Below are positions 1-64,000 of a stretch of 64,000 nt of DNA, piece after piece. Positions within the stretch are counted from its first letter, which is position 1. Every line of letters begins with the position of its first letter. Where the stretch lies: the NCBI GenBank assembly GCA_947366895.1, contig CANBBP010000003.1, positions 40,544-104,543 on the forward strand, read 5' to 3'. The notes beneath the pieces are model-generated. The model did no database searches. It worked only from the letters and a program-made list of their open reading frames with translations, and was not told where the DNA came from. The position numbers and the translations under genes are program-made. Source of the stretch: an uncultured Clostridia bacterium. GTDB taxonomy: Bacteria > Bacillota > Clostridia > Christensenellales > UBA1242.

Positions 1-1500
1 TATGGAAAGGCCTGGAAAAATAAAGAATCAGTAATTAATAATGTTATAGTTGCAAAAGCAAAAGCAGAAATGACTATACAACTTGCTAATCGTTTAGCAA
101 GTAACATTAATCAAAAGGCTTTAATAACATCATTAAATTACTTAAATAAAGAAGGCTCTTATGGTAAAAATGTAACAAAAGAATATAGTAAAATAGTTTC
201 AAAAAGCAAGGAACTTAATGCTCTTACAACTTCACCTAAACTTGAAAATACCCTTAATCATGTATTGGTTAAAACTCTAGAACAACAAACAACCAAAATT
301 GATTTAAAAGATAAAACCAATTATAGTATTTATAAAAAAGTATTAGATGTTGAACTTTCCTCTCATAACGAAGTTAAAAAAGAAGTTAATAAGGCTAATA
401 ATAAACAAAATCTAAAAGAATTTTTACTTGATACCTATGGAAAACACAATTCTACTTTAGATAATGAAGAAGAAATTAATGATAAAAAGTTTAAAACTTT
501 TGAAAAAATTATTGATAAGCAATACATTCATGAACCAAATAAAGAAGTAACTAAACCTATTGAAGAAGATTTCAAAGCAAAAGATATAGTTATAGATAAT
601 AAAGAAGAATATTTTGATTTTTATAATAACAAAATTGAAATTAACTTTAATTTAGATAGATTTAAACAACCTGAATCAGAAGAAAAAAAACTTGCTAAAA
701 AACAAAAAGAAAAGGTAGAAAAAAAGCAAGAGAAAAAACAAAATAAAATTCTTAAAAAACTTAATAAAAATGTTAAAGAATTAAATGCAGAATGTGACTT
801 AGATAGTGAATTTGAAAAATCAAAATTATCTTTAGGCTTATCTCCAAATGATAGCAAAAAGAAAAGAAAAAAAGCATTAAAATTATTTTTTGGTGAAGAA
901 AACAAAAAGCATAAAGCAAAGAAAGAAGAAAACTTATCTAGCAATAATAGTTTTGAAGACACCAATAAATTATCTATTATTGAAAAAATTGAAAAACAAA
1001 TTCGTTCTCAAAAATTATTATTTGGTAAAAAGATAAAAGAAACCAAAACTAAAAGTTCGGTAAAAAAACAAAACCCAAAATCAAAAAATATTTCTTTGTT
1101 TAATAAATCAAAAGATAAAAAAACAAGGCTTAAAAATGAACAAAAAACCAATCAGTCTGGTTTAAATGCCAATAAATTAGCACAAAGTAACAATCAAAGC
1201 AATGTAAATAGTCAATCAGTCGTAGAAGAATACAGGACAAAGAAAAAACAACAAATTAATGAAAGGTCCTTAAGTGACCCAATAATTCTTAACGACAAAA
1301 ATGAAAAAAAACAACTAGTCGAACAAAATGATTTTACAACAGTTAATATCCCCAAAAAACCAAATAACATTATTAAAAATGATGAACCTATTATGTCACA
1401 CTACGAAAAGACAAGTTTTCAACATAATCTTTATGAGCCACCAAAAAGTAAAGGAACAAAAAAGCAAAAGAATACCGAAGATTTGGGTCGTGAAATGTAG
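1..1500 (+). CDS. Lys/Asn/Glu-rich hypothetical protein, 5'-truncated by window edge
   Basis: The frame of ORF 70..1500 is open back to base 1 (YGKAWKNKESVINNVIVAKAKAEM...). Low complexity, no recognisable motif, ends ...EDLGREM. Confidence 0.7.
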   Translation, partial: YGKAWKNKESVINNVIVAKAKAEMTIQLANRLASNINQKALITSLNYLNKEGSYGKNVTKEYSKIVSKSKELNALTTSPKLENTLNHVLVKTLEQQTTKIDLKDKTNYSIYKKVLDVELSSHNEVKKEVNKANNKQNLKEFLLDTYGKHNSTLDNEEEINDKKFKTFEKIIDKQYIHEPNKEVTKPIEEDFKAKDIVIDNKEEYFDFYNNKIEINFNLDRFKQPESEEKKLAKKQKEKVEKKQEKKQNKILKKLNKNVKELNAECDLDSEFEKSKLSLGLSPNDSKKKRKKALKLFFGEENKKHKAKKEENLSSNNSFEDTNKLSIIEKIEKQIRSQKLLFGKKIKETKTKSSVKKQNPKSKNISLFNKSKDKKTRLKNEQKTNQSGLNANKLAQSNNQSNVNSQSVVEEYRTKKKQQINERSLSDPIILNDKNEKKQLVEQNDFTTVNIPKKPNNIIKNDEPIMSHYEKTSFQHNLYEPPKSKGTKKQKNTEDLGREM

Positions 1501-1545
1501 TTAAATGTTTTTAGTTTTTAATAAATTTTAAAAGGACAAATTATA

Positions 1546-2418
1546 ATGGAAATATTAAATGGTACACAAACTGCACTTAATATAAAAGAAAGCCTTACAA
1601 AAGACATTGAAGAAAACCTTATTAAAAAAGGACTACCTTCTCCAAAACTATGTGTTATTATTATAGGAAGTAATCCTGCAAGTGAAATTTATGTAGCAGG
1701 AAAAGTTAAAGCCTGTTCAAAAGTTGGTATTCAATCAGAAGTATATAGATTACCTGAAAACGTTAAAGAAAGCGAAGTTATTGATGTTATTAATAAATTA
1801 AATAGGGATAAAACCATCAATGGAATACTTCTTCAAATGCCTTTGCCACCTCATTTAAACGAACAAAAACTAATAAATTTAATTAGTTCTAATAAAGATG
1901 TTGATGGATTAACTCAAACAAACTTAGGTAAACTAATGCAACAAGATGAAAGTGGATTGTTGAGTTGCACCCCTTTTGGAATTGTAAAACTTTTAAAATC
2001 ATATAATATTGACTTAAAAGGTAAAGATGTTGTAATTATTAATCGTAGTTTACTTGTTGGGAAACCACTAGCTCTTATGCTTTTAAATGAAAATGCCACA
2101 GTTACTATTTGTCATAGCAAAACTAAAGACATAGCAGAAAAAACCAAAAAAGCTGATATAGTTATTGTAGCAGTTGGTAAGAAAAATTTCTTAACCAAAG
2201 ACATGATAAAAGATGATGCAATAGTTATTGATGTTGGTATAAATAGAGACACCAATGATAACAAAAAAATATGTGGAGATGTTGACTTTGAAAATGTTTC
2301 TAAAAAAACTTCCTATATTACACCTGTCCCTGGTGGAGTAGGACCTATGACTATTGCCATGCTATTAAGAAATACTTATATAGCAACAATTTCTTCTTAT
2401 AAAACAAAAGAAGAATAA
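1546..2418 (+). CDS. folD: Bifunctional methylenetetrahydrofolate dehydrogenase/cyclohydrolase
   Basis: Motifs YVAGK, GILLQMPLP, KDVDG, CTPFG, DVGINR, ITPVPGGVGPMT. Confidence 0.97.
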   Translation: MEILNGTQTALNIKESLTKDIEENLIKKGLPSPKLCVIIIGSNPASEIYVAGKVKACSKVGIQSEVYRLPENVKESEVIDVINKLNRDKTINGILLQMPLPPHLNEQKLINLISSNKDVDGLTQTNLGKLMQQDESGLLSCTPFGIVKLLKSYNIDLKGKDVVIINRSLLVGKPLALMLLNENATVTICHSKTKDIAEKTKKADIVIVAVGKKNFLTKDMIKDDAIVIDVGINRDTNDNKKICGDVDFENVSKKTSYITPVPGGVGPMTIAMLLRNTYIATISSYKTKEE

Positions 2419-2472
2419 GTTAAAAAAATCTTCATAATCCTTTAAAATAAAAGAAAGTATCAATATTAGAAT

Positions 2473-2508
2473 AAAAAAAATCGTTATTTTAAAAATAACG
2501 ATTTTTTT
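2473..2508. terminator. Bidirectional intrinsic terminator between convergent folD and gap
   Basis: A-tract, ATCGTTATTTT / AAAATAACGAT stem, T-tract. Confidence 0.85.
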
Positions 2509-2561
2509 ATAATTTACATTTAACATTAAAAAATATTTACTTAAAATATAATATTAAAATT

Positions 2562-3578
<1,017 letters not shown>

Positions 3579-3633
3579 TTAACTCCTTTTATACTCTTAT
3601 ATTATACTAATTAGAAATTTTTGTTACAACAAT

Positions 3634-4749
3634 TTAAACTAAATTTTCTGGATTTAAACCTTTAAGTTCTTCTAATACAAATTTTCCGTCTTTTCTTATT
3701 AAAATATCATCAAAATATATTTCTCCGCCACCATATTCTTTTGTTTGAACTTGAATTAAATCCCAATGCAAAGCAGATTTATTGCCATTATCACATTCAT
3801 CATAACAACTTCCTGGAGTAAAGTGAATAGAACCCATAATTTTTTCATCAAATAAGATATCTAACATAGGTTTTTTAATGTATGGATTAACTCCAAAAGA
3901 GAACTCCCCTACATATCTTGCTCCCTCATCTAAGTCAAAAATTTGCTCGATATCCTCATGACTAATAGAAGTTGCTTTAATAATCTTACCATCTTTAAAA
4001 GTTAGTGTAATATCTTCATGCCTTTCACCGTTGCTTGATAATATAGGAATATTATATTTTATAGTACCATTAACACTATTTTTTACAGGTGCTGTAAATA
4101 TTTCTCCATCTGGTATATTATGCGAACCAGAACATTTTATTGCAGGCAAGCCTTTAATTGAAAAAGTTAAATCGGTTCCTGGTGCAACAATTCTTACTTT
4201 ATCGGTTCGTTCCATTAACTTTTTTAATGGCTCCATGGCTTTATCCATTTTTGAATAGTCCAAGTTACAAACATCAAAATAAAAATTCTCAAAGGCTTCG
4301 GTACTCATTCCAGCATTTTGTGCAACCACACTTGTAGGATAATTTAAAATTACCCACTTTGTTTTTGGAACTCTAGTATCAATATGAACAGGCATACTAT
4401 AATTAATTTTATAAGCACGCATGTTATTTTTTGGAATGTCGCTATTTTCAAAAACGTTTTTACTTCTTATAGAAATATATGCATCCATTTTTTCCATTAC
4501 AGGCAAATCAAAACTACATGCTAACTTTTCTCTTTCATCAGTTGTTCCCATTAATAATTGTCTAGATAATTTTGACTTTTGAACATTTACAAATGGATAT
4601 GCTCCTACCTTATAAACTTCTTTTACCAATTCACATAAAAATTCTTCATCAGTATCCATTGCTTCAATTAATATTTTTTCTTTTGGTTTTAATGAACAAG
4701 AATAATTTATTAAATTTTTAGCTAGTTTTTTTAATCTTTCATCTACCAT
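3634..4749 (-). CDS. M29 family (AmpS/PepS-like) aminopeptidase
   Basis: NIPDGEIFTAP, GEFSFG, LFDEKI-GSIH, SALHWD motifs. Start placed at MVDERL behind SD AAGGAG. Confidence 0.9.
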   Translation of the reverse strand: MVDERLKKLAKNLINYSCSLKPKEKILIEAMDTDEEFLCELVKEVYKVGAYPFVNVQKSKLSRQLLMGTTDEREKLACSFDLPVMEKMDAYISIRSKNVFENSDIPKNNMRAYKINYSMPVHIDTRVPKTKWVILNYPTSVVAQNAGMSTEAFENFYFDVCNLDYSKMDKAMEPLKKLMERTDKVRIVAPGTDLTFSIKGLPAIKCSGSHNIPDGEIFTAPVKNSVNGTIKYNIPILSSNGERHEDITLTFKDGKIIKATSISHEDIEQIFDLDEGARYVGEFSFGVNPYIKKPMLDILFDEKIMGSIHFTPGSCYDECDNGNKSALHWDLIQVQTKEYGGGEIYFDDILIRKDGKFVLEELKGLNPENLV

Positions 4750-4946
4750 AATCTTTTCTCCTTTTTTAAATATATGGATTAATTTATAAAATAAAGTATT
4801 TATTATCAAGGTCTTAATTTAAATATTTAGTTTTAAGTTTTTTGTAATGCAAATTAATACTTTCTAGAAAAAACCTAAAGTTTAGCATTTTTATTAATTT
4901 AAAAAAACATTAATAAAAAGTATATTAAATTATTAAAAATAAATTT

Positions 4947-5801
4947 TTAGTTTTCTATATAAAGCTTAGGGGGGTCTTGTTTATTTTCATAATTTCTTAT
5001 ATCAAAAAAATGTTTTGGCAAAGTAGTAACAGAAATTGAGATACAAAAAGCAATAAATAATATACCCAATAAATTATAGACTAAAATATCTTGTTTAATA
5101 AAAATATTTAATAAAATTAGTGTTATTATTAAACTAAACATAACTATACTGCTTATAATAAACGAAAGTAATGCCCCTGTTTTTTTCTTATAATTTAACT
5201 TATAGGTTTTGGTGTCTTGAGGGATATAAATAGTTCTTGTTTCAAAACCTAGTAAATCTTTTGTATTTTTTAAGAAACAACACTTATTAGGTAAAACCTT
5301 TAAAAGTTCTAAAATGCTTTTATCTATTAAACCTAAAGAAACTAAATTCATTCTATCTTTTTTACCAGTAAATATATTAATAAAAAAGTTATATATTGCC
5401 TTTAATGTATTAAGTATAAACCCTTTAAATTTTGTTTGTTTTTTAATAACATGAACTACATTAATATTTTTTTCATACTTTTGCATACATTTTTCAAAAA
5501 CTAAATCAATCCTATTTATCTTTGTGTCACCCAACAATAAAACATCACCATCAAAATAAGATATTGCATTATAAAAAGCATCGTTATATGTGAAACATTT
5601 GTCTAATAAAATTAACTTATCCTTTTTATTTTTTTTAACTTCTGTTTCTAAAACTTTTTTATTTTCAACATCTGCAATATCACACACATAAATAAAGTTA
5701 TAATTTGAATATTTTTTAAAAAAGGTGGAGGATTTAAAGTTCTTCAAGCAAGTATCAATTTTATCACCCAGAAATACTGGAAAAAAATAATTAATTTTCA
5801 A
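4947..5801 (-). CDS. Degenerate GT2 (GtrB/ArnC-like) glycosyltransferase-fold membrane protein
   Basis: N-terminal FFPVF, FIYVCD and DVLLLGD sit where GT2 VIPVYNE, IIVDD and DxD motifs lie. Two C-terminal TM helices. SD GGAGG before TTG start. Confidence 0.55.
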   Translation of the reverse strand: MKINYFFPVFLGDKIDTCLKNFKSSTFFKKYSNYNFIYVCDIADVENKKVLETEVKKNKKDKLILLDKCFTYNDAFYNAISYFDGDVLLLGDTKINRIDLVFEKCMQKYEKNINVVHVIKKQTKFKGFILNTLKAIYNFFINIFTGKKDRMNLVSLGLIDKSILELLKVLPNKCCFLKNTKDLLGFETRTIYIPQDTKTYKLNYKKKTGALLSFIISSIVMFSLIITLILLNIFIKQDILVYNLLGILFIAFCISISVTTLPKHFFDIRNYENKQDPPKLYIEN

Positions 5802-6010
5802 TATTATGTCTTCCTCCTTTTTATTTATAACAAAATTAATTCTTCTTTAAGTATATTATATCAACGATTTTTTTTAAAATGATTTTAGCATTTTTTTGAT
5901 ATTCTTACACTTAAATAAATTTATTTACCAGTAAAAGATTAAAATACATTTAACATTTATTTTTATTTAGTCTAAAATATATATGTAAAAAAACTATATT
6001 AGGAGATTAT

Positions 6011-6928
6011 ATGAAAGAATATTTATTAAAAGATGCATTAAAAAATAATTATGCTGTTGGTGCTTTTAATTTCGCAAACTTAGAAGTTTTAAAAAGTATT
6101 ATAGCCGCTGCAGAACTTACAAACTCACCCGTTATTGCACAAATGTCAGAAAGTGCAATATCTTTTATAGGAGAAGAATATTTAAAGCAAATTATAATAG
6201 CAGCAAGAAAACAATGTAAAGTTCCTATTTCTTTTCATTTAGATCATGGTAAATCTTTAGATAGCATTAAAAAAGCAATAGAAATAGGTTGTGATTCTGT
6301 TATGTTTGATGGTTCCATGTTACCTTTTGAAGATAACATAGCAATTACAAAAAGTGTTGTTGATTATGCTCATGAAAGAGGAATATTTGTAGAGGCAGAA
6401 TTAGGTTCACTTGCTGGCATTGAAGATGAAATAAATGTCGATGAAAGTAAAAGTTTCTATACTGACCCTATGCAAGCAAAAGAATTTGTAGAAAAAACTG
6501 GAGTAGATAGTTTAGCAATAGCTATAGGAACAAAACATGGCGCTTACAAGTTTGGAGGAGATGCAAAACTAAGGTTTGATATTTTAGAAGAAATAGAAAA
6601 GTTAATTCCTAATACTCCACTTGTATTACATGGAGCAAGCGGTGTTGATGAAAAAAGTGTAGATAGACTTCTAGAATTAGGTGTAAATATTAAAGGAGCA
6701 AAAGGTGTTGCTGATGAATTGCTTGCTGAAGCTTGCAAACATCATATTTGCAAAATAAATGGAGACACCGATTTAAGAATTGCTTTATTAATGGGCATTT
6801 TACACAATGTTGAAGAAAATAATAAAAATATTGACTATAGAAAATATTTAACCGAAGGCATGGCAGAAATTACAAAACTTTGTGCAAACAAATTTAAACT
6901 TTATGATAGCAGTAATAAAGCAAAATAA
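6011..6928 (+). CDS. fba: Class II fructose-bisphosphate aldolase
   Basis: AVGAFN, HLDHG, SVMFDGS, EAELG, GTKHGAYK, LVLHGASG. Confidence 0.95.
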   Translation: MKEYLLKDALKNNYAVGAFNFANLEVLKSIIAAAELTNSPVIAQMSESAISFIGEEYLKQIIIAARKQCKVPISFHLDHGKSLDSIKKAIEIGCDSVMFDGSMLPFEDNIAITKSVVDYAHERGIFVEAELGSLAGIEDEINVDESKSFYTDPMQAKEFVEKTGVDSLAIAIGTKHGAYKFGGDAKLRFDILEEIEKLIPNTPLVLHGASGVDEKSVDRLLELGVNIKGAKGVADELLAEACKHHICKINGDTDLRIALLMGILHNVEENNKNIDYRKYLTEGMAEITKLCANKFKLYDSSNKAK

Positions 6929-6985
6929 TTATCAAAATAATAAAAAATTTATTATTTTTTAGATAAATTTTAAAAATATTTATAC

Positions 6986-7017
6986 AAAAAAACAAGTTCA
7001 ATAGAACTTGTTTTTTT
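6986..7017. terminator. Bidirectional intrinsic terminator
   Basis: AAAAAAACAAGTTC-aata-GAACTTGTTTTTTT between convergent genes. Confidence 0.85.
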
Positions 7018-7101
7018 AAGGAAATTACTGAAAAGTAGCAATTTTCCATTATTAAAAAAGTTAATTAAATAATTAAAAATTTACTTATTTTTTTAATGCG
7101 A

Positions 7102-7539
7102 TTAAATAATTAAAAATACTATTAATAATACACAACTTACTACCGATAAAATTGATAAAATTATACCTATAATTCCTATTGATTTTCTGTTTAATCTAAC
7201 CTGTAACACTGCAAAAACGAAAGCATACATTGACATAATTAAAGGTATTACTACACACCCTAATATGCTAACTATCATAATTAGCACTACCGAAACACCT
7301 TGAAATTCTATATTTATTAAAGTAGTTACCAAACAACTCAAAGAAACAATAATTGCTATAATTGATAAGGAAACAGACAAAATGCCATATCTTTTAATTT
7401 TTTTTCTAGATGAATCAGGTAAATCTTTATATTGGTTGTAGTTATCTATCAAATTTCTAAACAAAAAAAAGCCAGTTATTTTACCTATTGCATCTTTATT
7501 CTTATTGGCATCTTTTTTTTCTTTCAAACTAATTGACAT
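7102..7539 (-). CDS. Hypothetical membrane protein (3 TM)
   Basis: 145-aa ORF with SD GAGG and three hydrophobic segments. Confidence 0.75.
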   Translation of the reverse strand: MSISLKEKKDANKNKDAIGKITGFFLFRNLIDNYNQYKDLPDSSRKKIKRYGILSVSLSIIAIIVSLSCLVTTLINIEFQGVSVVLIMIVSILGCVVIPLIMSMYAFVFAVLQVRLNRKSIGIIGIILSILSVVSCVLLIVFLII

Positions 7540-7646
7540 AATTATCCTCTAAATTAATTAAAATTACTTGTTTTTTAATACTTTCTAAAATTTGTAATTT
7601 AATTATATATAATTTAGGTTGTGAAATTATATCAAAATTATCATAA

Positions 7647-8126
7647 TTATTCTCTAGTTACAAAATGATTTAAATTGTTGCTACTTAAAAAATGTTGAAC
7701 AACATCTTTTGGTCTTACATCATAATCCAATAGCTTGTTTTTATCAACCCATTTAAATCTATGAATAACCATTCCAAACTTATCTTGTTCTTCAATTATT
7801 TTATCTTGCATAGATATACAATTATCTTTTGGTGAAGCAGTATAATAATAACATAACTCGTGATAATTGCTATCCCTTAAAAAATAAAAATTTTCACTAG
7901 AGGCAATTAGTGTTTTTATTTCTACATCAAAAAAAAGTTCTTCTTTTAGTTCCCTATCAAGAGCTGTTTTTGTATCTTCAAAAAGTTCTACATGCCCTCC
8001 TGGAAAGCAATAAAAAGGATTTTCATTTATTCTAACTATTAGCACTTTTTCTTCATTTTCAACTATTCCAGCCACTCTAAATTTAAATTTACTATTTTCA
8101 TTTTGTATTCTAATATCCTGTGACAT
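7647..8126 (-). CDS. NUDIX hydrolase
   Basis: Nudix box FPGGHVELFEDTKTALDRELKEEL. Confidence 0.9.
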   Translation of the reverse strand: MSQDIRIQNENSKFKFRVAGIVENEEKVLIVRINENPFYCFPGGHVELFEDTKTALDRELKEELFFDVEIKTLIASSENFYFLRDSNYHELCYYYTASPKDNCISMQDKIIEEQDKFGMVIHRFKWVDKNKLLDYDVRPKDVVQHFLSSNNLNHFVTRE

Positions 8127-8242
8127 TTTTTCTTTTTCCTTTAAATTATTTAATTTTTAGGTTATTTATAATTATTCAAATATTTGAATAAATATTTGTT
8201 AGTATAAAATATTTATAATTATTTTTTTACACCATAATATTT

Positions 8243-8273
8243 AAAAAGCAAGTCAGTTTTTAGACTTGCTTTT
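8243..8273 (-). terminator. Intrinsic terminator after the ftsH operon
   Basis: AAAAGCAAGTC / GACTTGCTTTT stem with T-tail on minus strand. Confidence 0.75.
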
Positions 8274-8366
8274 AGTTCTTATTAATAATTAAAGTTTAAA
8301 AAGCAACTAAATAATTAACTAAAATTCTAATCGTTATTTATTTAAAATAATCCTAGCCATTACAAA

Positions 8367-9002
8367 TTAGATTGCTCTTTGTTTATGTGCATCAATTAAT
8401 AAATTAGCATAATTATATAATTCAGAAGTAACCATTTTTCCCTTATAATAATATCTAAAAGTAATTTCATTACCTGAATCATAATCATCATTATAAGCTG
8501 TTGGTAAACCTATGATAATTTCTTGCCATTCAGTGCTTTTACTTACTGTAAAGCATAAACGTTTATAAGTCCAAGTAGTATCAACATTTTGAATATGTTG
8601 TTCTTCATTATATAAGAACATAAATGTTATATATTCTTCATTATCTTTATATTTGTTAATTTTATGCTCAATATTGTTAGCATAATTATCTACAAATTCT
8701 AATCCTGCACCTAATTCACCTTTAAACATTGCAGATAATGCTTTTTGCTCAAAACCCCTATTGAATAAATCAAATATCTTATTTATTCTTTCAACATCAG
8801 ATCCACTATCTTCCCTTCTATGAAGTTCTAATTTATCTCTATTATCATCAATTAGATTGGTGTATATATATACATCATTAGGCAAGTTTATTGCATCATT
8901 TCCTCCAACAGGAACAAGCCCCAATATTAATGTAATTATTCCTAAACTCATAATTACAACTACTAAACTTATGCTTATAATATATTTAACTTTCTTACTC
9001 AT
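8367..9002 (-). CDS. Hypothetical N-terminally anchored exported protein
   Basis: Basic N-terminus plus one hydrophobic helix, SD GAGG, 22 bp after the ftsH stop. Confidence 0.75.
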   Translation of the reverse strand: MSKKVKYIISISLVVVIMSLGIITLILGLVPVGGNDAINLPNDVYIYTNLIDDNRDKLELHRREDSGSDVERINKIFDLFNRGFEQKALSAMFKGELGAGLEFVDNYANNIEHKINKYKDNEEYITFMFLYNEEQHIQNVDTTWTYKRLCFTVSKSTEWQEIIIGLPTAYNDDYDSGNEITFRYYYKGKMVTSELYNYANLLIDAHKQRAI

Positions 9003-9024
9003 ACTCGTCCTCTAAATAATAAAA

Positions 9025-11487
9025 CTACTTATTATTTTCTTCATTATCAGTTTTGTTATTCTTATTTGCTAAACTTTTTTTAGTTTTAGAATCTTTTTCT
9101 TTATCAGTATCTTTAAGGGATGTAGCATTTTCTTTATTAGCTATTTCCTCTTTATTTCCACTGATTATAGTTTTATCTTTTTTGCTTTTGTTACTATTAT
9201 TAGTTTTTTCTTTGTTATCATTTTTATCCTTGATGTTATCAGAAGAAGTAATAATCTCTTTAGCATTATCCTCTAATTTTTCTACGATATTTTTATTTTG
9301 ACTTTCTTCTGTTTCGGATTGTTTTTTTAATTTCTTACCCTGTGACATCTCAAATTTTGCTTTAAGTTCGTTTACTTTTTCTTCTGCTTGTTTAATAACT
9401 ATGTCACAATCTTGTTTAACCTTATCAATTTCTTCTTGATTTATTACACCACCGCTTCTTAAAGCTTCTGCAGTTTTAATTCTTATTGCTTGTTCTTTTT
9501 TTGCTCTTTCAAGTTCTGCTTCAGCTCTTTCTATTTCAATTTTAGCTTTATTTCTAATTTCTTCTTTTTCCATAAAGTTAAGAACTTGCTTTGTGGTTTT
9601 GCCTTTCATAATAAGTTCAACTTCATTGAAGTAGATTGTTTCTTTTTCAAGAAGAACTCCTACCATAGTATTCATTTCTTTAATATGAGAGGTAATTATT
9701 TTCTTTGCCCTACTATAGCAATCTTTAATAATTTTATCAATTTCTTTATCAATTTCAGAGGCTGTTTTTTCGCTGTATGTTACTTGATTTTGATAATCTC
9801 TACCTAAAAATACTTCATTGCTTGAACCAAAATTGATAGTACCTAAGGTTGAACTCATTCCCCATTCAGTAACCATTTTTCTAGCGATTTTAGTTGCTCT
9901 CTCGATATCGTTAGATGCTCCTGTTGAAACATCTTTAATAAACACTTCTTCTGCTACTCTACCACCTAAAAGCATGGTTATTGTATCAATAAGTTTATTA
10001 AATGACATATGCTCTTCATCTTTATCTGGTCTACTTAAAGTATATCCTGCTGCCATTCCTCTAGGGATAATAGAAACCTCTTGAACAACATCACAATGGG
10101 TCAATAATTTACCAACAACAGCATGACCTGATTCATGGTAGGCAGTTATTCGTTTGTCGCTTTCGGTAATTATTCTGCTTTTCTTTTGAGGCCCCATAAG
10201 AACTTTATTAATCGATTCGGTAATATCGGTCATAGTTACACGTTTTCTATTTGACCTAGCGGCTAAAATAGCTGCTTCATTAAGTAAATTTTCAAGGTCT
10301 GCTCCAGAAAAACCACTTGTTAATCTTGCTATATTTTTAAAGTCAACTGAACTATCTATAGGTTTATTTCTAGCATGAATTTTTAATATCATTTCTCTGC
10401 CCTTAACATCAGGAGTATTGATATATATTTGTCTATCAAATCTTCCTGGACGCATTAAAGCAGGGTCTAATACATCACTTCTATTTGTTGCTGCAATAAC
10501 AATAATCCCTTCATTGCCTTCAAATCCATCCATTTGAACCAATAATTGATTTAGGGTTTGTTCTCTCTCATCATTTCCTCCACCTAAACCAGTGCCTCTT
10601 TGGCGACCTACAGCATCTATTTCATCAATAAATACTATACAAGGTGATTGTTTTTTTGCTTGATCAAATAAGTCTCTAACCCTTGAAGCACCAACACCAA
10701 CAAACATTTCTACAAAGTCTGAGCCACTTATAGAAAAGAACGGAACATTACTTTCTCCAGCTATTGCTTTTGCTAGTAGGGTTTTACCGGTTCCAGGAGG
10801 GCCTACAAGCAATATTCCTCTAGGAATTTTAGCTCCTAATTCAGTAAACTTTTGAGGATTTTTCAAAAATTCAACAATTTCTTGAATTTCTTCTTTTTCC
10901 TCATCAATACCTGCTACATCACCAAATTTAACCTTAACATTTTGGGCAATTTGAGCCTTTGTTTTACCAAAGTTAAAACTCTTATTATTTGCTCCTAAAA
11001 TGTTTTTAACAAGGATAAAGCCTATAACAACAATTATAACAATGCTTACATAAGGAAGAAGAGTTTCCCACCATGAAGAACTTGCGTGAATATTACTAAA
11101 AGAAATGGTTATCCAATCGGTGTTGCCTGAAGTTTCTCTAGCTTCCATGTATTTATCAACTAGTTCTTGAATTTTATCTGCATCTTTTTCTAGGAACCAA
11201 TAAAAATAATAATCACAGTTTTTTGTTATACCATTTAATTTATAATTGCTGCCTTTTTTGAGAATATATCCCATACCATTGTTACTTATAACAATGTGTT
11301 CAATTTCACTTTCTTTATTTCCATCTCCAATAAGTTCTTCCAAAGTTGTTGTTCCGTTTGGAAGTGGCTTACCTGTAATATAAATTTCTTTACCTAAGTT
11401 GGAAGCAGTAGTAAGATAGATTATCAATACTACAAGCCCAAGAGTTAGTAAAATAAAAAGCCAATTTCTTAACTTGTTGCTTTTCAA
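9025..11487 (-). CDS. ftsH: ATP-dependent zinc metalloprotease FtsH with long charged C-terminal extension
   Basis: 2 TM, Walker A GPPGTGKT, Walker [24 protein letters not shown] zinc motif. Start placed at the TTG behind SD GGAGGAG. Confidence 0.97.
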
Positions 11488-12213
11488 TGCAATCTCCTCC
11501 AATATAATAATATTATATTATCATATAAGTATTTCTAAATCAATAAAATTAATACAAATTACAAAATAATTAACTAAACATTATATAATTAATATTTCAT
11601 TCTTTTTAACTCCGACTACTTATACGACAAAATTTTTAAAAGGCTCTATTCATTTGATTTTTAAAGAAAACTAGCCATTCCAAAATAATTTTTAATGGTT
11701 ATATATTTATAACTAATTTGGTTTTTGCTTAATTGTTTTTTTTAATTTTAATCAATAATAGGAAACTCCTTGCTCCTTTTTTTGTTTCAAAAAACAAATG
11801 CTTCCAATAAATTAATTTATTTGTACATTCAATATTATCTATAGAGTTATAAATTGATAAAAAAGAAATTTTAAAATCTTATCATGTTTAAATAAAAGAA
11901 GTTTGTATATTAAAAACTTAAAAGAGTTAAAGTAAAGCTTTGGTTTTTCATAGTTATAGCAAACTAAATGAATTTAATTTTTTTCTTATTTATAAATAGA
12001 ATATTTCTATAAATCATAATCTTCTTTTTTTAATTATAAATTAATATTAGCATTAGTGCCTAGGTGAAAAATAATATTTGGTATTATTTAAAGGCTTAAA
12101 TAAAACAAGCAATATTAATTTACATAGATGCTTTCTTAATTTATGCTATTTTATAAAACTTTTAATTTATATCTTTATGCAATTATTTTTGAGTCGATAA
12201 TTAAATTATAAAA

Positions 12214-12229
12214 TGTTCCACGTGGAACA
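12214..12229. other. parS centromere site 1
   Basis: TGTTCCACGTGGAACA, matching the Firmicute Spo0J/ParB consensus. Palindrome extends 12209-12234. Confidence 0.95.
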
Positions 12230-12410
12230 TTTTAGTAGACATATGCAATAATATTAAAAACAACAATAAATATCCTATATAAAGCATTTTAAATAATATT
12301 TTATTATTTCGTTAACAATTATTAATTTATTTGATTTTGGTAAACAAATATTAATATATATTTATTTTAGCATTCGTATAATGACATATAGCCTAAATTA
12401 TATTGTAAAA

Positions 12411-12426
12411 TGTTCCACGTGGAACA
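12411..12426. other. parS centromere site 2
   Basis: TGTTCCACGTGGAACA, palindrome extends 12407-12430. Confidence 0.95.
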
Positions 12427-12531
12427 TTTTCTCATTTTGCATATAAAAACAATAAACTAAAATGAATTAATTTATTTTGCTAATCATTTTCTTGCTGCGT
12501 ATTACAATATTAATCTAAATAATATAAATTT

Positions 12532-12547
12532 TGTTCCACGTGGAACA
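12532..12547. other. parS centromere site 3
   Basis: TGTTCCACGTGGAACA. Confidence 0.95.
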
Positions 12548-12746
12548 ATTAGGCAAAAACACATAAAAATATTAAGCCTGAAGTAATAAGCAAGATAAAA
12601 AGGTTTTATAAAACATTTCAAATAACATTTTATAACTTGTTTAGTAAAATACGTTTTATATTAATGTTTATTAAACATTATTAAAAGAATATTTATTTTT
12701 AAAGGTTTTTAAATAATATAAAATATAATCATTATAAATAAAAAAA

Positions 12747-12762
12747 TGTTCCACGTGGAACA
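12747..12762. other. parS centromere site 4
   Basis: TGTTCCACGTGGAACA, palindrome extends 12742-12767. Confidence 0.95.
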
Positions 12763-12868
12763 TTTTTATAAAATCTCTATTTAAATAAGGCTCATATATG
12801 TGTTTTATTATTTTAATTAGAATTAATAATATAATCACCTTAATTTATATTTACTAAACTTAAACTTA

Positions 12869-13846
12869 TTATTTTCTTTCTAAGGAAGCTATAAAGTTAG
12901 ATATTCTATCTAAATCATCAATATTAAAGTAGTCAATAGTAATTTTTCCTTTATTATCATCACCTTTAATAATAACTTTAGTTTTAAATAATCTTGCTAT
13001 TCTATGTCCTAGTTCCTTAAGTTCTATACTTTGTATTATTTTTTCTTTTGATTGGGTAGAGTTACCAGGTTTAACATCTTTATAATTTTTAATATAATTT
13101 TCTAAATCTCTAACAGAAAACTTATTTTCAACAGCAATGTTAGCGAGTTCTACTTGTTTTTGTCTATCCTCTAGTGCTACTAAACATTTACCATGGCCTG
13201 CAGAAAGTTTTCCAGTTTCTATTAAAGAAATAACTTCAGGAGCAAGCGATAATAATCTTAAAGTATTGGCAACTAGTGGACGACTTTTACCAATTCTATC
13301 CGCAACTGTTTCTTGTGTAAAATCGTATTCAAGCATAAGTTCTTTTATAGCTTTTGCCGCTTCGATAGGGTTTAAATCTTCCCTTTGTAAGTTTTCTATT
13401 AAAGCAACTTCTTTTACTTGTTTTGCTGAATAGGTTCTTATTACAGCAGGGATTGTTGTTTGTCCAGCGACTAAAGAAGCTCTATATCTTCTTTCACCAG
13501 CAATAATGGTATAGCGACCATTATTTTCATCATTTAAAATAATAGGTTGAATGACCCCATGTTGTTTTATTGACTCTGCAAGTTCTTTTAAAGACTCAGC
13601 ATCAAATGTTTTTCTAGGCTGATTTTTGTTTGGGTCTATTTGTTTAAGATTAACCTCAACAACACCATTCAAAGAGGTTGCTACGTTACTAGTAGTAGCT
13701 TCTTTTTTTATTTCTACATTAATTTCCTTATCAACTTCTTGTGTAGAGTTTTGTGTAGAACCAATTGTTTCATTATTTTCGTTATTAGTATCTTCTTCAT
13801 AAATAGAGAACAAAGCCTCTAATCCTTTTCCTAAACCTTTTTTCAT
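12869..13846 (-). CDS. parB: Chromosome partitioning CTPase ParB/Spo0J
   Basis: KGLGKGL-AL ParA-activating peptide, NQPRK-F, IIAGERRYRA, ENLQREDL, HTH with RPLVANTLRLL. Confidence 0.97.
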   Translation of the reverse strand: MKKGLGKGLEALFSIYEEDTNNENNETIGSTQNSTQEVDKEINVEIKKEATTSNVATSLNGVVEVNLKQIDPNKNQPRKTFDAESLKELAESIKQHGVIQPIILNDENNGRYTIIAGERRYRASLVAGQTTIPAVIRTYSAKQVKEVALIENLQREDLNPIEAAKAIKELMLEYDFTQETVADRIGKSRPLVANTLRLLSLAPEVISLIETGKLSAGHGKCLVALEDRQKQVELANIAVENKFSVRDLENYIKNYKDVKPGNSTQSKEKIIQSIELKELGHRIARLFKTKVIIKGDDNKGKITIDYFNIDDLDRISNFIASLERK

Positions 13847-13862
13847 TTTTCACCTTAATCAA

Positions 13863-13891
13863 ATTATATTATTCATTTTCTTTTACTGCAA
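13863..13891 (-). promoter_or_regulatory. SigA-type promoter for parB
   Basis: TTGCAG-17 bp-TATAAT ending 16 bp upstream of the parB ATG. Confidence 0.6.
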
Positions 13892-13921
13892 AAAAGGTAA
13901 ACTACAATTTTTATATAAACA

Positions 13922-13977
13922 GCAAAAGATAAACTAATGCTTAAGGCAAGAAGCCCTTAGCATCTTATCTAAGAACA
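13922..13977 (-). ncRNA. Candidate ~55-nt small RNA or attenuator between parA and parB
   Basis: Promoter TTGCAA-17-TGtTATAAT (14011..13983) followed by hairpin GATAAGATGCTAAGGGC-ttctt-GCCTTAAGCATTAGTTTATC and TTTT. Confidence 0.35.
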
Positions 13978-14031
13978 TAATTATTATAACATGACAAATA
14001 AAATATTGCAAACAGATTTATTTTAAGTTTA

Positions 14032-14832
14032 TTATTTTTTTAAAAATTTAGTTATTTTTTTATAACTATCGTTATTTCTTTTTAAAAACTCTTCGGCAAG
14101 TTCGTAGTAGGCAAGTCCACCTCTACTTTTTGCTTCATACATGATAATAGGTTGTCCATGACTTGGAGCTTCTGCTAATCTTACACTTCTAGGAATTGCT
14201 GTCTTATAAACCTTTGTACCAAAAAATCTTTGAATCTCTTGCGAAACTTGAACCACTAAATTTGAACGATTATCCTTCATAGTTAAAATAACACCTTCAA
14301 CATCAAGGTCATAGTTTAAATGTTTTTTAACTAACTTTACGGTGTTCATAAGTTGGCTAAGGCCTTCTAAAGCGAAGAACTCGCATTGAATAGGAATTGC
14401 AACCGCATCTGAAGCTGTTAAAGCATTTACAGTAAGCAAGCCTAGTGAAGGAGGGCAGTCTATCATAATATAGTCATATTGTGCTTTTACTTTATTTAAA
14501 AGGTTTTTAACAATATGTTCTCGGTTGTTCATGTGAACAAGTTCAATTTCAGCCCCAGCTAAATCAACCGTAGCAGGAATAATATCTAAATCCTGAATGG
14601 CAGTTTTTTTAATAACATCAGCAATTTCTACACTTTCATCTATCGCATCATAAAGGGTAACTGTTTCTTGTTTTTTCTCCACACCTAAACCACTTGTTGC
14701 ATTACCCTGAGGGTCCATATCCACAACAAGAACCTTTTTACCCATAACTGCAACATACGCAGCCAAATTTATACAAGTAGTGGTTTTACCAACTCCACCT
14801 TTTTGATTAGCAAACGATACAATTTTTCCCAT
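14032..14832 (-). CDS. soj: Chromosome partitioning ATPase ParA/Soj
   Basis: Deviant Walker A NQKGGVGKTTT, D-DPQGNAT, IDCPPSLG, EAPSHG. Confidence 0.97.
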   Translation of the reverse strand: MGKIVSFANQKGGVGKTTTCINLAAYVAVMGKKVLVVDMDPQGNATSGLGVEKKQETVTLYDAIDESVEIADVIKKTAIQDLDIIPATVDLAGAEIELVHMNNREHIVKNLLNKVKAQYDYIMIDCPPSLGLLTVNALTASDAVAIPIQCEFFALEGLSQLMNTVKLVKKHLNYDLDVEGVILTMKDNRSNLVVQVSQEIQRFFGTKVYKTAIPRSVRLAEAPSHGQPIIMYEAKSRGGLAYYELAEEFLKRNNDSYKKITKFLKK

Positions 14833-14914
14833 AAGTCACCTTTATAGAATAATTATAACAAATTTTTTAAAAAATACTAATTATTTTTTATACTTTTTAT
14901 TTTTAGTTCTTACA

Positions 14915-15628
14915 CTATTTAAGTGGGGAAGTTCTAGGCTTATTATTTCCACGAGGAAACTTTGCATTAGTTAGAGATGTTTTCTTTATTTCAACCACCT
15001 TTCGACAATAATCCAAAACGGTGAAATCGATAATCTTAGACACACTACCTCCTAACAATTTTATTGCATTTTGCGATTCTTTTACTTCTTCTTCCGTTTC
15101 CTTTGATTTATAAGCAAGCATTGTGCCACCTACTTTAACAAAGGGTAAACAATACTCACACAAAGTATTTATTCTAGCAACAGCTCTAGAAACACAATAA
15201 TCATATTTTTCTCTATGCATAATGTTTTTTGCTAAATCTTCAGCACGAGAATGAATAGTTGTTACTTTGCTTAAATTAAGTTTATCTACTAAATTATTTA
15301 TAAACATAATTTTTTTATTAACACTATCTACTAAAGTAAGTTCTAAGTCTGGTCTTAAAATTTTAAGGGGTATACTAGGAAAGCCTGCCCCACAGCCGAT
15401 ATCTATTACCTTTGCATTATCACTTAGCAGTTTATAGCAAACACAACTATCGTAAAAATGTTTTACAATAACATCATCAAACTGAGTGATTGCTGTTAAA
15501 TTAATCTTTTCGTTCCATTCAATTAATGTAAGAAAATAATCTTCAAATTGCTTACATTGAATATCACTTAAATATATGTTATTTCCTTCAAAATAACTTT
15601 TTATTTTACTAAGCCTATCGTTCTCCAT
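14915..15628 (-). CDS. rsmG: 16S rRNA m7G527 methyltransferase
   Basis: WNEKINLTAI, KHFYDS, DIGCGAGFP, SRAVA; conserved gene context. Confidence 0.96.
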   Translation of the reverse strand: MENDRLSKIKSYFEGNNIYLSDIQCKQFEDYFLTLIEWNEKINLTAITQFDDVIVKHFYDSCVCYKLLSDNAKVIDIGCGAGFPSIPLKILRPDLELTLVDSVNKKIMFINNLVDKLNLSKVTTIHSRAEDLAKNIMHREKYDYCVSRAVARINTLCEYCLPFVKVGGTMLAYKSKETEEEVKESQNAIKLLGGSVSKIIDFTVLDYCRKVVEIKKTSLTNAKFPRGNNKPRTSPLK

Positions 15629-17488
15629 TTATTTATCCTTTTTTAAAGACAAAAATACTGTTAAAACTGAAATATCAGCAGGGGATACTCCGCTTATTCT
15701 GCTAGCTTGACCTAAAGATAAAGGTTTAAATTTGTTTAATTTTTGTTGAGCTTCTAGCCTTAATCCTTTAATTTGAGTATAGTCAAAATCAGCAGAAAGT
15801 TTAATATCTTCATTCCTTTTTGCTTGTTCAATTAAAAATTCTTGTCTTTTTAAATAGCCTTCATATTTCACTTCAGTCTCTACATATTTTAAAACTTGTT
15901 TAGAATAACCACCAAATAAATTAAGTTCCTTACATAGCAGGTCTATAGTAATATTGCTTCTTTTTAACATTTCTCTTATTACGCAAGCATTACCCGAAAA
16001 ACTCTCGTTGTGGCTTTCTAAAAAGGATTTAGCAATTTTACTATCAATTTTTTTATCTATTTCTTTATTTAATTTTTCTATGCTTTTTAATTTCTTAGAA
16101 AAAATTTTATATCTATCATCAGATACTAATCCTATTTTTCTTCCAATAGGGGTTAATCTAATATCTGCGTTATCTTGTCTTAATTTTAAACGATATTCTG
16201 CACGACTTGTCATCATTCTATAAGGTTCATTAGTTCCCTTAGTAACTAAATCATCAATTAAAACACCTATATAGGCTTCGTCTCTTCTTAAAATTAAAGG
16301 TTCTTTATTATTTAAATAATTGCTTGCATTTATTCCTGCAATTATCCCCTGGGCTCCTGCTTCTTCATAGCCACTTGTACCATTAATTTGACCTGCAAAG
16401 AAAAGCCCCTTAATATGCTTTGCTTCAAGAGTAGGAAGCAATGCTAAAGAATTGATGCAATCATATTCAATTGCATAAGCATTCCTTAAAATTTGAACAT
16501 TTTCAAAGCCTTCAACACTTTTATACATTTGCTCTTGAACATCAACAGGCATTGAAGAACTAAAACCTTGTACATAAATTTCGTTACAAAATTTATCCTC
16601 TGGTTCTAAAAATATTTGATGTCTTGCTTTATCAGAAAATCTAACAACCTTGTCTTCCATAGAAGGGCAATATCTAGGGCCCACCCCCTTTATTGCACCT
16701 GAAAACATAGGGGCACGTGATAAGTTGTTTCTGATAATTTCGTGCGTTTTTTCATTAGTATAACCTAAGTAACAAACACAAGCATTTTTGGGCTGTTTTT
16801 TTGTAAGGTAAGAAAAAGTTTGAATACCTTCATCTCCCTCTTGAACTTCAAATTTATTATAGTTTATAGATGAACTTAGCACTCTTGCGGGTGTTCCAGT
16901 TTTAAAACGCAAAATTTCAAACCCTAAATTTTTTAAACTTTCGCTTAAACCCACTGCATTAACAAAACCATTTGGACCAGAACTTTTAGTATATTCTCCT
17001 ATAATTATTCTACTATCTAAATACACACCTGTACATACAACAATACTTCTACAGTTTATTACTTCACCAAAATTGGTTTTAACTCCGGTAACTTTTCCGT
17101 CTTTTGTTATAATGTCTACAACTTCACATTGTTTAATAAATAAATTTTTTTGATTTTCTAAAGTTTCCTTCATTGTAGCATGATAAGCATGCTTATCAAC
17201 TTGGGCCCTTAAACTATGTACAGCAACTCCTTTGCCCATATTTAACATTCTTAATTGAAGAATATTTTTATCGGCATTTATGCCCATTTCTCCGCCAAGT
17301 GCATCTATTTCACTTGCTAATTGACCTTTAGCAGTTCCGCCAATAGAAGGATTGCAGGCCAAAAAAGCAATACTATCTAAATTTAGTGTTGTTAATAAAG
17401 TTTTATTATTTAGTCTTGATAGGGCTAGAGCAGCCTCACAACCTGCATGACCGCTGCCTATAACCACTGCATCATAAAAACCATCCAT
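15629..17488 (-). CDS. mnmG: tRNA U34 carboxymethylaminomethyl modification enzyme
   Basis: GSGHAGCEAA, CNPSIGG, RFKTGTP, GPRYCPS, AGQINGTSGYEEA. Confidence 0.98.
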   Translation of the reverse strand: MDGFYDAVVIGSGHAGCEAALALSRLNNKTLLTTLNLDSIAFLACNPSIGGTAKGQLASEIDALGGEMGINADKNILQLRMLNMGKGVAVHSLRAQVDKHAYHATMKETLENQKNLFIKQCEVVDIITKDGKVTGVKTNFGEVINCRSIVVCTGVYLDSRIIIGEYTKSSGPNGFVNAVGLSESLKNLGFEILRFKTGTPARVLSSSINYNKFEVQEGDEGIQTFSYLTKKQPKNACVCYLGYTNEKTHEIIRNNLSRAPMFSGAIKGVGPRYCPSMEDKVVRFSDKARHQIFLEPEDKFCNEIYVQGFSSSMPVDVQEQMYKSVEGFENVQILRNAYAIEYDCINSLALLPTLEAKHIKGLFFAGQINGTSGYEEAGAQGIIAGINASNYLNNKEPLILRRDEAYIGVLIDDLVTKGTNEPYRMMTSRAEYRLKLRQDNADIRLTPIGRKIGLVSDDRYKIFSKKLKSIEKLNKEIDKKIDSKIAKSFLESHNESFSGNACVIREMLKRSNITIDLLCKELNLFGGYSKQVLKYVETEVKYEGYLKRQEFLIEQAKRNEDIKLSADFDYTQIKGLRLEAQQKLNKFKPLSLGQASRISGVSPADISVLTVFLSLKKDK

Positions 17489-17594
17489 TTTAGTGTTTTT
17501 TCCTTTTAGACATTTGCTTATGATTATTATTTTTTATTGTTTTTTTTACTATAAAAAATAAACTTAAAAAGTGCTAGATTGCAGTTAATTCCTA

Positions 17595-18122
17595 TTAAAA
17601 ATTAAGTTTCATGATTCCACAATTATCTATATCAGAAATAATTAATTTGTCTTTTTTTATATCTTTTCCAGCTAGACAAAATTGAATATATTTTAATACT
17701 CCATGATGAGAAACTATTAATATTTTTTTAGATTTATATAGTTCAATATCTTTTAAAAAGCTTGAAACTCTATTAAAAACTTCTTCTTCGGTTTCTCCAC
17801 CATATTTTTTTGGGTCATTAAAGAAATCGGCATAAACTTCTTTAGAATTTTTACCACCTTGTAAAATACCTTTAGAAACTTCCATAAGTCTTTCATCAAA
17901 CTTTGGTTGTAAATCTTTATGGAAAGATAAAATAGCTTGAGTGGTTTGTTTACATCTAATTAGTGGAGAAGAAAAAACATAATCAAACTTATAATTTTTT
18001 AATTTATTTGCTAAAGCCTCTACTTGAAGTAATCCCATTTGATTTAAAGATACATCTAATTGACCTTGAGTTATTTTAAACAAGTTAAAATCCGTTTCAC
18101 CATGTCTTACAAAATAAATCAT
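17595..18122 (-). CDS. Histidine phosphatase (phosphoglycerate mutase superfamily)
   Basis: VRHGET, SSPLIRC-QT, LIVSHH motifs; inserted between mnmE and mnmG. Confidence 0.9.
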   Translation of the reverse strand: MIYFVRHGETDFNLFKITQGQLDVSLNQMGLLQVEALANKLKNYKFDYVFSSPLIRCKQTTQAILSFHKDLQPKFDERLMEVSKGILQGGKNSKEVYADFFNDPKKYGGETEEEVFNRVSSFLKDIELYKSKKILIVSHHGVLKYIQFCLAGKDIKKDKLIISDIDNCGIMKLNF

Positions 18123-18209
18123 AATATTTTTCCTTTTTTACTTTGCTAGAATTAGTTTAATTTAAAAACCTTTTTTTCTATTTTATAATTTATATTTAAT
18201 AATTTATTT

Positions 18210-19541
18210 TTACTTACCTAAACAAAACTTTGAAAATATTTTATCTATAATACTTTCATTTGCAGTATTTCCAGTAATTTCTCCCAATTTTTCCCAAACT
18301 GTTTTAATATCTAGCGATACACAATCAAGAGGCACATCAAAGATAGTGTTTTGTAAATTATTTAATAATTCTTTTACCTCTTTTAATATTTCTATATGTC
18401 TTGAATTAGTTAAAATAATTTGATTTGCTATATTTTGAGTACCAAATGATAAATTATAAATTTTTTCTTTTAGTTCTTCCGTAAAAAGATTTTGCTTTGC
18501 ACTAATTTTAACGCAATCGCCATTAAAATTAATTTTACTAGGCAAGTCACATTTATTTAAAACTACAATAGATTTTTTGTTTTTTATTAATTCTAAATTT
18601 TCTTTATCTTGGTTATTTAATTCTTTAGAACTATCCAAAACAAGTAAGACAATATCGCTACTTTGCAGTAATTCTCTAGCTTTTAATATTCCTATGTTTT
18701 CTATTTCATCCTTTGTTTGTCTTATGCCTGCGGTATCAAAAAAGTTAAAAATAAAGCCTTTATACTCTATGCTACCAGTTACTATATCTCTTGTTGTTCC
18801 TTCAATATCAGTAACAATAGCCTGTTCATAATTTAATAGTGCATTTAATAAACTGCTTTTACCAACATTTGTTTTTCCTACAATGGCAATATTAATTCCA
18901 TTTTTTATTTTTAAGCCTGTACTGGAAGTTATTAAAAGATTTTCTACATCAATAAGTATTTTATTTAATTTAGTTAAAATGTTCTCTTTTGTTTCATATT
19001 CAATATCATGCTCAGGATAATCTAAATTAACTTCAACTTCGCTTAAAACATCCGTTAATGATTCTTGCATTTTATTAACCTCTTTAAATAAATTACCTTT
19101 GGTTAGGTTACTACTTGCTTTTAACTGATTTTCTGTTTCTGCGTTAATGGTATCTATTACTCCTTCTGCTTGATCAAGCGACATTTTACCATTTAAAAAT
19201 GCTCTTTTAGAAAACTCTCCAGCTAAAGCTCTTCTTGCTCCTTTTTCAACGCATTTATTAATTATTTTCTCAGCTACAAGCATTCCACCATGACATTGAA
19301 ATTCTATAACATCTTCACCTGTATAGGAATGAGGAGCTTTAAAATAAACGCAAAAACCTAAGTCCGATAGTTCTTGACCAATATCAATTTTTCCTAAGTA
19401 CATATAATTAGGTTTAGAAACAAAATTTTTGCACAAAAAAACTTGTTTAGCAATTTCTAAACTTTTTTCTCCACTCATTCTTATTACACCAACACCGCTT
19501 TTACCTATAGGTGTGGCTTGTGCAATTATTGTATCTAACAT
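18210..19541 (-). CDS. mnmE: tRNA modification GTPase
   Basis: SYTGEDV-E-CHGG, GKTNVGKSS, GTTRD, DTAGIR, NKCD, C-terminal FSKFCLGK. Confidence 0.98.
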   Translation of the reverse strand: MLDTIIAQATPIGKSGVGVIRMSGEKSLEIAKQVFLCKNFVSKPNYMYLGKIDIGQELSDLGFCVYFKAPHSYTGEDVIEFQCHGGMLVAEKIINKCVEKGARRALAGEFSKRAFLNGKMSLDQAEGVIDTINAETENQLKASSNLTKGNLFKEVNKMQESLTDVLSEVEVNLDYPEHDIEYETKENILTKLNKILIDVENLLITSSTGLKIKNGINIAIVGKTNVGKSSLLNALLNYEQAIVTDIEGTTRDIVTGSIEYKGFIFNFFDTAGIRQTKDEIENIGILKARELLQSSDIVLLVLDSSKELNNQDKENLELIKNKKSIVVLNKCDLPSKINFNGDCVKISAKQNLFTEELKEKIYNLSFGTQNIANQIILTNSRHIEILKEVKELLNNLQNTIFDVPLDCVSLDIKTVWEKLGEITGNTANESIIDKIFSKFCLGK

Positions 19542-19732
19542 AACAATTTATTATAGCATGATAATAAAAATTTTTCACTATATTTTTAATAATTTTTTTT
19601 AAATTTTTTTAATAAAAATTTTTCTACTTTTCGCTATTTAAAAGAAGAATAGATAATTTAACAAATTATTTTTTTTGGAAAATAAAATAAAAAAAACTAA
19701 TTATACTTTAAGCATAATTAGTTTCAAATTTT

Positions 19733-20527
19733 TTAATCTTTTATAGGGATTATAACTAAATATCTATTTGGTTCTTCGCCTTCACTTTTTGTTGTTACAC
19801 CTTCAAAACTTTGTAGAGCAGAATGAATTATTTTTCTTTCATAAGCATTCATTCTTTCAAGTTTTATAGGTTTATTTATTTTAAGTGCCTTGCTTGCCAT
19901 TCTTTCAGCAAGTGAGACAAGAGATACCTCTCGCCTGTTCTTATAATTTTCTACATCAAAATAAAATCTTGTATCTCTATATCCTTTATTTTTAAGAACA
20001 TTGCTTAAAATATCTTGAATAGCATTTAAAGTTTCGCCCCTTTTTCCAATAAGAGTGCTTACTTTTTCACCAGAAGCATTAAAAGTTATCCCGCTTTCTA
20101 GTTCTACAGCACTTATTTCTGCTTCTACATTCATTTTATTAAATAATTCTTTTAAAAAGTTTGTTCCAAATTCAATAGCATTATTGCCAGTAATTATAGA
20201 AGTATCTTCTTTATTTTCTTTTTTTGTTTTAGAAACTTCTTTTTGTACTTGTTGTTTTTCTTCCTTAACCTTTTTTTCTATTGTTTTGGTTGGTCGTTTA
20301 ACTTCCTCTATCTTTTCTTCTTTTTCTTGCTTTGCTTCAAGTTCTTTTTGTCTTGTTTCCTCAACTTCTTTATCAAGAGTAAGTTCCACAGTGGCTTTTT
20401 TAAATAAACCACCTTCATCTATAATTTTTATATCAACTTCATCTTGCGTTGCATCTAGTTCTTTAAGCCCTTCCTCTATGGCTTTTTGAATACTTTTAGC
20501 CGATACTCTAATTTTTTTCATTTTCAT
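19733..20527 (-). CDS. jag: Jag/EloR/KhpB RNA-binding protein
   Basis: Jag_N, KH motif LIGKRGETLNAIQ, R3H ERKIIH, SEGEEP-R. Confidence 0.95.
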   Translation of the reverse strand: MKMKKIRVSAKSIQKAIEEGLKELDATQDEVDIKIIDEGGLFKKATVELTLDKEVEETRQKELEAKQEKEEKIEEVKRPTKTIEKKVKEEKQQVQKEVSKTKKENKEDTSIITGNNAIEFGTNFLKELFNKMNVEAEISAVELESGITFNASGEKVSTLIGKRGETLNAIQDILSNVLKNKGYRDTRFYFDVENYKNRREVSLVSLAERMASKALKINKPIKLERMNAYERKIIHSALQSFEGVTTKSEGEEPNRYLVIIPIKD

Positions 20528-20560
20528 TCCCTTTTATAAAAAGTTTATAGCAAACTTTCT

Positions 20561-21739
20561 TTATCTTCTATAGTCAACCTTTATTTCTTCTTTGTGCTTT
20601 TTTTCCTGAACATCTTCTATTTTATTACAAATTACTGTAGTAAGTGGGGTAATAAGGGTAGTCATAAGAGAGTTTGTAATAATATAAATAGCAAAAATAG
20701 CACTTGATGAAATAGTAAATAAAAGCATAGTTATAGGCATAATAAACATCATAATTTTTGTAAAACCTGGTTGTTGAACTTTTAAAGTTTCTCCAGTTTT
20801 AGCTTTTGGGCGAGAAACCCATCTAATCACAAGTTGAGACAATAAACTAACTAAAACAACTATGATAGATAAAATATAATAGCCATTAGTTTGGTTTAAT
20901 TCCTTATTATTTAATAATTCCCCCATAACAAGATTATATTCGGCTTCAGAAACCCCTTCTTCGCCCGTAGAAACTTTAAAATCGTTATAACTTGCTATTT
21001 CACTAACAGTAGCCTTATCTGGTCGCCAAATACTTCTAATCCAAAGCCAACTATCTTTTATTTCTGAATAATGTTGAGCTACTAGTTTTTGGGCTTCTTC
21101 TTGACGAAGAGTTCTATCTTTTACAACAGTTTCCTGAGCAAGAGCTCTTTTTTCTTCCTCAGTTCCTGTTGTTAAGCCTGCAAAAATTTCATCTTCTTTT
21201 GCTTTTTCAGTTTCTTCTAACAATTTATTTTTTTCTTCAACAGTGGGTAAAGAGTTATATTCTTCTAGAATTCCTAAATCTGTACCTAAATAGTTTGTTT
21301 CATAGCTATTGTAATAAACCTGCTGTAATTCAAGATATTGATTTTTAATCTTAAAACCTGCTATTGATTGTAAAGATGACCACAAAGTTAAAAACACGGT
21401 TAATGTAACAGCCATATAAACTATCATAACAATGCAGGAACCTGACATTTTTACATTATTTTTTTTATATAACTCGTTTTGTTTTTGATAAAGTAGGGTT
21501 TGATTTTGCCCATATCTTTTTTTGAGTTTTTCAAGCTCTGGTTGTAGTTTTGCTTGAGCCCTTGTTTGCTTATTGGTAAAGTATCTTTGCATAAAATCAA
21601 CAGGACTTAACACCAATTTTAAAACAATAGTAAACAAAATAATGGTCCATGCATAACTACCAACATCAAAGAGTTTTATAATCGAAGCCCAAAAATTACC
21701 TTCTGGCCAAATAGAACCCAGTAAGTTTATAAAATCCAT
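20561..21739 (-). CDS. yidC: Membrane protein insertase YidC/SpoIIIJ
   Basis: IILFTIVLKLVLSP, LQPELEKLKKRY..Q-ELYKK, WLWI-SIW-PD; conserved context. Confidence 0.9.
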   Translation of the reverse strand: MDFINLLGSIWPEGNFWASIIKLFDVGSYAWTIILFTIVLKLVLSPVDFMQRYFTNKQTRAQAKLQPELEKLKKRYGQNQTLLYQKQNELYKKNNVKMSGSCIVMIVYMAVTLTVFLTLWSSLQSIAGFKIKNQYLELQQVYYNSYETNYLGTDLGILEEYNSLPTVEEKNKLLEETEKAKEDEIFAGLTTGTEEEKRALAQETVVKDRTLRQEEAQKLVAQHYSEIKDSWLWIRSIWRPDKATVSEIASYNDFKVSTGEEGVSEAEYNLVMGELLNNKELNQTNGYYILSIIVVLVSLLSQLVIRWVSRPKAKTGETLKVQQPGFTKIMMFIMPITMLLFTISSSAIFAIYIITNSLMTTLITPLTTVICNKIEDVQEKKHKEEIKVDYRR

Positions 21740-22020
21740 TTTATTTTCCCTTTAATATTTGGTTTAATAGGGTCCCAACCACCTTTTGTAAACGGAACAC
21801 ACCTACATAATCTTTTAACTCCTAAATAAAAACCTTTAAAAAATCCGTATTCTTTAAGAGCTTGCAAAAAATAAGTAGAGCAGGTGGGTGTAAATTTACA
21901 AACATGTGGTAAAAGTGGAGAAATACACCATTTATAAAAATATATAAATGCGTATAAAACCATTTTAAAAGGAAAGAGTATTATTTCTAAAAGGACTTTA
22001 ACAAAATCCCTAATTTTCAT
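21727..22020 (-). CDS. yidD: Membrane protein insertion efficiency factor
   Basis: ISPLLP-VCKFTPTCSTY...RC-PF-GGWDP. Confidence 0.95.
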   Translation of the reverse strand: MKIRDFVKVLLEIILFPFKMVLYAFIYFYKWCISPLLPHVCKFTPTCSTYFLQALKEYGFFKGFYLGVKRLCRCVPFTKGGWDPIKPNIKGKIKWIL

Positions 22021-22360
22021 TATTTAACTTTAATAAACCTGACTTTTTTAGAAGATATAAAAAGTTATTTGTAACTTCGTTTAAACCAAGTTCCTCACTA
22101 CCAGCCCTTGCTACAAAAACATAGTTATTAACTGGTAATAAATTTAAATTCTGCCTAATGGCTTCACTCATTAATCTTTTAATTCTATGCCTAGTAACAC
22201 TATTACCAACTTTGTTGCTAACAGTAAAACCTATTTGAGAAAATGGGTATTTGGTTTTTACAACATACATTGTAAAGAACTTACAAAAAAACGCATTGCC
22301 CTTTTTGTAGATATAATTAAACTCTTTCTTTTTTTTTAATCTATTTTTTTTATCCAACAT
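22010..22360 (-). CDS. rnpA: Ribonuclease P protein component
   Basis: RLKKKKEF, GFTVSNKVGNSVTRHRIKR. Confidence 0.95.
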   Translation of the reverse strand: MLDKKNRLKKKKEFNYIYKKGNAFFCKFFTMYVVKTKYPFSQIGFTVSNKVGNSVTRHRIKRLMSEAIRQNLNLLPVNNYVFVARAGSEELGLNEVTNNFLYLLKKSGLLKLNNEN

Positions 22361-22389
22361 AACAAAACATCTTTTATGTTAAATTTTTC

Positions 22390-22527
22390 TTATGCAGATA
22401 ATTTTTTTCTTCCACGATTTCTGCGTCTTTTTAAAACTTTTCTTCCATTTTTAGTAGCCATTCTTTTTCTAAATCCGTGTACTTTAGACCTACTTCTTTT
22501 GTTTGGTTGATATGTTCCCTTTTCCAT
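22390..22527 (-). CDS. rpmH: 50S ribosomal protein L34 (not in ORF track)
   Basis: Translates as [45 protein letters not shown]; SD AGGAGG. Confidence 0.98.
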
Positions 22528-22649
22528 AAAATCCTCCTGTAAAAATTATTAAGTAAATTTTTGTAGTATTAAATTTGCAAGCCTGTCTGAATTTTATGAA
22601 TTTAAGGTCGTTACCACAAGAAAGCTACCAATATTAAACTTGCTTATGC

Positions 22650-22678
22650 AGTTTAAAATATTTTTGCCGACTTGTCAA
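22650..22678 (-). promoter_or_regulatory. SigA promoter of the rpmH operon
   Basis: TTGACA-17 bp-TAAACT. Confidence 0.75.
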
Positions 22679-23082
22679 TCCGTTTTTTAAAAAAATGTTT
22701 GTGAAAGTTGCACTAAATATTTTATTAAAAATCACTTGCTTTTTTGTTTTTTATAGTTAAGCACTTTAAAAACCGACCAAGCAAAAGGTTATGAGAAAGG
22801 CTAAACTCCTTTATTTAAGCCACATGTAGCGGTTTAAGAAATAAAAAAAATATTTTATTGAACACCCAGACGGTAATTATAATTAATAAAATATATATAT
22901 TAATATTTATAATAATTAATAATAAATATTAATTTTTAGATTCGACTGAACCTTCAGTTATAAATATATTTATATATATAATATTTTAATTTTATAATAA
23001 TAAAAAAAATTTATTTAATTTATTATTTATAATTTTTATTTTTTATCGACTAAGCAGTAAGAATATTTTATTTTAAAAAAAG

Positions 23083-23114
23083 TTACCCACAATTGGTTAA
23101 GTTTTTGTTGATAA
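23083..23114. promoter_or_regulatory. Pair of oppositely oriented DnaA boxes
   Basis: TTACCCACA (23083-91, +) and TTATCAACA (23106-14, -), each one mismatch from TTATCCACA. Confidence 0.55.
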
Positions 23115-23211
23115 CTTTTTTATTTTTTAAAGAAGAAAAAAGAAGAAGATGAGTGTGTATAAATAATATATAACACAAATCAAACATTTACCACTGTTAG
23201 TGCCAAAAATA

Positions 23212-23250
23212 AAAAAAATTAACCACCTTTCAAAAGTAGCTAATTTTTTT
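23212..23250 (-). terminator. dnaN terminator
   Basis: Minus strand AATTAGCTACTTT-tg-AAAGGTGGTTAATT followed by T-tract. Confidence 0.75.
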
Positions 23251-23270
23251 ATTACAATTTAATTAAAAAT

Positions 23271-24374
23271 TTATTGGTTAATAATTCTTACTGGAAGAAT
23301 TAAATATAAATATTCATCATTATCGCTAGGAGTTATTATACATGGGCTAGAAGCTATGTTAAAACTAATTTTAATTGCTTCATCAGTGATAGTTCTAAGA
23401 CATTCTGTAAAATATCTTGAGTTAAAAGCAATTGTTAAATCGTTACCCTTTAGAGAAATACCAATATTTTCCTTTATGTTTCCTATATCGCTAGTAGAAC
23501 TTAAAGTTAAAACTTTTTCTTTAATGTCAAATTTTACAAGATTATTCCTATCAACTCTTGATAAAACTGATGTTCTTTCAATGGCTTCTTCAAAAACATT
23601 TTTGTTTATGATTAGTGAAGATGAAAAATCTTTTGGAATAATTTGTTTATAGTTAATAAAATCGCCTTCAATAAGCCTTGTTACAATTTTTGTATTATCA
23701 AATTCTACCATAAGGATATTTTTCTTAATAAAAATGTTTATAAGTTCTTCGCTATCCTCTAAAAATTTACAAATTTCAGTTAAACTTTTTGCAGGAACAA
23801 CAATACTTGTTTCTATTGTAGATTCAACAAGAGGTTTTTTAACAAAAGCAAGTCTATAACCATCTAAGCCAATTGAATTTATATTATTATTTGAAATTTC
23901 AAAACAGCAACCTTTCAAGATAGGTCTTGTATCATCAAGAGCAGTTGAAAAAATTGATTTATTTATAAGGGCCTTAAAATCTTTTTGTTTAATTGTGAAA
24001 TAATCACCATTTTCAATAATATTGAGATTTGGAAATTCTAAAACATCATAAACCTGAACAAAACTTTCACTATCAGTATATGTAATTTTTAATCTTTTGT
24101 CACAAAGTTCTAGTTCTATTTTTTCATTTGTTAGTTTTTTAATAAATTCAGAAAAGAATTTCCCAGGAATAACAACTTCGCCACCTTCTTTAACTTCAGC
24201 CTTAATTGTTTTTTCAATAGAAAGTTCTAAATCTGTTGCTGAAAGTTTTAGTCTATCTTCTTCTACAGTAAGTTTTATTCCTTCTAGTACAGGATTTGTA
24301 GTTTTATTTGATATTGCTTTTATTACCTGAGCTGTTGCAATACTGAGGTCCAAGCCATCACACACTACTCTCAT
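23271..24374 (-). CDS. dnaN: DNA polymerase III beta sliding clamp
   Basis: PVLEGI, ATDLELSI, TRPILKG, LDGYRLA, IAFNSRY, YLILPVR. Confidence 0.97.
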   Translation of the reverse strand: MRVVCDGLDLSIATAQVIKAISNKTTNPVLEGIKLTVEEDRLKLSATDLELSIEKTIKAEVKEGGEVVIPGKFFSEFIKKLTNEKIELELCDKRLKITYTDSESFVQVYDVLEFPNLNIIENGDYFTIKQKDFKALINKSIFSTALDDTRPILKGCCFEISNNNINSIGLDGYRLAFVKKPLVESTIETSIVVPAKSLTEICKFLEDSEELINIFIKKNILMVEFDNTKIVTRLIEGDFINYKQIIPKDFSSSLIINKNVFEEAIERTSVLSRVDRNNLVKFDIKEKVLTLSSTSDIGNIKENIGISLKGNDLTIAFNSRYFTECLRTITDEAIKISFNIASSPCIITPSDNDEYLYLILPVRIINQ

Positions 24375-24441
24375 TTATATTCTCCTTTTTTAAAATTATT
24401 ATTGTTATTATGCATCTTGATATGTGGATATCTTAGTAAAC

Positions 24442-24499
24442 ACGCAATATATTGTGTTTATATTAGTTTTTACATTACAAAAAATGCCATATTTTGTTG
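24442..24499. promoter_or_regulatory. Tandem NrdR-box-like pair 1
   Basis: ACGCAATATATTGTGT (15/16 to acaCwATATATwGtgt) and ATGCCATATTTTGTTG (10/16), starts 42 bp apart. Confidence 0.6.
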
Positions 24500-24801
24500 T
24501 GGATACAAGTTTTAACAAGCAAAAAATATTGTTGATAACTTTCATTTTTAAAACCACTCTTTTACTTTACCATATAAAATTAAATTAGTAAAGTATGTTT
24601 TTTTATTTTTAAATTAATTAATTTTATTACCAAAATTAATTTACTTTATATTAAAAAAATAAATAAATTAATTTTTTAATTAATACTAAATTATTACTTT
24701 ATTTATAATTTAATTTTAAATTAAAAAACTTACTAAAGTAAGTATTTTAATTATAAAATAGTAATATTATGCTTTGTAGAAATGTGCATAACTTTTTTTA
24801 A

Positions 24802-24858
24802 ATACTATATGTTGTGGTTTAAAGCAAAAAAAGATAAAAAAAGTAGTAAATATTGTGT
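24802..24858. promoter_or_regulatory. Tandem NrdR-box-like pair 2
   Basis: ATACTATATGTTGTGG (13/16) and GTAGTAAATATTGTGT (12/16), starts 41 bp apart. Confidence 0.55.
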
Positions 24859-24871
24859 GTAAAAAACACAT

Positions 24872-24901
24872 AAAAAAAGTGGAAAAGTAATTTTTCCACT
24901 T
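24872..24901 (-). terminator. Intrinsic terminator immediately after the dnaA stop
   Basis: Minus strand AAGTGGAAAA-attac-TTTTCCACTT followed by T-tract. Confidence 0.8.
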
Positions 24902-26246
24902 AATTATCGCTTTTAATCATGGCAATTAGGTCTTCAACATTAGTTTTTAATTGCCTATCACTCTTAATATTTTGTGCAATTTTATCTCTTGCGTGCATAA
25001 TTGTTGTATGGTCCCTGCCTCCAAAAGCATTTCCTATGGTCATTAATGGAACATCAAGAAGTTCTGTTATTAAATAAATACAAATTTGTCTAGGGTCAAC
25101 AATTTCTTTATTTTTCTTTTTGCCAATTAAATCGGCCTTTTTTACTTTGTAGTAGTTGCAAACAATGTCCATAATTTTATCAACTGTAATACTTTGTGCC
25201 TGAGAAGAGGTAATATCACTTAAAGCTTCCTCTGCTTCTAGCATTGTGGCATTATTTTTGCCAATAAGTATTGAAAGTGAAACAACTTTATTTAAATTTC
25301 CTTCAAGTTCTCTTATATTTGTGTCTATTTTTTCTGCTAAATATTCTAAAACTTCATTATCAACTGTATAATTTTCTATTTCCACCTTTTTTTGAAGAAT
25401 GGCAAGCCTTGTTTCAAAGTCAGGTTTTTGGATATCTTGAATTAAACCTCCTGCAAATCGTGATCTTAATCTTTCTTCAAGAGCTTCAATATTTCTTGGG
25501 TGTTTATCACTTGCTAGTATAATTTGTTTATTATTTTGATAAAGGTCATTGAAAGTGTGGAAAAATTCTTCTTGTGTACCTGTTTTATTTGAAATAAATT
25601 GAATATCATCAACCATTAAAACATCAACTTCACGATACCTTTGTCTAAAAGCTTCAATATTTTTTTCTTTTAATGCTTTTGTGAAGGCATTCATGAATTG
25701 CTCACATGTGACATATAAAAGTTTAATAGTTTTGTTATTTTTACGAATATAATTACCAATTGCGTGTAAAAGGTGAGTTTTTCCTAAACCAACACCACCA
25801 TAAATAAAAAGAGGATTAAAATTTTTACCAGGATTTTTTGCTACATTAATTGAAGCCGAATAAACAATTTGGTTACTTTTACCAACAACAAAGTTTTCAA
25901 AAGTATATTTTTCATTAAGTTTATTTTTTTCATTTAATACTTGTTCTGTTTCAATAAGTTCTTCCGCTTTATTAACATCATCTAAAAAACTATCTTTTTC
26001 AGTAGGGTCTAAAACAACAATATCTTCTACACTATCAAAATGGTTTTTTACTGTTGATAATAGTTTTTCTTTATGCAATTTTAAAAGTTGCTTTTTTGTG
26101 GTAGATGTGGAGGCTAGAAGAATCAATCTATTTTTTTCAACTTTTATAGGTTCTAAAGTTTCAATATAAAGGTCATAACTAACAGCAGTTACTAAATTTT
26201 CCATGTCCTTTAATACTTCGTTCCACTTTGTTAAAAAATTGTCCAT
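24900..26246 (-). CDS. dnaA: Chromosomal replication initiator DnaA
   Basis: YTFENFVVG, NPLFIYGGVGLGKTHL, DDIQF, RLRSRF, GGRDHTTIMHA. Start placed at MDNFL behind SD AAGGGG. Confidence 0.98.
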   Translation of the reverse strand: MDNFLTKWNEVLKDMENLVTAVSYDLYIETLEPIKVEKNRLILLASTSTTKKQLLKLHKEKLLSTVKNHFDSVEDIVVLDPTEKDSFLDDVNKAEELIETEQVLNEKNKLNEKYTFENFVVGKSNQIVYSASINVAKNPGKNFNPLFIYGGVGLGKTHLLHAIGNYIRKNNKTIKLLYVTCEQFMNAFTKALKEKNIEAFRQRYREVDVLMVDDIQFISNKTGTQEEFFHTFNDLYQNNKQIILASDKHPRNIEALEERLRSRFAGGLIQDIQKPDFETRLAILQKKVEIENYTVDNEVLEYLAEKIDTNIRELEGNLNKVVSLSILIGKNNATMLEAEEALSDITSSQAQSITVDKIMDIVCNYYKVKKADLIGKKKNKEIVDPRQICIYLITELLDVPLMTIGNAFGGRDHTTIMHARDKIAQNIKSDRQLKTNVEDLIAMIKSDN

Positions 26247-26401
26247 TTTATCCCCCTTATCAAAAAACAAGCATAAATTCTTGAAAAAAACCTTATTTTG
26301 TTTAACTTTTTATGGTTTTTTTTAAGTTTTAAAACATTAAAATTAAAAAACTATAAAATTTAACTTTGGTTGATTTTAAATTTTTTCTATTAATATAATA
26401 A

Positions 26402-26430
26402 ATAATACTATAATATATATAACTTGTCAA
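26402..26430 (-). promoter_or_regulatory. SigA promoter of dnaA
   Basis: TTGACA-17 bp-TATTAT. Confidence 0.7.
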
Positions 26431-27004
26431 GGTGTTAAGAATTATAAAAACACTAAAAAATAGTTATAAAATAATAATTATTTTAGTTAAAAATTTTTAA
26501 AATATTACCTTATAAAAAATAAAAAAAATAAAATGGCAAGCAAATAATAAAAAAAATATTGTGCAAATTTTACAAATCTTAAATTGATTTTTTACTTTAC
26601 ATTTAATATTTTTTGTGAATTTTTTATTAAATTTTTTTTTCTAATTGCTTATTTTAAATACAAATTAGTTATGTTTTTGTTACTTTTTTATTAAATATTT
26701 GGTTAAAAACAATGTTAATTTTAAATATACAATCAAACGAATAATAAAATATTTTTTAACCCTTATTATTTTTTTAGTTGTAATTGTAAAAAAAACTGGC
26801 TATTTTTAATGCTTTTTTAACTTAAATTCATATTAAAAATCACTTTATAAATATGACTATATATTTATTATATATATATAAGTATATATATCATTATATA
26901 TATAGGGGTTTTAAAGTTTAAAAAACAAGTTAATATTTTCATTAATTTTAATAAAATTTTAAAATACTATTTTAAAAAAAAGCCATATATGGTATATTTA
27001 TAAT

Positions 27005-28099
27005 ATGTATATTGAAACGGTAAAACTTGAAAATTTTAGAAACTATAGTTGTTGCGAAGTAAAATTAAAACCTCATCTTAATGTATTTAGAGGTTCTAAT
27101 GCACAAGGTAAAACAAATTTCTTAGAAAGTATTTATTTATCTAGTATAGGAAAGTCCCCAAAAACCACCAAGGAAAAAGAACTTATTTTATGGGGAAAAG
27201 ATAGAGCCAAAATTAGTATAAAAATAAAAAAACAATACCATGAACAAACGATAGAAACAATTCTTAACACAAATATTAATAAATCCATTAAAATTAATGG
27301 TTTAAATATAAGAAAAATAGGCGACTTAATAGGAGAAATGCCTATTGTATATTTTTCACCTGAGGAAATAGGTTTAATTAAGGAAGGACCTGCAGATAGA
27401 CGTAGGTTTATGGATATAGATATTAGCCAAATTAACAAAAGTTATTTCTATCTATTATGTAGATATGAAAAAGTTTTATCCCAAAGAAATAAACTGCTTA
27501 AAGAAAGCAAAAATTTTGATATTTTAAAGGAAACGATAGACCTCTGGGATGAGCAACTAGCTGATATTGCAAGTAAAATTATCTATTATAGGCTTGAGTT
27601 TATTGAGAAGATAAAAACACCTGCAAAAGAGGTACATCTCAATATAACCGCAAATAAAGAGGTTTTAGAGGTTGCCTATCAGGGAATAAGGCTAAAAAAC
27701 CAAAAAGAGATATATGAAAAACTGCTATCTTACTATAGAAGTTCTTTGCGTAAAGATTTTGATTTTGGATACACCACAATAGGCCCTCATAGAGATGATA
27801 TCGAGATAACTATTAATGGTATAGATGTTAGAAATTTTGGTTCACAGGGACAGCAAAGGCTGGCTACTTTATCGCTTAAAGTAGCGGAGCTTGTTTTGTT
27901 TGAGAAAGTGTTGGGAGAAAAACCTATTCTATTACTTGATGATGTGTTAAGTGAACTAGATGTAAAAAGATGTAAAAACTTTTTAAATGAAATTAAGGAT
28001 TATCAAACAATTTTAACCACAACTAAATTTTCAAGAAACTTAGATGAGGAAAGTGCCATTTTTAATGTAAAAAATGCGATAATTGAAGAAAAAGTTTAA
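27005..28099 (+). CDS. recF: DNA replication/repair protein RecF
   Basis: NFRNY, GSNAQGKTN, GP-DRRRFMD, GPHRDD, GSQGQQR, LLLDDVLSELD. Confidence 0.97.
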   Translation: MYIETVKLENFRNYSCCEVKLKPHLNVFRGSNAQGKTNFLESIYLSSIGKSPKTTKEKELILWGKDRAKISIKIKKQYHEQTIETILNTNINKSIKINGLNIRKIGDLIGEMPIVYFSPEEIGLIKEGPADRRRFMDIDISQINKSYFYLLCRYEKVLSQRNKLLKESKNFDILKETIDLWDEQLADIASKIIYYRLEFIEKIKTPAKEVHLNITANKEVLEVAYQGIRLKNQKEIYEKLLSYYRSSLRKDFDFGYTTIGPHRDDIEITINGIDVRNFGSQGQQRLATLSLKVAELVLFEKVLGEKPILLLDDVLSELDVKRCKNFLNEIKDYQTILTTTKFSRNLDEESAIFNVKNAIIEEKV

Positions 28100-28213
28100 A
28101 AAAGACTTTGTTTTTTTGTTCGTTATATGATATTATACATATATAATTATTATATTTATATATAATAAGCCTTTTTACCGTTAATTTTTTTGCGGTGAAT
28201 AAATTTTTTATAA

Positions 28214-30178
<1,965 letters not shown>

Positions 30179-30179
30179 A

Positions 30180-30551
30180 ATGCCAAAAAATGAAGGAAAA
30201 ATTCTAGAAAACAATAGCCAAAATGCAAATAATGCTTTAGAAAGAGAAAAAACAAATAATCTAGAACAATATAAAAACAAGATTTATGAACTTGAGAATG
30301 AAATAGAAACTATTAAAGAAAGAAATAAAAGAGTGGAACTTGATAAAAAGTGGGAAACCTCATTTACTCGTAGATTTTGCATATGCATTATTACTTATTT
30401 AATTGTTTTAATTTATTCATTCATAATAAAAGACTTAACAACAATAGCAATTATATTTTCATCTATCGTTCCTGTAATTGGTTTTATTCTTTCTACGTTA
30501 TCTTTAAAACTAATAAGAAAATTGTGGGAGAAGAAATATAAAAATGGTTGA
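30180..30551 (+). CDS. Hypothetical coiled-coil plus 2-TM membrane protein
   Basis: ERNKRVELDKKWETSFTRR followed by two hydrophobic helices; abuts the gyrB stop and overlaps the next gene. Confidence 0.75.
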   Translation: MPKNEGKILENNSQNANNALEREKTNNLEQYKNKIYELENEIETIKERNKRVELDKKWETSFTRRFCICIITYLIVLIYSFIIKDLTTIAIIFSSIVPVIGFILSTLSLKLIRKLWEKKYKNG

Positions 30552-30864
30552 TCTAGATAAATTACAAAAAGAAATTTATCAAAATAAAGTTGATAAGGGC
30601 TTTGATGCCAGTGATACAAGGGGTAATATATTCAGACAATTTTGTCATATCCATGGTGAAGTTTCGGAAGCTTTTGATGCTTATTTTAAAGGCTTAGATA
30701 CTTTAGGGGAAGAACTTGCAGATGTTTGCATATTTGTTTTAGGTTTATGTGAAATTAAAGGCATAAGTTTAGAACAAGAGATATTAAAGAAAATAGAAAA
30801 AAATAAAAATAGAATATACGAAAAGAAAAACGGAGTTTTTGTAAAAGCAGAGGGAGTGGAATAA
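30544..30864 (+). CDS. MazG-like all-alpha NTP pyrophosphohydrolase
   Basis: GEVSE...GEELADV metal-binding motif, KIEKN-R. Confidence 0.85.
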   Translation: MVDLDKLQKEIYQNKVDKGFDASDTRGNIFRQFCHIHGEVSEAFDAYFKGLDTLGEELADVCIFVLGLCEIKGISLEQEILKKIEKNKNRIYEKKNGVFVKAEGVE

Positions 30865-30912
30865 CTTTTGTAATTTTTAAAAGTAAAATTCATATTTTAA
30901 AAGGCAAAAGAA

Positions 30913-31203
30913 ATGGAACAAGACTTTACAAAGTTTTATAAACAATTTTTAGATGAGTGGGGCTATGATGCCCAAAGTAATGTGTGCATTGAAGAAATGA
31001 GTGAACTAACAAAAGCCCTTTGTAAATATGCTAGATTTGGCAAAGAAAATGCTCCACAAGAAATTAAAGATAATGTTATAGAAGAAATTGCTGATGTACT
31101 AAACATGGCGGAACAAATGGCTTATTATTTTGGTGAAGAAAATGTAACAAAAGTAAGACAACGAAAAATGGCAAGAACACTAAACAAACTTAATAACTTA
31201 TAA
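30913..31203 (+). CDS. MazG-like all-alpha NTP pyrophosphohydrolase (second, divergent)
   Basis: EEMSEL...EEIADV motif. Confidence 0.85.
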   Translation: MEQDFTKFYKQFLDEWGYDAQSNVCIEEMSELTKALCKYARFGKENAPQEIKDNVIEEIADVLNMAEQMAYYFGEENVTKVRQRKMARTLNKLNNL

Positions 31204-31319
31204 AAATTTAATAAATTTTTGATTTTAACAATAAATAAATTTGAAAAAACTTATTTTATAAATGTATCTTTAAAATTTATTTGTTAAATATATATAAACT
31301 TTTCTTATAGGGGAATAAA

Positions 31320-33794
31320 ATGAAAAAACAAGATTATTCAAAAGAATTAGAGCAAATTGTAGACAACACTAAATATGTTAAGGTTCAACTTAACGAAGAA
31401 ATGAAAAAGTCGTTTATTTCATATGCAATGGCAGTTAATGTAAGTCGTGCCATTCCTGATGTACGTGATGGCTTAAAGCCTGTTCATAGAAGAATACTTT
31501 ATGCTATGGGTGAACTTAACTTATCTTTTGAAAAACCATTTAGAAAATGTGCCCGTATTGTTGGTGATGTTTTAGGTAAATATCACCCTCATGGTGATAG
31601 TGCTGTTTATGAAGCTCTTGTAAGACTTGCACAAGACTTTTCTATAAACGAGCCTTTGGTTGCAGGACAAGGTAACTTTGGTAGTATTGATGGTGATCCA
31701 CCTGCTGCACAACGTTATACCGAAGCAAAACTTTCTCGTATTGCTGGAGAAATGTTAAGAGATATAGAAAAAGAAACTGTTGATTTTTATCCAAACTTTG
31801 ATGGAACTTTACTTCAACCTACAGTTTTGCCTTCTCGTTTTCCTAACCTTCTTGTAAATGGCTCAGATGGTATTGCTGTTGGTATGGCAACTAATATTCC
31901 TCCTCATAATTTAGGTGAAGTTATTGATGGTGTTTTAGCACTTATTGAAAACCCTGATATAGAAATTGATGAACTTATTAAAATTATTCCTGCTCCTGAT
32001 TATCCAACCAAAGGTTTAATTATGGGCAGACAAGGCATAAGGAATGCTTACAAAACTGGTCGTGGTAATGTTGTTTTAAGAGCAAGAACTGAAATTGAAG
32101 AAGAAGATAAAAGAACAAGAATTATAATTACTGAACTTCCTTATCAAGTTAATAAAGCAAAACTTATTGAACAAATTGCTAATCTTGTAAAAGACAAAAA
32201 AGTTGAAGGAATTAGCGATATTAAAGAAGAAAGTGATAGAACTGGTATGCGTATTGTTATTGATATTAAAAAAGATGCAAACGCACAAGTAGTTTTGAAT
32301 ATGTTATATAAACATACTCCACTTCAACAAGGTCAAGGTATCATCTTCTTAGCTTTAGTAGATGGCGAACCTAAAATTTTAAATTTAAAGCAAATACTTT
32401 ATTATTATCTTGTTCATCAAAAAGAAATTATTACAAGAAGAACAAGATACGAACTTGAAAAGGCACAAGAGAAAGCCCATATCTTAGAAGGTCTTGCTAT
32501 TGCTCTTGCTAATGTAGATGAAGTAGTAAAAATTATTAAAAAGAGTGAAGACAAAGTTGATGCTTGCACAAAACTTAGAGAAAAATTTGCTTTAAGTGAA
32601 AAACAAGCAACTGCTATCTTGGAAATGCGTTTACAACGTTTAACTAGTCTTGAAGTTAAAAAGATTAAGGAAGAACTTGATGCTTTACGTCTACAAATTG
32701 CTGAATATAAGGCAATTTTAAAAAGCGAACGCAGAATTTTGGAAATTGTTAAAAATGAATTAACCGAAATTAAAGAAAAATATGCAAGCCCTCGTCAAAG
32801 TGAAATCAGCATTGATTTTGATGACATTGATATTGAGGACTTAATTGAAAAAGAAGATGTTGTAATTTCTCTTACACACTTTGGTTATGTAAAGCGATTA
32901 CCTGTTACTGAATATAAAGCACAAAAGAGGGGCGGTGTTGGGGTAAACGCACATAAGACTAAAGAAGAAGATTTTGTTGAAAAAATGTTTATTGCAAACA
33001 CTCATGATGACCTACTATTCTTTACAAGTAAGGGTAGAGTATTTACTAAGAAAGCTTATACAATACCTGAAGCTCAAAAGAATGCAAAGGGTAGAGCAAT
33101 AATTAATTTATTACACCTAACAGACAATGAAAGTGTAAAAGAAATTATGCGTTTTGACCCAAATATTAAGGGTTACTTAATTATGGCAACTAAAAAAGGC
33201 TTAATAAAGAAAACCTCAATTGATGAGTTTAAACACATAAATAAAAACGGAAAGATTGCTATTAAGTTATTAGATGATGATGCCCTAATAGGTGTTGAAG
33301 CAACAAATGGCAGGGATGAAATTATTGTTGCTAGCCATGAGGGAAAATGTATAAGATTCAGTGAAGAAAATGTTAGAAAAATGGGCAGAAACTCTCAAGG
33401 TGTTAAGAGTATGAGTCTAGCAAAAAAAGATTATGTTGTTGACATGTCTGTTATTAAAAAGGGCTATCAAATTCTTACAATTTCTGCTAATGGATATGGA
33501 AAACGCAGTGACCCTAATGATTATCGTTTACAATCAAGGGGTGGTAAAGGTATTAAAGCTGGTATCTTTAATGATAAAACAGGAAAACTTGTTAACTTAA
33601 AACAAGTTAAAATGGACCAAGATGTAATTATTATTTCTGACAATGGTACAATTATAAGAATGACTGCTGAACAAATTAGTAAGATAGGTAGAAACACTCA
33701 AGGTGTTAAAATTATGAGACTTAAAGATAAAAACTATAAAGTTGTTTGTGCCTCTATTGCCGAACATGAAGAAGTAGAGCAAGTTGAAGAATAA
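31320..33794 (+). CDS. gyrA: DNA gyrase subunit A
   Basis: [27 protein letters not shown] active-site Tyr, GyrA box QKRGGVG. Confidence 0.98.
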
Positions 33795-33912
33795 TTATAA
33801 TCTTTAGTAATTTAAAGGAATATATCAATTTTAGTTTTATTATAAAAATTAAAAATGATTATTATCAAATAAAAATTAACAATACGTAATATAAGCAAAT
33901 ATTTAAGATAAT

Positions 33913-33950
33913 AAAAAAGCATTATATCGTTTAAGATACAGTGCTTTTTA
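33913..33950. terminator. Bidirectional terminator (gyrA / GNAT gene)
   Basis: AAAAAGCATTATATC / GATACAGTGCTTTTT imperfect stem. Confidence 0.7.
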
Positions 33951-33952
33951 TT

Positions 33953-34420
33953 TTATATTTGCTTAGAAAATAATAGCCCTTCTCCGCCTTCATTTTTAGT
34001 TATTTTACCTTCTTGATGCCAACCTAGTTTAGTATAAAAATCTGGAACTTGGTCAGTCCAAGCATAAATTTTATTATATCCAAAAGCTTTAAATTTTTCA
34101 CAAGCATAGTTTATCATGGTTTTTGCATAACCTTTGTTTTTATAATCATTAAGAATTATAACATTGCACAACCAAGGATTTATATTTAAGTGATTTTTTA
34201 ATCTATTTTGTCTTAGGGTACAAAATCCTATGATATTGCTTTTATCTACAAGAGCAAATCCTAATGGTAAATTGTTTTTGTTATTTCTCATTGAAATTAT
34301 GTTTTGTGTTGATTCATTATAATCTAATAGGGGATTATGTTTTTTCCAATAACTATAATTAGTTTCAGCAACAAACTTTACTTGTTCTTCTGTTAACTCT
34401 GAAAAAAGTTTAATTTCCAT
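33953..34420 (-). CDS. GNAT family N-acetyltransferase
   Basis: PWLCNVII..YKNKGYA acetyl-CoA motif, FYTKLGW. Confidence 0.88.
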   Translation of the reverse strand: MEIKLFSELTEEQVKFVAETNYSYWKKHNPLLDYNESTQNIISMRNNKNNLPLGFALVDKSNIIGFCTLRQNRLKNHLNINPWLCNVIILNDYKNKGYAKTMINYACEKFKAFGYNKIYAWTDQVPDFYTKLGWHQEGKITKNEGGEGLLFSKQI

Positions 34421-34936
34421 AACTCATTTCCTTTTTAATACTATAGCATACTAAATAATAATTTACAATAAAAACAGTTTTAGTTGATTTAATGATAATT
34501 GTTATAATTTGTTGTTTTTTTAACTAGTAATAAATTTAAATAAACTTGCGTTATTATTAAAGTGAAGATAATCAATTTTTTTAGTAGTTAGCATTATAAG
34601 ATAATAAAAACACAATTGGTTAAATTTAGATTTATCTTTTTTCCTGTAAGTTTTTTAATTAAGATATTATGATTATTTTTTTGTAAAGCTTTAAAAAATA
34701 ACTTAATTAATTTTAAAGATTGAACTATTTAAAGTTTTTAAAAAGATTTTTTTCTTATAGTTTGTCCACAAGTTGTTGTCATAATGTGGAAATAAGCAAA
34801 ATAAACATAGATTGTACAATATGTTTGTTTTTTAAAAAAAATTAGTTCGGACAAGCATATTCTAATAGCATTGCTAGGTTACTAAAGATAATTGTTAAAT
34901 GTACGTTTAAAATCGTTTATAAAGGATTAATTGAAA

Positions 34937-35230
34937 ATGGAAATTTTAGAAACTAATAAAACTGCCGATAAAACTTTCTCTAATAGTCAAGTTATTTTAC
35001 AAAATAGAAATATCCTTTCTATTACAGGGGTTGAAAAAGTTTATGAAACTACAACTCGTGGTGTTCAGTTAAAGGTCGCAGGCTCAAATATGTGTATTTC
35101 TGGCGAAGGATTAAATATTTCAAAGTTAGATGTTGAAACAGGCAATATTCAAATTGATGGTCTAATAAATGAAATAAAATATTCTTCTGCACAAAATAAA
35201 GAAAATATATTTAAGAAAATATTTAGATGA
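34937..35230 (+). CDS. yabP: Sporulation protein YabP/YqfC family
   Basis: L-NR-LSITGVEKV, I-GEGLNISKLDVETG-I-IDG-I, ends FKKIFR with ATGA overlap to the next gene. Confidence 0.88.
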   Translation: MEILETNKTADKTFSNSQVILQNRNILSITGVEKVYETTTRGVQLKVAGSNMCISGEGLNISKLDVETGNIQIDGLINEIKYSSAQNKENIFKKIFR

Positions 35231-35862
35231 TATTATTTTCAAGTTTTTCTCATATTTGGGTTCTTTTGTTGTTTATGTATTTAGGGTTATCTTCTGGTAT
35301 AATCTTTTTTTCTGCTTCTATTTTTCTAGATAAGTTAAAAATGTTTTTGTTAAGGCCTAAACAAAAAAAAGAAAGAAAAATTAAAAGTTATTTAATTATT
35401 AAAAAAGATAATAAAATAGAAGATAATAACTTTAGTAACTTAAACAGTTCTAATAATAATGAAGCTTTAACACCTAATAAAAAAAATAGAAAACTATTCC
35501 ACAAGAATAACAACAAAAATTTAAATAATAGCAAACAAAAAAAGTCCCATAAAAAAAGCCAAAACATTTTTTTAAAAGTGAAGTTGGGCAATTTTTTTAA
35601 AGGATTATTTTTAAAACTATCAAAAATAAAGGGTAGGGTTATAAATACTAGTTTTACAATAGTAAAAATACTAGTTTTTTTAATTATTGTAGTTGTTAGT
35701 TACCTTATCAATTTATATTTAAATATGGGTTATTTAAGAGTAGGTTTTGTTATTGTTTTTGTTGGTTGTTTTATGCTTGCAAAAAGTGTAATAAAAATGC
35801 TTGCTATTTATCTTGTAAATTTTTATAATTGTTTTAAGAGAAAACTAAATAAACAAAAATAG
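35227..35862 (+). CDS. YabQ-like spore cortex membrane protein with Lys/Asn-rich insertion
   Basis: Position after yabP, hydrophobic N-terminus, LNMGYLR resembling the YabQ N-G-hR motif. Confidence 0.55.
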   Translation: MILFSSFSHIWVLLLFMYLGLSSGIIFFSASIFLDKLKMFLLRPKQKKERKIKSYLIIKKDNKIEDNNFSNLNSSNNNEALTPNKKNRKLFHKNNNKNLNNSKQKKSHKKSQNIFLKVKLGNFFKGLFLKLSKIKGRVINTSFTIVKILVFLIIVVVSYLINLYLNMGYLRVGFVIVFVGCFMLAKSVIKMLAIYLVNFYNCFKRKLNKQK

Positions 35863-36007
35863 TATCCTTAGTTTTTATTGTTTTTTTTGATTATTTATTA
35901 AGTATAAAAACTATCTTACTATAATAATTTATTATAGAAAATAATATTAATTTAAATAAAAAATTAATTAATTTTCTTTTAACAATTAAAAGGTTTGGTT
36001 AAAAAAG

Positions 36008-36187
36008 TTGAGTGAGCAAGATGATAAAAATAAACGCAAAACTAAATTATTAATAATAATGTTAATTGCCATTATTGTTGTTTTGTTTGTTGGTATTATT
36101 TATCAATTTATTACAATAAAAAAAATGCAACAAGCCTTACCAAACACAAATGCAGTAATAGAAATTTTTGATAAAAATTATAAATAA
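36008..36187 (+). CDS. Small bitopic membrane protein at the divIC position (not in ORF track)
   Basis: TTG start; MSEQDDKNKRKTKLLIIMLIAIIVVLFVGIIYQFITIKKMQQALPNTNAVIEIFDKNYK. Confidence 0.55.
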   Translation: MSEQDDKNKRKTKLLIIMLIAIIVVLFVGIIYQFITIKKMQQALPNTNAVIEIFDKNYK

Positions 36188-36291
36188 AAATAGTGATTTA
36201 AAAGTTTTGAAAACTTTTTGTTAAAACTTGACTTATTTACGAATATATTTATAATATAAGCATATATTGATATAAAAGGGGAGAAGTTAAT

Positions 36292-36513
36292 ATGGCAAAT
36301 AAATCTGATTATTTTGGACTTGGATATATTGTAAGTGTTATTCTTGCAATTATTCCAGTAACTGCATGGATATGCGGAGCTCTTACAAGATTTCAAGAAG
36401 GTAAAATTGTTGCTGGTTTAATAAGACTTATATTCGGCTTCAATATCATTTGGATTCTTGACTTAATCTTTATGATTATAAGCAAACATATTTTTAGACT
36501 TATCAACTTATAA
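36292..36513 (+). CDS. Small hypothetical membrane protein (73 aa)
   Basis: SD AAGGGGAG, upstream TTGACT..TATAAT, downstream terminator, hydrophobic sequence. Confidence 0.8.
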   Translation: MANKSDYFGLGYIVSVILAIIPVTAWICGALTRFQEGKIVAGLIRLIFGFNIIWILDLIFMIISKHIFRLINL

Positions 36514-36798
36514 TTAATAGAAAAACGGAAGCGAAAGGCGACCGTTTTTTTATTAGAAAATCAAACAAAAGAAAATAGGGGATAACATAAAGAAACAAGA
36601 AGTTTGTTTTATAATTAAAAAAAGGAGGAAGCGAAAGGCGACCGTTTTTTATTAGAAAATCAAACAAAAGAAAATAGGGGATAACATAAAGAAATAAGAG
36701 GTTTGTTTTATAATTAAAAAAAGGAGGAAGCGAAAGGCGACCGTTTTTTTATTAGGAAAAGCAAACAAAATTAAACAGGAGATAAATTTAAAAACAAG
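36509..36798. repeat. ~100-bp tandem repeat, about 3 copies
   Basis: GGAAGCGAAAGGCGACCG(T)nATTAG at 36527, 36627 and 36726. Copies 1 and 2 nearly identical, copy 3 diverged. Confidence 0.92.
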
Positions 36799-36965
36799 TA
36801 TATATATTTTTAAAATAAAAAATTATAAAATTATTAGTCATAATAAAAAGATAGTCTCAAAATCATACTATCTTTTTTTTGTTTATTATTTCAAAAAGTG
36901 ATATAATAAATTAATTTAAAAATGATAAGTAAAAATAAATATTAGAAAATTATTATGAGGAAAAT

Positions 36966-37799
36966 ATGAAAAATATAAATGCCGAAGAAGTAGAAAAAAG
37001 CATACAAAAAAAATTTCATAAAGAATTGTTTTCAAAGTTTTGTAAGGCTATTAATGAATATCAATTAATTAAAGAAAACGATAAAATTGCTGTTTGTATT
37101 TCAGGGGGAAAAGATTCCATTCTTATGGCAAAGCTTTTTCAGGAATTGATGCGTCATCATAAGTTTTACTTCGAACTAGTTTTTCTTGTAATGGACCCAG
37201 GTTATAGCAAACCTAATAGAGATTTAATAGAAAAAAATGCTAGTTTACTTAATATTCCTATAGAGATATTTAATTCAACTATATTTGAAAATGTTTTTAA
37301 TATTGAAAAATCTCCCTGTTATATTTGTGCAAGAATGCGTCGAGGTGAACTTTATAACAAAGCAAAAAGTTTAGGTTGCAATAAAATTGCTTTGGGCCAT
37401 CACTATGATGATGTTATAGAAACCATTCTTATGGGAATGCTTTACGGTGGTCAAGTTCAAACCATGATGCCTAAAATTCATAGTACAAATTATGAAGGAA
37501 TGGAACTTATTAGACCTATGTATTTAATTAGAGAAAGCGACATTAAAAAATGGAGAGATTATAATAATTTAAATTTTTTACAGTGTGCCTGTAAATTTAC
37601 TGAAAAAAATGCTGATTATAAAAGTGATATAAACTCTTCAAAAAGGTTGAAGGTTAAAAAGATAATTTCTGAACTTGCAAAAGAGGATCCTCAAATTGAA
37701 GCAAATATTTTTAAAAGTGTGGAAAATGTTAATCTTAGTACCATAATAGCTTATAAAGATAAATCAAATATAAAGCACAATTTTAAAGATGAATACTAA
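36966..37799 (+). CDS. ttcA: tRNA 2-thiocytidine biosynthesis TtcA family protein
   Basis: PP-loop SGGKDS, PCYICARMRRG, IALGHHYDD, LIRP. Confidence 0.88.
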   Translation: MKNINAEEVEKSIQKKFHKELFSKFCKAINEYQLIKENDKIAVCISGGKDSILMAKLFQELMRHHKFYFELVFLVMDPGYSKPNRDLIEKNASLLNIPIEIFNSTIFENVFNIEKSPCYICARMRRGELYNKAKSLGCNKIALGHHYDDVIETILMGMLYGGQVQTMMPKIHSTNYEGMELIRPMYLIRESDIKKWRDYNNLNFLQCACKFTEKNADYKSDINSSKRLKVKKIISELAKEDPQIEANIFKSVENVNLSTIIAYKDKSNIKHNFKDEY

Positions 37800-37871
37800 G
37801 TAATTTTAAAAGATTAATTTTATAAACTTAAGTTTAAAAATTTTTTAAGAAAAAAGCAAAAGGGAATTTTT

Positions 37872-38369
37872 ATGTATAACGAATTAACAAAAAAAGATAT
37901 TCAAAAAATGCAAGAAGAAATAGATTATAGAATTGCTGTAATAAGACCTAAAATATCTCAAGATATTGTAGAAGCAAAAGCTCATGGAGATTTAAGTGAA
38001 AACGCAGAATACCACGCAGCAAGAAAAGAAAAGGGAAGAAATGAAGGTAGAATTGAATATCTTCGAGCAATGATTAAAACAGCCAAAATTGTTGAACCAA
38101 ATTCAAACAGTAATGAAGTTGGATTATTTGACAAGGTTGAAGTTTTATTTGAAGAAGATAATGAAATACAAACTATTCAAATTTCTACAACAATGCGTAA
38201 TGATGCTTCGCATGGTATAATTAGTAAAGAGTCTCCTTTTGGCAAGGCAATTTTAGGTAAAGGTGTAGGAGATAGGGTTGAAGTAAAAGTAAATAGCGAT
38301 TATAGTTATCATGTTATAATTAAAAATATTACTAAGGGTGTTGATGACATTGATTTACCTTTAGGTTAA
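37872..38369 (+). CDS. greA: Transcription elongation factor GreA family
   Basis: AHGDLSENAEY, IS-ESPFGKAILG. Confidence 0.92.
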   Translation: MYNELTKKDIQKMQEEIDYRIAVIRPKISQDIVEAKAHGDLSENAEYHAARKEKGRNEGRIEYLRAMIKTAKIVEPNSNSNEVGLFDKVEVLFEEDNEIQTIQISTTMRNDASHGIISKESPFGKAILGKGVGDRVEVKVNSDYSYHVIIKNITKGVDDIDLPLG

Positions 38370-38517
38370 TAAAGATAGAGACATTTTTTATTAGATATAT
38401 AGGTTAATAATATTTATTTAATAATGTAAATATTTTTTGTTTAAACTAAATTTATACATAGTTATAATATATATATATTATTTAAAATTAATATATATAA
38501 AATATGGAGTAAGACCA

Positions 38518-41500
38518 ATGAAAAAAAACTTTTATATATTTTTATCTTTTATACTTTTATTTATAACAGGTTTTAATATTGCTAAAACTGATGTTTTATC
38601 GTTTGCTACAAATGGTCTTACATTTAATAGTTTTTCTAGTAACGTTCTAGACCTTTTAGAAGGAAAAAATCCGCAAGAAGATGCCGATAAAATATTTGAT
38701 ATAAATCAAGATTTAACAACTATAAATAATACCTTAATGGTTGATAGTACAACTTTTGGCACTATTACTAAAAGCGAAATTATTATAAACAATCATAATT
38801 GTGAAGTTAACTTTAACAATAAAAAAGTTTCTTTGCAAGAAGGAGATAATTTATTTCTAGTTGATAATTCAGAAATAATTATTTCTAACGTAGAACCAAT
38901 ATTAAAAAACAACAAGTTTTACTTTCCTTTAGAAGATATTGCAAAATGCTTAGGCTTTGAAGTTTATCAAACTGAAACAAATGTTGTTTTATCTAACCCT
39001 TATCAATCAAAAAGATTAATAGTTAAAAGCAATAATAATTTAAATAAAATGGGTGCCACTAAAAATGTTGAAGGTTATAAGGATTTTCACATTTTTGAAT
39101 ATTCATCAGAAGAAGCTTGCAAAAATGCATATGAATATTATAACTCATTATCAAGCATAGACTGGGTAAGTGTTGACAAGGTTTATAGTATTAATGATGA
39201 AGCAAAATTAGATGTTAATAATAAAACAACTTCAGAAAATAATATATTTGGTTTAAATGATAATTTTTCATATTCAACATGGGGAGCAACACCCATGGGG
39301 GTAGAAAATTATTCAAATTATTTAAGTGGACTATCTTCTCTTAAAGAGACAATTATCGCAGTTTTAGATACTGGTTTAGATAGTGACCACGAATGGTTTA
39401 AAAATCGAGTGGTATTAGGTGGTAAGAATTTTTCTACTTCTAAAAGTACAACAAGTTGTGAATATGAAGATGTTAATGGACATGGTACTCACGTAGCAGG
39501 TACTATAGTAGATTTAACTTTAGATAATGTAAAAATTTTGCCTATTAAAATTATGGATGATGATGGATTTGGTTACACTACAAATATATTATTAGGTTTG
39601 GAATACATAATAGATTTAAAAAATGGTGAAGTTACAATAACAAATAAAAATTTAGAAACCGTTAGCTTTGATAATCTTATTGCGATGAATTTAAGTTTTG
39701 GCGGAACTGGTAGCAAGGTTGGTAGTAATAATTACAATATGTACAATCAAGTTTTAACCTCTGCCTATAGTTTAGGAGTGTTACCTGTTGTAGCAGCAGG
39801 CAATGATGGTATAAATGTTATTGATACATCTCCTGCCAATGTTAGTTGTGCAATAACTGTATCTGCAGTAGGTCAAGCGGGAAAAACATATTATCACCCA
39901 CACTGGTCAAACTGGGGAGAATTTATTGATGTTTGTGCCCCTGGGGAGGATATTGTTAGTGCTTGTGTAGGAGGAGGAACTATTTCACTTGATGGTACTT
40001 CTATGGCAGCTCCTCATGTTGCAGGTGCTGTTGCCTTACTTTATTCGGGTGGTTATAATCTTAGTCAAATTGAAAGTTTTTTATTAAATAATTCTTTAGA
40101 TTTAGGAATAAGCGGTTGGGACAATTATTATGGAAATGGCTTTGTTAATATTAGTTATGCCTATGCTGAATTATTAGAAGAAACTGTAGCCTTAAGCAAT
40201 ATAACCATTGAACATGACAATAGTTTTGAATTATTACTTTCTTTTAATAATAGGGATGCAGTAATTTTTTACACCTTAGATAATACAGAACCAAACATAA
40301 ATAGTAATCTTTATAATCAAAAAATAATAATAGACAAAACACTTAAGTTAAGAGCAAAAGCTTTTGTTCTTGATAACAATAATAAAGTTATTAAGTATAG
40401 TAAAGAAACTTCTCAAACTTTTGTTATTGCTGGTAATGATATAGAAAATGCTTACACAATATCAGAAAATGGAGAACTATTAAGTTATAATGGAGTATTT
40501 AGTAATGTTATTGTTCCAAGTTCATATAATGGGAAAACTATAACCTCTATAGGTTCAAGAGCTTTTATCGGAGCAGACCCTAGTTTTGTTTTTTTACCAG
40601 CTTCTGTTACAACAATAGGTAGATATGCCTTTTATGGTTGTAGTAATCTTGAAGAAGTTAAAGCAAGTAAGGTTACTGAGATAGGAATGTATGCTTTTTA
40701 TTCCTGTGAAAGTTATACATATCTAACTGATTCACAATTTCCAAACTTACAAATAATAGACAAATATGCTTTCTCAAATTGTGGGAACCTAAATAATATT
40801 AGTTTATCTAATGTACAAATTATTGATTATTTTGCGTTTTGTATGAATTTAGTTACTCCTTTAAACTTAGTATCAATTAATTTACCAAACATAAAAATAT
40901 TAGGAGATTTTGCTTTTTATGGAGCTAGCCTTCTACAAGAGGTAAATTTACCAAAGGTAGAAATCATAGGTTCAAAAACCTTTATGGAATGCAAAATAAC
41001 ACAACTGGATTTACCAAATGCAAAATATTTAGGCTCTCAAAGCTTTGAAGCAAATAATTTAGTATCAGTAGCTTTACCAGAGGTTATTCTTATAGGTAGT
41101 CAATGCTTTTATAATTGTAATAATTTAAAATCTGCAATAATACCAAAAGTTGAACACATTGCAAGTTTAGGCTTTGCTAGAACAGGCTTAACCAATGTAA
41201 ATATGCCACATGTAGAAAGTTTAGGAGTAGAAGCATTTTATAATTGTACAAGTTTAAGATTATTTAATGCTCCTAAGTTAAAAACAATAAAATCGGAAGC
41301 CTTTTATAATTGTTTATCTTTGCAAGAAATTTCTCTTCCTAATGTAGTTAGCATAGAAAAAGAGGCTTTTTACAACATAACAAAAGTATCTAAAATAACT
41401 CTATCACCATACCTAAATTATATTTCAAGTTATGCTTTTAATAGGTTTAGTAGTAATTGTGTTTTTTATATTTATCAAAATACTCCAGCAAAAGATTTTG

Positions 41501-43977
41501 TTTTAAACTTTAAAACAGGAAGTAGTGCAAAAATTATTTATGTAGTTGTTGATTCTCAGTTATCAGATTTATTTTTGTATGAAGTTATTGATAGTAAAGA
41601 AGTATATATAAAAGGGATAATAAATAATACAAATATTGAAACTTTAGAAATTCCAAATTATATAGAAAATTTACCAGTAACTAAAATATGTGCAGGGGCT
41701 TTTAAAGATAATAGTTCAATATCAAAATTATGTCTTATGAATGTTGAAACAATAGAAGCTCATGCCTTTGAAAATTGTATTAATCTAACGAGCATTGAAC
41801 TAGCAAATGTAAAAACTATAGGTGATAGTGCTTTTAGTGGTTGCAATAATTTAACCCAAGTTGAAATAGAAAAAGTAGAAGAACTAGGAGAATATGCCTT
41901 TTATAATTGTGCTAAATTATTAAAAATAAAATTAGGAGATAATGTTTCTACCATAAACTTTAAAGCCTTAGGCTATAAAGATAGTGGTGTAATTAATAGT
42001 TTTACTATGTTTTGTCATGAAGGGGTGGCACAAAACTATGCTAAGAATAACAATATTAATGTCCACAATATATTTAAAGCTTTAGAAAAATTTTATTTTA
42101 ATTATTATGATAATAACGGAACACAAGAAATTTATATTTCTTTAGTAGATGGGTATACATCAGGGGCTGTGGTTATACCTTCAAATTATAATGGTTATAA
42201 TATCACTAAAATAGGTGATAAAGCTTTTGAAGATTGTGTATTAATAACACATATTAAATTACCTGATACTATAACAAATTTAGGAGATAGTGCATTTTAT
42301 AATTGTACAAATTTAGTTTCTATAAATTTAGAAAATATTAAAACAATAGGTAAACAATGTTTTAGTAGATGTGAAAACTTGCGTTCGGTTAAATTTAATG
42401 TATTAGAAGAAATACCTATTCAAGCTTTTGCGAATTGTTATAATCTAGAACTTGTTGAAATACCACAAGTTAAAACTATTAGCGACCAAGCATTCTATTT
42501 ATGTATAGGCTTAATTACTGTGATTTCTCCTAATTTGCAGACAATAGGATACGGTGGGTTTTTAAATGCTTATAAGCTTAAAAACATTAACCTTAATGCT
42601 GTAAAGACATTAGGAACTAAAGCCCTAACCTCAAGGGGAACCCTTACGATTGATGGTTCGGTATTCCAAAATTGTTACGAATTAACAAATTTTATATACC
42701 TACCTAAAATAGAAGAACTAGGCGACCAGTTGTTTAATGGTTCAGGGGTAACAAAAATTGCTATAGGAAATAATTTTAGATATTATGATGAAACTTCAAG
42801 TTATAAAGCAATTCATAGTAATATTATAATTTATGGATATGTTAATAGTTATGCTCAAACTTATTCAACAAGAAATGGTAATACTTTTGTTGGTATTAAT
42901 GAGTTTAAAATAATAAACAATAGTGAAACTAAAAAAAGTTGTTTACAAAAAGAACCTTGTACAATAAGTGTTAATGCAAAAGGTTTAAATTTAAAATATC
43001 AATGGTATGAAGTTATATCAGGAAATGCACAAATAATAAATAATGAAACTAACAAAACTCTTAATGTAGATACCTCTCTTGTAGGAATAAAAACATATTA
43101 TGTTGTAATTACAAATTGGGATGATGAGACATTAGTTTCTAGTAACTATTCAGTTAATGTTTTACCAAGCTATGAAATTAAAGTAACTTGTGATAATAGG
43201 GGAACAGTTACTGCTGAACCTAGCGGAAGAATACTTCCAGGAGGAAATGCTACTTATTATGTAAAAGCAAATGAAGGTTGTTATTTAGTTAAAATTATTG
43301 TTGATGGTATAGTTTTATCGGATAGTGAAATGCAAGATGTTTTAGTTAATGGATATACATTTTCCAATGTTACAAGCGACCATACTTTTGAAGTTGAGTT
43401 TGGTATTAATACCTATTTAATAACTGTATCTAGCGGTCAACATGGTAGAGCATCTTGTGGGCAACAAGAAGTAGCACATGGTGCAAATTTCACCGTAAAT
43501 TTTTACCCAGATGCTGGCTATCATGTTGAACAAATTTTAGTTGATGGAGTTAACGTAGGAAAAGCAAATAGTTACACATTTGTAAATGTTAAAAAGAGTT
43601 ATTCTTTAGAAGTTATTTTTGCAGAAACTTTTTATAAAATAAATTTAAGACATAATAGTTTTGGAAATTTAAGTTGTGATAAACCTTTACAAAACATTGC
43701 AAATGGCGAAGATAGAACTTTTACAATCTTTGTTGAAGAAGGTTATTATGTAGACAGCGTAAAATGTAATGGAAAAAAACTTATTGTTGAAAACAATACC
43801 TTTACAATTTCTAATATTTCAGAAGATATTAATCTTGAAATAGATTTTAAAGAAATAAATCCTACAATAAATGAACCAACAACTATAAAAGATGCATTAA
43901 TATTGTTTGGTATAATAGCAGCAATTATCTTGGTTGTGTCATTGCCTGTAATGATACTTAAAAAAAGACGAAAATAA
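38518..43977 (+). CDS. Cell-surface S8 subtilase fused to BspA-type LRRs and Ig-like repeats
   Basis: Signal peptide MKKNFY..., triad VLDTG / HGTHVAG / GTSMAAPHVAG, many IG-AF-C-L repeats, beta-sandwich repeats, C-terminal TM plus KKRRK. Start placed behind SD GGAG. Confidence 0.92.
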   Translation: MKKNFYIFLSFILLFITGFNIAKTDVLSFATNGLTFNSFSSNVLDLLEGKNPQEDADKIFDINQDLTTINNTLMVDSTTFGTITKSEIIINNHNCEVNFNNKKVSLQEGDNLFLVDNSEIIISNVEPILKNNKFYFPLEDIAKCLGFEVYQTETNVVLSNPYQSKRLIVKSNNNLNKMGATKNVEGYKDFHIFEYSSEEACKNAYEYYNSLSSIDWVSVDKVYSINDEAKLDVNNKTTSENNIFGLNDNFSYSTWGATPMGVENYSNYLSGLSSLKETIIAVLDTGLDSDHEWFKNRVVLGGKNFSTSKSTTSCEYEDVNGHGTHVAGTIVDLTLDNVKILPIKIMDDDGFGYTTNILLGLEYIIDLKNGEVTITNKNLETVSFDNLIAMNLSFGGTGSKVGSNNYNMYNQVLTSAYSLGVLPVVAAGNDGINVIDTSPANVSCAITVSAVGQAGKTYYHPHWSNWGEFIDVCAPGEDIVSACVGGGTISLDGTSMAAPHVAGAVALLYSGGYNLSQIESFLLNNSLDLGISGWDNYYGNGFVNISYAYAELLEETVALSNITIEHDNSFELLLSFNNRDAVIFYTLDNTEPNINSNLYNQKIIIDKTLKLRAKAFVLDNNNKVIKYSKETSQTFVIAGNDIENAYTISENGELLSYNGVFSNVIVPSSYNGKTITSIGSRAFIGADPSFVFLPASVTTIGRYAFYGCSNLEEVKASKVTEIGMYAFYSCESYTYLTDSQFPNLQIIDKYAFSNCGNLNNISLSNVQIIDYFAFCMNLVTPLNLVSINLPNIKILGDFAFYGASLLQEVNLPKVEIIGSKTFMECKITQLDLPNAKYLGSQSFEANNLVSVALPEVILIGSQCFYNCNNLKSAIIPKVEHIASLGFARTGLTNVNMPHVESLGVEAFYNCTSLRLFNAPKLKTIKSEAFYNCLSLQEISLPNVVSIEKEAFYNITKVSKITLSPYLNYISSYAFNRFSSNCVFYIYQNTPAKDFVLNFKTGSSAKIIYVVVDSQLSDLFLYEVIDSKEVYIKGIINNTNIETLEIPNYIENLPVTKICAGAFKDNSSISKLCLMNVETIEAHAFENCINLTSIELANVKTIGDSAFSGCNNLTQVEIEKVEELGEYAFYNCAKLLKIKLGDNVSTINFKALGYKDSGVINSFTMFCHEGVAQNYAKNNNINVHNIFKALEKFYFNYYDNNGTQEIYISLVDGYTSGAVVIPSNYNGYNITKIGDKAFEDCVLITHIKLPDTITNLGDSAFYNCTNLVSINLENIKTIGKQCFSRCENLRSVKFNVLEEIPIQAFANCYNLELVEIPQVKTISDQAFYLCIGLITVISPNLQTIGYGGFLNAYKLKNINLNAVKTLGTKALTSRGTLTIDGSVFQNCYELTNFIYLPKIEELGDQLFNGSGVTKIAIGNNFRYYDETSSYKAIHSNIIIYGYVNSYAQTYSTRNGNTFVGINEFKIINNSETKKSCLQKEPCTISVNAKGLNLKYQWYEVISGNAQIINNETNKTLNVDTSLVGIKTYYVVITNWDDETLVSSNYSVNVLPSYEIKVTCDNRGTVTAEPSGRILPGGNATYYVKANEGCYLVKIIVDGIVLSDSEMQDVLVNGYTFSNVTSDHTFEVEFGINTYLITVSSGQHGRASCGQQEVAHGANFTVNFYPDAGYHVEQILVDGVNVGKANSYTFVNVKKSYSLEVIFAETFYKINLRHNSFGNLSCDKPLQNIANGEDRTFTIFVEEGYYVDSVKCNGKKLIVENNTFTISNISEDINLEIDFKEINPTINEPTTIKDALILFGIIAAIILVVSLPVMILKKRRK

Positions 43978-44056
43978 AACATTAAATTAAATAGTAAAAG
44001 TTTTATTAGGGTCATAAACTTTTTAAGCAATAAATAATTTAAGTTAATAAATTACA

Positions 44057-44090
44057 AAAAATAAAATAGGGCATTTGCCCTATTTTATTT
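44057..44090. terminator. Bidirectional intrinsic terminator
   Basis: AAAATAAAATAGGGCA / TGCCCTATTTTATTTT. Confidence 0.85.
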
Positions 44091-44095
44091 TGCTA

Positions 44096-44296
44096 TTAAT
44101 TATCCATATTTAAAAGGTAATCGGTTGTAACATTAAAATACTTTGCTAAAATTTTTATAGCCTCTACACTTGGATTTTTTTTACCATTCTCTCATTTATT
44201 GATAATTGATAAACTAAAATGAAGTTGTTCGGCTAGTTGTGCTTGCGTTAAACCTTTTTCTTCTCTTAATTCACGTAAAATATCTTTAAATTCCAT
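44096..44296 (-). pseudogene. XRE/cI-type HTH regulator with in-frame nonsense codon
   Basis: MEFKDILRELREEKGLTQAQLAEQLHFSLSIINK*ENGKKNPSVEAIKILAKYFNVTTDYLLNMDN; TGA at 44192-44194 replaces the conserved Trp of WENG. Confidence 0.85.
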
Positions 44297-44305
44297 ATTC
44301 ATATT

Positions 44306-44355
44306 ATAAGCACTAAAGTACTAATTATACTTGACATAAGCACTATGGTGCTTAT
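44306..44355. promoter_or_regulatory. Two 20-bp palindromic operators over divergent promoters
   Basis: ATAAGCAC-TAAA-GTACTAAT (44306-25) and ATAAGCAC-TATG-GTGCTTAT (44336-55); TTGACA at 44331; minus-strand TATAAT at 44308-44303. Confidence 0.7.
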
Positions 44356-44471
44356 TAAATATTATCTTAAATTAATTTACATATTTAATTATTTAAACAA
44401 GTAGTATTTATAATTATAATAATATTTAATCTTTTTAATGTGTAATTATGTAAAGATTAGTTTTAGGTAAT

Positions 44472-44732
44472 CTATGCGTTAAAAGTGCTTCTAGCACTTC
44501 CTATGTTTTGTAATTCAAAACGAAAGTTTTGTTCTGCATTAGGATATTTTGTTTTATCAGTTTTTGAAGTAAATGAAGAAAGTTCTCTTACATAAAGTTC
44601 GTGATTTCCATATAGTGCCCTATAAATAACAACTTTAGCATTTGTTTCGCTATCTACTGCAACTCCTTCAACAATATAATAATCTCCCTTAAAATGTCTA
44701 TAAACACCATGTACTTTAACTTCAGTTATCAT
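44472..44732 (-). CDS. DUF1653 family protein
   Basis: GVYRHFKG-YY, A-DSET, VIYRALYG, YVR, RFE. Confidence 0.9.
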   Translation of the reverse strand: MITEVKVHGVYRHFKGDYYIVEGVAVDSETNAKVVIYRALYGNHELYVRELSSFTSKTDKTKYPNAEQNFRFELQNIGSARSTFNA

Positions 44733-44789
44733 AAATTTTTCTCCTTATTAATTTAATATTATCATAACTAAATGATTTATCAAATAGTT

Positions 44790-45722
44790 TTAAATCTTAT
44801 TGCTTGTTTTAATTTTTAATTTGCTATGAAATTTTTTATTCTTAATAAAAATAATTAATAAATAAATTCCCAATAAAACAAAAATTGAAAAAATAACAAC
44901 TAAAAACATTGCTAAAATAGAAACTTGGGTATCAAAAAATTTAAAATTGCTATCAAAAGCCACTTTAATGCCATCAATAGCTTGTTCAGGAAGGTCGTTA
45001 CTCAAATGCTGTAAAATACCACGCATGTAATAATTTCTAAATATTACAGTAGAATATGTTCCTGGTATAAAACCAACAAAATGTTGTATGGTTTGTGAAA
45101 ACTGAGATATAGGCATATAAGCTCCACATAAAAAACCATACATTGAAGATATTAAAGTGCATATTGCATTTTGTGCACCTTGCGAAGAAGCAAAAAACCA
45201 AACTATTGAAGCTGCAAGAGAGCCCATAAGAATAGACAAAACGATATTAACTAAAATTAATAAAATGTCCACAAAACTTAAATAAAAACCTATTATTGCA
45301 AAATAAATTAAACTTATAATAAAAACCGTAAAGCATACTAAAAATGCAGTAATAAAATTTGAGATAAAGTAACTAATTTGTAGGGTTGTTTTTTTAACAG
45401 GAGTGATTTTAAAATCCAAATAAACTTTAGTTATTTTATCATTAGTCATAATATTAGAGCAAAAAGCAACAGTTATGCATGAGGTGGCAAGTATAGATGA
45501 AAATAGCCAACTGCTAGTAAAAACACTAACTAAGCTATCTTCTATTTGTATATTTTCAGGAACAAAAGCAAGAAAAGAAGTTTTATAAATATTACCTAAA
45601 AAAGTTAAAAATAAAACAATTAAAATAATAGGTGTTAACAAAGAAGCAAAAAATTGTAGTTTATCTTTAAAATATAATTTATTATTACGAGCAATTAGTA
45701 CCCCTAGTTTTTTTAATTCCAT
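44790..45722 (-). CDS. ABC-2 type exporter permease
   Basis: About 6 TM, RNNKLYFKDK start, FLCGAYMP; follows ATPase gene. Confidence 0.88.
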   Translation of the reverse strand: MELKKLGVLIARNNKLYFKDKLQFFASLLTPIILIVLFLTFLGNIYKTSFLAFVPENIQIEDSLVSVFTSSWLFSSILATSCITVAFCSNIMTNDKITKVYLDFKITPVKKTTLQISYFISNFITAFLVCFTVFIISLIYFAIIGFYLSFVDILLILVNIVLSILMGSLAASIVWFFASSQGAQNAICTLISSMYGFLCGAYMPISQFSQTIQHFVGFIPGTYSTVIFRNYYMRGILQHLSNDLPEQAIDGIKVAFDSNFKFFDTQVSILAMFLVVIFSIFVLLGIYLLIIFIKNKKFHSKLKIKTSNKI

Positions 45723-45725
45723 ATT

Positions 45726-46640
45726 TTAAAACTCCTTTAATTGTTTGCCAGTAACATTTAAAAACACATTATCCATTTTTCCTTTAATAACTTCAAAGTC
45801 GTTAATTAGTGAGGCATTATTTACAATTATGTTTTTTGCTTCAGCAACATTTTTTAAACTTATTTCAATATAGTCTTTTTCAATATTAAATTCATAATTT
45901 TGTTTTTTAAGATTAGTTAAAAGTTTTTTATTATATTTATATATTTTTATAAAATCGTTAGCATATTTATTTTTTAGATTTATAGGGTTATCATTAGCAA
46001 CAATTTTGCCTTCATCAATAATAACAACTTGATCGGCTTCGCTTGCTTCTTCCATGTAATGAGTAGTTAAAAACACTGTTAATTTTTGTTTTTTTCTTAA
46101 TTCGCCCAGTAAATTCCAAACTAGTATTCTAGTAACAGGGTCAAGCCCAGTGGTTGGTTCATCTAAAATTAATAATTTAGGATTATGTATTAATGCTCTT
46201 GCTATATCAACCCTCCTTTTTTGCCCTCCTGAAAGTTTATTTAATGGTCTATTAAGTATTGTTTTAAAATCTAATTTATCGGAAAGAAATTCAAGGTTCT
46301 TATTAAATTCTAGTTTTGAAACATTATAAAGACCAGCACGATATCGCAAGTTATCTAATACGGTAAGTTTATCATCAAGCACCGAATGTTGAAAGACTAT
46401 CCCTAAAATAGATGATATCCCCGAGTGGTTATTATCTATATTAATACCATCAATTAAAACCTCTCCCTCATCTTTATCTAATGCTCCCGCTATAATATTA
46501 ATGGTTGTACTTTTACCAGCTCCATTAAGACCCAAAAATGCAAATAAATCACCCTCTTTAACTTTAAAGGAAATATCATCTACAGCCTTAACCTCTTTAA
46601 AATGTTTTTTTAAGTTTTTAATTTCAACAACATAATTCAT
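45726..46640 (-). CDS. ABC exporter ATP-binding protein
   Basis: GLNGAGKST, LSGGQ, LILDEPTTGLDP, TTHYMEEA. Confidence 0.95.
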   Translation of the reverse strand: MNYVVEIKNLKKHFKEVKAVDDISFKVKEGDLFAFLGLNGAGKSTTINIIAGALDKDEGEVLIDGINIDNNHSGISSILGIVFQHSVLDDKLTVLDNLRYRAGLYNVSKLEFNKNLEFLSDKLDFKTILNRPLNKLSGGQKRRVDIARALIHNPKLLILDEPTTGLDPVTRILVWNLLGELRKKQKLTVFLTTHYMEEASEADQVVIIDEGKIVANDNPINLKNKYANDFIKIYKYNKKLLTNLKKQNYEFNIEKDYIEISLKNVAEAKNIIVNNASLINDFEVIKGKMDNVFLNVTGKQLKEF

Positions 46641-46855
46641 TTTTAAAAATTTCCCTCTTTAATTTAAATTATTTATTAATTATTATTAAATGTTTTTTAA
46701 AACAAAAAAACTAATAAAATTATACAATATAAAATTATTAGTGAATAGTATTTTTTAAAACATTTATAAGTTGTTTGCTAAAAAATGGTAATTCGTGATA
46801 GTATTGAATTAATAAGGGAATTGTTTTTTAGTATATTTTTAATAAAGGGGACAAA

Positions 46856-48073
46856 ATGAATATTTTTAAAAAAGCTTTTGGCAGAACGTATCAATTTGTT
46901 TTTAAATGTGCATTGCCTATTTTGCCATATAGAGAGCCACAATTGCTTAATAGTTATAAAGACATAGTAAGTGTTTTAAAGGATAAAAATTTAACAAAAA
47001 TTTTGTTAGTAACTGACAGAGGGATATTTAATTTAGGATTAACTAAAGACTTAGAAAAAGTTTTACAAGAAAATGATATCAATGTTTTTGTTTATAGCGA
47101 TACAGTAGCCAACCCAACAACAAAAAATGTAGAAGAAGCCTTAGGTATTTATAAACATAATTTCTGCGAAGCCTTAGTTGCTTTTGGCGGGGGCTCTGCT
47201 ATGGATTGTGCAAAAGCAACAGGAGCAAGAATTGCAAATCCTAAAAAGTCGTTAGGACAAATGAAAGGAGTTTTAAAAGTTCGCAGAAAATTGCCTTTAC
47301 TTATTGCTATACCAACAACAGCAGGAACGGGAAGTGAAACCACACTTGCCAGTGTTATAACCGATAGTGAAACTCGTTACAAGTATGCTATTAATGATTT
47401 TCCACTTATACCTAAGTATGCTGTTTTAATGCCAGAACTTACTTTAGGTTTACCAAAAAGTGTAACTTCAACAACAGGTATGGATGCATTAACTCATGCA
47501 ATTGAAGCATATATTGGAAGAAGCACTACTAAGAAAACAAGAGAATGTTCTTTATATGCAGTTAAAACTATTTTTGAAAATATAAAATTAGCTTATGATG
47601 ATGGTTCAAATTTAAAAGCTAGAGAAAATATGCTAAGGGCGGCATATTATGCGGGAGTAGCTTTTACAAAATCTTATGTTGGTTATATTCATGCTATTGC
47701 ACATTCTTTAGGCGGAAAATATAACATTCCGCATGGGCTCGCAAATGCTATAATTATGCCTTATGTTTTAAAAAGTTATGGTAAAAAGGTATATAAAAAA
47801 CTTTGGCAATTAGGGCTACATGCCAATCTTTTTGATAAAGATGTTTCTAAAGAAAAGGGTGCAAAAATTTTTATTGAAGAAATTGAAAAACTTAATAGTT
47901 ATATGAACATACCATCAAATATACCTGGAATAAAGGAAGAAGATATTAAAGAACTAGCAAAAACTGCTGAAAAAGAAGGGAACCCTTTATATCCTGTTCC
48001 TGTTATGTATGATGCTAGCAAGTTAGAAGAAATATATCATTTGGTAAAAGATGGAGTTAAAAACATAAAATAA
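46856..48073 (+). CDS. Iron-containing alcohol dehydrogenase
   Basis: GGGSAMDCAK, PTTAGTGSE, DALTHAIE, IHAIAH, HGLANA. Confidence 0.93.
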   Translation: MNIFKKAFGRTYQFVFKCALPILPYREPQLLNSYKDIVSVLKDKNLTKILLVTDRGIFNLGLTKDLEKVLQENDINVFVYSDTVANPTTKNVEEALGIYKHNFCEALVAFGGGSAMDCAKATGARIANPKKSLGQMKGVLKVRRKLPLLIAIPTTAGTGSETTLASVITDSETRYKYAINDFPLIPKYAVLMPELTLGLPKSVTSTTGMDALTHAIEAYIGRSTTKKTRECSLYAVKTIFENIKLAYDDGSNLKARENMLRAAYYAGVAFTKSYVGYIHAIAHSLGGKYNIPHGLANAIIMPYVLKSYGKKVYKKLWQLGLHANLFDKDVSKEKGAKIFIEEIEKLNSYMNIPSNIPGIKEEDIKELAKTAEKEGNPLYPVPVMYDASKLEEIYHLVKDGVKNIK

Positions 48074-48092
48074 AAAAAAGGAATATGAACTC

Positions 48093-48857
48093 ATGAATTT
48101 CAAAAAAAATTATATATATTTTATTAATTTAGCATTAATATTATTAATACTTATTGGAGATATACTTTACATGACTTTAGATCTTGCTAAGTTAGAACAT
48201 ACCCTATGTAAAGGCATAACTAGTGCATTGTTTGTTTTATTAGGTCTTATTAATTTAATTTATACTTTTAAAAGAGAAGAAATAAACAAAAAATTTAGCA
48301 TTATTATTTTATTAGGTTTATTTTTTGCCATGCTAGGAGATATTGTACTTGAAATTAACTTTATGATAGGTGCTATTCTTTTTGCAATAGGTCATATATT
48401 TTTCTTTGTTTCTTACTGCTTTATTCTTCCTTTCAAGGTTATGGATTTATTAATTGGTATAGCAATTTTTGTGCCAGCAGTATTGTTTATTACACTTGCA
48501 CCCCTATTTAATTTTGGTGGGGTACTAATGGAAGTTATTTGTGTGTTTTATGCTGTAATTATTTCTTGCATGTTGGGTAAAGCAATTTCCAATTTAATAA
48601 GGGAAAAAAGCAAAACAAATATAGTAATTTTTGTGGGTAGTTTATTGTTTTTCTTTTCAGATTTAATGTTGTTGTTTGAAGTATTTGGTAAAGGCGGCGA
48701 AGTTTTTAGCTATTTATGTTTAAGTACTTATTACCCTGCTGAAATCTTACTTGCTCTATCAATTTTAGCAATTTTTATTTTTAAAAAGACAAGTGTAAAA
48801 AATAAAAACAAAACAGTAGATTTACAAAATAATAGTAGCGAAAATAAAGCTAAATAA
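48093..48857 (+). CDS. YhhN/TMEM86 family lysoplasmalogenase-like membrane protein
   Basis: GL-FA-LGD-L, G-LF-IGH-F, GSLLF-SD-L, TYY-A motifs. Confidence 0.82.
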   Translation: MNFKKNYIYFINLALILLILIGDILYMTLDLAKLEHTLCKGITSALFVLLGLINLIYTFKREEINKKFSIIILLGLFFAMLGDIVLEINFMIGAILFAIGHIFFFVSYCFILPFKVMDLLIGIAIFVPAVLFITLAPLFNFGGVLMEVICVFYAVIISCMLGKAISNLIREKSKTNIVIFVGSLLFFFSDLMLLFEVFGKGGEVFSYLCLSTYYPAEILLALSILAIFIFKKTSVKNKNKTVDLQNNSSENKAK

Positions 48858-49091
48858 TAGTAAAAAATGAATAATTATTATTAAAACAATAAAAATTTAT
48901 CTTAAAAAATTATTGGTAAAAAATTATATAACTAAGTATTATAGCCGATTGTAGCAATATTTGTTTTTACAACTTAATATTTTAAAATAATAAAAAACAC
49001 TTAACAAAAAGGTTAAAGTGTTTTTATTTTAATTTATAGCATTGTTTGTTTTTTTAAATATAAAATAACGTTAAATTTATATATTTAAAAG

Positions 49092-50312
49092 TTAATATAA
49101 TTTATTATTTTCTAAAAAGTCTACAAGCATTTTGCGTGTTTTTTCTTCGTTATATGGAATGGAAATCGCACAACTAGCAAATACAGCACCAGTTACAAAA
49201 AATGCAGGAATAAACATAACAGGAGAAATAGCACATAAACCATAAAGGAAAACCTGTACCAACCTAGACGCCTGAGCCCTATTATTTAATGCTTTATTGC
49301 TTATACCCATAATTTTGCATCTCATCATCATTCTTGAGTAACAAAATATGCTAACAAAAGCATATAAAAATCCAATAATTCCAAATAAGAAAATTTCTAA
49401 AATAATTAGATTTACTAAAAATGGCACAACGCAAACTAAAACTCCGGAAACTGCCGCACAAATACAACAAATGTTTGTTAAATCTATTTTGTCATCTAAC
49501 TTCCCAGCAAGTAAACAACCTAAACCAAATAGCCCAAAGAATGATGCCTGAATGTATGCTGTAAAGCTATAACATTCTGCATTTTCTTTAAACAAATATA
49601 AACAAAACAAATTCATTAATCCATCATATATACAAAAGCAAAAGTATATAAAGAAATATTTTAGTAAAAGTTTTTTGCTAATAATTTCTTGTTGATGCTT
49701 TTTTATTTTTATATCTTTAAAACTTTCTACAGCATTTGATATGGCATCTTGATTAAAAGTGTTTTCCTTTTTGTGTATAAGATAATAGAGAAATAAAGGA
49801 ATAATGGAAATTAAATAAACTACACAAGAAATAATTATAGGTATCCATTTAGGTAAACTATCTAAAAAAAGGCCTCCTAGGATAATAGCTAAAATAATTC
49901 CTAAATTTTCAAGCAGTTTTGAAAAACCATTTGATGAAGCCCCCTTATAAAGTGCCGAATAACTAAAAGTTAACTCCATAGGCAATTCTTTAAAGGCGGT
50001 TGATATTCCATGAAAAATGGCAGCGATTATAATACCTAGCAATTTATATTCAGTATCAAGAAGCAAAACAGATAAAGAGTAAAATAAAAAGGGCAGAATT
50101 TTAATAAATAAAAATAGTTGAGGGTGTCTTTCCATTTTTTTGAAAAAAAATGTAGAAAATAAAAGTCTTAAAAACATATTTAGCACTAAAAATAAAAAAG
50201 CATACGAAAAGTTGTTTGTGCTTTGATAAACAATTAGTGCTATAAAAGCCCCTACGATATTAGAGGAAAATTGAGAAAGTATTTTGTGAAAGTTTAGTAA
50301 CTTTAATTGCAT
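49092..50312 (-). CDS. MFS-like transporter
   Basis: About 12 hydrophobic segments in 6+6 arrangement; AGKLDDKI loop. Confidence 0.7.
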   Translation of the reverse strand: MQLKLLNFHKILSQFSSNIVGAFIALIVYQSTNNFSYAFLFLVLNMFLRLLFSTFFFKKMERHPQLFLFIKILPFLFYSLSVLLLDTEYKLLGIIIAAIFHGISTAFKELPMELTFSYSALYKGASSNGFSKLLENLGIILAIILGGLFLDSLPKWIPIIISCVVYLISIIPLFLYYLIHKKENTFNQDAISNAVESFKDIKIKKHQQEIISKKLLLKYFFIYFCFCIYDGLMNLFCLYLFKENAECYSFTAYIQASFFGLFGLGCLLAGKLDDKIDLTNICCICAAVSGVLVCVVPFLVNLIILEIFLFGIIGFLYAFVSIFCYSRMMMRCKIMGISNKALNNRAQASRLVQVFLYGLCAISPVMFIPAFFVTGAVFASCAISIPYNEEKTRKMLVDFLENNKLY

Positions 50313-50487
50313 TTAACACCCTTATTTTTAAATATATATTTTGTTAAGAAAAAAAGATTAAAAATTAATAAAGTAGAAATTAATAAATTGAAAATAAATT
50401 TATTTAAAAAATAAATATATTACACAAAAAAATATTACAATAAAAATACTTGAAAATCAAACGAATTTAGATTTATAATATAAATGT

Positions 50488-51030
50488 ATGAAAAAGAAAT
50501 TATTATTGCATAGTTGTTGTGGGCCATGCTCAACAAGTGTTATAGATAAATTAAAAAATGATTATGATTTAACCATATTTTATTATAATCCAAACATATA
50601 TCCACAGGAGGAATATATTAAAAGGTTAAATGAGCAAAAAAGATATTTATCATTAAGTGGTCAAGACATTAAAGTTATAGATGGAGAGTATCTTGATAAT
50701 CAACTTTTTTATGATAGGTTTTTAGGATATGAAGATTGTGCTGAAGGTGGAGATAGATGTAAAATTTGTATTTTTTTGCGTCTTAAGAAAACTGCAGAAT
50801 TGGCTAAAAGTATGGGATATAGCCTATTTGCTTCCACTTTAAGTGTAAGTCCACATAAAAATGCAAACCTTATAAATGAATTTGGGTTAAAACTTCAAGA
50901 TGAATATGATATTGAATATTTAGTATCAGATTTTAAAAAACAAGATGGTTATTTAAATAGTATAAAACTATCAAAAAGTTATGGGCTTTATCGCCAAAAT
51001 TATTGTGGGTGTAAATATTCTATTCACTAA
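50488..51030 (+). CDS. queH: Epoxyqueuosine reductase QueH
   Basis: LLHSCCGPC, YYNPNIYP, E-G-RC-IC-RL, SP-K, YRQNYCGC. Confidence 0.93.
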   Translation: MKKKLLLHSCCGPCSTSVIDKLKNDYDLTIFYYNPNIYPQEEYIKRLNEQKRYLSLSGQDIKVIDGEYLDNQLFYDRFLGYEDCAEGGDRCKICIFLRLKKTAELAKSMGYSLFASTLSVSPHKNANLINEFGLKLQDEYDIEYLVSDFKKQDGYLNSIKLSKSYGLYRQNYCGCKYSIH

Positions 51031-51060
51031 AAATCTTCTTTATATTTAATATTAAAAATA

Positions 51061-51092
51061 AAAAAAGAGATAAGTTTATTTTATCTCTTTTT
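51061..51092. terminator. Bidirectional terminator (queH / P-type ATPase)
   Basis: AAAAAGAGATAA / TTATCTCTTTTT. Confidence 0.8.
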
Positions 51093-51164
51093 GATTTTAT
51101 TAAACTTAAAAATTAATAAAGTAAAAATATTTATATAAAATGCTCATAGCAATTAATAAAAGTT

Positions 51165-53573
51165 TTAATTTTTTGGTTCTCTTTTAAATTTAAATAATTT
51201 TTTAGAAAAGTCGGTTTCAAAGAACTTTTCAAATAAAAATTTAAACAAAGCAAATAGTAAAGCAATAATTACCCATGCAACTATTAAGAAAATCCATGCA
51301 TTTGCTTGGATAGGAGCATATTTCAAAAAACTTCCAGCAATTACAAAATGTTCAAATAAATAAACAAGTAAGCAGGAAATTAAAGCTCCAAAACAAATAA
51401 TTGAACGATATACATCAAGAGGTAAACATAATTGTAACATTATAAAGAAAGCACCTATCGTTACTGTATAAGAAATTAATGTAGCTAAAACTTTGGTGTC
51501 AGTAATATGGGTTATAGAGCAGAAAATATAGCAGGCTAAGGCCCCTAAAAATAAAACCAATGCACCCGGTAAAGCCTTTGAGGTAAGGTTTGCAATAAAC
51601 GAACCTTTAATTCTATCTTCATTAGGCTGTAGTGTTAGGAAGAAAGAGGAAATGCCTATAAAGAAAGTTTCCCATAACATTATATCGGTGTTTACAAGTG
51701 GATAATTATAACTTGGGGAAATAAGTGTAAATATTGTTAAGAACATAGCAAAAAATGTTTTAGTTAAAAATAATGCTGATGCTTTGGAGATATTATTAAT
51801 TACCCTTCTACCTTCTGCTACAACTTTTGGCATAGTAGCAAAATTATTGTCTAACATAACTAAACTGCTTGCACTTCTTGTAGCTTCACTTCCACTAGCC
51901 ATAGCTATTGAACAATCGGCTTCTTTTAATGCTAAGATATCATTAACTCCGTCCCCAGTCATGGCAACTTTGTTACCTTCTTCCTTTAGGGCTTTAACAA
52001 TTATGCATTTTTGCTCAGGCGTAACTCTACCAAAAACATTATATTTAATAGCACATTTAGCTACTTCCTTATCGGATAAACCCTCAAGACTTATGCATTT
52101 ATGGGCATCAATAACTCCAACTTTTTTACTAATTGTGCTAACAGTATCAACATTATCGCCTGAAATAATTTTTATTTGAACATCGTTATTGTTAAACCAT
52201 TCTATTGTGTCTCTTGCATCTGGGCGAATATTATCTTGAATAGTGATTATTGCAAGAGGAGAATTATTTATTTTAATTTCTTCATTCTTTATATTTGTTT
52301 TATTTTTAGCAAGTAAAAGTACTCTATAACCATCGCTTGTAAAATCTTTAATAGTATTTTTTAATTCGTTATCTAGTTTTTTTGTAACAAACTCAGGGGC
52401 ACCCAACATAAAAGTTCCAAGAGAATCTAAGGTCACAGCCGAAAATTTTCTTTGACTTGAAAATTCTATAATGTCGCTTGCTTTATAATCGTTAGCAACT
52501 CCAAAATAATTTTTAAGAGCTGTTTGAGTTTGATTTGTTGCTTTTATTGCATTAATGTAATTTTTTAAAATATTTTCTATATCTTCCTGATTAGAATTTA
52601 TTGGAATAACATTAGATACTGTCATTGTACCATCAGTTAAAGTTCCAGTTTTATCAAGACATAATACATTTGAACGAGCAAGCATTTCTATACTATAAGC
52701 ATCTTGAGCAAGGGTTTTTCTTCTAGCAAGTTTTAAAACACCAACCACTAGAGAAACACTAGTAAGAAGAAACATTCCTACAGGCATCATACCTATTATT
52801 GCACCTGAAGTGTAAGCAATGGCATTTTTAAAATCAGGAGAAACAAAGTCATAGTTTATTGCATCTAAAAAGGTTAATATTCCAAGTGGAACAAGTATTA
52901 TTCCTATTGTTTTAATAATGATATTAAGAGTTTTTAAAATCTCACTTTGATTGTTTTTAAATTCTCTTGCTTTTTTTACTAGTGATGAGGAATAAGTTGA
53001 TAAGCCAACATTTACAGCTTGAGCCTTACATTTTCCACTAACAACAAAACTTCCACCTAAAAGAGTGTCACCTGCAAATTTTTTAACAGGCTTGCTTTCA
53101 CCGGTAATTAAACTTTCATTTGTTTCAACACTACCTTCAAGTAAAACGCAGTCAGCACAAATTTGATTTCCGCTTTCAAAAAATAAAATATCATCTTTAA
53201 CCACTTTGTCAATATCCACCAAAGTTTCAGTAGAATTTCTAAGGGTTAAAATTTGAGTTTGGTTCATAATAGAAATTTTATCAACCATGCGTTTAGCACG
53301 TATCTCTTGAATAAGTCCTATAAGTAAGTTGGCTATAAAGATAAATATAAACGAGGCATTTGCATAATTTTGTGTACTAATTAACAAAGCCGCCATAAAA
53401 AAACAAATAAAGTTAAACCATGTACAAATGTTGCCCACAAAAATTTGAGTGTATGTTTTAGAAGCTTTTGTTAAAGTTGTGTTTACTTGTCCATTTTTTG
53501 TGCGTTCGCTAACTTGTTCAGAGTTTAATCCGCTATTAAAATTTATTTCATCGTTTGCTATTAATTTTTCCAT
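51165..53573 (-). CDS. P-type cation-transporting ATPase (CtpE-like)
   Basis: TGES, DKTGTLT, ISGDN, TGDGVND. Confidence 0.93.
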   Translation of the reverse strand: MEKLIANDEINFNSGLNSEQVSERTKNGQVNTTLTKASKTYTQIFVGNICTWFNFICFFMAALLISTQNYANASFIFIFIANLLIGLIQEIRAKRMVDKISIMNQTQILTLRNSTETLVDIDKVVKDDILFFESGNQICADCVLLEGSVETNESLITGESKPVKKFAGDTLLGGSFVVSGKCKAQAVNVGLSTYSSSLVKKAREFKNNQSEILKTLNIIIKTIGIILVPLGILTFLDAINYDFVSPDFKNAIAYTSGAIIGMMPVGMFLLTSVSLVVGVLKLARRKTLAQDAYSIEMLARSNVLCLDKTGTLTDGTMTVSNVIPINSNQEDIENILKNYINAIKATNQTQTALKNYFGVANDYKASDIIEFSSQRKFSAVTLDSLGTFMLGAPEFVTKKLDNELKNTIKDFTSDGYRVLLLAKNKTNIKNEEIKINNSPLAIITIQDNIRPDARDTIEWFNNNDVQIKIISGDNVDTVSTISKKVGVIDAHKCISLEGLSDKEVAKCAIKYNVFGRVTPEQKCIIVKALKEEGNKVAMTGDGVNDILALKEADCSIAMASGSEATRSASSLVMLDNNFATMPKVVAEGRRVINNISKASALFLTKTFFAMFLTIFTLISPSYNYPLVNTDIMLWETFFIGISSFFLTLQPNEDRIKGSFIANLTSKALPGALVLFLGALACYIFCSITHITDTKVLATLISYTVTIGAFFIMLQLCLPLDVYRSIICFGALISCLLVYLFEHFVIAGSFLKYAPIQANAWIFLIVAWVIIALLFALFKFLFEKFFETDFSKKLFKFKREPKN

Positions 53574-53912
53574 AATATTAGTTTATCAAAATTATAAATA
53601 AAAAGCCAAATATTAGTTATATTTTTTTTAAAAAAAATGTTAATTTTTTAGTTATATTCTTATTACTTTAAATTAATTATTTAAATCCTCATTGAATAAA
53701 AGTTTAAATTACAACTATTATTATAAAAATATAATTTTTTAGCATGATAAAAAATCAATAAAAAATAAAATATCCACAAACTTCTCTCAATTTGTGGATA
53801 CCTTTATATATGTATTTATTTTAGATTTTTTTCTTTGTTAATTAGTTAATATTCCAAAGTTTAATTAAAATCGAAATTATATATTTGTATTAAATGTGTG
53901 TTAAAAGTTTTT

Positions 53913-54500
53913 TTAATTTAATTGTCTTAAAACACAGGCACATAAATCTTCAACAAACATTTTAGAATCATCACTTTCATAATCATATTCACTGTCAACT
54001 TCATCACATAAACTGCAAATTATACCGTTATATGCAAAATTAATATTTGTCTCATTAATTTCAAATAAAGTTCCTTCTTCTTTGCCTTTTTCACAAATTG
54101 CAGAAAAAAGTTCTAATATAACTTCTTTGCATTTATACAATAATTCTGTAATTGTATCAGCATCTTCTTCTGTTAAAAATGGTGCATAATTATCTAAAAA
54201 TGTCCATGGCATAACCATCCAGTAGTTTGCTTTCATGGTTATAATTACTGCTTTTATAAATACCTTTAAACTTGCTCGAAAAGTTGTAATTCTAAAACCA
54301 TTTGAGAAGAATTTCATCATTCTATTTAAATAAAAAATTATGCTGTTAAATACCATTTCATCTTTACTTACAAAGTACTCATAAATAGTACTTTTACCCA
54401 TTCCACATCTCTTTGCAACTTCTGCAAGAGTAATAGATTTGTAGTCTACACGGTCGTTTAACATGCCAAGAACTTCTTCATAAATCATTTCTTTCTTCAT
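53913..54500 (-). CDS. TetR/AcrR family regulator
   Basis: N-terminal HTH ITLAEVAKRCGMGKSTIYEYF-SKDEM. Confidence 0.9.
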   Translation of the reverse strand: MKKEMIYEEVLGMLNDRVDYKSITLAEVAKRCGMGKSTIYEYFVSKDEMVFNSIIFYLNRMMKFFSNGFRITTFRASLKVFIKAVIITMKANYWMVMPWTFLDNYAPFLTEEDADTITELLYKCKEVILELFSAICEKGKEEGTLFEINETNINFAYNGIICSLCDEVDSEYDYESDDSKMFVEDLCACVLRQLN

Positions 54501-54516
54501 TTTGCAACTCCTACAA

Positions 54517-54528
54517 GACTTATAAGTC
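54517..54528. promoter_or_regulatory. Probable TetR auto-operator
   Basis: Perfect palindrome GACTTATAAGTC just upstream of the tetR SD. Confidence 0.5.
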
Positions 54529-54944
54529 AGTATAATTATTATATATTTTTTTAAATTTGTAAAACAAATTACAGCAAATTAGTACATTTTAAACCGTTTA
54601 AAAGGTTTTTTTAATATTAAAAAAAATATATTAAATAAAAACCGACCTATTGTTCATTATTATGAATATAGTTTAATGTAGTGTTTTTTTATAAAACACA
54701 TAGTATTAGAAAAATATATTTTCAAGCATTATATTATTTTTAATATAATATAAAAGAAGAAAAAATTTAAAAAACTAAAATTATTTAATTAATAAAGAAA
54801 ATTAACCTTTACAAAAGTTGTAGAAAAATTAAATATAATAGTATAATGATTTTAATAATTTAAATAAATTTGGTAGATAAATTTAATAATAATTGCTATA
54901 ATACTACTAGTTATTTTTAGTAAAAAAGGAAGGATTTACAAATA

Positions 54945-56357
54945 ATGAAAAAAGCAAAAATAGTTTGTACTATAGGACCTGCAACGGATACTTACAATGC
55001 TATAGTAAAATTATTAAAATGTGGAATGAATGTTGCTCGTCTTAACATGAGTCATGGAACTTTAGAAAGTCATCAAAAGACATTAAACAACATAAAAAAA
55101 GCTCGTAAAGATTTAAAAATGCCATGTGCAATAATGGTAGATACTTGCGGCCCAGAATTAAGAATAGGAACTTTTGAAAGTGGTAAAGTTACCTTAGTTA
55201 AAGGTCAAACTTTTGTTTTTTCTACCATAGAAGTTAAGGGAACTATTAACGAAGTTTATTGTGGTTATCCAGCTTTATTAGATAAATTAAAATCAGGTCA
55301 AAAATTATATGCTAATAATGGACTTTTAGAATTTACTATTAAAGGTGTTGAAAATGGTAAGATAATATGTAGGGTAGATGTAGGTGGTGACCTTAGTGAC
55401 CATAAGAGTATATCTATACCTCGCTTTAGATTGCCTTTACCTTTTATTAGCGAAAAAGATGAAAAGAATATAGAATTTGCAGCAAAAAATGATGTTGAAT
55501 TAATATCTGCTTCCTTTGTTAATCGCCCAGAAGATTTACAAGAAATGCGTGAATGCATAAAAAAATATGGTGGAAGGCAAGAGATAATATCAAAAATAGA
55601 AAGTGCTGAAGGCATTAAGAATCTAGAAAGGATTATTGAATTAAGCGATGGTATTATGGTAGCAAGAGGAGACATGGGAACAGAAGTACCTATTGAACAT
55701 ATACCTGCCATTCAAAAAGATATGATAACAAAAACTGTTCAAAGAGGAAAAAGTGTTATCGTAGCAACTGAAATGTTAGAAAGCATGATATATAAAAGAC
55801 GTCCTACTAGAGCAGAAACCACTGATGTAGCACAAGCCATTTATGATGGAACAAGTTCTACTATGTTATCAGGGGAAAGTGCTTCAGGTAAATATCCTTT
55901 TGAAGCAACTTCAACTATGTCTAGTATTATAACTGCAACGGAGAAAGTGGTTGATTATACTCATATGCAATTGCCAGTTTTTAAAAGTTTACATAGAAAC
56001 TTAGATGCAATATCTTATTCCGCCTGCGAGACAGCAAAAGCTGTTGGAGCAAAGGCTATTGTTTGTTATACCGATAAAGGTAAAACAGCAAAAATGATTT
56101 CTCGTTTTTACCCAGAAGCAAAAATTATTGCTTTAACTCATAATGAATTTGTTTATAATGGGCTTGCTCTTTGTTGGGGTGTAACTCCTGTTATAGTTAA
56201 AGAATTTAATAAGATTGAAGAGATGTTATTAAATGCTGAAAAAGTTGTAAAGGACTTGAATTTTGCTAAGTCAGGTGATAAAATTGTTGTTACATTAGGT
56301 ATTCCTATCGCAGATAAAGGAACAACTAATGCTATAAAATTAACAGTATTAAATTAA
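54945..56357 (+). CDS. pyk: Pyruvate kinase
   Basis: KIVCTIGPA, ARLNMSHG, SKIES, MVARGDMG, PTRAE-TDVA, MLSGESA. Confidence 0.97.
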   Translation: MKKAKIVCTIGPATDTYNAIVKLLKCGMNVARLNMSHGTLESHQKTLNNIKKARKDLKMPCAIMVDTCGPELRIGTFESGKVTLVKGQTFVFSTIEVKGTINEVYCGYPALLDKLKSGQKLYANNGLLEFTIKGVENGKIICRVDVGGDLSDHKSISIPRFRLPLPFISEKDEKNIEFAAKNDVELISASFVNRPEDLQEMRECIKKYGGRQEIISKIESAEGIKNLERIIELSDGIMVARGDMGTEVPIEHIPAIQKDMITKTVQRGKSVIVATEMLESMIYKRRPTRAETTDVAQAIYDGTSSTMLSGESASGKYPFEATSTMSSIITATEKVVDYTHMQLPVFKSLHRNLDAISYSACETAKAVGAKAIVCYTDKGKTAKMISRFYPEAKIIALTHNEFVYNGLALCWGVTPVIVKEFNKIEEMLLNAEKVVKDLNFAKSGDKIVVTLGIPIADKGTTNAIKLTVLN

Positions 56358-56377
56358 AAATAAAGGGTTATTATAAA

Positions 56378-57232
56378 ATGTTACATTGGGCTTCTTTAAT
56401 TATATTTTTTGGTCTTTCAGTTCTAGCACTTTGGACAGCTAGTACCTTATTACAAAAAAATGGTATATATTTCTTTTGTATTGTAGCCAGTATAGTAGCC
56501 GGTTACTTTGCCAAAGTAGATTTATTTCAAAAAGTTTTTTCGGTGCAAATGGTTATTATACCTGTAATTTTGTTGGCCTTGCTTATAACATATTTAAAAT
56601 ATGGTAAGTCTGAAAGCATAAGACTATTTATTATTGTTACTGTTTCACAGGTTGTAATGTTTGTATTAAGATTTTTTGAATATGCATTCCTTGATATATT
56701 TAATGGTGTATATTACTATATGACTTGGAACTACTTAAGTAGTTTTGTGGGTACTATGATAGCTTTTGCTTTATCTTGCGTAGCAGGTTATTTCTTTATT
56801 TCTTATGTTGATATGAAAAAAGTAACACAAATAATAAGAAATGCTATTTATTTGGTTATTGTAAGTGCAATTGATAGTATAATATTTATTACAATTGCCT
56901 ATTCAGGATACTTTGCATTTGTTGACATCTTTTTAACTTTACTTTTATATTTTGCTTTTGATCTTGTATTATGCATTTTATTAAGTTGTTATGAAATACT
57001 TGCTAATGGTAAGCAACAAGCACCAGAAGTAATATTAATAAATAAAAAACCTAAAGAAAAAAAGCAGGAAACAGCTAAAACAAGTTTAACCAAACAAGAG
57101 GAAAAAGATAGCAAAATATCAAGTTATTTTGATAAAAAACAAGATAATAAAACAACATCTAATTCTCAAACTACTACAAAAAATAATTCAAAAAATGATA
57201 AAAAATCATCATTTTTACATAAAAAGAAATAA
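56378..57232 (+). CDS. VUT family (YhhQ/QPTR-like) transporter, divergent
   Basis: Multi-TM; YGK-E loop and IRNAIY..S-IDSIIFITIAY resemble the VUT RN-S..DT-F-AF motif; queH nearby. Confidence 0.55.
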   Translation: MLHWASLIIFFGLSVLALWTASTLLQKNGIYFFCIVASIVAGYFAKVDLFQKVFSVQMVIIPVILLALLITYLKYGKSESIRLFIIVTVSQVVMFVLRFFEYAFLDIFNGVYYYMTWNYLSSFVGTMIAFALSCVAGYFFISYVDMKKVTQIIRNAIYLVIVSAIDSIIFITIAYSGYFAFVDIFLTLLLYFAFDLVLCILLSCYEILANGKQQAPEVILINKKPKEKKQETAKTSLTKQEEKDSKISSYFDKKQDNKTTSNSQTTTKNNSKNDKKSSFLHKKK

Positions 57233-57262
57233 ACAAAATTTATGTTTTATTTATTCTGATTA

Positions 57263-57291
57263 TTGACATAGTGTAAAATTATTTGTATTAT
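57263..57291 (+). promoter_or_regulatory. SigA promoter upstream of tRNA-Val
   Basis: TTGACA-17 bp-TATTAT with TG just upstream of the -10. Confidence 0.7.
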
Positions 57292-57466
57292 ATTAATATA
57301 CAAAAGATAATTTTACATATTTGCAATAAAGTAAAACTAAAAGAGCCGCAGTAAATTTATTTAAAATACGTAAGAACAATAAAAATACAAAAGGCGCTAA
57401 TACACAAAAGATGTATTTTTAACAAAAGATAAAATTAGAGTAAGATTAATCTTACTCTAAAAAAAT

Positions 57467-57542
57467 GGGCAATTAACTCAGTTGGTAGAGTGTCACTTTG
57501 ACGTAGTGGAAGTCAGGGGTCCGAGTCCCTTATTGCCCACCA
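57467..57542 (+). tRNA. tRNA-Val(GAC)
   Basis: Cloverleaf GGGCAAT/ATTGCCC, ACTC/GAGT, TCACT/AGTGG with TT-GAC-GT loop, AGGGG/CCCTT, encoded CCA. Confidence 0.93.
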
Positions 57543-57547
57543 ATAGA

Positions 57548-57584
57548 TGACTGATAAGACAACTATCTTATCGGTCATTTTTTT
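57548..57584 (+). terminator. tRNA-Val terminator
   Basis: ATGACTGATAAGA / TCTTATCGGTCAT followed by T-tract. Confidence 0.85.
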
Positions 57585-57676
57585 ATGATTTGAAGAAAGT
57601 TTTGGAGTGTCTTAAGGTTTTTAATAAAATATTTTGTTTTGCTACAATGCTTGTATGATAAAAGGTAAGTTGTTAG

Positions 57677-58024
57677 TTATACAATATTCTCACCCAAAAT
57701 TATTTTAGGCATTGTTGTTAAACATCTATTCCAACGTTTATAAAATTTTTCTACACCAAGTTTAGATACTCTTGCATGAGATTCTTCATTTTCTAATACC
57801 CAATATAAAACATATATAACTTTACCAACATTTTTTGTAAGTCGAATAGGTAATTCTCCTTTTTTAACTGCATTAAAATCTTTTTGTCGGTGAGTACGTT
57901 TTATATAATGAACATCAATAACTCCATCTTGTTTCAAGTAAAATTCTGCAACTTCCTTCATTAGTTCTTCAATTTCATTAAGTTTGGTTAGTTTCGCTTC
58001 ATATATACATATTTCATTAAACAT
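57677..58024 (-). CDS. Hypothetical protein, possibly dimeric alpha/beta-barrel (ABM-like)
   Basis: SD GAGGTG; YVLYW-LENEESH pattern; fold call is inference. Confidence 0.65.
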   Translation of the reverse strand: MFNEICIYEAKLTKLNEIEELMKEVAEFYLKQDGVIDVHYIKRTHRQKDFNAVKKGELPIRLTKNVGKVIYVLYWVLENEESHARVSKLGVEKFYKRWNRCLTTMPKIILGENIV

Positions 58025-58380
58025 ATTGCACCTCTACAAATTAAAATTTTGTATTTTAACTATAACATAAAAGGCAAGCAATTTTCAAATTAATTACTTG
58101 CTGCATTTATCAATGTTGTACTTATTCTAAGTCATTGTGGCAACCATTTCATCTGCATTTTTATTTATATTTTTGCCTATAATTAATAATAGATTTTAAA
58201 AATAATATTTAAAATGTAAAAAGAAATTTTAGAAATATTTTTTTTATTATTTAAAAAAATATCAAATTGTCTTTTATTTATATAAATAAATATTCATTAA
58301 AAAGTAATTTTAACAATGTTTTGCTTGATATTTTAGTATAAAGGGAATATTATTTTAATAAGTTTATATGAATAAAAGAA

Positions 58381-58743
58381 ATGCAAATAAAAAGCATAAT
58401 AAAAAATAATATTATTGTAGCACACCTTACCTCAAATGAAGTTATTATTAATGATTTACAATCTGCTATGGATACGATAATGAACGTTGAATATCAAGCA
58501 AAAACAAAAAATATCGCAATATCAAAAGATCTTATTTCTAAAGACTTTTTTATATTAAGTAGTGGTCTTGCGGGTGAAATATTGCAAAAAATTGTTAATT
58601 ATCATTTTCGTATAGCTATTTATGGTGACTATTCAAATTATAAAAGTAAACCATTAAAGGATTTCATTTATGAAAGTAATAAAGGGCAAGACATATTTTT
58701 TGTTGATAATTTAGAAATAGCTATTAATAAATTAACTGCATAA
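58381..58743 (+). CDS. DUF4180 family protein
   Basis: FF-LSSGLAGEILQK-VNY-AIYGDYS..SK-L-DFIYESN-G. Confidence 0.9.
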   Translation: MQIKSIIKNNIIVAHLTSNEVIINDLQSAMDTIMNVEYQAKTKNIAISKDLISKDFFILSSGLAGEILQKIVNYHFRIAIYGDYSNYKSKPLKDFIYESNKGQDIFFVDNLEIAINKLTA

Positions 58744-58849
58744 TAAACTTATTTAAAGTTTTAATAAATATATGTGTTTTTTTATAGTATTAACAAATTA
58801 AGTTTATTAGAATTTATTTAAATTTAATTTGAAAATTCAATAAATATTT

Positions 58850-59279
58850 TTAATGATACAACTTAATTTTAATCCATCTATGAAGTTCTGGAAGTTGTTG
58901 TTTTTCTATAAAATAATAAAGAATATCATCAACCTCTTGAACGTTTTGGGTATCATAATAATATAAACTAGGTTTGTCTTTTTCATCAAATTTATAAACA
59001 TAAATTATAAATTTTTTTCTTTTGGATTTTTGGATAAAAACTTAAATTTAATTTTATGTGCTACATATATCTGACAAACCCCTTCAATATTAGGATAAAC
59101 ATTAACCATTAAGTCGCAGACAAAACGGGAATTGTTTTGATAGGCATCTTTAAGTTTATTTAATTGTTTTTTTAAAAAATCATAATTTGGTAATGGTTTG
59201 CTTAAAATTTTATAATATTTTCATTTGATAAATCAAAATTGCCATGGTCAAATCTATAATAATATTCATATTTTTCCAT
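58850..59279 (-). pseudogene. Multiply frameshifted hypothetical gene
   Basis: SD GAGGT then MEKYEYYYRFDHGNFDL. Coding-like sequence continues across frameshifts in A/T runs (~59220, ~59015) and a further lesion near 58908 to ...KQQLPELHRW. Confidence 0.55.
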
Positions 59280-59559
59280 AATTTTACCTCGTTATAATTT
59301 AAATTTTAGTCTATTAATAATAGTTAAAAATTTCTATGGTTCTTTTTTAAAAAATAATAACATATCTTTTTTAATTTTCCTATTTTAAAAAAACTAATTT
59401 TTAAAATCAATTTTAGTTTAGCTTTAATTATTATTAAAAATAAATAAGTAGTGTTTATTGTTAATTAAATGTTTTATCAAACAGTTTTTTATTTATTTGA
59501 TATATTTATAAAAGCTTAGTTAGTTTCTTTTTTATTTTATTATTAAATTATTTATAAAT

Positions 59560-61335
59560 TTAATTTCTTATGATTTTTGAACTATTATATAGTTTTATAT
59601 AATAATCATTTTTTTGTAAAAGTTCATCATGTTTTCCACTTGCCACAATTTCACCAGAATCTAATAAAAAGATTTTATCGGCATATGTTATAGTTGATAA
59701 ACGATGTGCTATTAATATTATAGTCATTTTATTTTTAAGTTTTGCTATAACCTTCATTATGTCATCTTGGTTGGTGTTATCTAGCGAACTTGTGGCTTCA
59801 TCAAATATTAAAACTTTTGCCTTTCTACTTAATGCCCTTGCAATACAAAGTTTTTGTTTTTGGCCTCCTGAAAGTAGGCAAGCATTTTCACCAATGATAC
59901 TATCAAGTTGTAGAGGTAAATTTATAACAAGGTCATAAATATTTGTTCTTTTTAAAAGTTTGAATATTTCATCATCAGTTATATTTGGGTTAATAATTTT
60001 AAAGTTGTCACGAATGGAAATATTAAAGATATATGGAAATTGATTTACTACTACAATGTTTTCTTTTATAAAATCTTTTGAAAGTTCTTCAATGTTAGTT
60101 TTATCAAAGTAGATATCTCCACTTGATTTATAATAAAGGTGCGAAATTAAATTTATAATTGTACTTTTGCCTGAACCACTTTCGCCAGCAAAAGCAACAG
60201 TTTGTTTTGGCATTATTGTAAAGTTTAAATTTTTTAAAACAGGATTATTTTTTTCATATTCAAAATAGACATTTTTAAAGGTGATTTTTCCTGAAAAATT
60301 TGTTGGAGAAGAGTCTCCATATTCATCGTAACTATAAACTTTTTTGTTAGTAAGTAAAAAGATTCTATTTGCATATACACTTGCATTTCCTAAATTTATT
60401 TTTAAATCCTCTAATATGGAAGCAAAGTCAAGCACATTATTTTTATATAGAAAACAGGTGTAAAAAACAAGTGGAGTAATGCATTCAGATTTTAAAAAAT
60501 AAACGCATAATATAATAAAAATAAAATTACAAATGTATTTCAAAATGTTAGTAAAATTAACTAGTCCTATTCCCACATAGTATTCAAGGTTATCTTTTTT
60601 GCAATAATCTAATTGATTTTTTTTAAGGTCATCTAATATAGAATTTGTGCAGTTAAGAACTTTAATATCTTTAACCCCTCTAATAACTTCAATAATTTTA
60701 GAATTTACTTTTTCGGCAGAATCTTTAACAGGAGGTTTTAACTTTTTAAAATAATGAATACGAATTTTACTTGCTAAAATGGTTATTAAAATTGTTCCAA
60801 CAAGTATAAGTCCTAAATAAACATTAAAAAAGAAAATATAAATAACGTAAGTTGATTTTTTAATAAGGTCAACAATTCTTTTAGTAAAGTCTTTAAATTC
60901 TTTTGAGATAGAATCTATATCAGAAGTAAGCCTAGTTAAAATTATGCCACTACCCATTTTATCATAGCAACCCATTTGAATATCAAGGGAACTTTTTAAC
61001 ACTGTTTGTTGAATATCTATTTTTGTTCGGTTTTCAAGTTGTTTATAGAAATAGGTGTTAACAATAGAAGTAAGTGCTGTTAATATACTTAGCCCTAAAC
61101 TTATTAAAGCATACATTATAGCCATATAATAGTCTAAGTCATTCATTAAACTTGTTATCATTTTGGCTATGAACATTGCATCAAAAAAATTTAATATTGC
61201 CTGAAAAAATAAAAGAGAGATGTATCCTATTAAAAACTTTAAATGCTTTTTATAATAATTAAAAAGCATTTTTAAACCATAATTAAATTCTTTCGTACTG
61301 TTTTTTGATTTTATATTTATCATATTTTTATCCAA
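59560..61335 (-). CDS. ABC exporter, fused permease and ATPase (MsbA/MDR-like)
   Basis: N-terminal TM domain, GESGSGKST, LSGGQ, IFDEATSSLD, IAHRLST. Confidence 0.93.
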   Translation of the reverse strand: MDKNMINIKSKNSTKEFNYGLKMLFNYYKKHLKFLIGYISLLFFQAILNFFDAMFIAKMITSLMNDLDYYMAIMYALISLGLSILTALTSIVNTYFYKQLENRTKIDIQQTVLKSSLDIQMGCYDKMGSGIILTRLTSDIDSISKEFKDFTKRIVDLIKKSTYVIYIFFFNVYLGLILVGTILITILASKIRIHYFKKLKPPVKDSAEKVNSKIIEVIRGVKDIKVLNCTNSILDDLKKNQLDYCKKDNLEYYVGIGLVNFTNILKYICNFIFIILCVYFLKSECITPLVFYTCFLYKNNVLDFASILEDLKINLGNASVYANRIFLLTNKKVYSYDEYGDSSPTNFSGKITFKNVYFEYEKNNPVLKNLNFTIMPKQTVAFAGESGSGKSTIINLISHLYYKSSGDIYFDKTNIEELSKDFIKENIVVVNQFPYIFNISIRDNFKIINPNITDDEIFKLLKRTNIYDLVINLPLQLDSIIGENACLLSGGQKQKLCIARALSRKAKVLIFDEATSSLDNTNQDDIMKVIAKLKNKMTIILIAHRLSTITYADKIFLLDSGEIVASGKHDELLQKNDYYIKLYNSSKIIRN

Positions 61336-61525
61336 AAGTTTGATTAAATATAATTTTAAATATTTTTAATTATAAGTAAAGACATTATATTAATAAATTT
61401 TAATTTATGAATTATTAAAAATTCTTACCAGTATTCTTGGTAAGGTTTATTTTAGTAAAAACCTTTAAAACTTATTAGAACAATATCTTTTATTTTTAAT
61501 ATAGAAAATAATTTGTAATTATTTA

Positions 61526-62704
61526 TTATTGTTCAAATTCAACACTTTCTACTTTAGGTTGAAAAGATTGCAGATTTTGTAAACTTTCTGATGTGATAGA
61601 GGAGGAGGTGGTGGTTTCTATTACGGAAGGTTGACCAGTTGACTCGGATATTAAGGAGTTATTTATAGGAGTTTGTTCATTTAACTTAAGATATAACTCC
61701 TCTTTAATTTGGTTTATTTCACTTTCAAATTCACTACATTGAGAATCAGCCAAAATAGATTGAGTTTCTTCTAATATAGTATCTAAACTTGGTTTTGGTG
61801 TAAAGGAGTCGCTATTTTGATTTTGGATACTATTTGCAATAGAACTTGCTAAAGTATTGCCCATAACTTTTGAAACTTCATCTCCGTATATTGGCATCCC
61901 TTCTTTATATTTCCAATCAGAATCTCTTGCTGTAATATTGATGAAATGTTCATTATTTAAATCTTTTGTCATATCAGAAACCAAAACACTTACAGTATGA
62001 TCATTTTCTTTAAAAGCAATAGTTCCATTTCCTTTATGAATTCTACCCATAAATGTATCCATTAAAAATCTATTAGAGATTTCAGCACCATATATAGGAC
62101 CTAATATATTTTTATCCTTCATTGGTAAAACTTGTAGACCTGTGCAAACATATTCTTGATAAGGTGCATAAGAAACAGAAAATACTTGGCGGAATGCTTG
62201 AGTTGCAGTAGCTTTATCAATACCTAATTCAAGCATTTTGTGAAGACCTCTTCCAATTATAGAGCATATTTCTCTTGTACCCCAACAATGCGAAAAGAAA
62301 GTAATTTGGTTAAAGTTTTTTATTATTTTATTTTTAGGTAATAAATTTTTGTTTTCATCTATACAAAGAGGTAGAAATATTGTTTCGGCAAGTTCGGTTC
62401 TTTCTTCTTTAGTTAAAGAACTTGATCTGATGCCTTTATCATCAGCTCTTCCATAGGCAATACCTATAAAATCTACAGCCTCTGTAGTGGCAAATTCATT
62501 TTCTATCGTAGGTTGTTTTATACCAACTAAACTTTGTGCAATTTTACACATGGCATTTGCATCTTTTGAATCAATTGTAGCATTTCCACCAAAACAAAAA
62601 ACGGTTGGTTTTGTAACTTTAAAACTTTTAGGGTCTAGATTTTCCCAGTTTTTTTCTTTTTCAAGATTTCTTCTTCCAATTGAATAATGTTCAAGATATC
62701 CCAT
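61526..62704 (-). CDS. Hypothetical protein with possible alpha/beta-hydrolase-like core and Ser/Thr-rich tail
   Basis: PTVFCFGGN and ITFFSHCWG patterns; no family recognised. Confidence 0.7.
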   Translation of the reverse strand: MGYLEHYSIGRRNLEKEKNWENLDPKSFKVTKPTVFCFGGNATIDSKDANAMCKIAQSLVGIKQPTIENEFATTEAVDFIGIAYGRADDKGIRSSSLTKEERTELAETIFLPLCIDENKNLLPKNKIIKNFNQITFFSHCWGTREICSIIGRGLHKMLELGIDKATATQAFRQVFSVSYAPYQEYVCTGLQVLPMKDKNILGPIYGAEISNRFLMDTFMGRIHKGNGTIAFKENDHTVSVLVSDMTKDLNNEHFINITARDSDWKYKEGMPIYGDEVSKVMGNTLASSIANSIQNQNSDSFTPKPSLDTILEETQSILADSQCSEFESEINQIKEELYLKLNEQTPINNSLISESTGQPSVIETTTSSSITSESLQNLQSFQPKVESVEFEQ

Positions 62705-62809
62705 TTCAAAAACCTTTTAAAATATTTGTATCTAAAATATATAAAATTATTTTAATTATAAATTAAAACTTATATTAAAAGTTAAAATAATAAATAATTA
62801 AAATTATAA

Positions 62810-62848
62810 AAAAGATACCCAACTGAATATTTAGTTCAGTTGGATATC
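62810..62848 (-). terminator. Original terminator of the target tRNA gene
   Basis: Minus strand GATATCCAACTGAA / TTCAGTTGGGTATC plus T-tract, starting 3 bp after the CCA of the tRNA fragment. Confidence 0.8.
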
Positions 62849-62851
62849 GAC

Positions 62852-62877
62852 TGGTGATCCCGACGGGATTCGAACCC
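62852..62877 (-). repeat. att core: duplicated tRNA 3' end (probably tRNA-Glu)
   Basis: Minus strand GGGTTCGAATCCCGTCGGGATCACCA = T-arm, acceptor strand and CCA; no 5' half present. Confidence 0.88.
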
Positions 62878-62979
62878 ATTTATAAAAACGCTACATACCG
62901 CTTAAATACTGAACTTTTTATAAAATTCTACTCAAATTCTACTCAATTTTTATTAATTTCCAATTTACCCCTATTGATT

Positions 62980-63128
62980 GACAAACCGCCTCTATTATGC
63001 TTACACGAAAGAAAAAGGAGGTGTTATCATTATGTTTATGTTCCAACTCACCCTTGTAACATTACAAATCATATTAACCATTTTACAAATAGTTAAAGAC
63101 CTTAAACAATAATGCTATCACTTCCTTA
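62980..63128 (-). ncRNA. Candidate cis-antisense antitoxin RNA (ends approximate)
   Basis: Convergent promoter TTGACA-17-TGcTATCTT (63162..63134) reading through the whole peptide ORF and SD. Confidence 0.5.
63032..63112 (+). CDS. Candidate type I toxin, 26-aa hydrophobic peptide
   Basis: SD AAGGAGGTG 8 nt upstream; MFMFQLTLVTLQIILTILQIVKDLKQ. Confidence 0.7.
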   Translation: MFMFQLTLVTLQIILTILQIVKDLKQ

Positions 63129-63211
63129 ACAAGAAGATAGCATAACATAGACAATTTGTCAATCAACCACCTGAACCAGCCCCTAGCCAATGTATATTTT
63201 TATAAAAAATA

Positions 63212-63237
63212 AAGGCAGTTAATAACTGCCTTTTTTT
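63212..63237. terminator. Bidirectional terminator
   Basis: AAAGGCAGTT-aat-AACTGCCTTT followed by T-tract. Confidence 0.85.
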
Positions 63238-63403
63238 ATCTTAAGTAAACATTAAATGTAAGTTTATAATTCCAATCTATATCCTCAATATCTTCTAGTT
63301 TGCACTTCAAATATTTACAAGCATATTCTTTAATTACTTTAATAGAAAAATTACTTGCTTTTATTTTCAAATACTCTTGATAAGTTATTTTTACTTGTTT
63401 CAT
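63236..63403 (-). CDS. Small phage-like hypothetical protein (55 aa, not in ORF track)
   Basis: SD AGAGG; MKQVKITYQEYLKIKASNFSIKVIKEYACKYLKCKLEDIEDIDWNYKLTFNVYLR. Confidence 0.65.
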   Translation of the reverse strand: MKQVKITYQEYLKIKASNFSIKVIKEYACKYLKCKLEDIEDIDWNYKLTFNVYLR

Positions 63404-63427
63404 TTTTTAAATCCTCTAATATAAAAA

Positions 63428-63631
63428 CTATTTATTTTTTTTCTTGTAACAACTGCAGGTGCTACACATAACCCTATCACCCCGTTATAAAGTCCAACCA
63501 ATTGAACGAACTGCATTTCTGCGATTATATATTGTATGGTTAAGGGAATTATCAATTTGTTCAACACGACCACAATAATCACAAGTAATGCGATAAAATG
63601 TAACAATAATAGTATTCGTTTCTACTCCCAA
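63428..63631 (-). pseudogene. Phage zinc-ribbon protein with internal TAA
   Basis: SD AAGGAG, TTG start; ...ITCDYCG...SIGWTL*RGDRVMCSTC...; stop at 63485-87. Confidence 0.7.
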
Positions 63632-63644
63632 AATTCAACTCCTT

Positions 63645-63899
63645 TTATCTATTAAACATCACTCTAGGGAAATGACAATCAACTATTTTTAATTCAAATG
63701 CTAAATAATCCAATAAAATATCAAACTCAATATAATTATTAATTTTTACTTTTATAGTCTTTTTATTTCTAAGAAAAATTCTTAACTTTTGCTTTTTTTC
63801 ACTAACTTTAATAAAAACTATATCTTTTATAACAAACGCATAATTTCCAATAACAACACAATTACATTTTTTATTTTTTAATTCAATATTACTCAACAT
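63645..63899 (-). CDS. Small phage-like hypothetical protein
   Basis: SD AAGGAG, 84 aa, tightly packed with neighbours. Confidence 0.7.
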   Translation of the reverse strand: MLSNIELKNKKCNCVVIGNYAFVIKDIVFIKVSEKKQKLRIFLRNKKTIKVKINNYIEFDILLDYLAFELKIVDCHFPRVMFNR

Positions 63900-63999
63900 T
63901 AATCTCCTTATTTATAATTTTGTTATATTCTTTTTCATCCAGCCAAATGCTATATAATTTATCTTTTTCAACAAATCTAGCCACATTCAATAAATTACA
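63889..63999 (-). CDS. 3' end of a phage-like ORF entering from beyond the window
   Basis: Open frame ...CNLLNVARFVEKDKLYSIWLDEKEYNKIINKEINVE* overlapping the next start. Confidence 0.5.
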   Translation of the reverse strand, partial: CNLLNVARFVEKDKLYSIWLDEKEYNKIINKEINVE

Positions 64000-64000
64000 T

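Follow-up and report, generated by a model that had tools for sequence, protein, structure and literature searches.

The spacer between dnaA and dnaN in an uncultured Clostridia bacterium from the gut (order Christensenellales) is the chromosome origin, and it contains two modules in which a pair of boxes resembling the binding site of NrdR, the repressor of ribonucleotide reductase genes, stands in helical register with a DnaA box and a run of DnaA-trio-like repeats. Judged by their sequence, the origin boxes are genuine-looking NrdR operators, presumably occupied by NrdR. We see about an even chance that they are real operators which modulate the action of DnaA at the origin, and possibly the transcription of dnaN. 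The original prediction of an origin linked to NrdR is supported by the comparison of related genomes; all of the computational checks named with that prediction were run, and none spoke against it.

The origin and its two modules

The DNA analyzed (the window) is a stretch of 64,000 nucleotides from a genome of 1.44 Mb, which is 97% complete and has a GC content of 27%. The features on which the argument draws are listed below by position, with the strand where one applies. The mismatches of the four NrdR-like boxes were counted against the consensus ACACWATATATWGTGT, and the bit scores of these boxes refer to the matrix described in the following section.

23271..24374, minus strand: dnaN (TIGR00663, 300 bits)
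24375-24899: dnaA-dnaN spacer, 525 bp, 17% GC
24391..24411, minus strand: seven DnaA-trio-like triplets (ATA ATA ACA ATA ATA ATT TTA), 11 bp past the DnaA box of the downstream module
24423..24431, minus strand: DnaA box of the downstream module, TGTGGATAT (gene strand ATATCCACA), 8/9 to consensus, 10 bp past the proximal box
24442..24457: proximal NrdR box of the downstream module, ACACAATATATTGCGT, 16.6 bits, 1 mismatch
24484..24499: distal NrdR-like box of the downstream module, CAACAAAATATGGCAT, degenerate, 4.4 bits, 6 mismatches
24498..24506, minus strand: DnaA box GTATCCACA, at most 1 mismatch, overlapping the distal box of the downstream module by 2 bp
24530..24538, minus strand: DnaA box TTATCAACA, at most 1 mismatch, overlapped by an NrdR-like 16-mer (24519-24534)
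24539..24755: AT-rich core, 217 bp at 10% GC
24756..24770, minus strand: five DnaA-trio-like triplets (ATA ATA TTA CTA TTT), 12 bp past the DnaA box of the upstream module
24783..24791, minus strand: DnaA box of the upstream module, TGTGCATAA (gene strand TTATGCACA), 8/9 to consensus, 10 bp past the proximal box
24802..24817: proximal NrdR box of the upstream module, CCACAACATATAGTAT, 19.0 bits, second-best site of the genome, 3 mismatches
24843..24858: distal NrdR-like box of the upstream module, ACACAATATTTACTAC (gene strand), 7.0 bits, 4 mismatches
24877..24901, minus strand: terminator-like hairpin with a T run, directly past dnaA, the sole terminator-like site in 24300-27100
24900..26270, minus strand: dnaA (TIGR00362, 514 bits)

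Several observations identify the spacer as the chromosome origin, as had been predicted: (i) it contains four co-oriented DnaA boxes with at most one mismatch, a density of 7.6 per kb compared with 0.45 per kb across the 64-kb window (29 boxes), (ii) it contains the AT-rich core, and (iii) the cumulative GC skew of the 174-kb contig reaches its minimum at approx. 25.4 kb of the window, at the dnaA locus, with a mean skew of −0.08 to the left of the minimum and +0.09 to the right, which places a DnaA-box cluster beside dnaA at the skew switch. The genes recF and gyrB lie on the plus strand, divergent from dnaA. The dnaA-recF spacer (734 bp) was also considered as the site of the origin and was rejected, since it contains no DnaA boxes.

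Read in the direction of the genes, the order of the elements is terminator, upstream module, AT-rich core, the DnaA boxes at 24538-24530 and 24506-24498, downstream module, ribosome-binding site and dnaN. Given the terminator past dnaA, the dnaN promoter must be located within the spacer. A consensus promoter scan of the gene strand before dnaN revealed no sigma-70-like pair except for one 9-of-12 match within the AT-rich core, and the promoter-like sites (25 in total) showed no excess over shuffled sequences (22.4). An Rfam search of positions 24200-27100 gave no match near the gathering score (best 23.9 bits, compared with 52).

Both modules have the same orientation and the same layout, i.e. 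distal NrdR box, 25-26 bp, proximal NrdR box, 10 bp, DnaA box, 11-12 bp, DnaA-trio-like repeats. All of the coordinates and sequence strings that the original prediction had assigned to them are present in the DNA, as are the DnaA-to-box offset of 19 bp in both modules, the distance of 360 bp between the modules, and the start-to-start distances of 42 and 41 bp between the boxes of a pair (spacers of 26 and 25 bp). The two modules had been described as identical, which is true of their layout, whereas their sequences differ. Features that the prediction did not contain are the DnaA boxes at 24498-24506 and 24530-24538, the 2-bp overlap with the box at 24484, and the triplets that follow each module.

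The proximal box of the upstream module, CCACAACATATAGTAT, is near-identical to the distal boxes in the nrdD1 promoters of relatives, and its start-to-start offset to the DnaA box (26 bp) is conserved. The second box of each pair is weak, as had been recognized, with a score under the training range of the matrix. These partner boxes are assigned by position and are best regarded as putative: the upstream one stands where relatives have boxes of 12.0 (L012), 15.5 (L021) and 8.4 bits (L022), and the downstream one, CAACAAAATATGGCAT, aligns with the CAACAAAATATTGTGN boxes of relatives, which score 9-15 bits. The overlap of the distal box with a DnaA box, as at 24498, is likewise conserved in relatives. 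The NrdR-like 16-mer at 24519-24534 is weak (7.1 bits).

From the end of the downstream module it is 50-130 bp to the dnaN start codon, and the triplets of this module extend into the dnaN ribosome-binding site. In relatives, the place of these triplets is taken by CTA CTA TTA, after a short GC-containing spacer, which we take to be the form of the Bacillus subtilis trios. The upstream module is located on the far side of the AT-rich core, approx. 400 bp from dnaN or any gene start.

In a study of origin architecture, basal unwinding systems were searched for as a DnaA box separated by no more than 16 bp (most often 10-13 bp) from three or more NAN trios (PMC8287927). Triplet runs of this kind follow the DnaA box of both modules within 16 bp (five and seven triplets), and they are easily found in DNA of 5-10% GC. 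The commonest arrangement there, with 57% of origins, has two DnaA boxes in tandem alongside the trios (PMC8287927), and in the present modules it is a single box that adjoins them.

NrdR, its reductase targets and the conservation of the boxes

The predicted role presupposes an NrdR protein, and nrdR is indeed encoded, as a single canonical copy in the 1.44-Mb genome (TIGR00244, 193.1 bits, cut-off 124.65). The gene was found in all 24 relatives of the genus that were searched and in 39 of 41 genomes overall, and 21 aligned sequences show no variation in the zinc-ribbon cysteines or the ATP-cone. No nrdR paralogue was detected in the genome, where the only other ATP-cone matches are the two NrdD proteins. 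These are class III reductases (nrdD1 and nrdD2), both encoded on contig C2, and a search of the genome for class I or II ribonucleotide reductases found none. The original prediction had noted the lack of an nrd gene in the window, and no reductase gene is found near the origin boxes: the flanking genes are dnaA and dnaN, and the boxes are thus not located in the promoter of a reductase operon.

Pairs of NrdR boxes 32-33 bp apart are present upstream of nrdD1 (17 relatives) and nrdD2 (five genomes), the proximal box being enclosed by TTGACA and a −10 element that follows after 17 nt. At the origin, unlike in the nrdD promoters of the same genomes, no −35/−10 pair overlies the boxes. A palindromic matrix was built from 32 unique boxes of 22 nrdD promoters of the genus; the training sites, which were chosen with the published consensus, score 8.1-23.0 bits (median 19.1). 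The proximal origin boxes fit the 16-bp palindrome acaCwAtATaTwGtgt, and the partner boxes fit it weakly. Only two sites of the genome reach at least 19 bits, namely one at nrdD2 (21.9), the promoter of which is at C2:244592-244640, and the origin box at 24802. Nine sites reach at least 16.6 bits, so that box 24442 is approximately the ninth best in 1.44 Mb. Outside of ORFs of at least 80 aa (approx. 247 kb) there are five sites of at least 16 bits, two of which are in the 525-bp spacer. When scored with a matrix derived from nrdD promoters, both strong boxes are therefore among the best sites of the genome, as the prediction had anticipated.

Conservation was analyzed in the dnaA-dnaN spacers of 22 genomes of the genus, including the present one (DnaA identity 69-100%), against a background of 200 dinucleotide shuffles of the spacers; one more locus of the genus had no dnaN match and hence stands outside this sample. 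The 22 spacers contain 49 sites of at least 8.1 bits (shuffle mean 1.5) and 19 sites of at least 16 bits (0.04 in shuffles), and a box pair 40-45 bp apart was found in 15 of them and in none of the 200 shuffles. The pair distances of up to 70 bp were 41 (two cases), 42 (seven), 43 (four), 44 (two), 45 (one) and 54 bp (one). A proximal box of at least 8.1 bits is present in the downstream module in 17/22 spacers and in the upstream module in 12/22. Since the genomes compared are kin, these counts overstate independence. The spacers were also aligned (21 of the 22; L026 was omitted as a near-duplicate of L025). In five of the 22 the downstream boxes have been lost and the DnaA box, the trios and the ribosome-binding site retained, and one spacer (L011) contains no box at all, which indicates that the boxes are dispensable.

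The requirements of NrdR for DNA binding have been described elsewhere. In the parts of that report which deal with them, the NrdR tetramer occupies a pair of boxes only when it carries both dATP and ATP, and introduces a kink of approx. 90 degrees at each of them; two boxes are required, a single one not being bound; four NrdR proteins bind best to spacers of 15-17 bp and show a second optimum, 24-27 bp; and the natural spacer in Streptococcus pneumoniae is 25-26 bp (PMC12051234). The centres of the origin boxes are separated by whole helical turns, and the spacers of 26 and 25 bp fall within the 24-27-bp optimum.

The spacing used at the origin differs from that of the reductase promoters. 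A strict two-box pattern (the eight best-conserved box positions, twice, with a gap of 14-40 bp) occurs in 38 places in 28 genomes of the genus, compared with two for the backward control. The start-to-start distances were 31 (one case), 32 (seven), 33 (24), 42 (three), 44 (two) and 46 bp (one), with none at 34-41 bp. All five pairs at 42-44 bp are located in dnaA-dnaN spacers, and the 46-bp pair is inside a 604-aa ORF. These distance classes imply that, in this genus, reductase promoters use three helical turns and the origin uses four.

The same search revealed a further class of sites. Eleven three-turn pairs of the genus lie outside nrdD and the origin; eight of these are next to a tRNA gene, at 3-13 bp from its 3′ end, and two are at contig ends. 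The present genome has two such pairs, each of them within an integrated element whose borders are direct repeats of a tRNA 3′ end. In these elements the integrase gene is followed by two short direct repeats, then by the box pair and finally by the att core, and no box is present at the host-side end. A Pfam search identified an integrase at six of the 10 neighbours tested.

Phasing with DnaA boxes is as regular as the spacing. The start-to-start offset from a strong box (at least 13 bits) to the next co-oriented DnaA box is 25 (six cases), 26 (nine), 36 (two) or 37 bp (two), with two further cases of 36 bp when the DnaA box has two mismatches. The two classes are one helical turn apart, which corresponds to an insertion of 10-12 bp in one subclade. 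In nine cases, a DnaA box overlapping the distal box is found at −49/−50; the other offsets within 60 bp are singletons and one doublet. Taken together, the spacings and offsets indicate that the elements are in helical register: DnaA box, about one turn, distal box, four turns, proximal box, two or three turns, DnaA box. Relatives retain the motif as well as the pair spacing and the DnaA-box offset, as the original prediction would have it. At the level of sequence, we conclude that the identity of the sites, their conservation, their spacing and their phasing are established.

A unit composed of a box and a DnaA box upstream of dnaN was also found in relatives with a DnaN identity of 51-62% (L087 and L091), and was not seen in 16 loci at a DnaN identity of 49% or less. 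In 401 genomes of Christensenellales we searched for a composite pattern (box core, gap of 5-30 bp, TTATNCACA), which gave 57 matches in 55 genomes, compared with nine for the backward control. The gap was 11-14 bp in 40 matches and 22-23 bp in six. The composite is present in 18/18 genomes of one genus of family f4 and in 10/20 genomes of family f27, in both cases 200-320 bp upstream of dnaA. Of 20 places that were fetched, 13 are beside dnaA or dnaN, eight of them bordering a DnaA-box cluster upstream of dnaA and five upstream of dnaN; the remaining seven comprise two origin-like units without a dnaA or dnaN match, one reductase promoter, two places within ORFs and two unclear cases. In a sample of 251 genomes from the wider Clostridia, 19 matches compared with 16 in the control gave no enrichment outside the order.

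Possible action of NrdR at the origin and alternative explanations

From these properties of the sites we infer occupancy by NrdR and any effect on DnaA or on transcription. Each putative operator is a pair of 16-bp boxes with centres approx. four helical turns apart, and it immediately precedes a DnaA box with which it is in helical register and which leads into DnaA-trio repeats, i.e. a candidate basal unwinding unit of the B. subtilis type. In the downstream module, the predicted distal box in addition overlaps a second DnaA box. Bound NrdR would alter the occupancy of the flanking boxes by DnaA and the growth of the DnaA filament on the trios, and the opening of the origin would then depend on dATP/ATP status. 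The dnaN promoter has to be located in this stretch as well, and NrdR would probably affect it too.

Two details hint at how this might work. The overlap of the distal box with a DnaA box suggests competition. The kinks, combined with a lone DnaA box adjoining the trios and the next one approx. 75 bp off on the far side of the NrdR pair, suggest folding that joins both DnaA boxes. We find a positive role through DNA bending marginally more likely than simple occlusion. If the bending reading is true, the boxes would act together beside the trios, and the logic would be one of licensing: the origin would open only when dATP, and hence DNA precursors, are available, and NrdR would be released as replication drains the pool. 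A point against the preferred reading is that the partner boxes (7.0 and 4.4 bits) are weaker than all of the training sites. Structure prediction for a DnaA-NrdR complex (alignments of 27 and 21 rows) gave a score of 0.00 against a mark of 0.32, and carries no weight either way.

A broader proposal is that the NrdR of Christensenellales is a nucleotide-gated DNA-bending factor, as IHF is in Escherichia coli, which would also shape the intasomes of tRNA-targeting elements. We consider this doubtful. The DNA-bending reading is kept alive mainly by the NrdR pairs in the non-promoter context of the att sites; if it were correct, it would give a new job to a repressor found in most bacteria.

A serious, if rather unlikely, alternative is that the boxes are real NrdR operators acting on transcription only, with no direct effect on unwinding: NrdR would repress dnaN in the present genome, and dnaA where the composite is upstream of dnaA, the neighbouring DnaA boxes would be ordinary autoregulatory sites, and the NrdR regulon would extend to replication genes. 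Repression is the sole established activity of NrdR (PMC12051234 and PMC4009431), and a single NrdR box has been predicted upstream of dnaA in Shewanella, as cited in part of a preprint (bioRxiv 10.1101/2025.03.28.645925). The downstream module, which ends so close to the dnaN start codon, may simply be a dnaN operator, given that NrdR is known only as a transcriptional repressor and that the terminator past dnaA obliges dnaN to have a promoter in the spacer; the position of the f4 and f27 composites, 200-320 bp upstream of dnaA, fits the same explanation. Nevertheless, we favour a role linked to DnaA over pure repression because (i) the element that is constant across families is the phased distance to the DnaA box, and not to a promoter or start codon, (ii) the upstream module is approx. 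400 bp from dnaN or any other gene start, ahead of the AT-rich core, (iii) no −35/−10 pair lies under the boxes, unlike in the nrdD promoters of the same genomes, and (iv) the four-turn geometry is specific to the origin.

We regard it as improbable that the resemblance to NrdR boxes is convergent, with some other protein binding the palindromes, or DnaA doing so via the shared CACA/TGTG ends, or with the palindromes forming a cruciform or hairpin structure. The left end of the box, CCACA, does equal the right end of the DnaA box, the distal boxes overlap DnaA boxes, and some high-scoring palindromes look like plain hairpins beside tRNA genes (e.g. C1:360052). Against this, a 16-bp matrix made from nrdD boxes only fits the origin boxes at the training median, the pairs keep the whole-turn spacing that NrdR requires, the boxes do not contain the TTAT half of the DnaA box, and the genome has one nrdR with no paralogue, the two NrdD proteins being its only other ATP-cone matches. 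The specific proposal that the palindromes are DnaA sites was rejected on two grounds, the lack of a TTAT half and the occurrence of identical boxes in nrdD promoters, where they are flanked by the −35 and −10 elements.

It is very improbable that the origin pairs are a reservoir of NrdR, similar to datA for DnaA, in which titration near the origin and the gene dosage after initiation would buffer nrdD expression and leave the origin unaffected. Two operators are indeed present at the earliest-replicated locus, and more pairs exist in non-promoter places, but titration would not call for DnaA boxes at a constant, phased distance or for any overlap with them, and no more than two to four additional operators are present per genome.

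Chance matches in AT-rich DNA, which the spacer (17% GC), the AT-rich core of the motif and the weakness of two of the four boxes might bring to mind, can be practically discounted, as they are already contradicted by the shuffles (0.04 strong sites against 19 observed, and no pairs against 15/22 spacers) and by the backward-pattern controls (two in the genus, nine in the order).

Comparison with known systems

NrdR boxes, their pairing and the four-turn option are already established. The excerpted text of a preprint states that only reductase operons carry box pairs, and that most other matches are suspected to be false (bioRxiv 10.1101/2025.03.28.645925); with respect to this published claim, the origin pairs constitute an exception. 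In the literature on NrdR searched in connection with oriC, dnaA, dnaN and integrase or attP, no NrdR boxes in an origin or att site are described; the supplementary tables of NrdR papers might list more non-reductase sites.

In common with the operators of reductase operons (nrdAB, nrdHIEF and nrdDG of E. coli, nrdRJ of Streptomyces coelicolor, and those of S. pneumoniae), the origin sites consist of the same 16-bp palindrome, paired, with centres whole turns apart, and the canonical regulator gene is likewise present in the genome. Their spacers of 25-26 bp equal both the S. pneumoniae spacing and the second binding optimum given in parts of PMC12051234. They differ in having no reductase gene nearby, in not overlapping a −35/−10 pair and in being phased to DnaA boxes and trios; in addition, the reductase promoters of the same genus have three turns where the origin has four.

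Single NrdR boxes have been predicted at dnaA in Shewanella and at topA in Pseudomonas (Rodionov and Gelfand 2005, as cited in portions of bioRxiv 10.1101/2025.03.28.645925 and PMC4409342), and topA is reported in the former, as excerpted, to show no change in an nrdR mutant. Common to these cases and ours is an NrdR motif beside a replication gene. At the present origin, however, the boxes are paired, conserved in the genus and tied to DnaA boxes in several families.

The basal unwinding system of B. subtilis oriC (DnaA boxes 6 and 7 plus trios) has the same location between dnaA and dnaN. Shared features, as described in parts of PMC8287927, are a DnaA box, 9-12 bp, CTA/ATA triplets and AT-rich DNA just before dnaN. 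In contrast to B. subtilis, a single DnaA box adjoins the trios here, the next one being approx. 75 bp upstream, beyond the NrdR pair, and the unit is present twice, with an NrdR operator attached to each copy.

The arrangement also resembles that of IHF, a sharply bending protein whose sites lie between initiator sites in E. coli oriC and between integrase sites in lambda attP, and NrdR pairs are likewise located between the arm repeats and the att core of the integrated elements of the genus. NrdR is unrelated to IHF, and its DNA binding is switched by dATP/ATP. We know of no report of an architectural role for NrdR.

It has long been an open question how bacteria adjust the initiation of replication to their supply of DNA precursors; the known links are DnaA acting on reductase genes, or indirect effects of the pools. 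In the origin described here, a precursor sensor has conserved, paired and helically phased sites within the working site of the initiator, which suggests that the start of replication may be tied directly to precursor levels. Further sites of this kind can be searched for by a simple rule, in which an NrdR box precedes a DnaA box by 25/26 or 36/37 bp. A precedent for such proximity is the E. coli nrdAB promoter, which, according to excerpts from PMC12176259, is bound by both DnaA and NrdR. Sites for the two proteins are thus side by side in both systems; there the initiator regulates a reductase gene, whereas here the reductase regulator has its sites within the working site of the initiator.

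Gene order around dnaA and dnaA reading frames in relatives

The gene order in the region surrounding dnaA (window 20561-30178) is unusual, in that dnaA-dnaN is inverted with respect to recF-gyrB. The dnaA and recF genes are divergently oriented and are separated by a spacer of 734 bp (13% GC), within which no DnaA box was found. Two small ORFs separate dnaN from a yidC-family gene that lies 3′ of it in the same orientation.

The dnaA frames of a few relatives include one or two in-frame TAA/TAG codons (loci L006 of genome G011 and L031 of G030, and also genomes G004 and G024), which may reflect an assembly error or something else.

Integrase genes and NrdR-box pairs at tRNA genes

Three loci of this genome combine an integrase gene with a pair of NrdR boxes (predicted 16-bp palindromes, scored with a matrix built from nrdD promoter boxes of the same genus):

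Window 62852-64000 (left end), extending beyond the window to contig C3:115944: integrated element of approx. 12.5 kb at tRNA-Glu, bounded by a 28-bp direct repeat
Contig C3:26459-34074, a short distance to the left of the window: second integrated element, approx. 7.6 kb, at tRNA-Gly
Contig C7:14938-16700: third integrase, adjoining tRNA-Arg

The direct repeat that borders the tRNA-Glu element is a copy of the 3′ end of the tRNA gene. The far end of this element encodes a tyrosine integrase and carries AAATTCTACTC as two direct repeats, followed by a pair of NrdR boxes (spacing 34 bp) that score 17.1 and 11.8 bits, the second of which ends 1 bp from the tRNA. At the host-side end, located within the window, there is no NrdR box, and the displaced terminator hairpin of the tRNA is present.

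The tRNA-Gly element has the same layout, with the integrase gene followed by TTTGACTAAAC x2 and then by an NrdR-box pair (14.5 and 16.0 bits, spacing 33 bp). At the C7 locus, the NrdR-box pair (32 bp spacing) is flanked by two copies of the 5′ part of the tRNA.

In relatives, NrdR-box pairs with the three-turn spacing also neighbour tRNA genes (tRNA-Met, Leu, Trp, Val, Glu and Ser), at a distance of 3-13 bp from the 3′ end (loci L120, L121, L126, L133, L135, L136 and L137). Some of these pairs are adjoined by an integrase gene, and others have unrelated neighbours (MntP, MFS transporter) and may represent decayed elements.

Upstream regions of the reductase genes

The NrdR boxes upstream of nrdD1, one of two class III ribonucleotide reductase genes, have been lost in this genome (upstream region at contig C2:29036-29436) and its two closest relatives, and are kept in 17 other members of the genus. 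These three genomes carry a 24-bp palindrome (ATCTTTGTGCATATGCACAAAGAT) there instead, and all possess the second reductase gene, nrdD2, with NrdR boxes.

One or two TTTGTGCAAnnnTnACAAA sites are present approx. 100-170 bp upstream of nrdD1 in relatives (L047-L063), 5′ of the NrdR boxes. We take these to resemble the sites of CRP/FNR-type regulators, possibly serving anaerobic activation.
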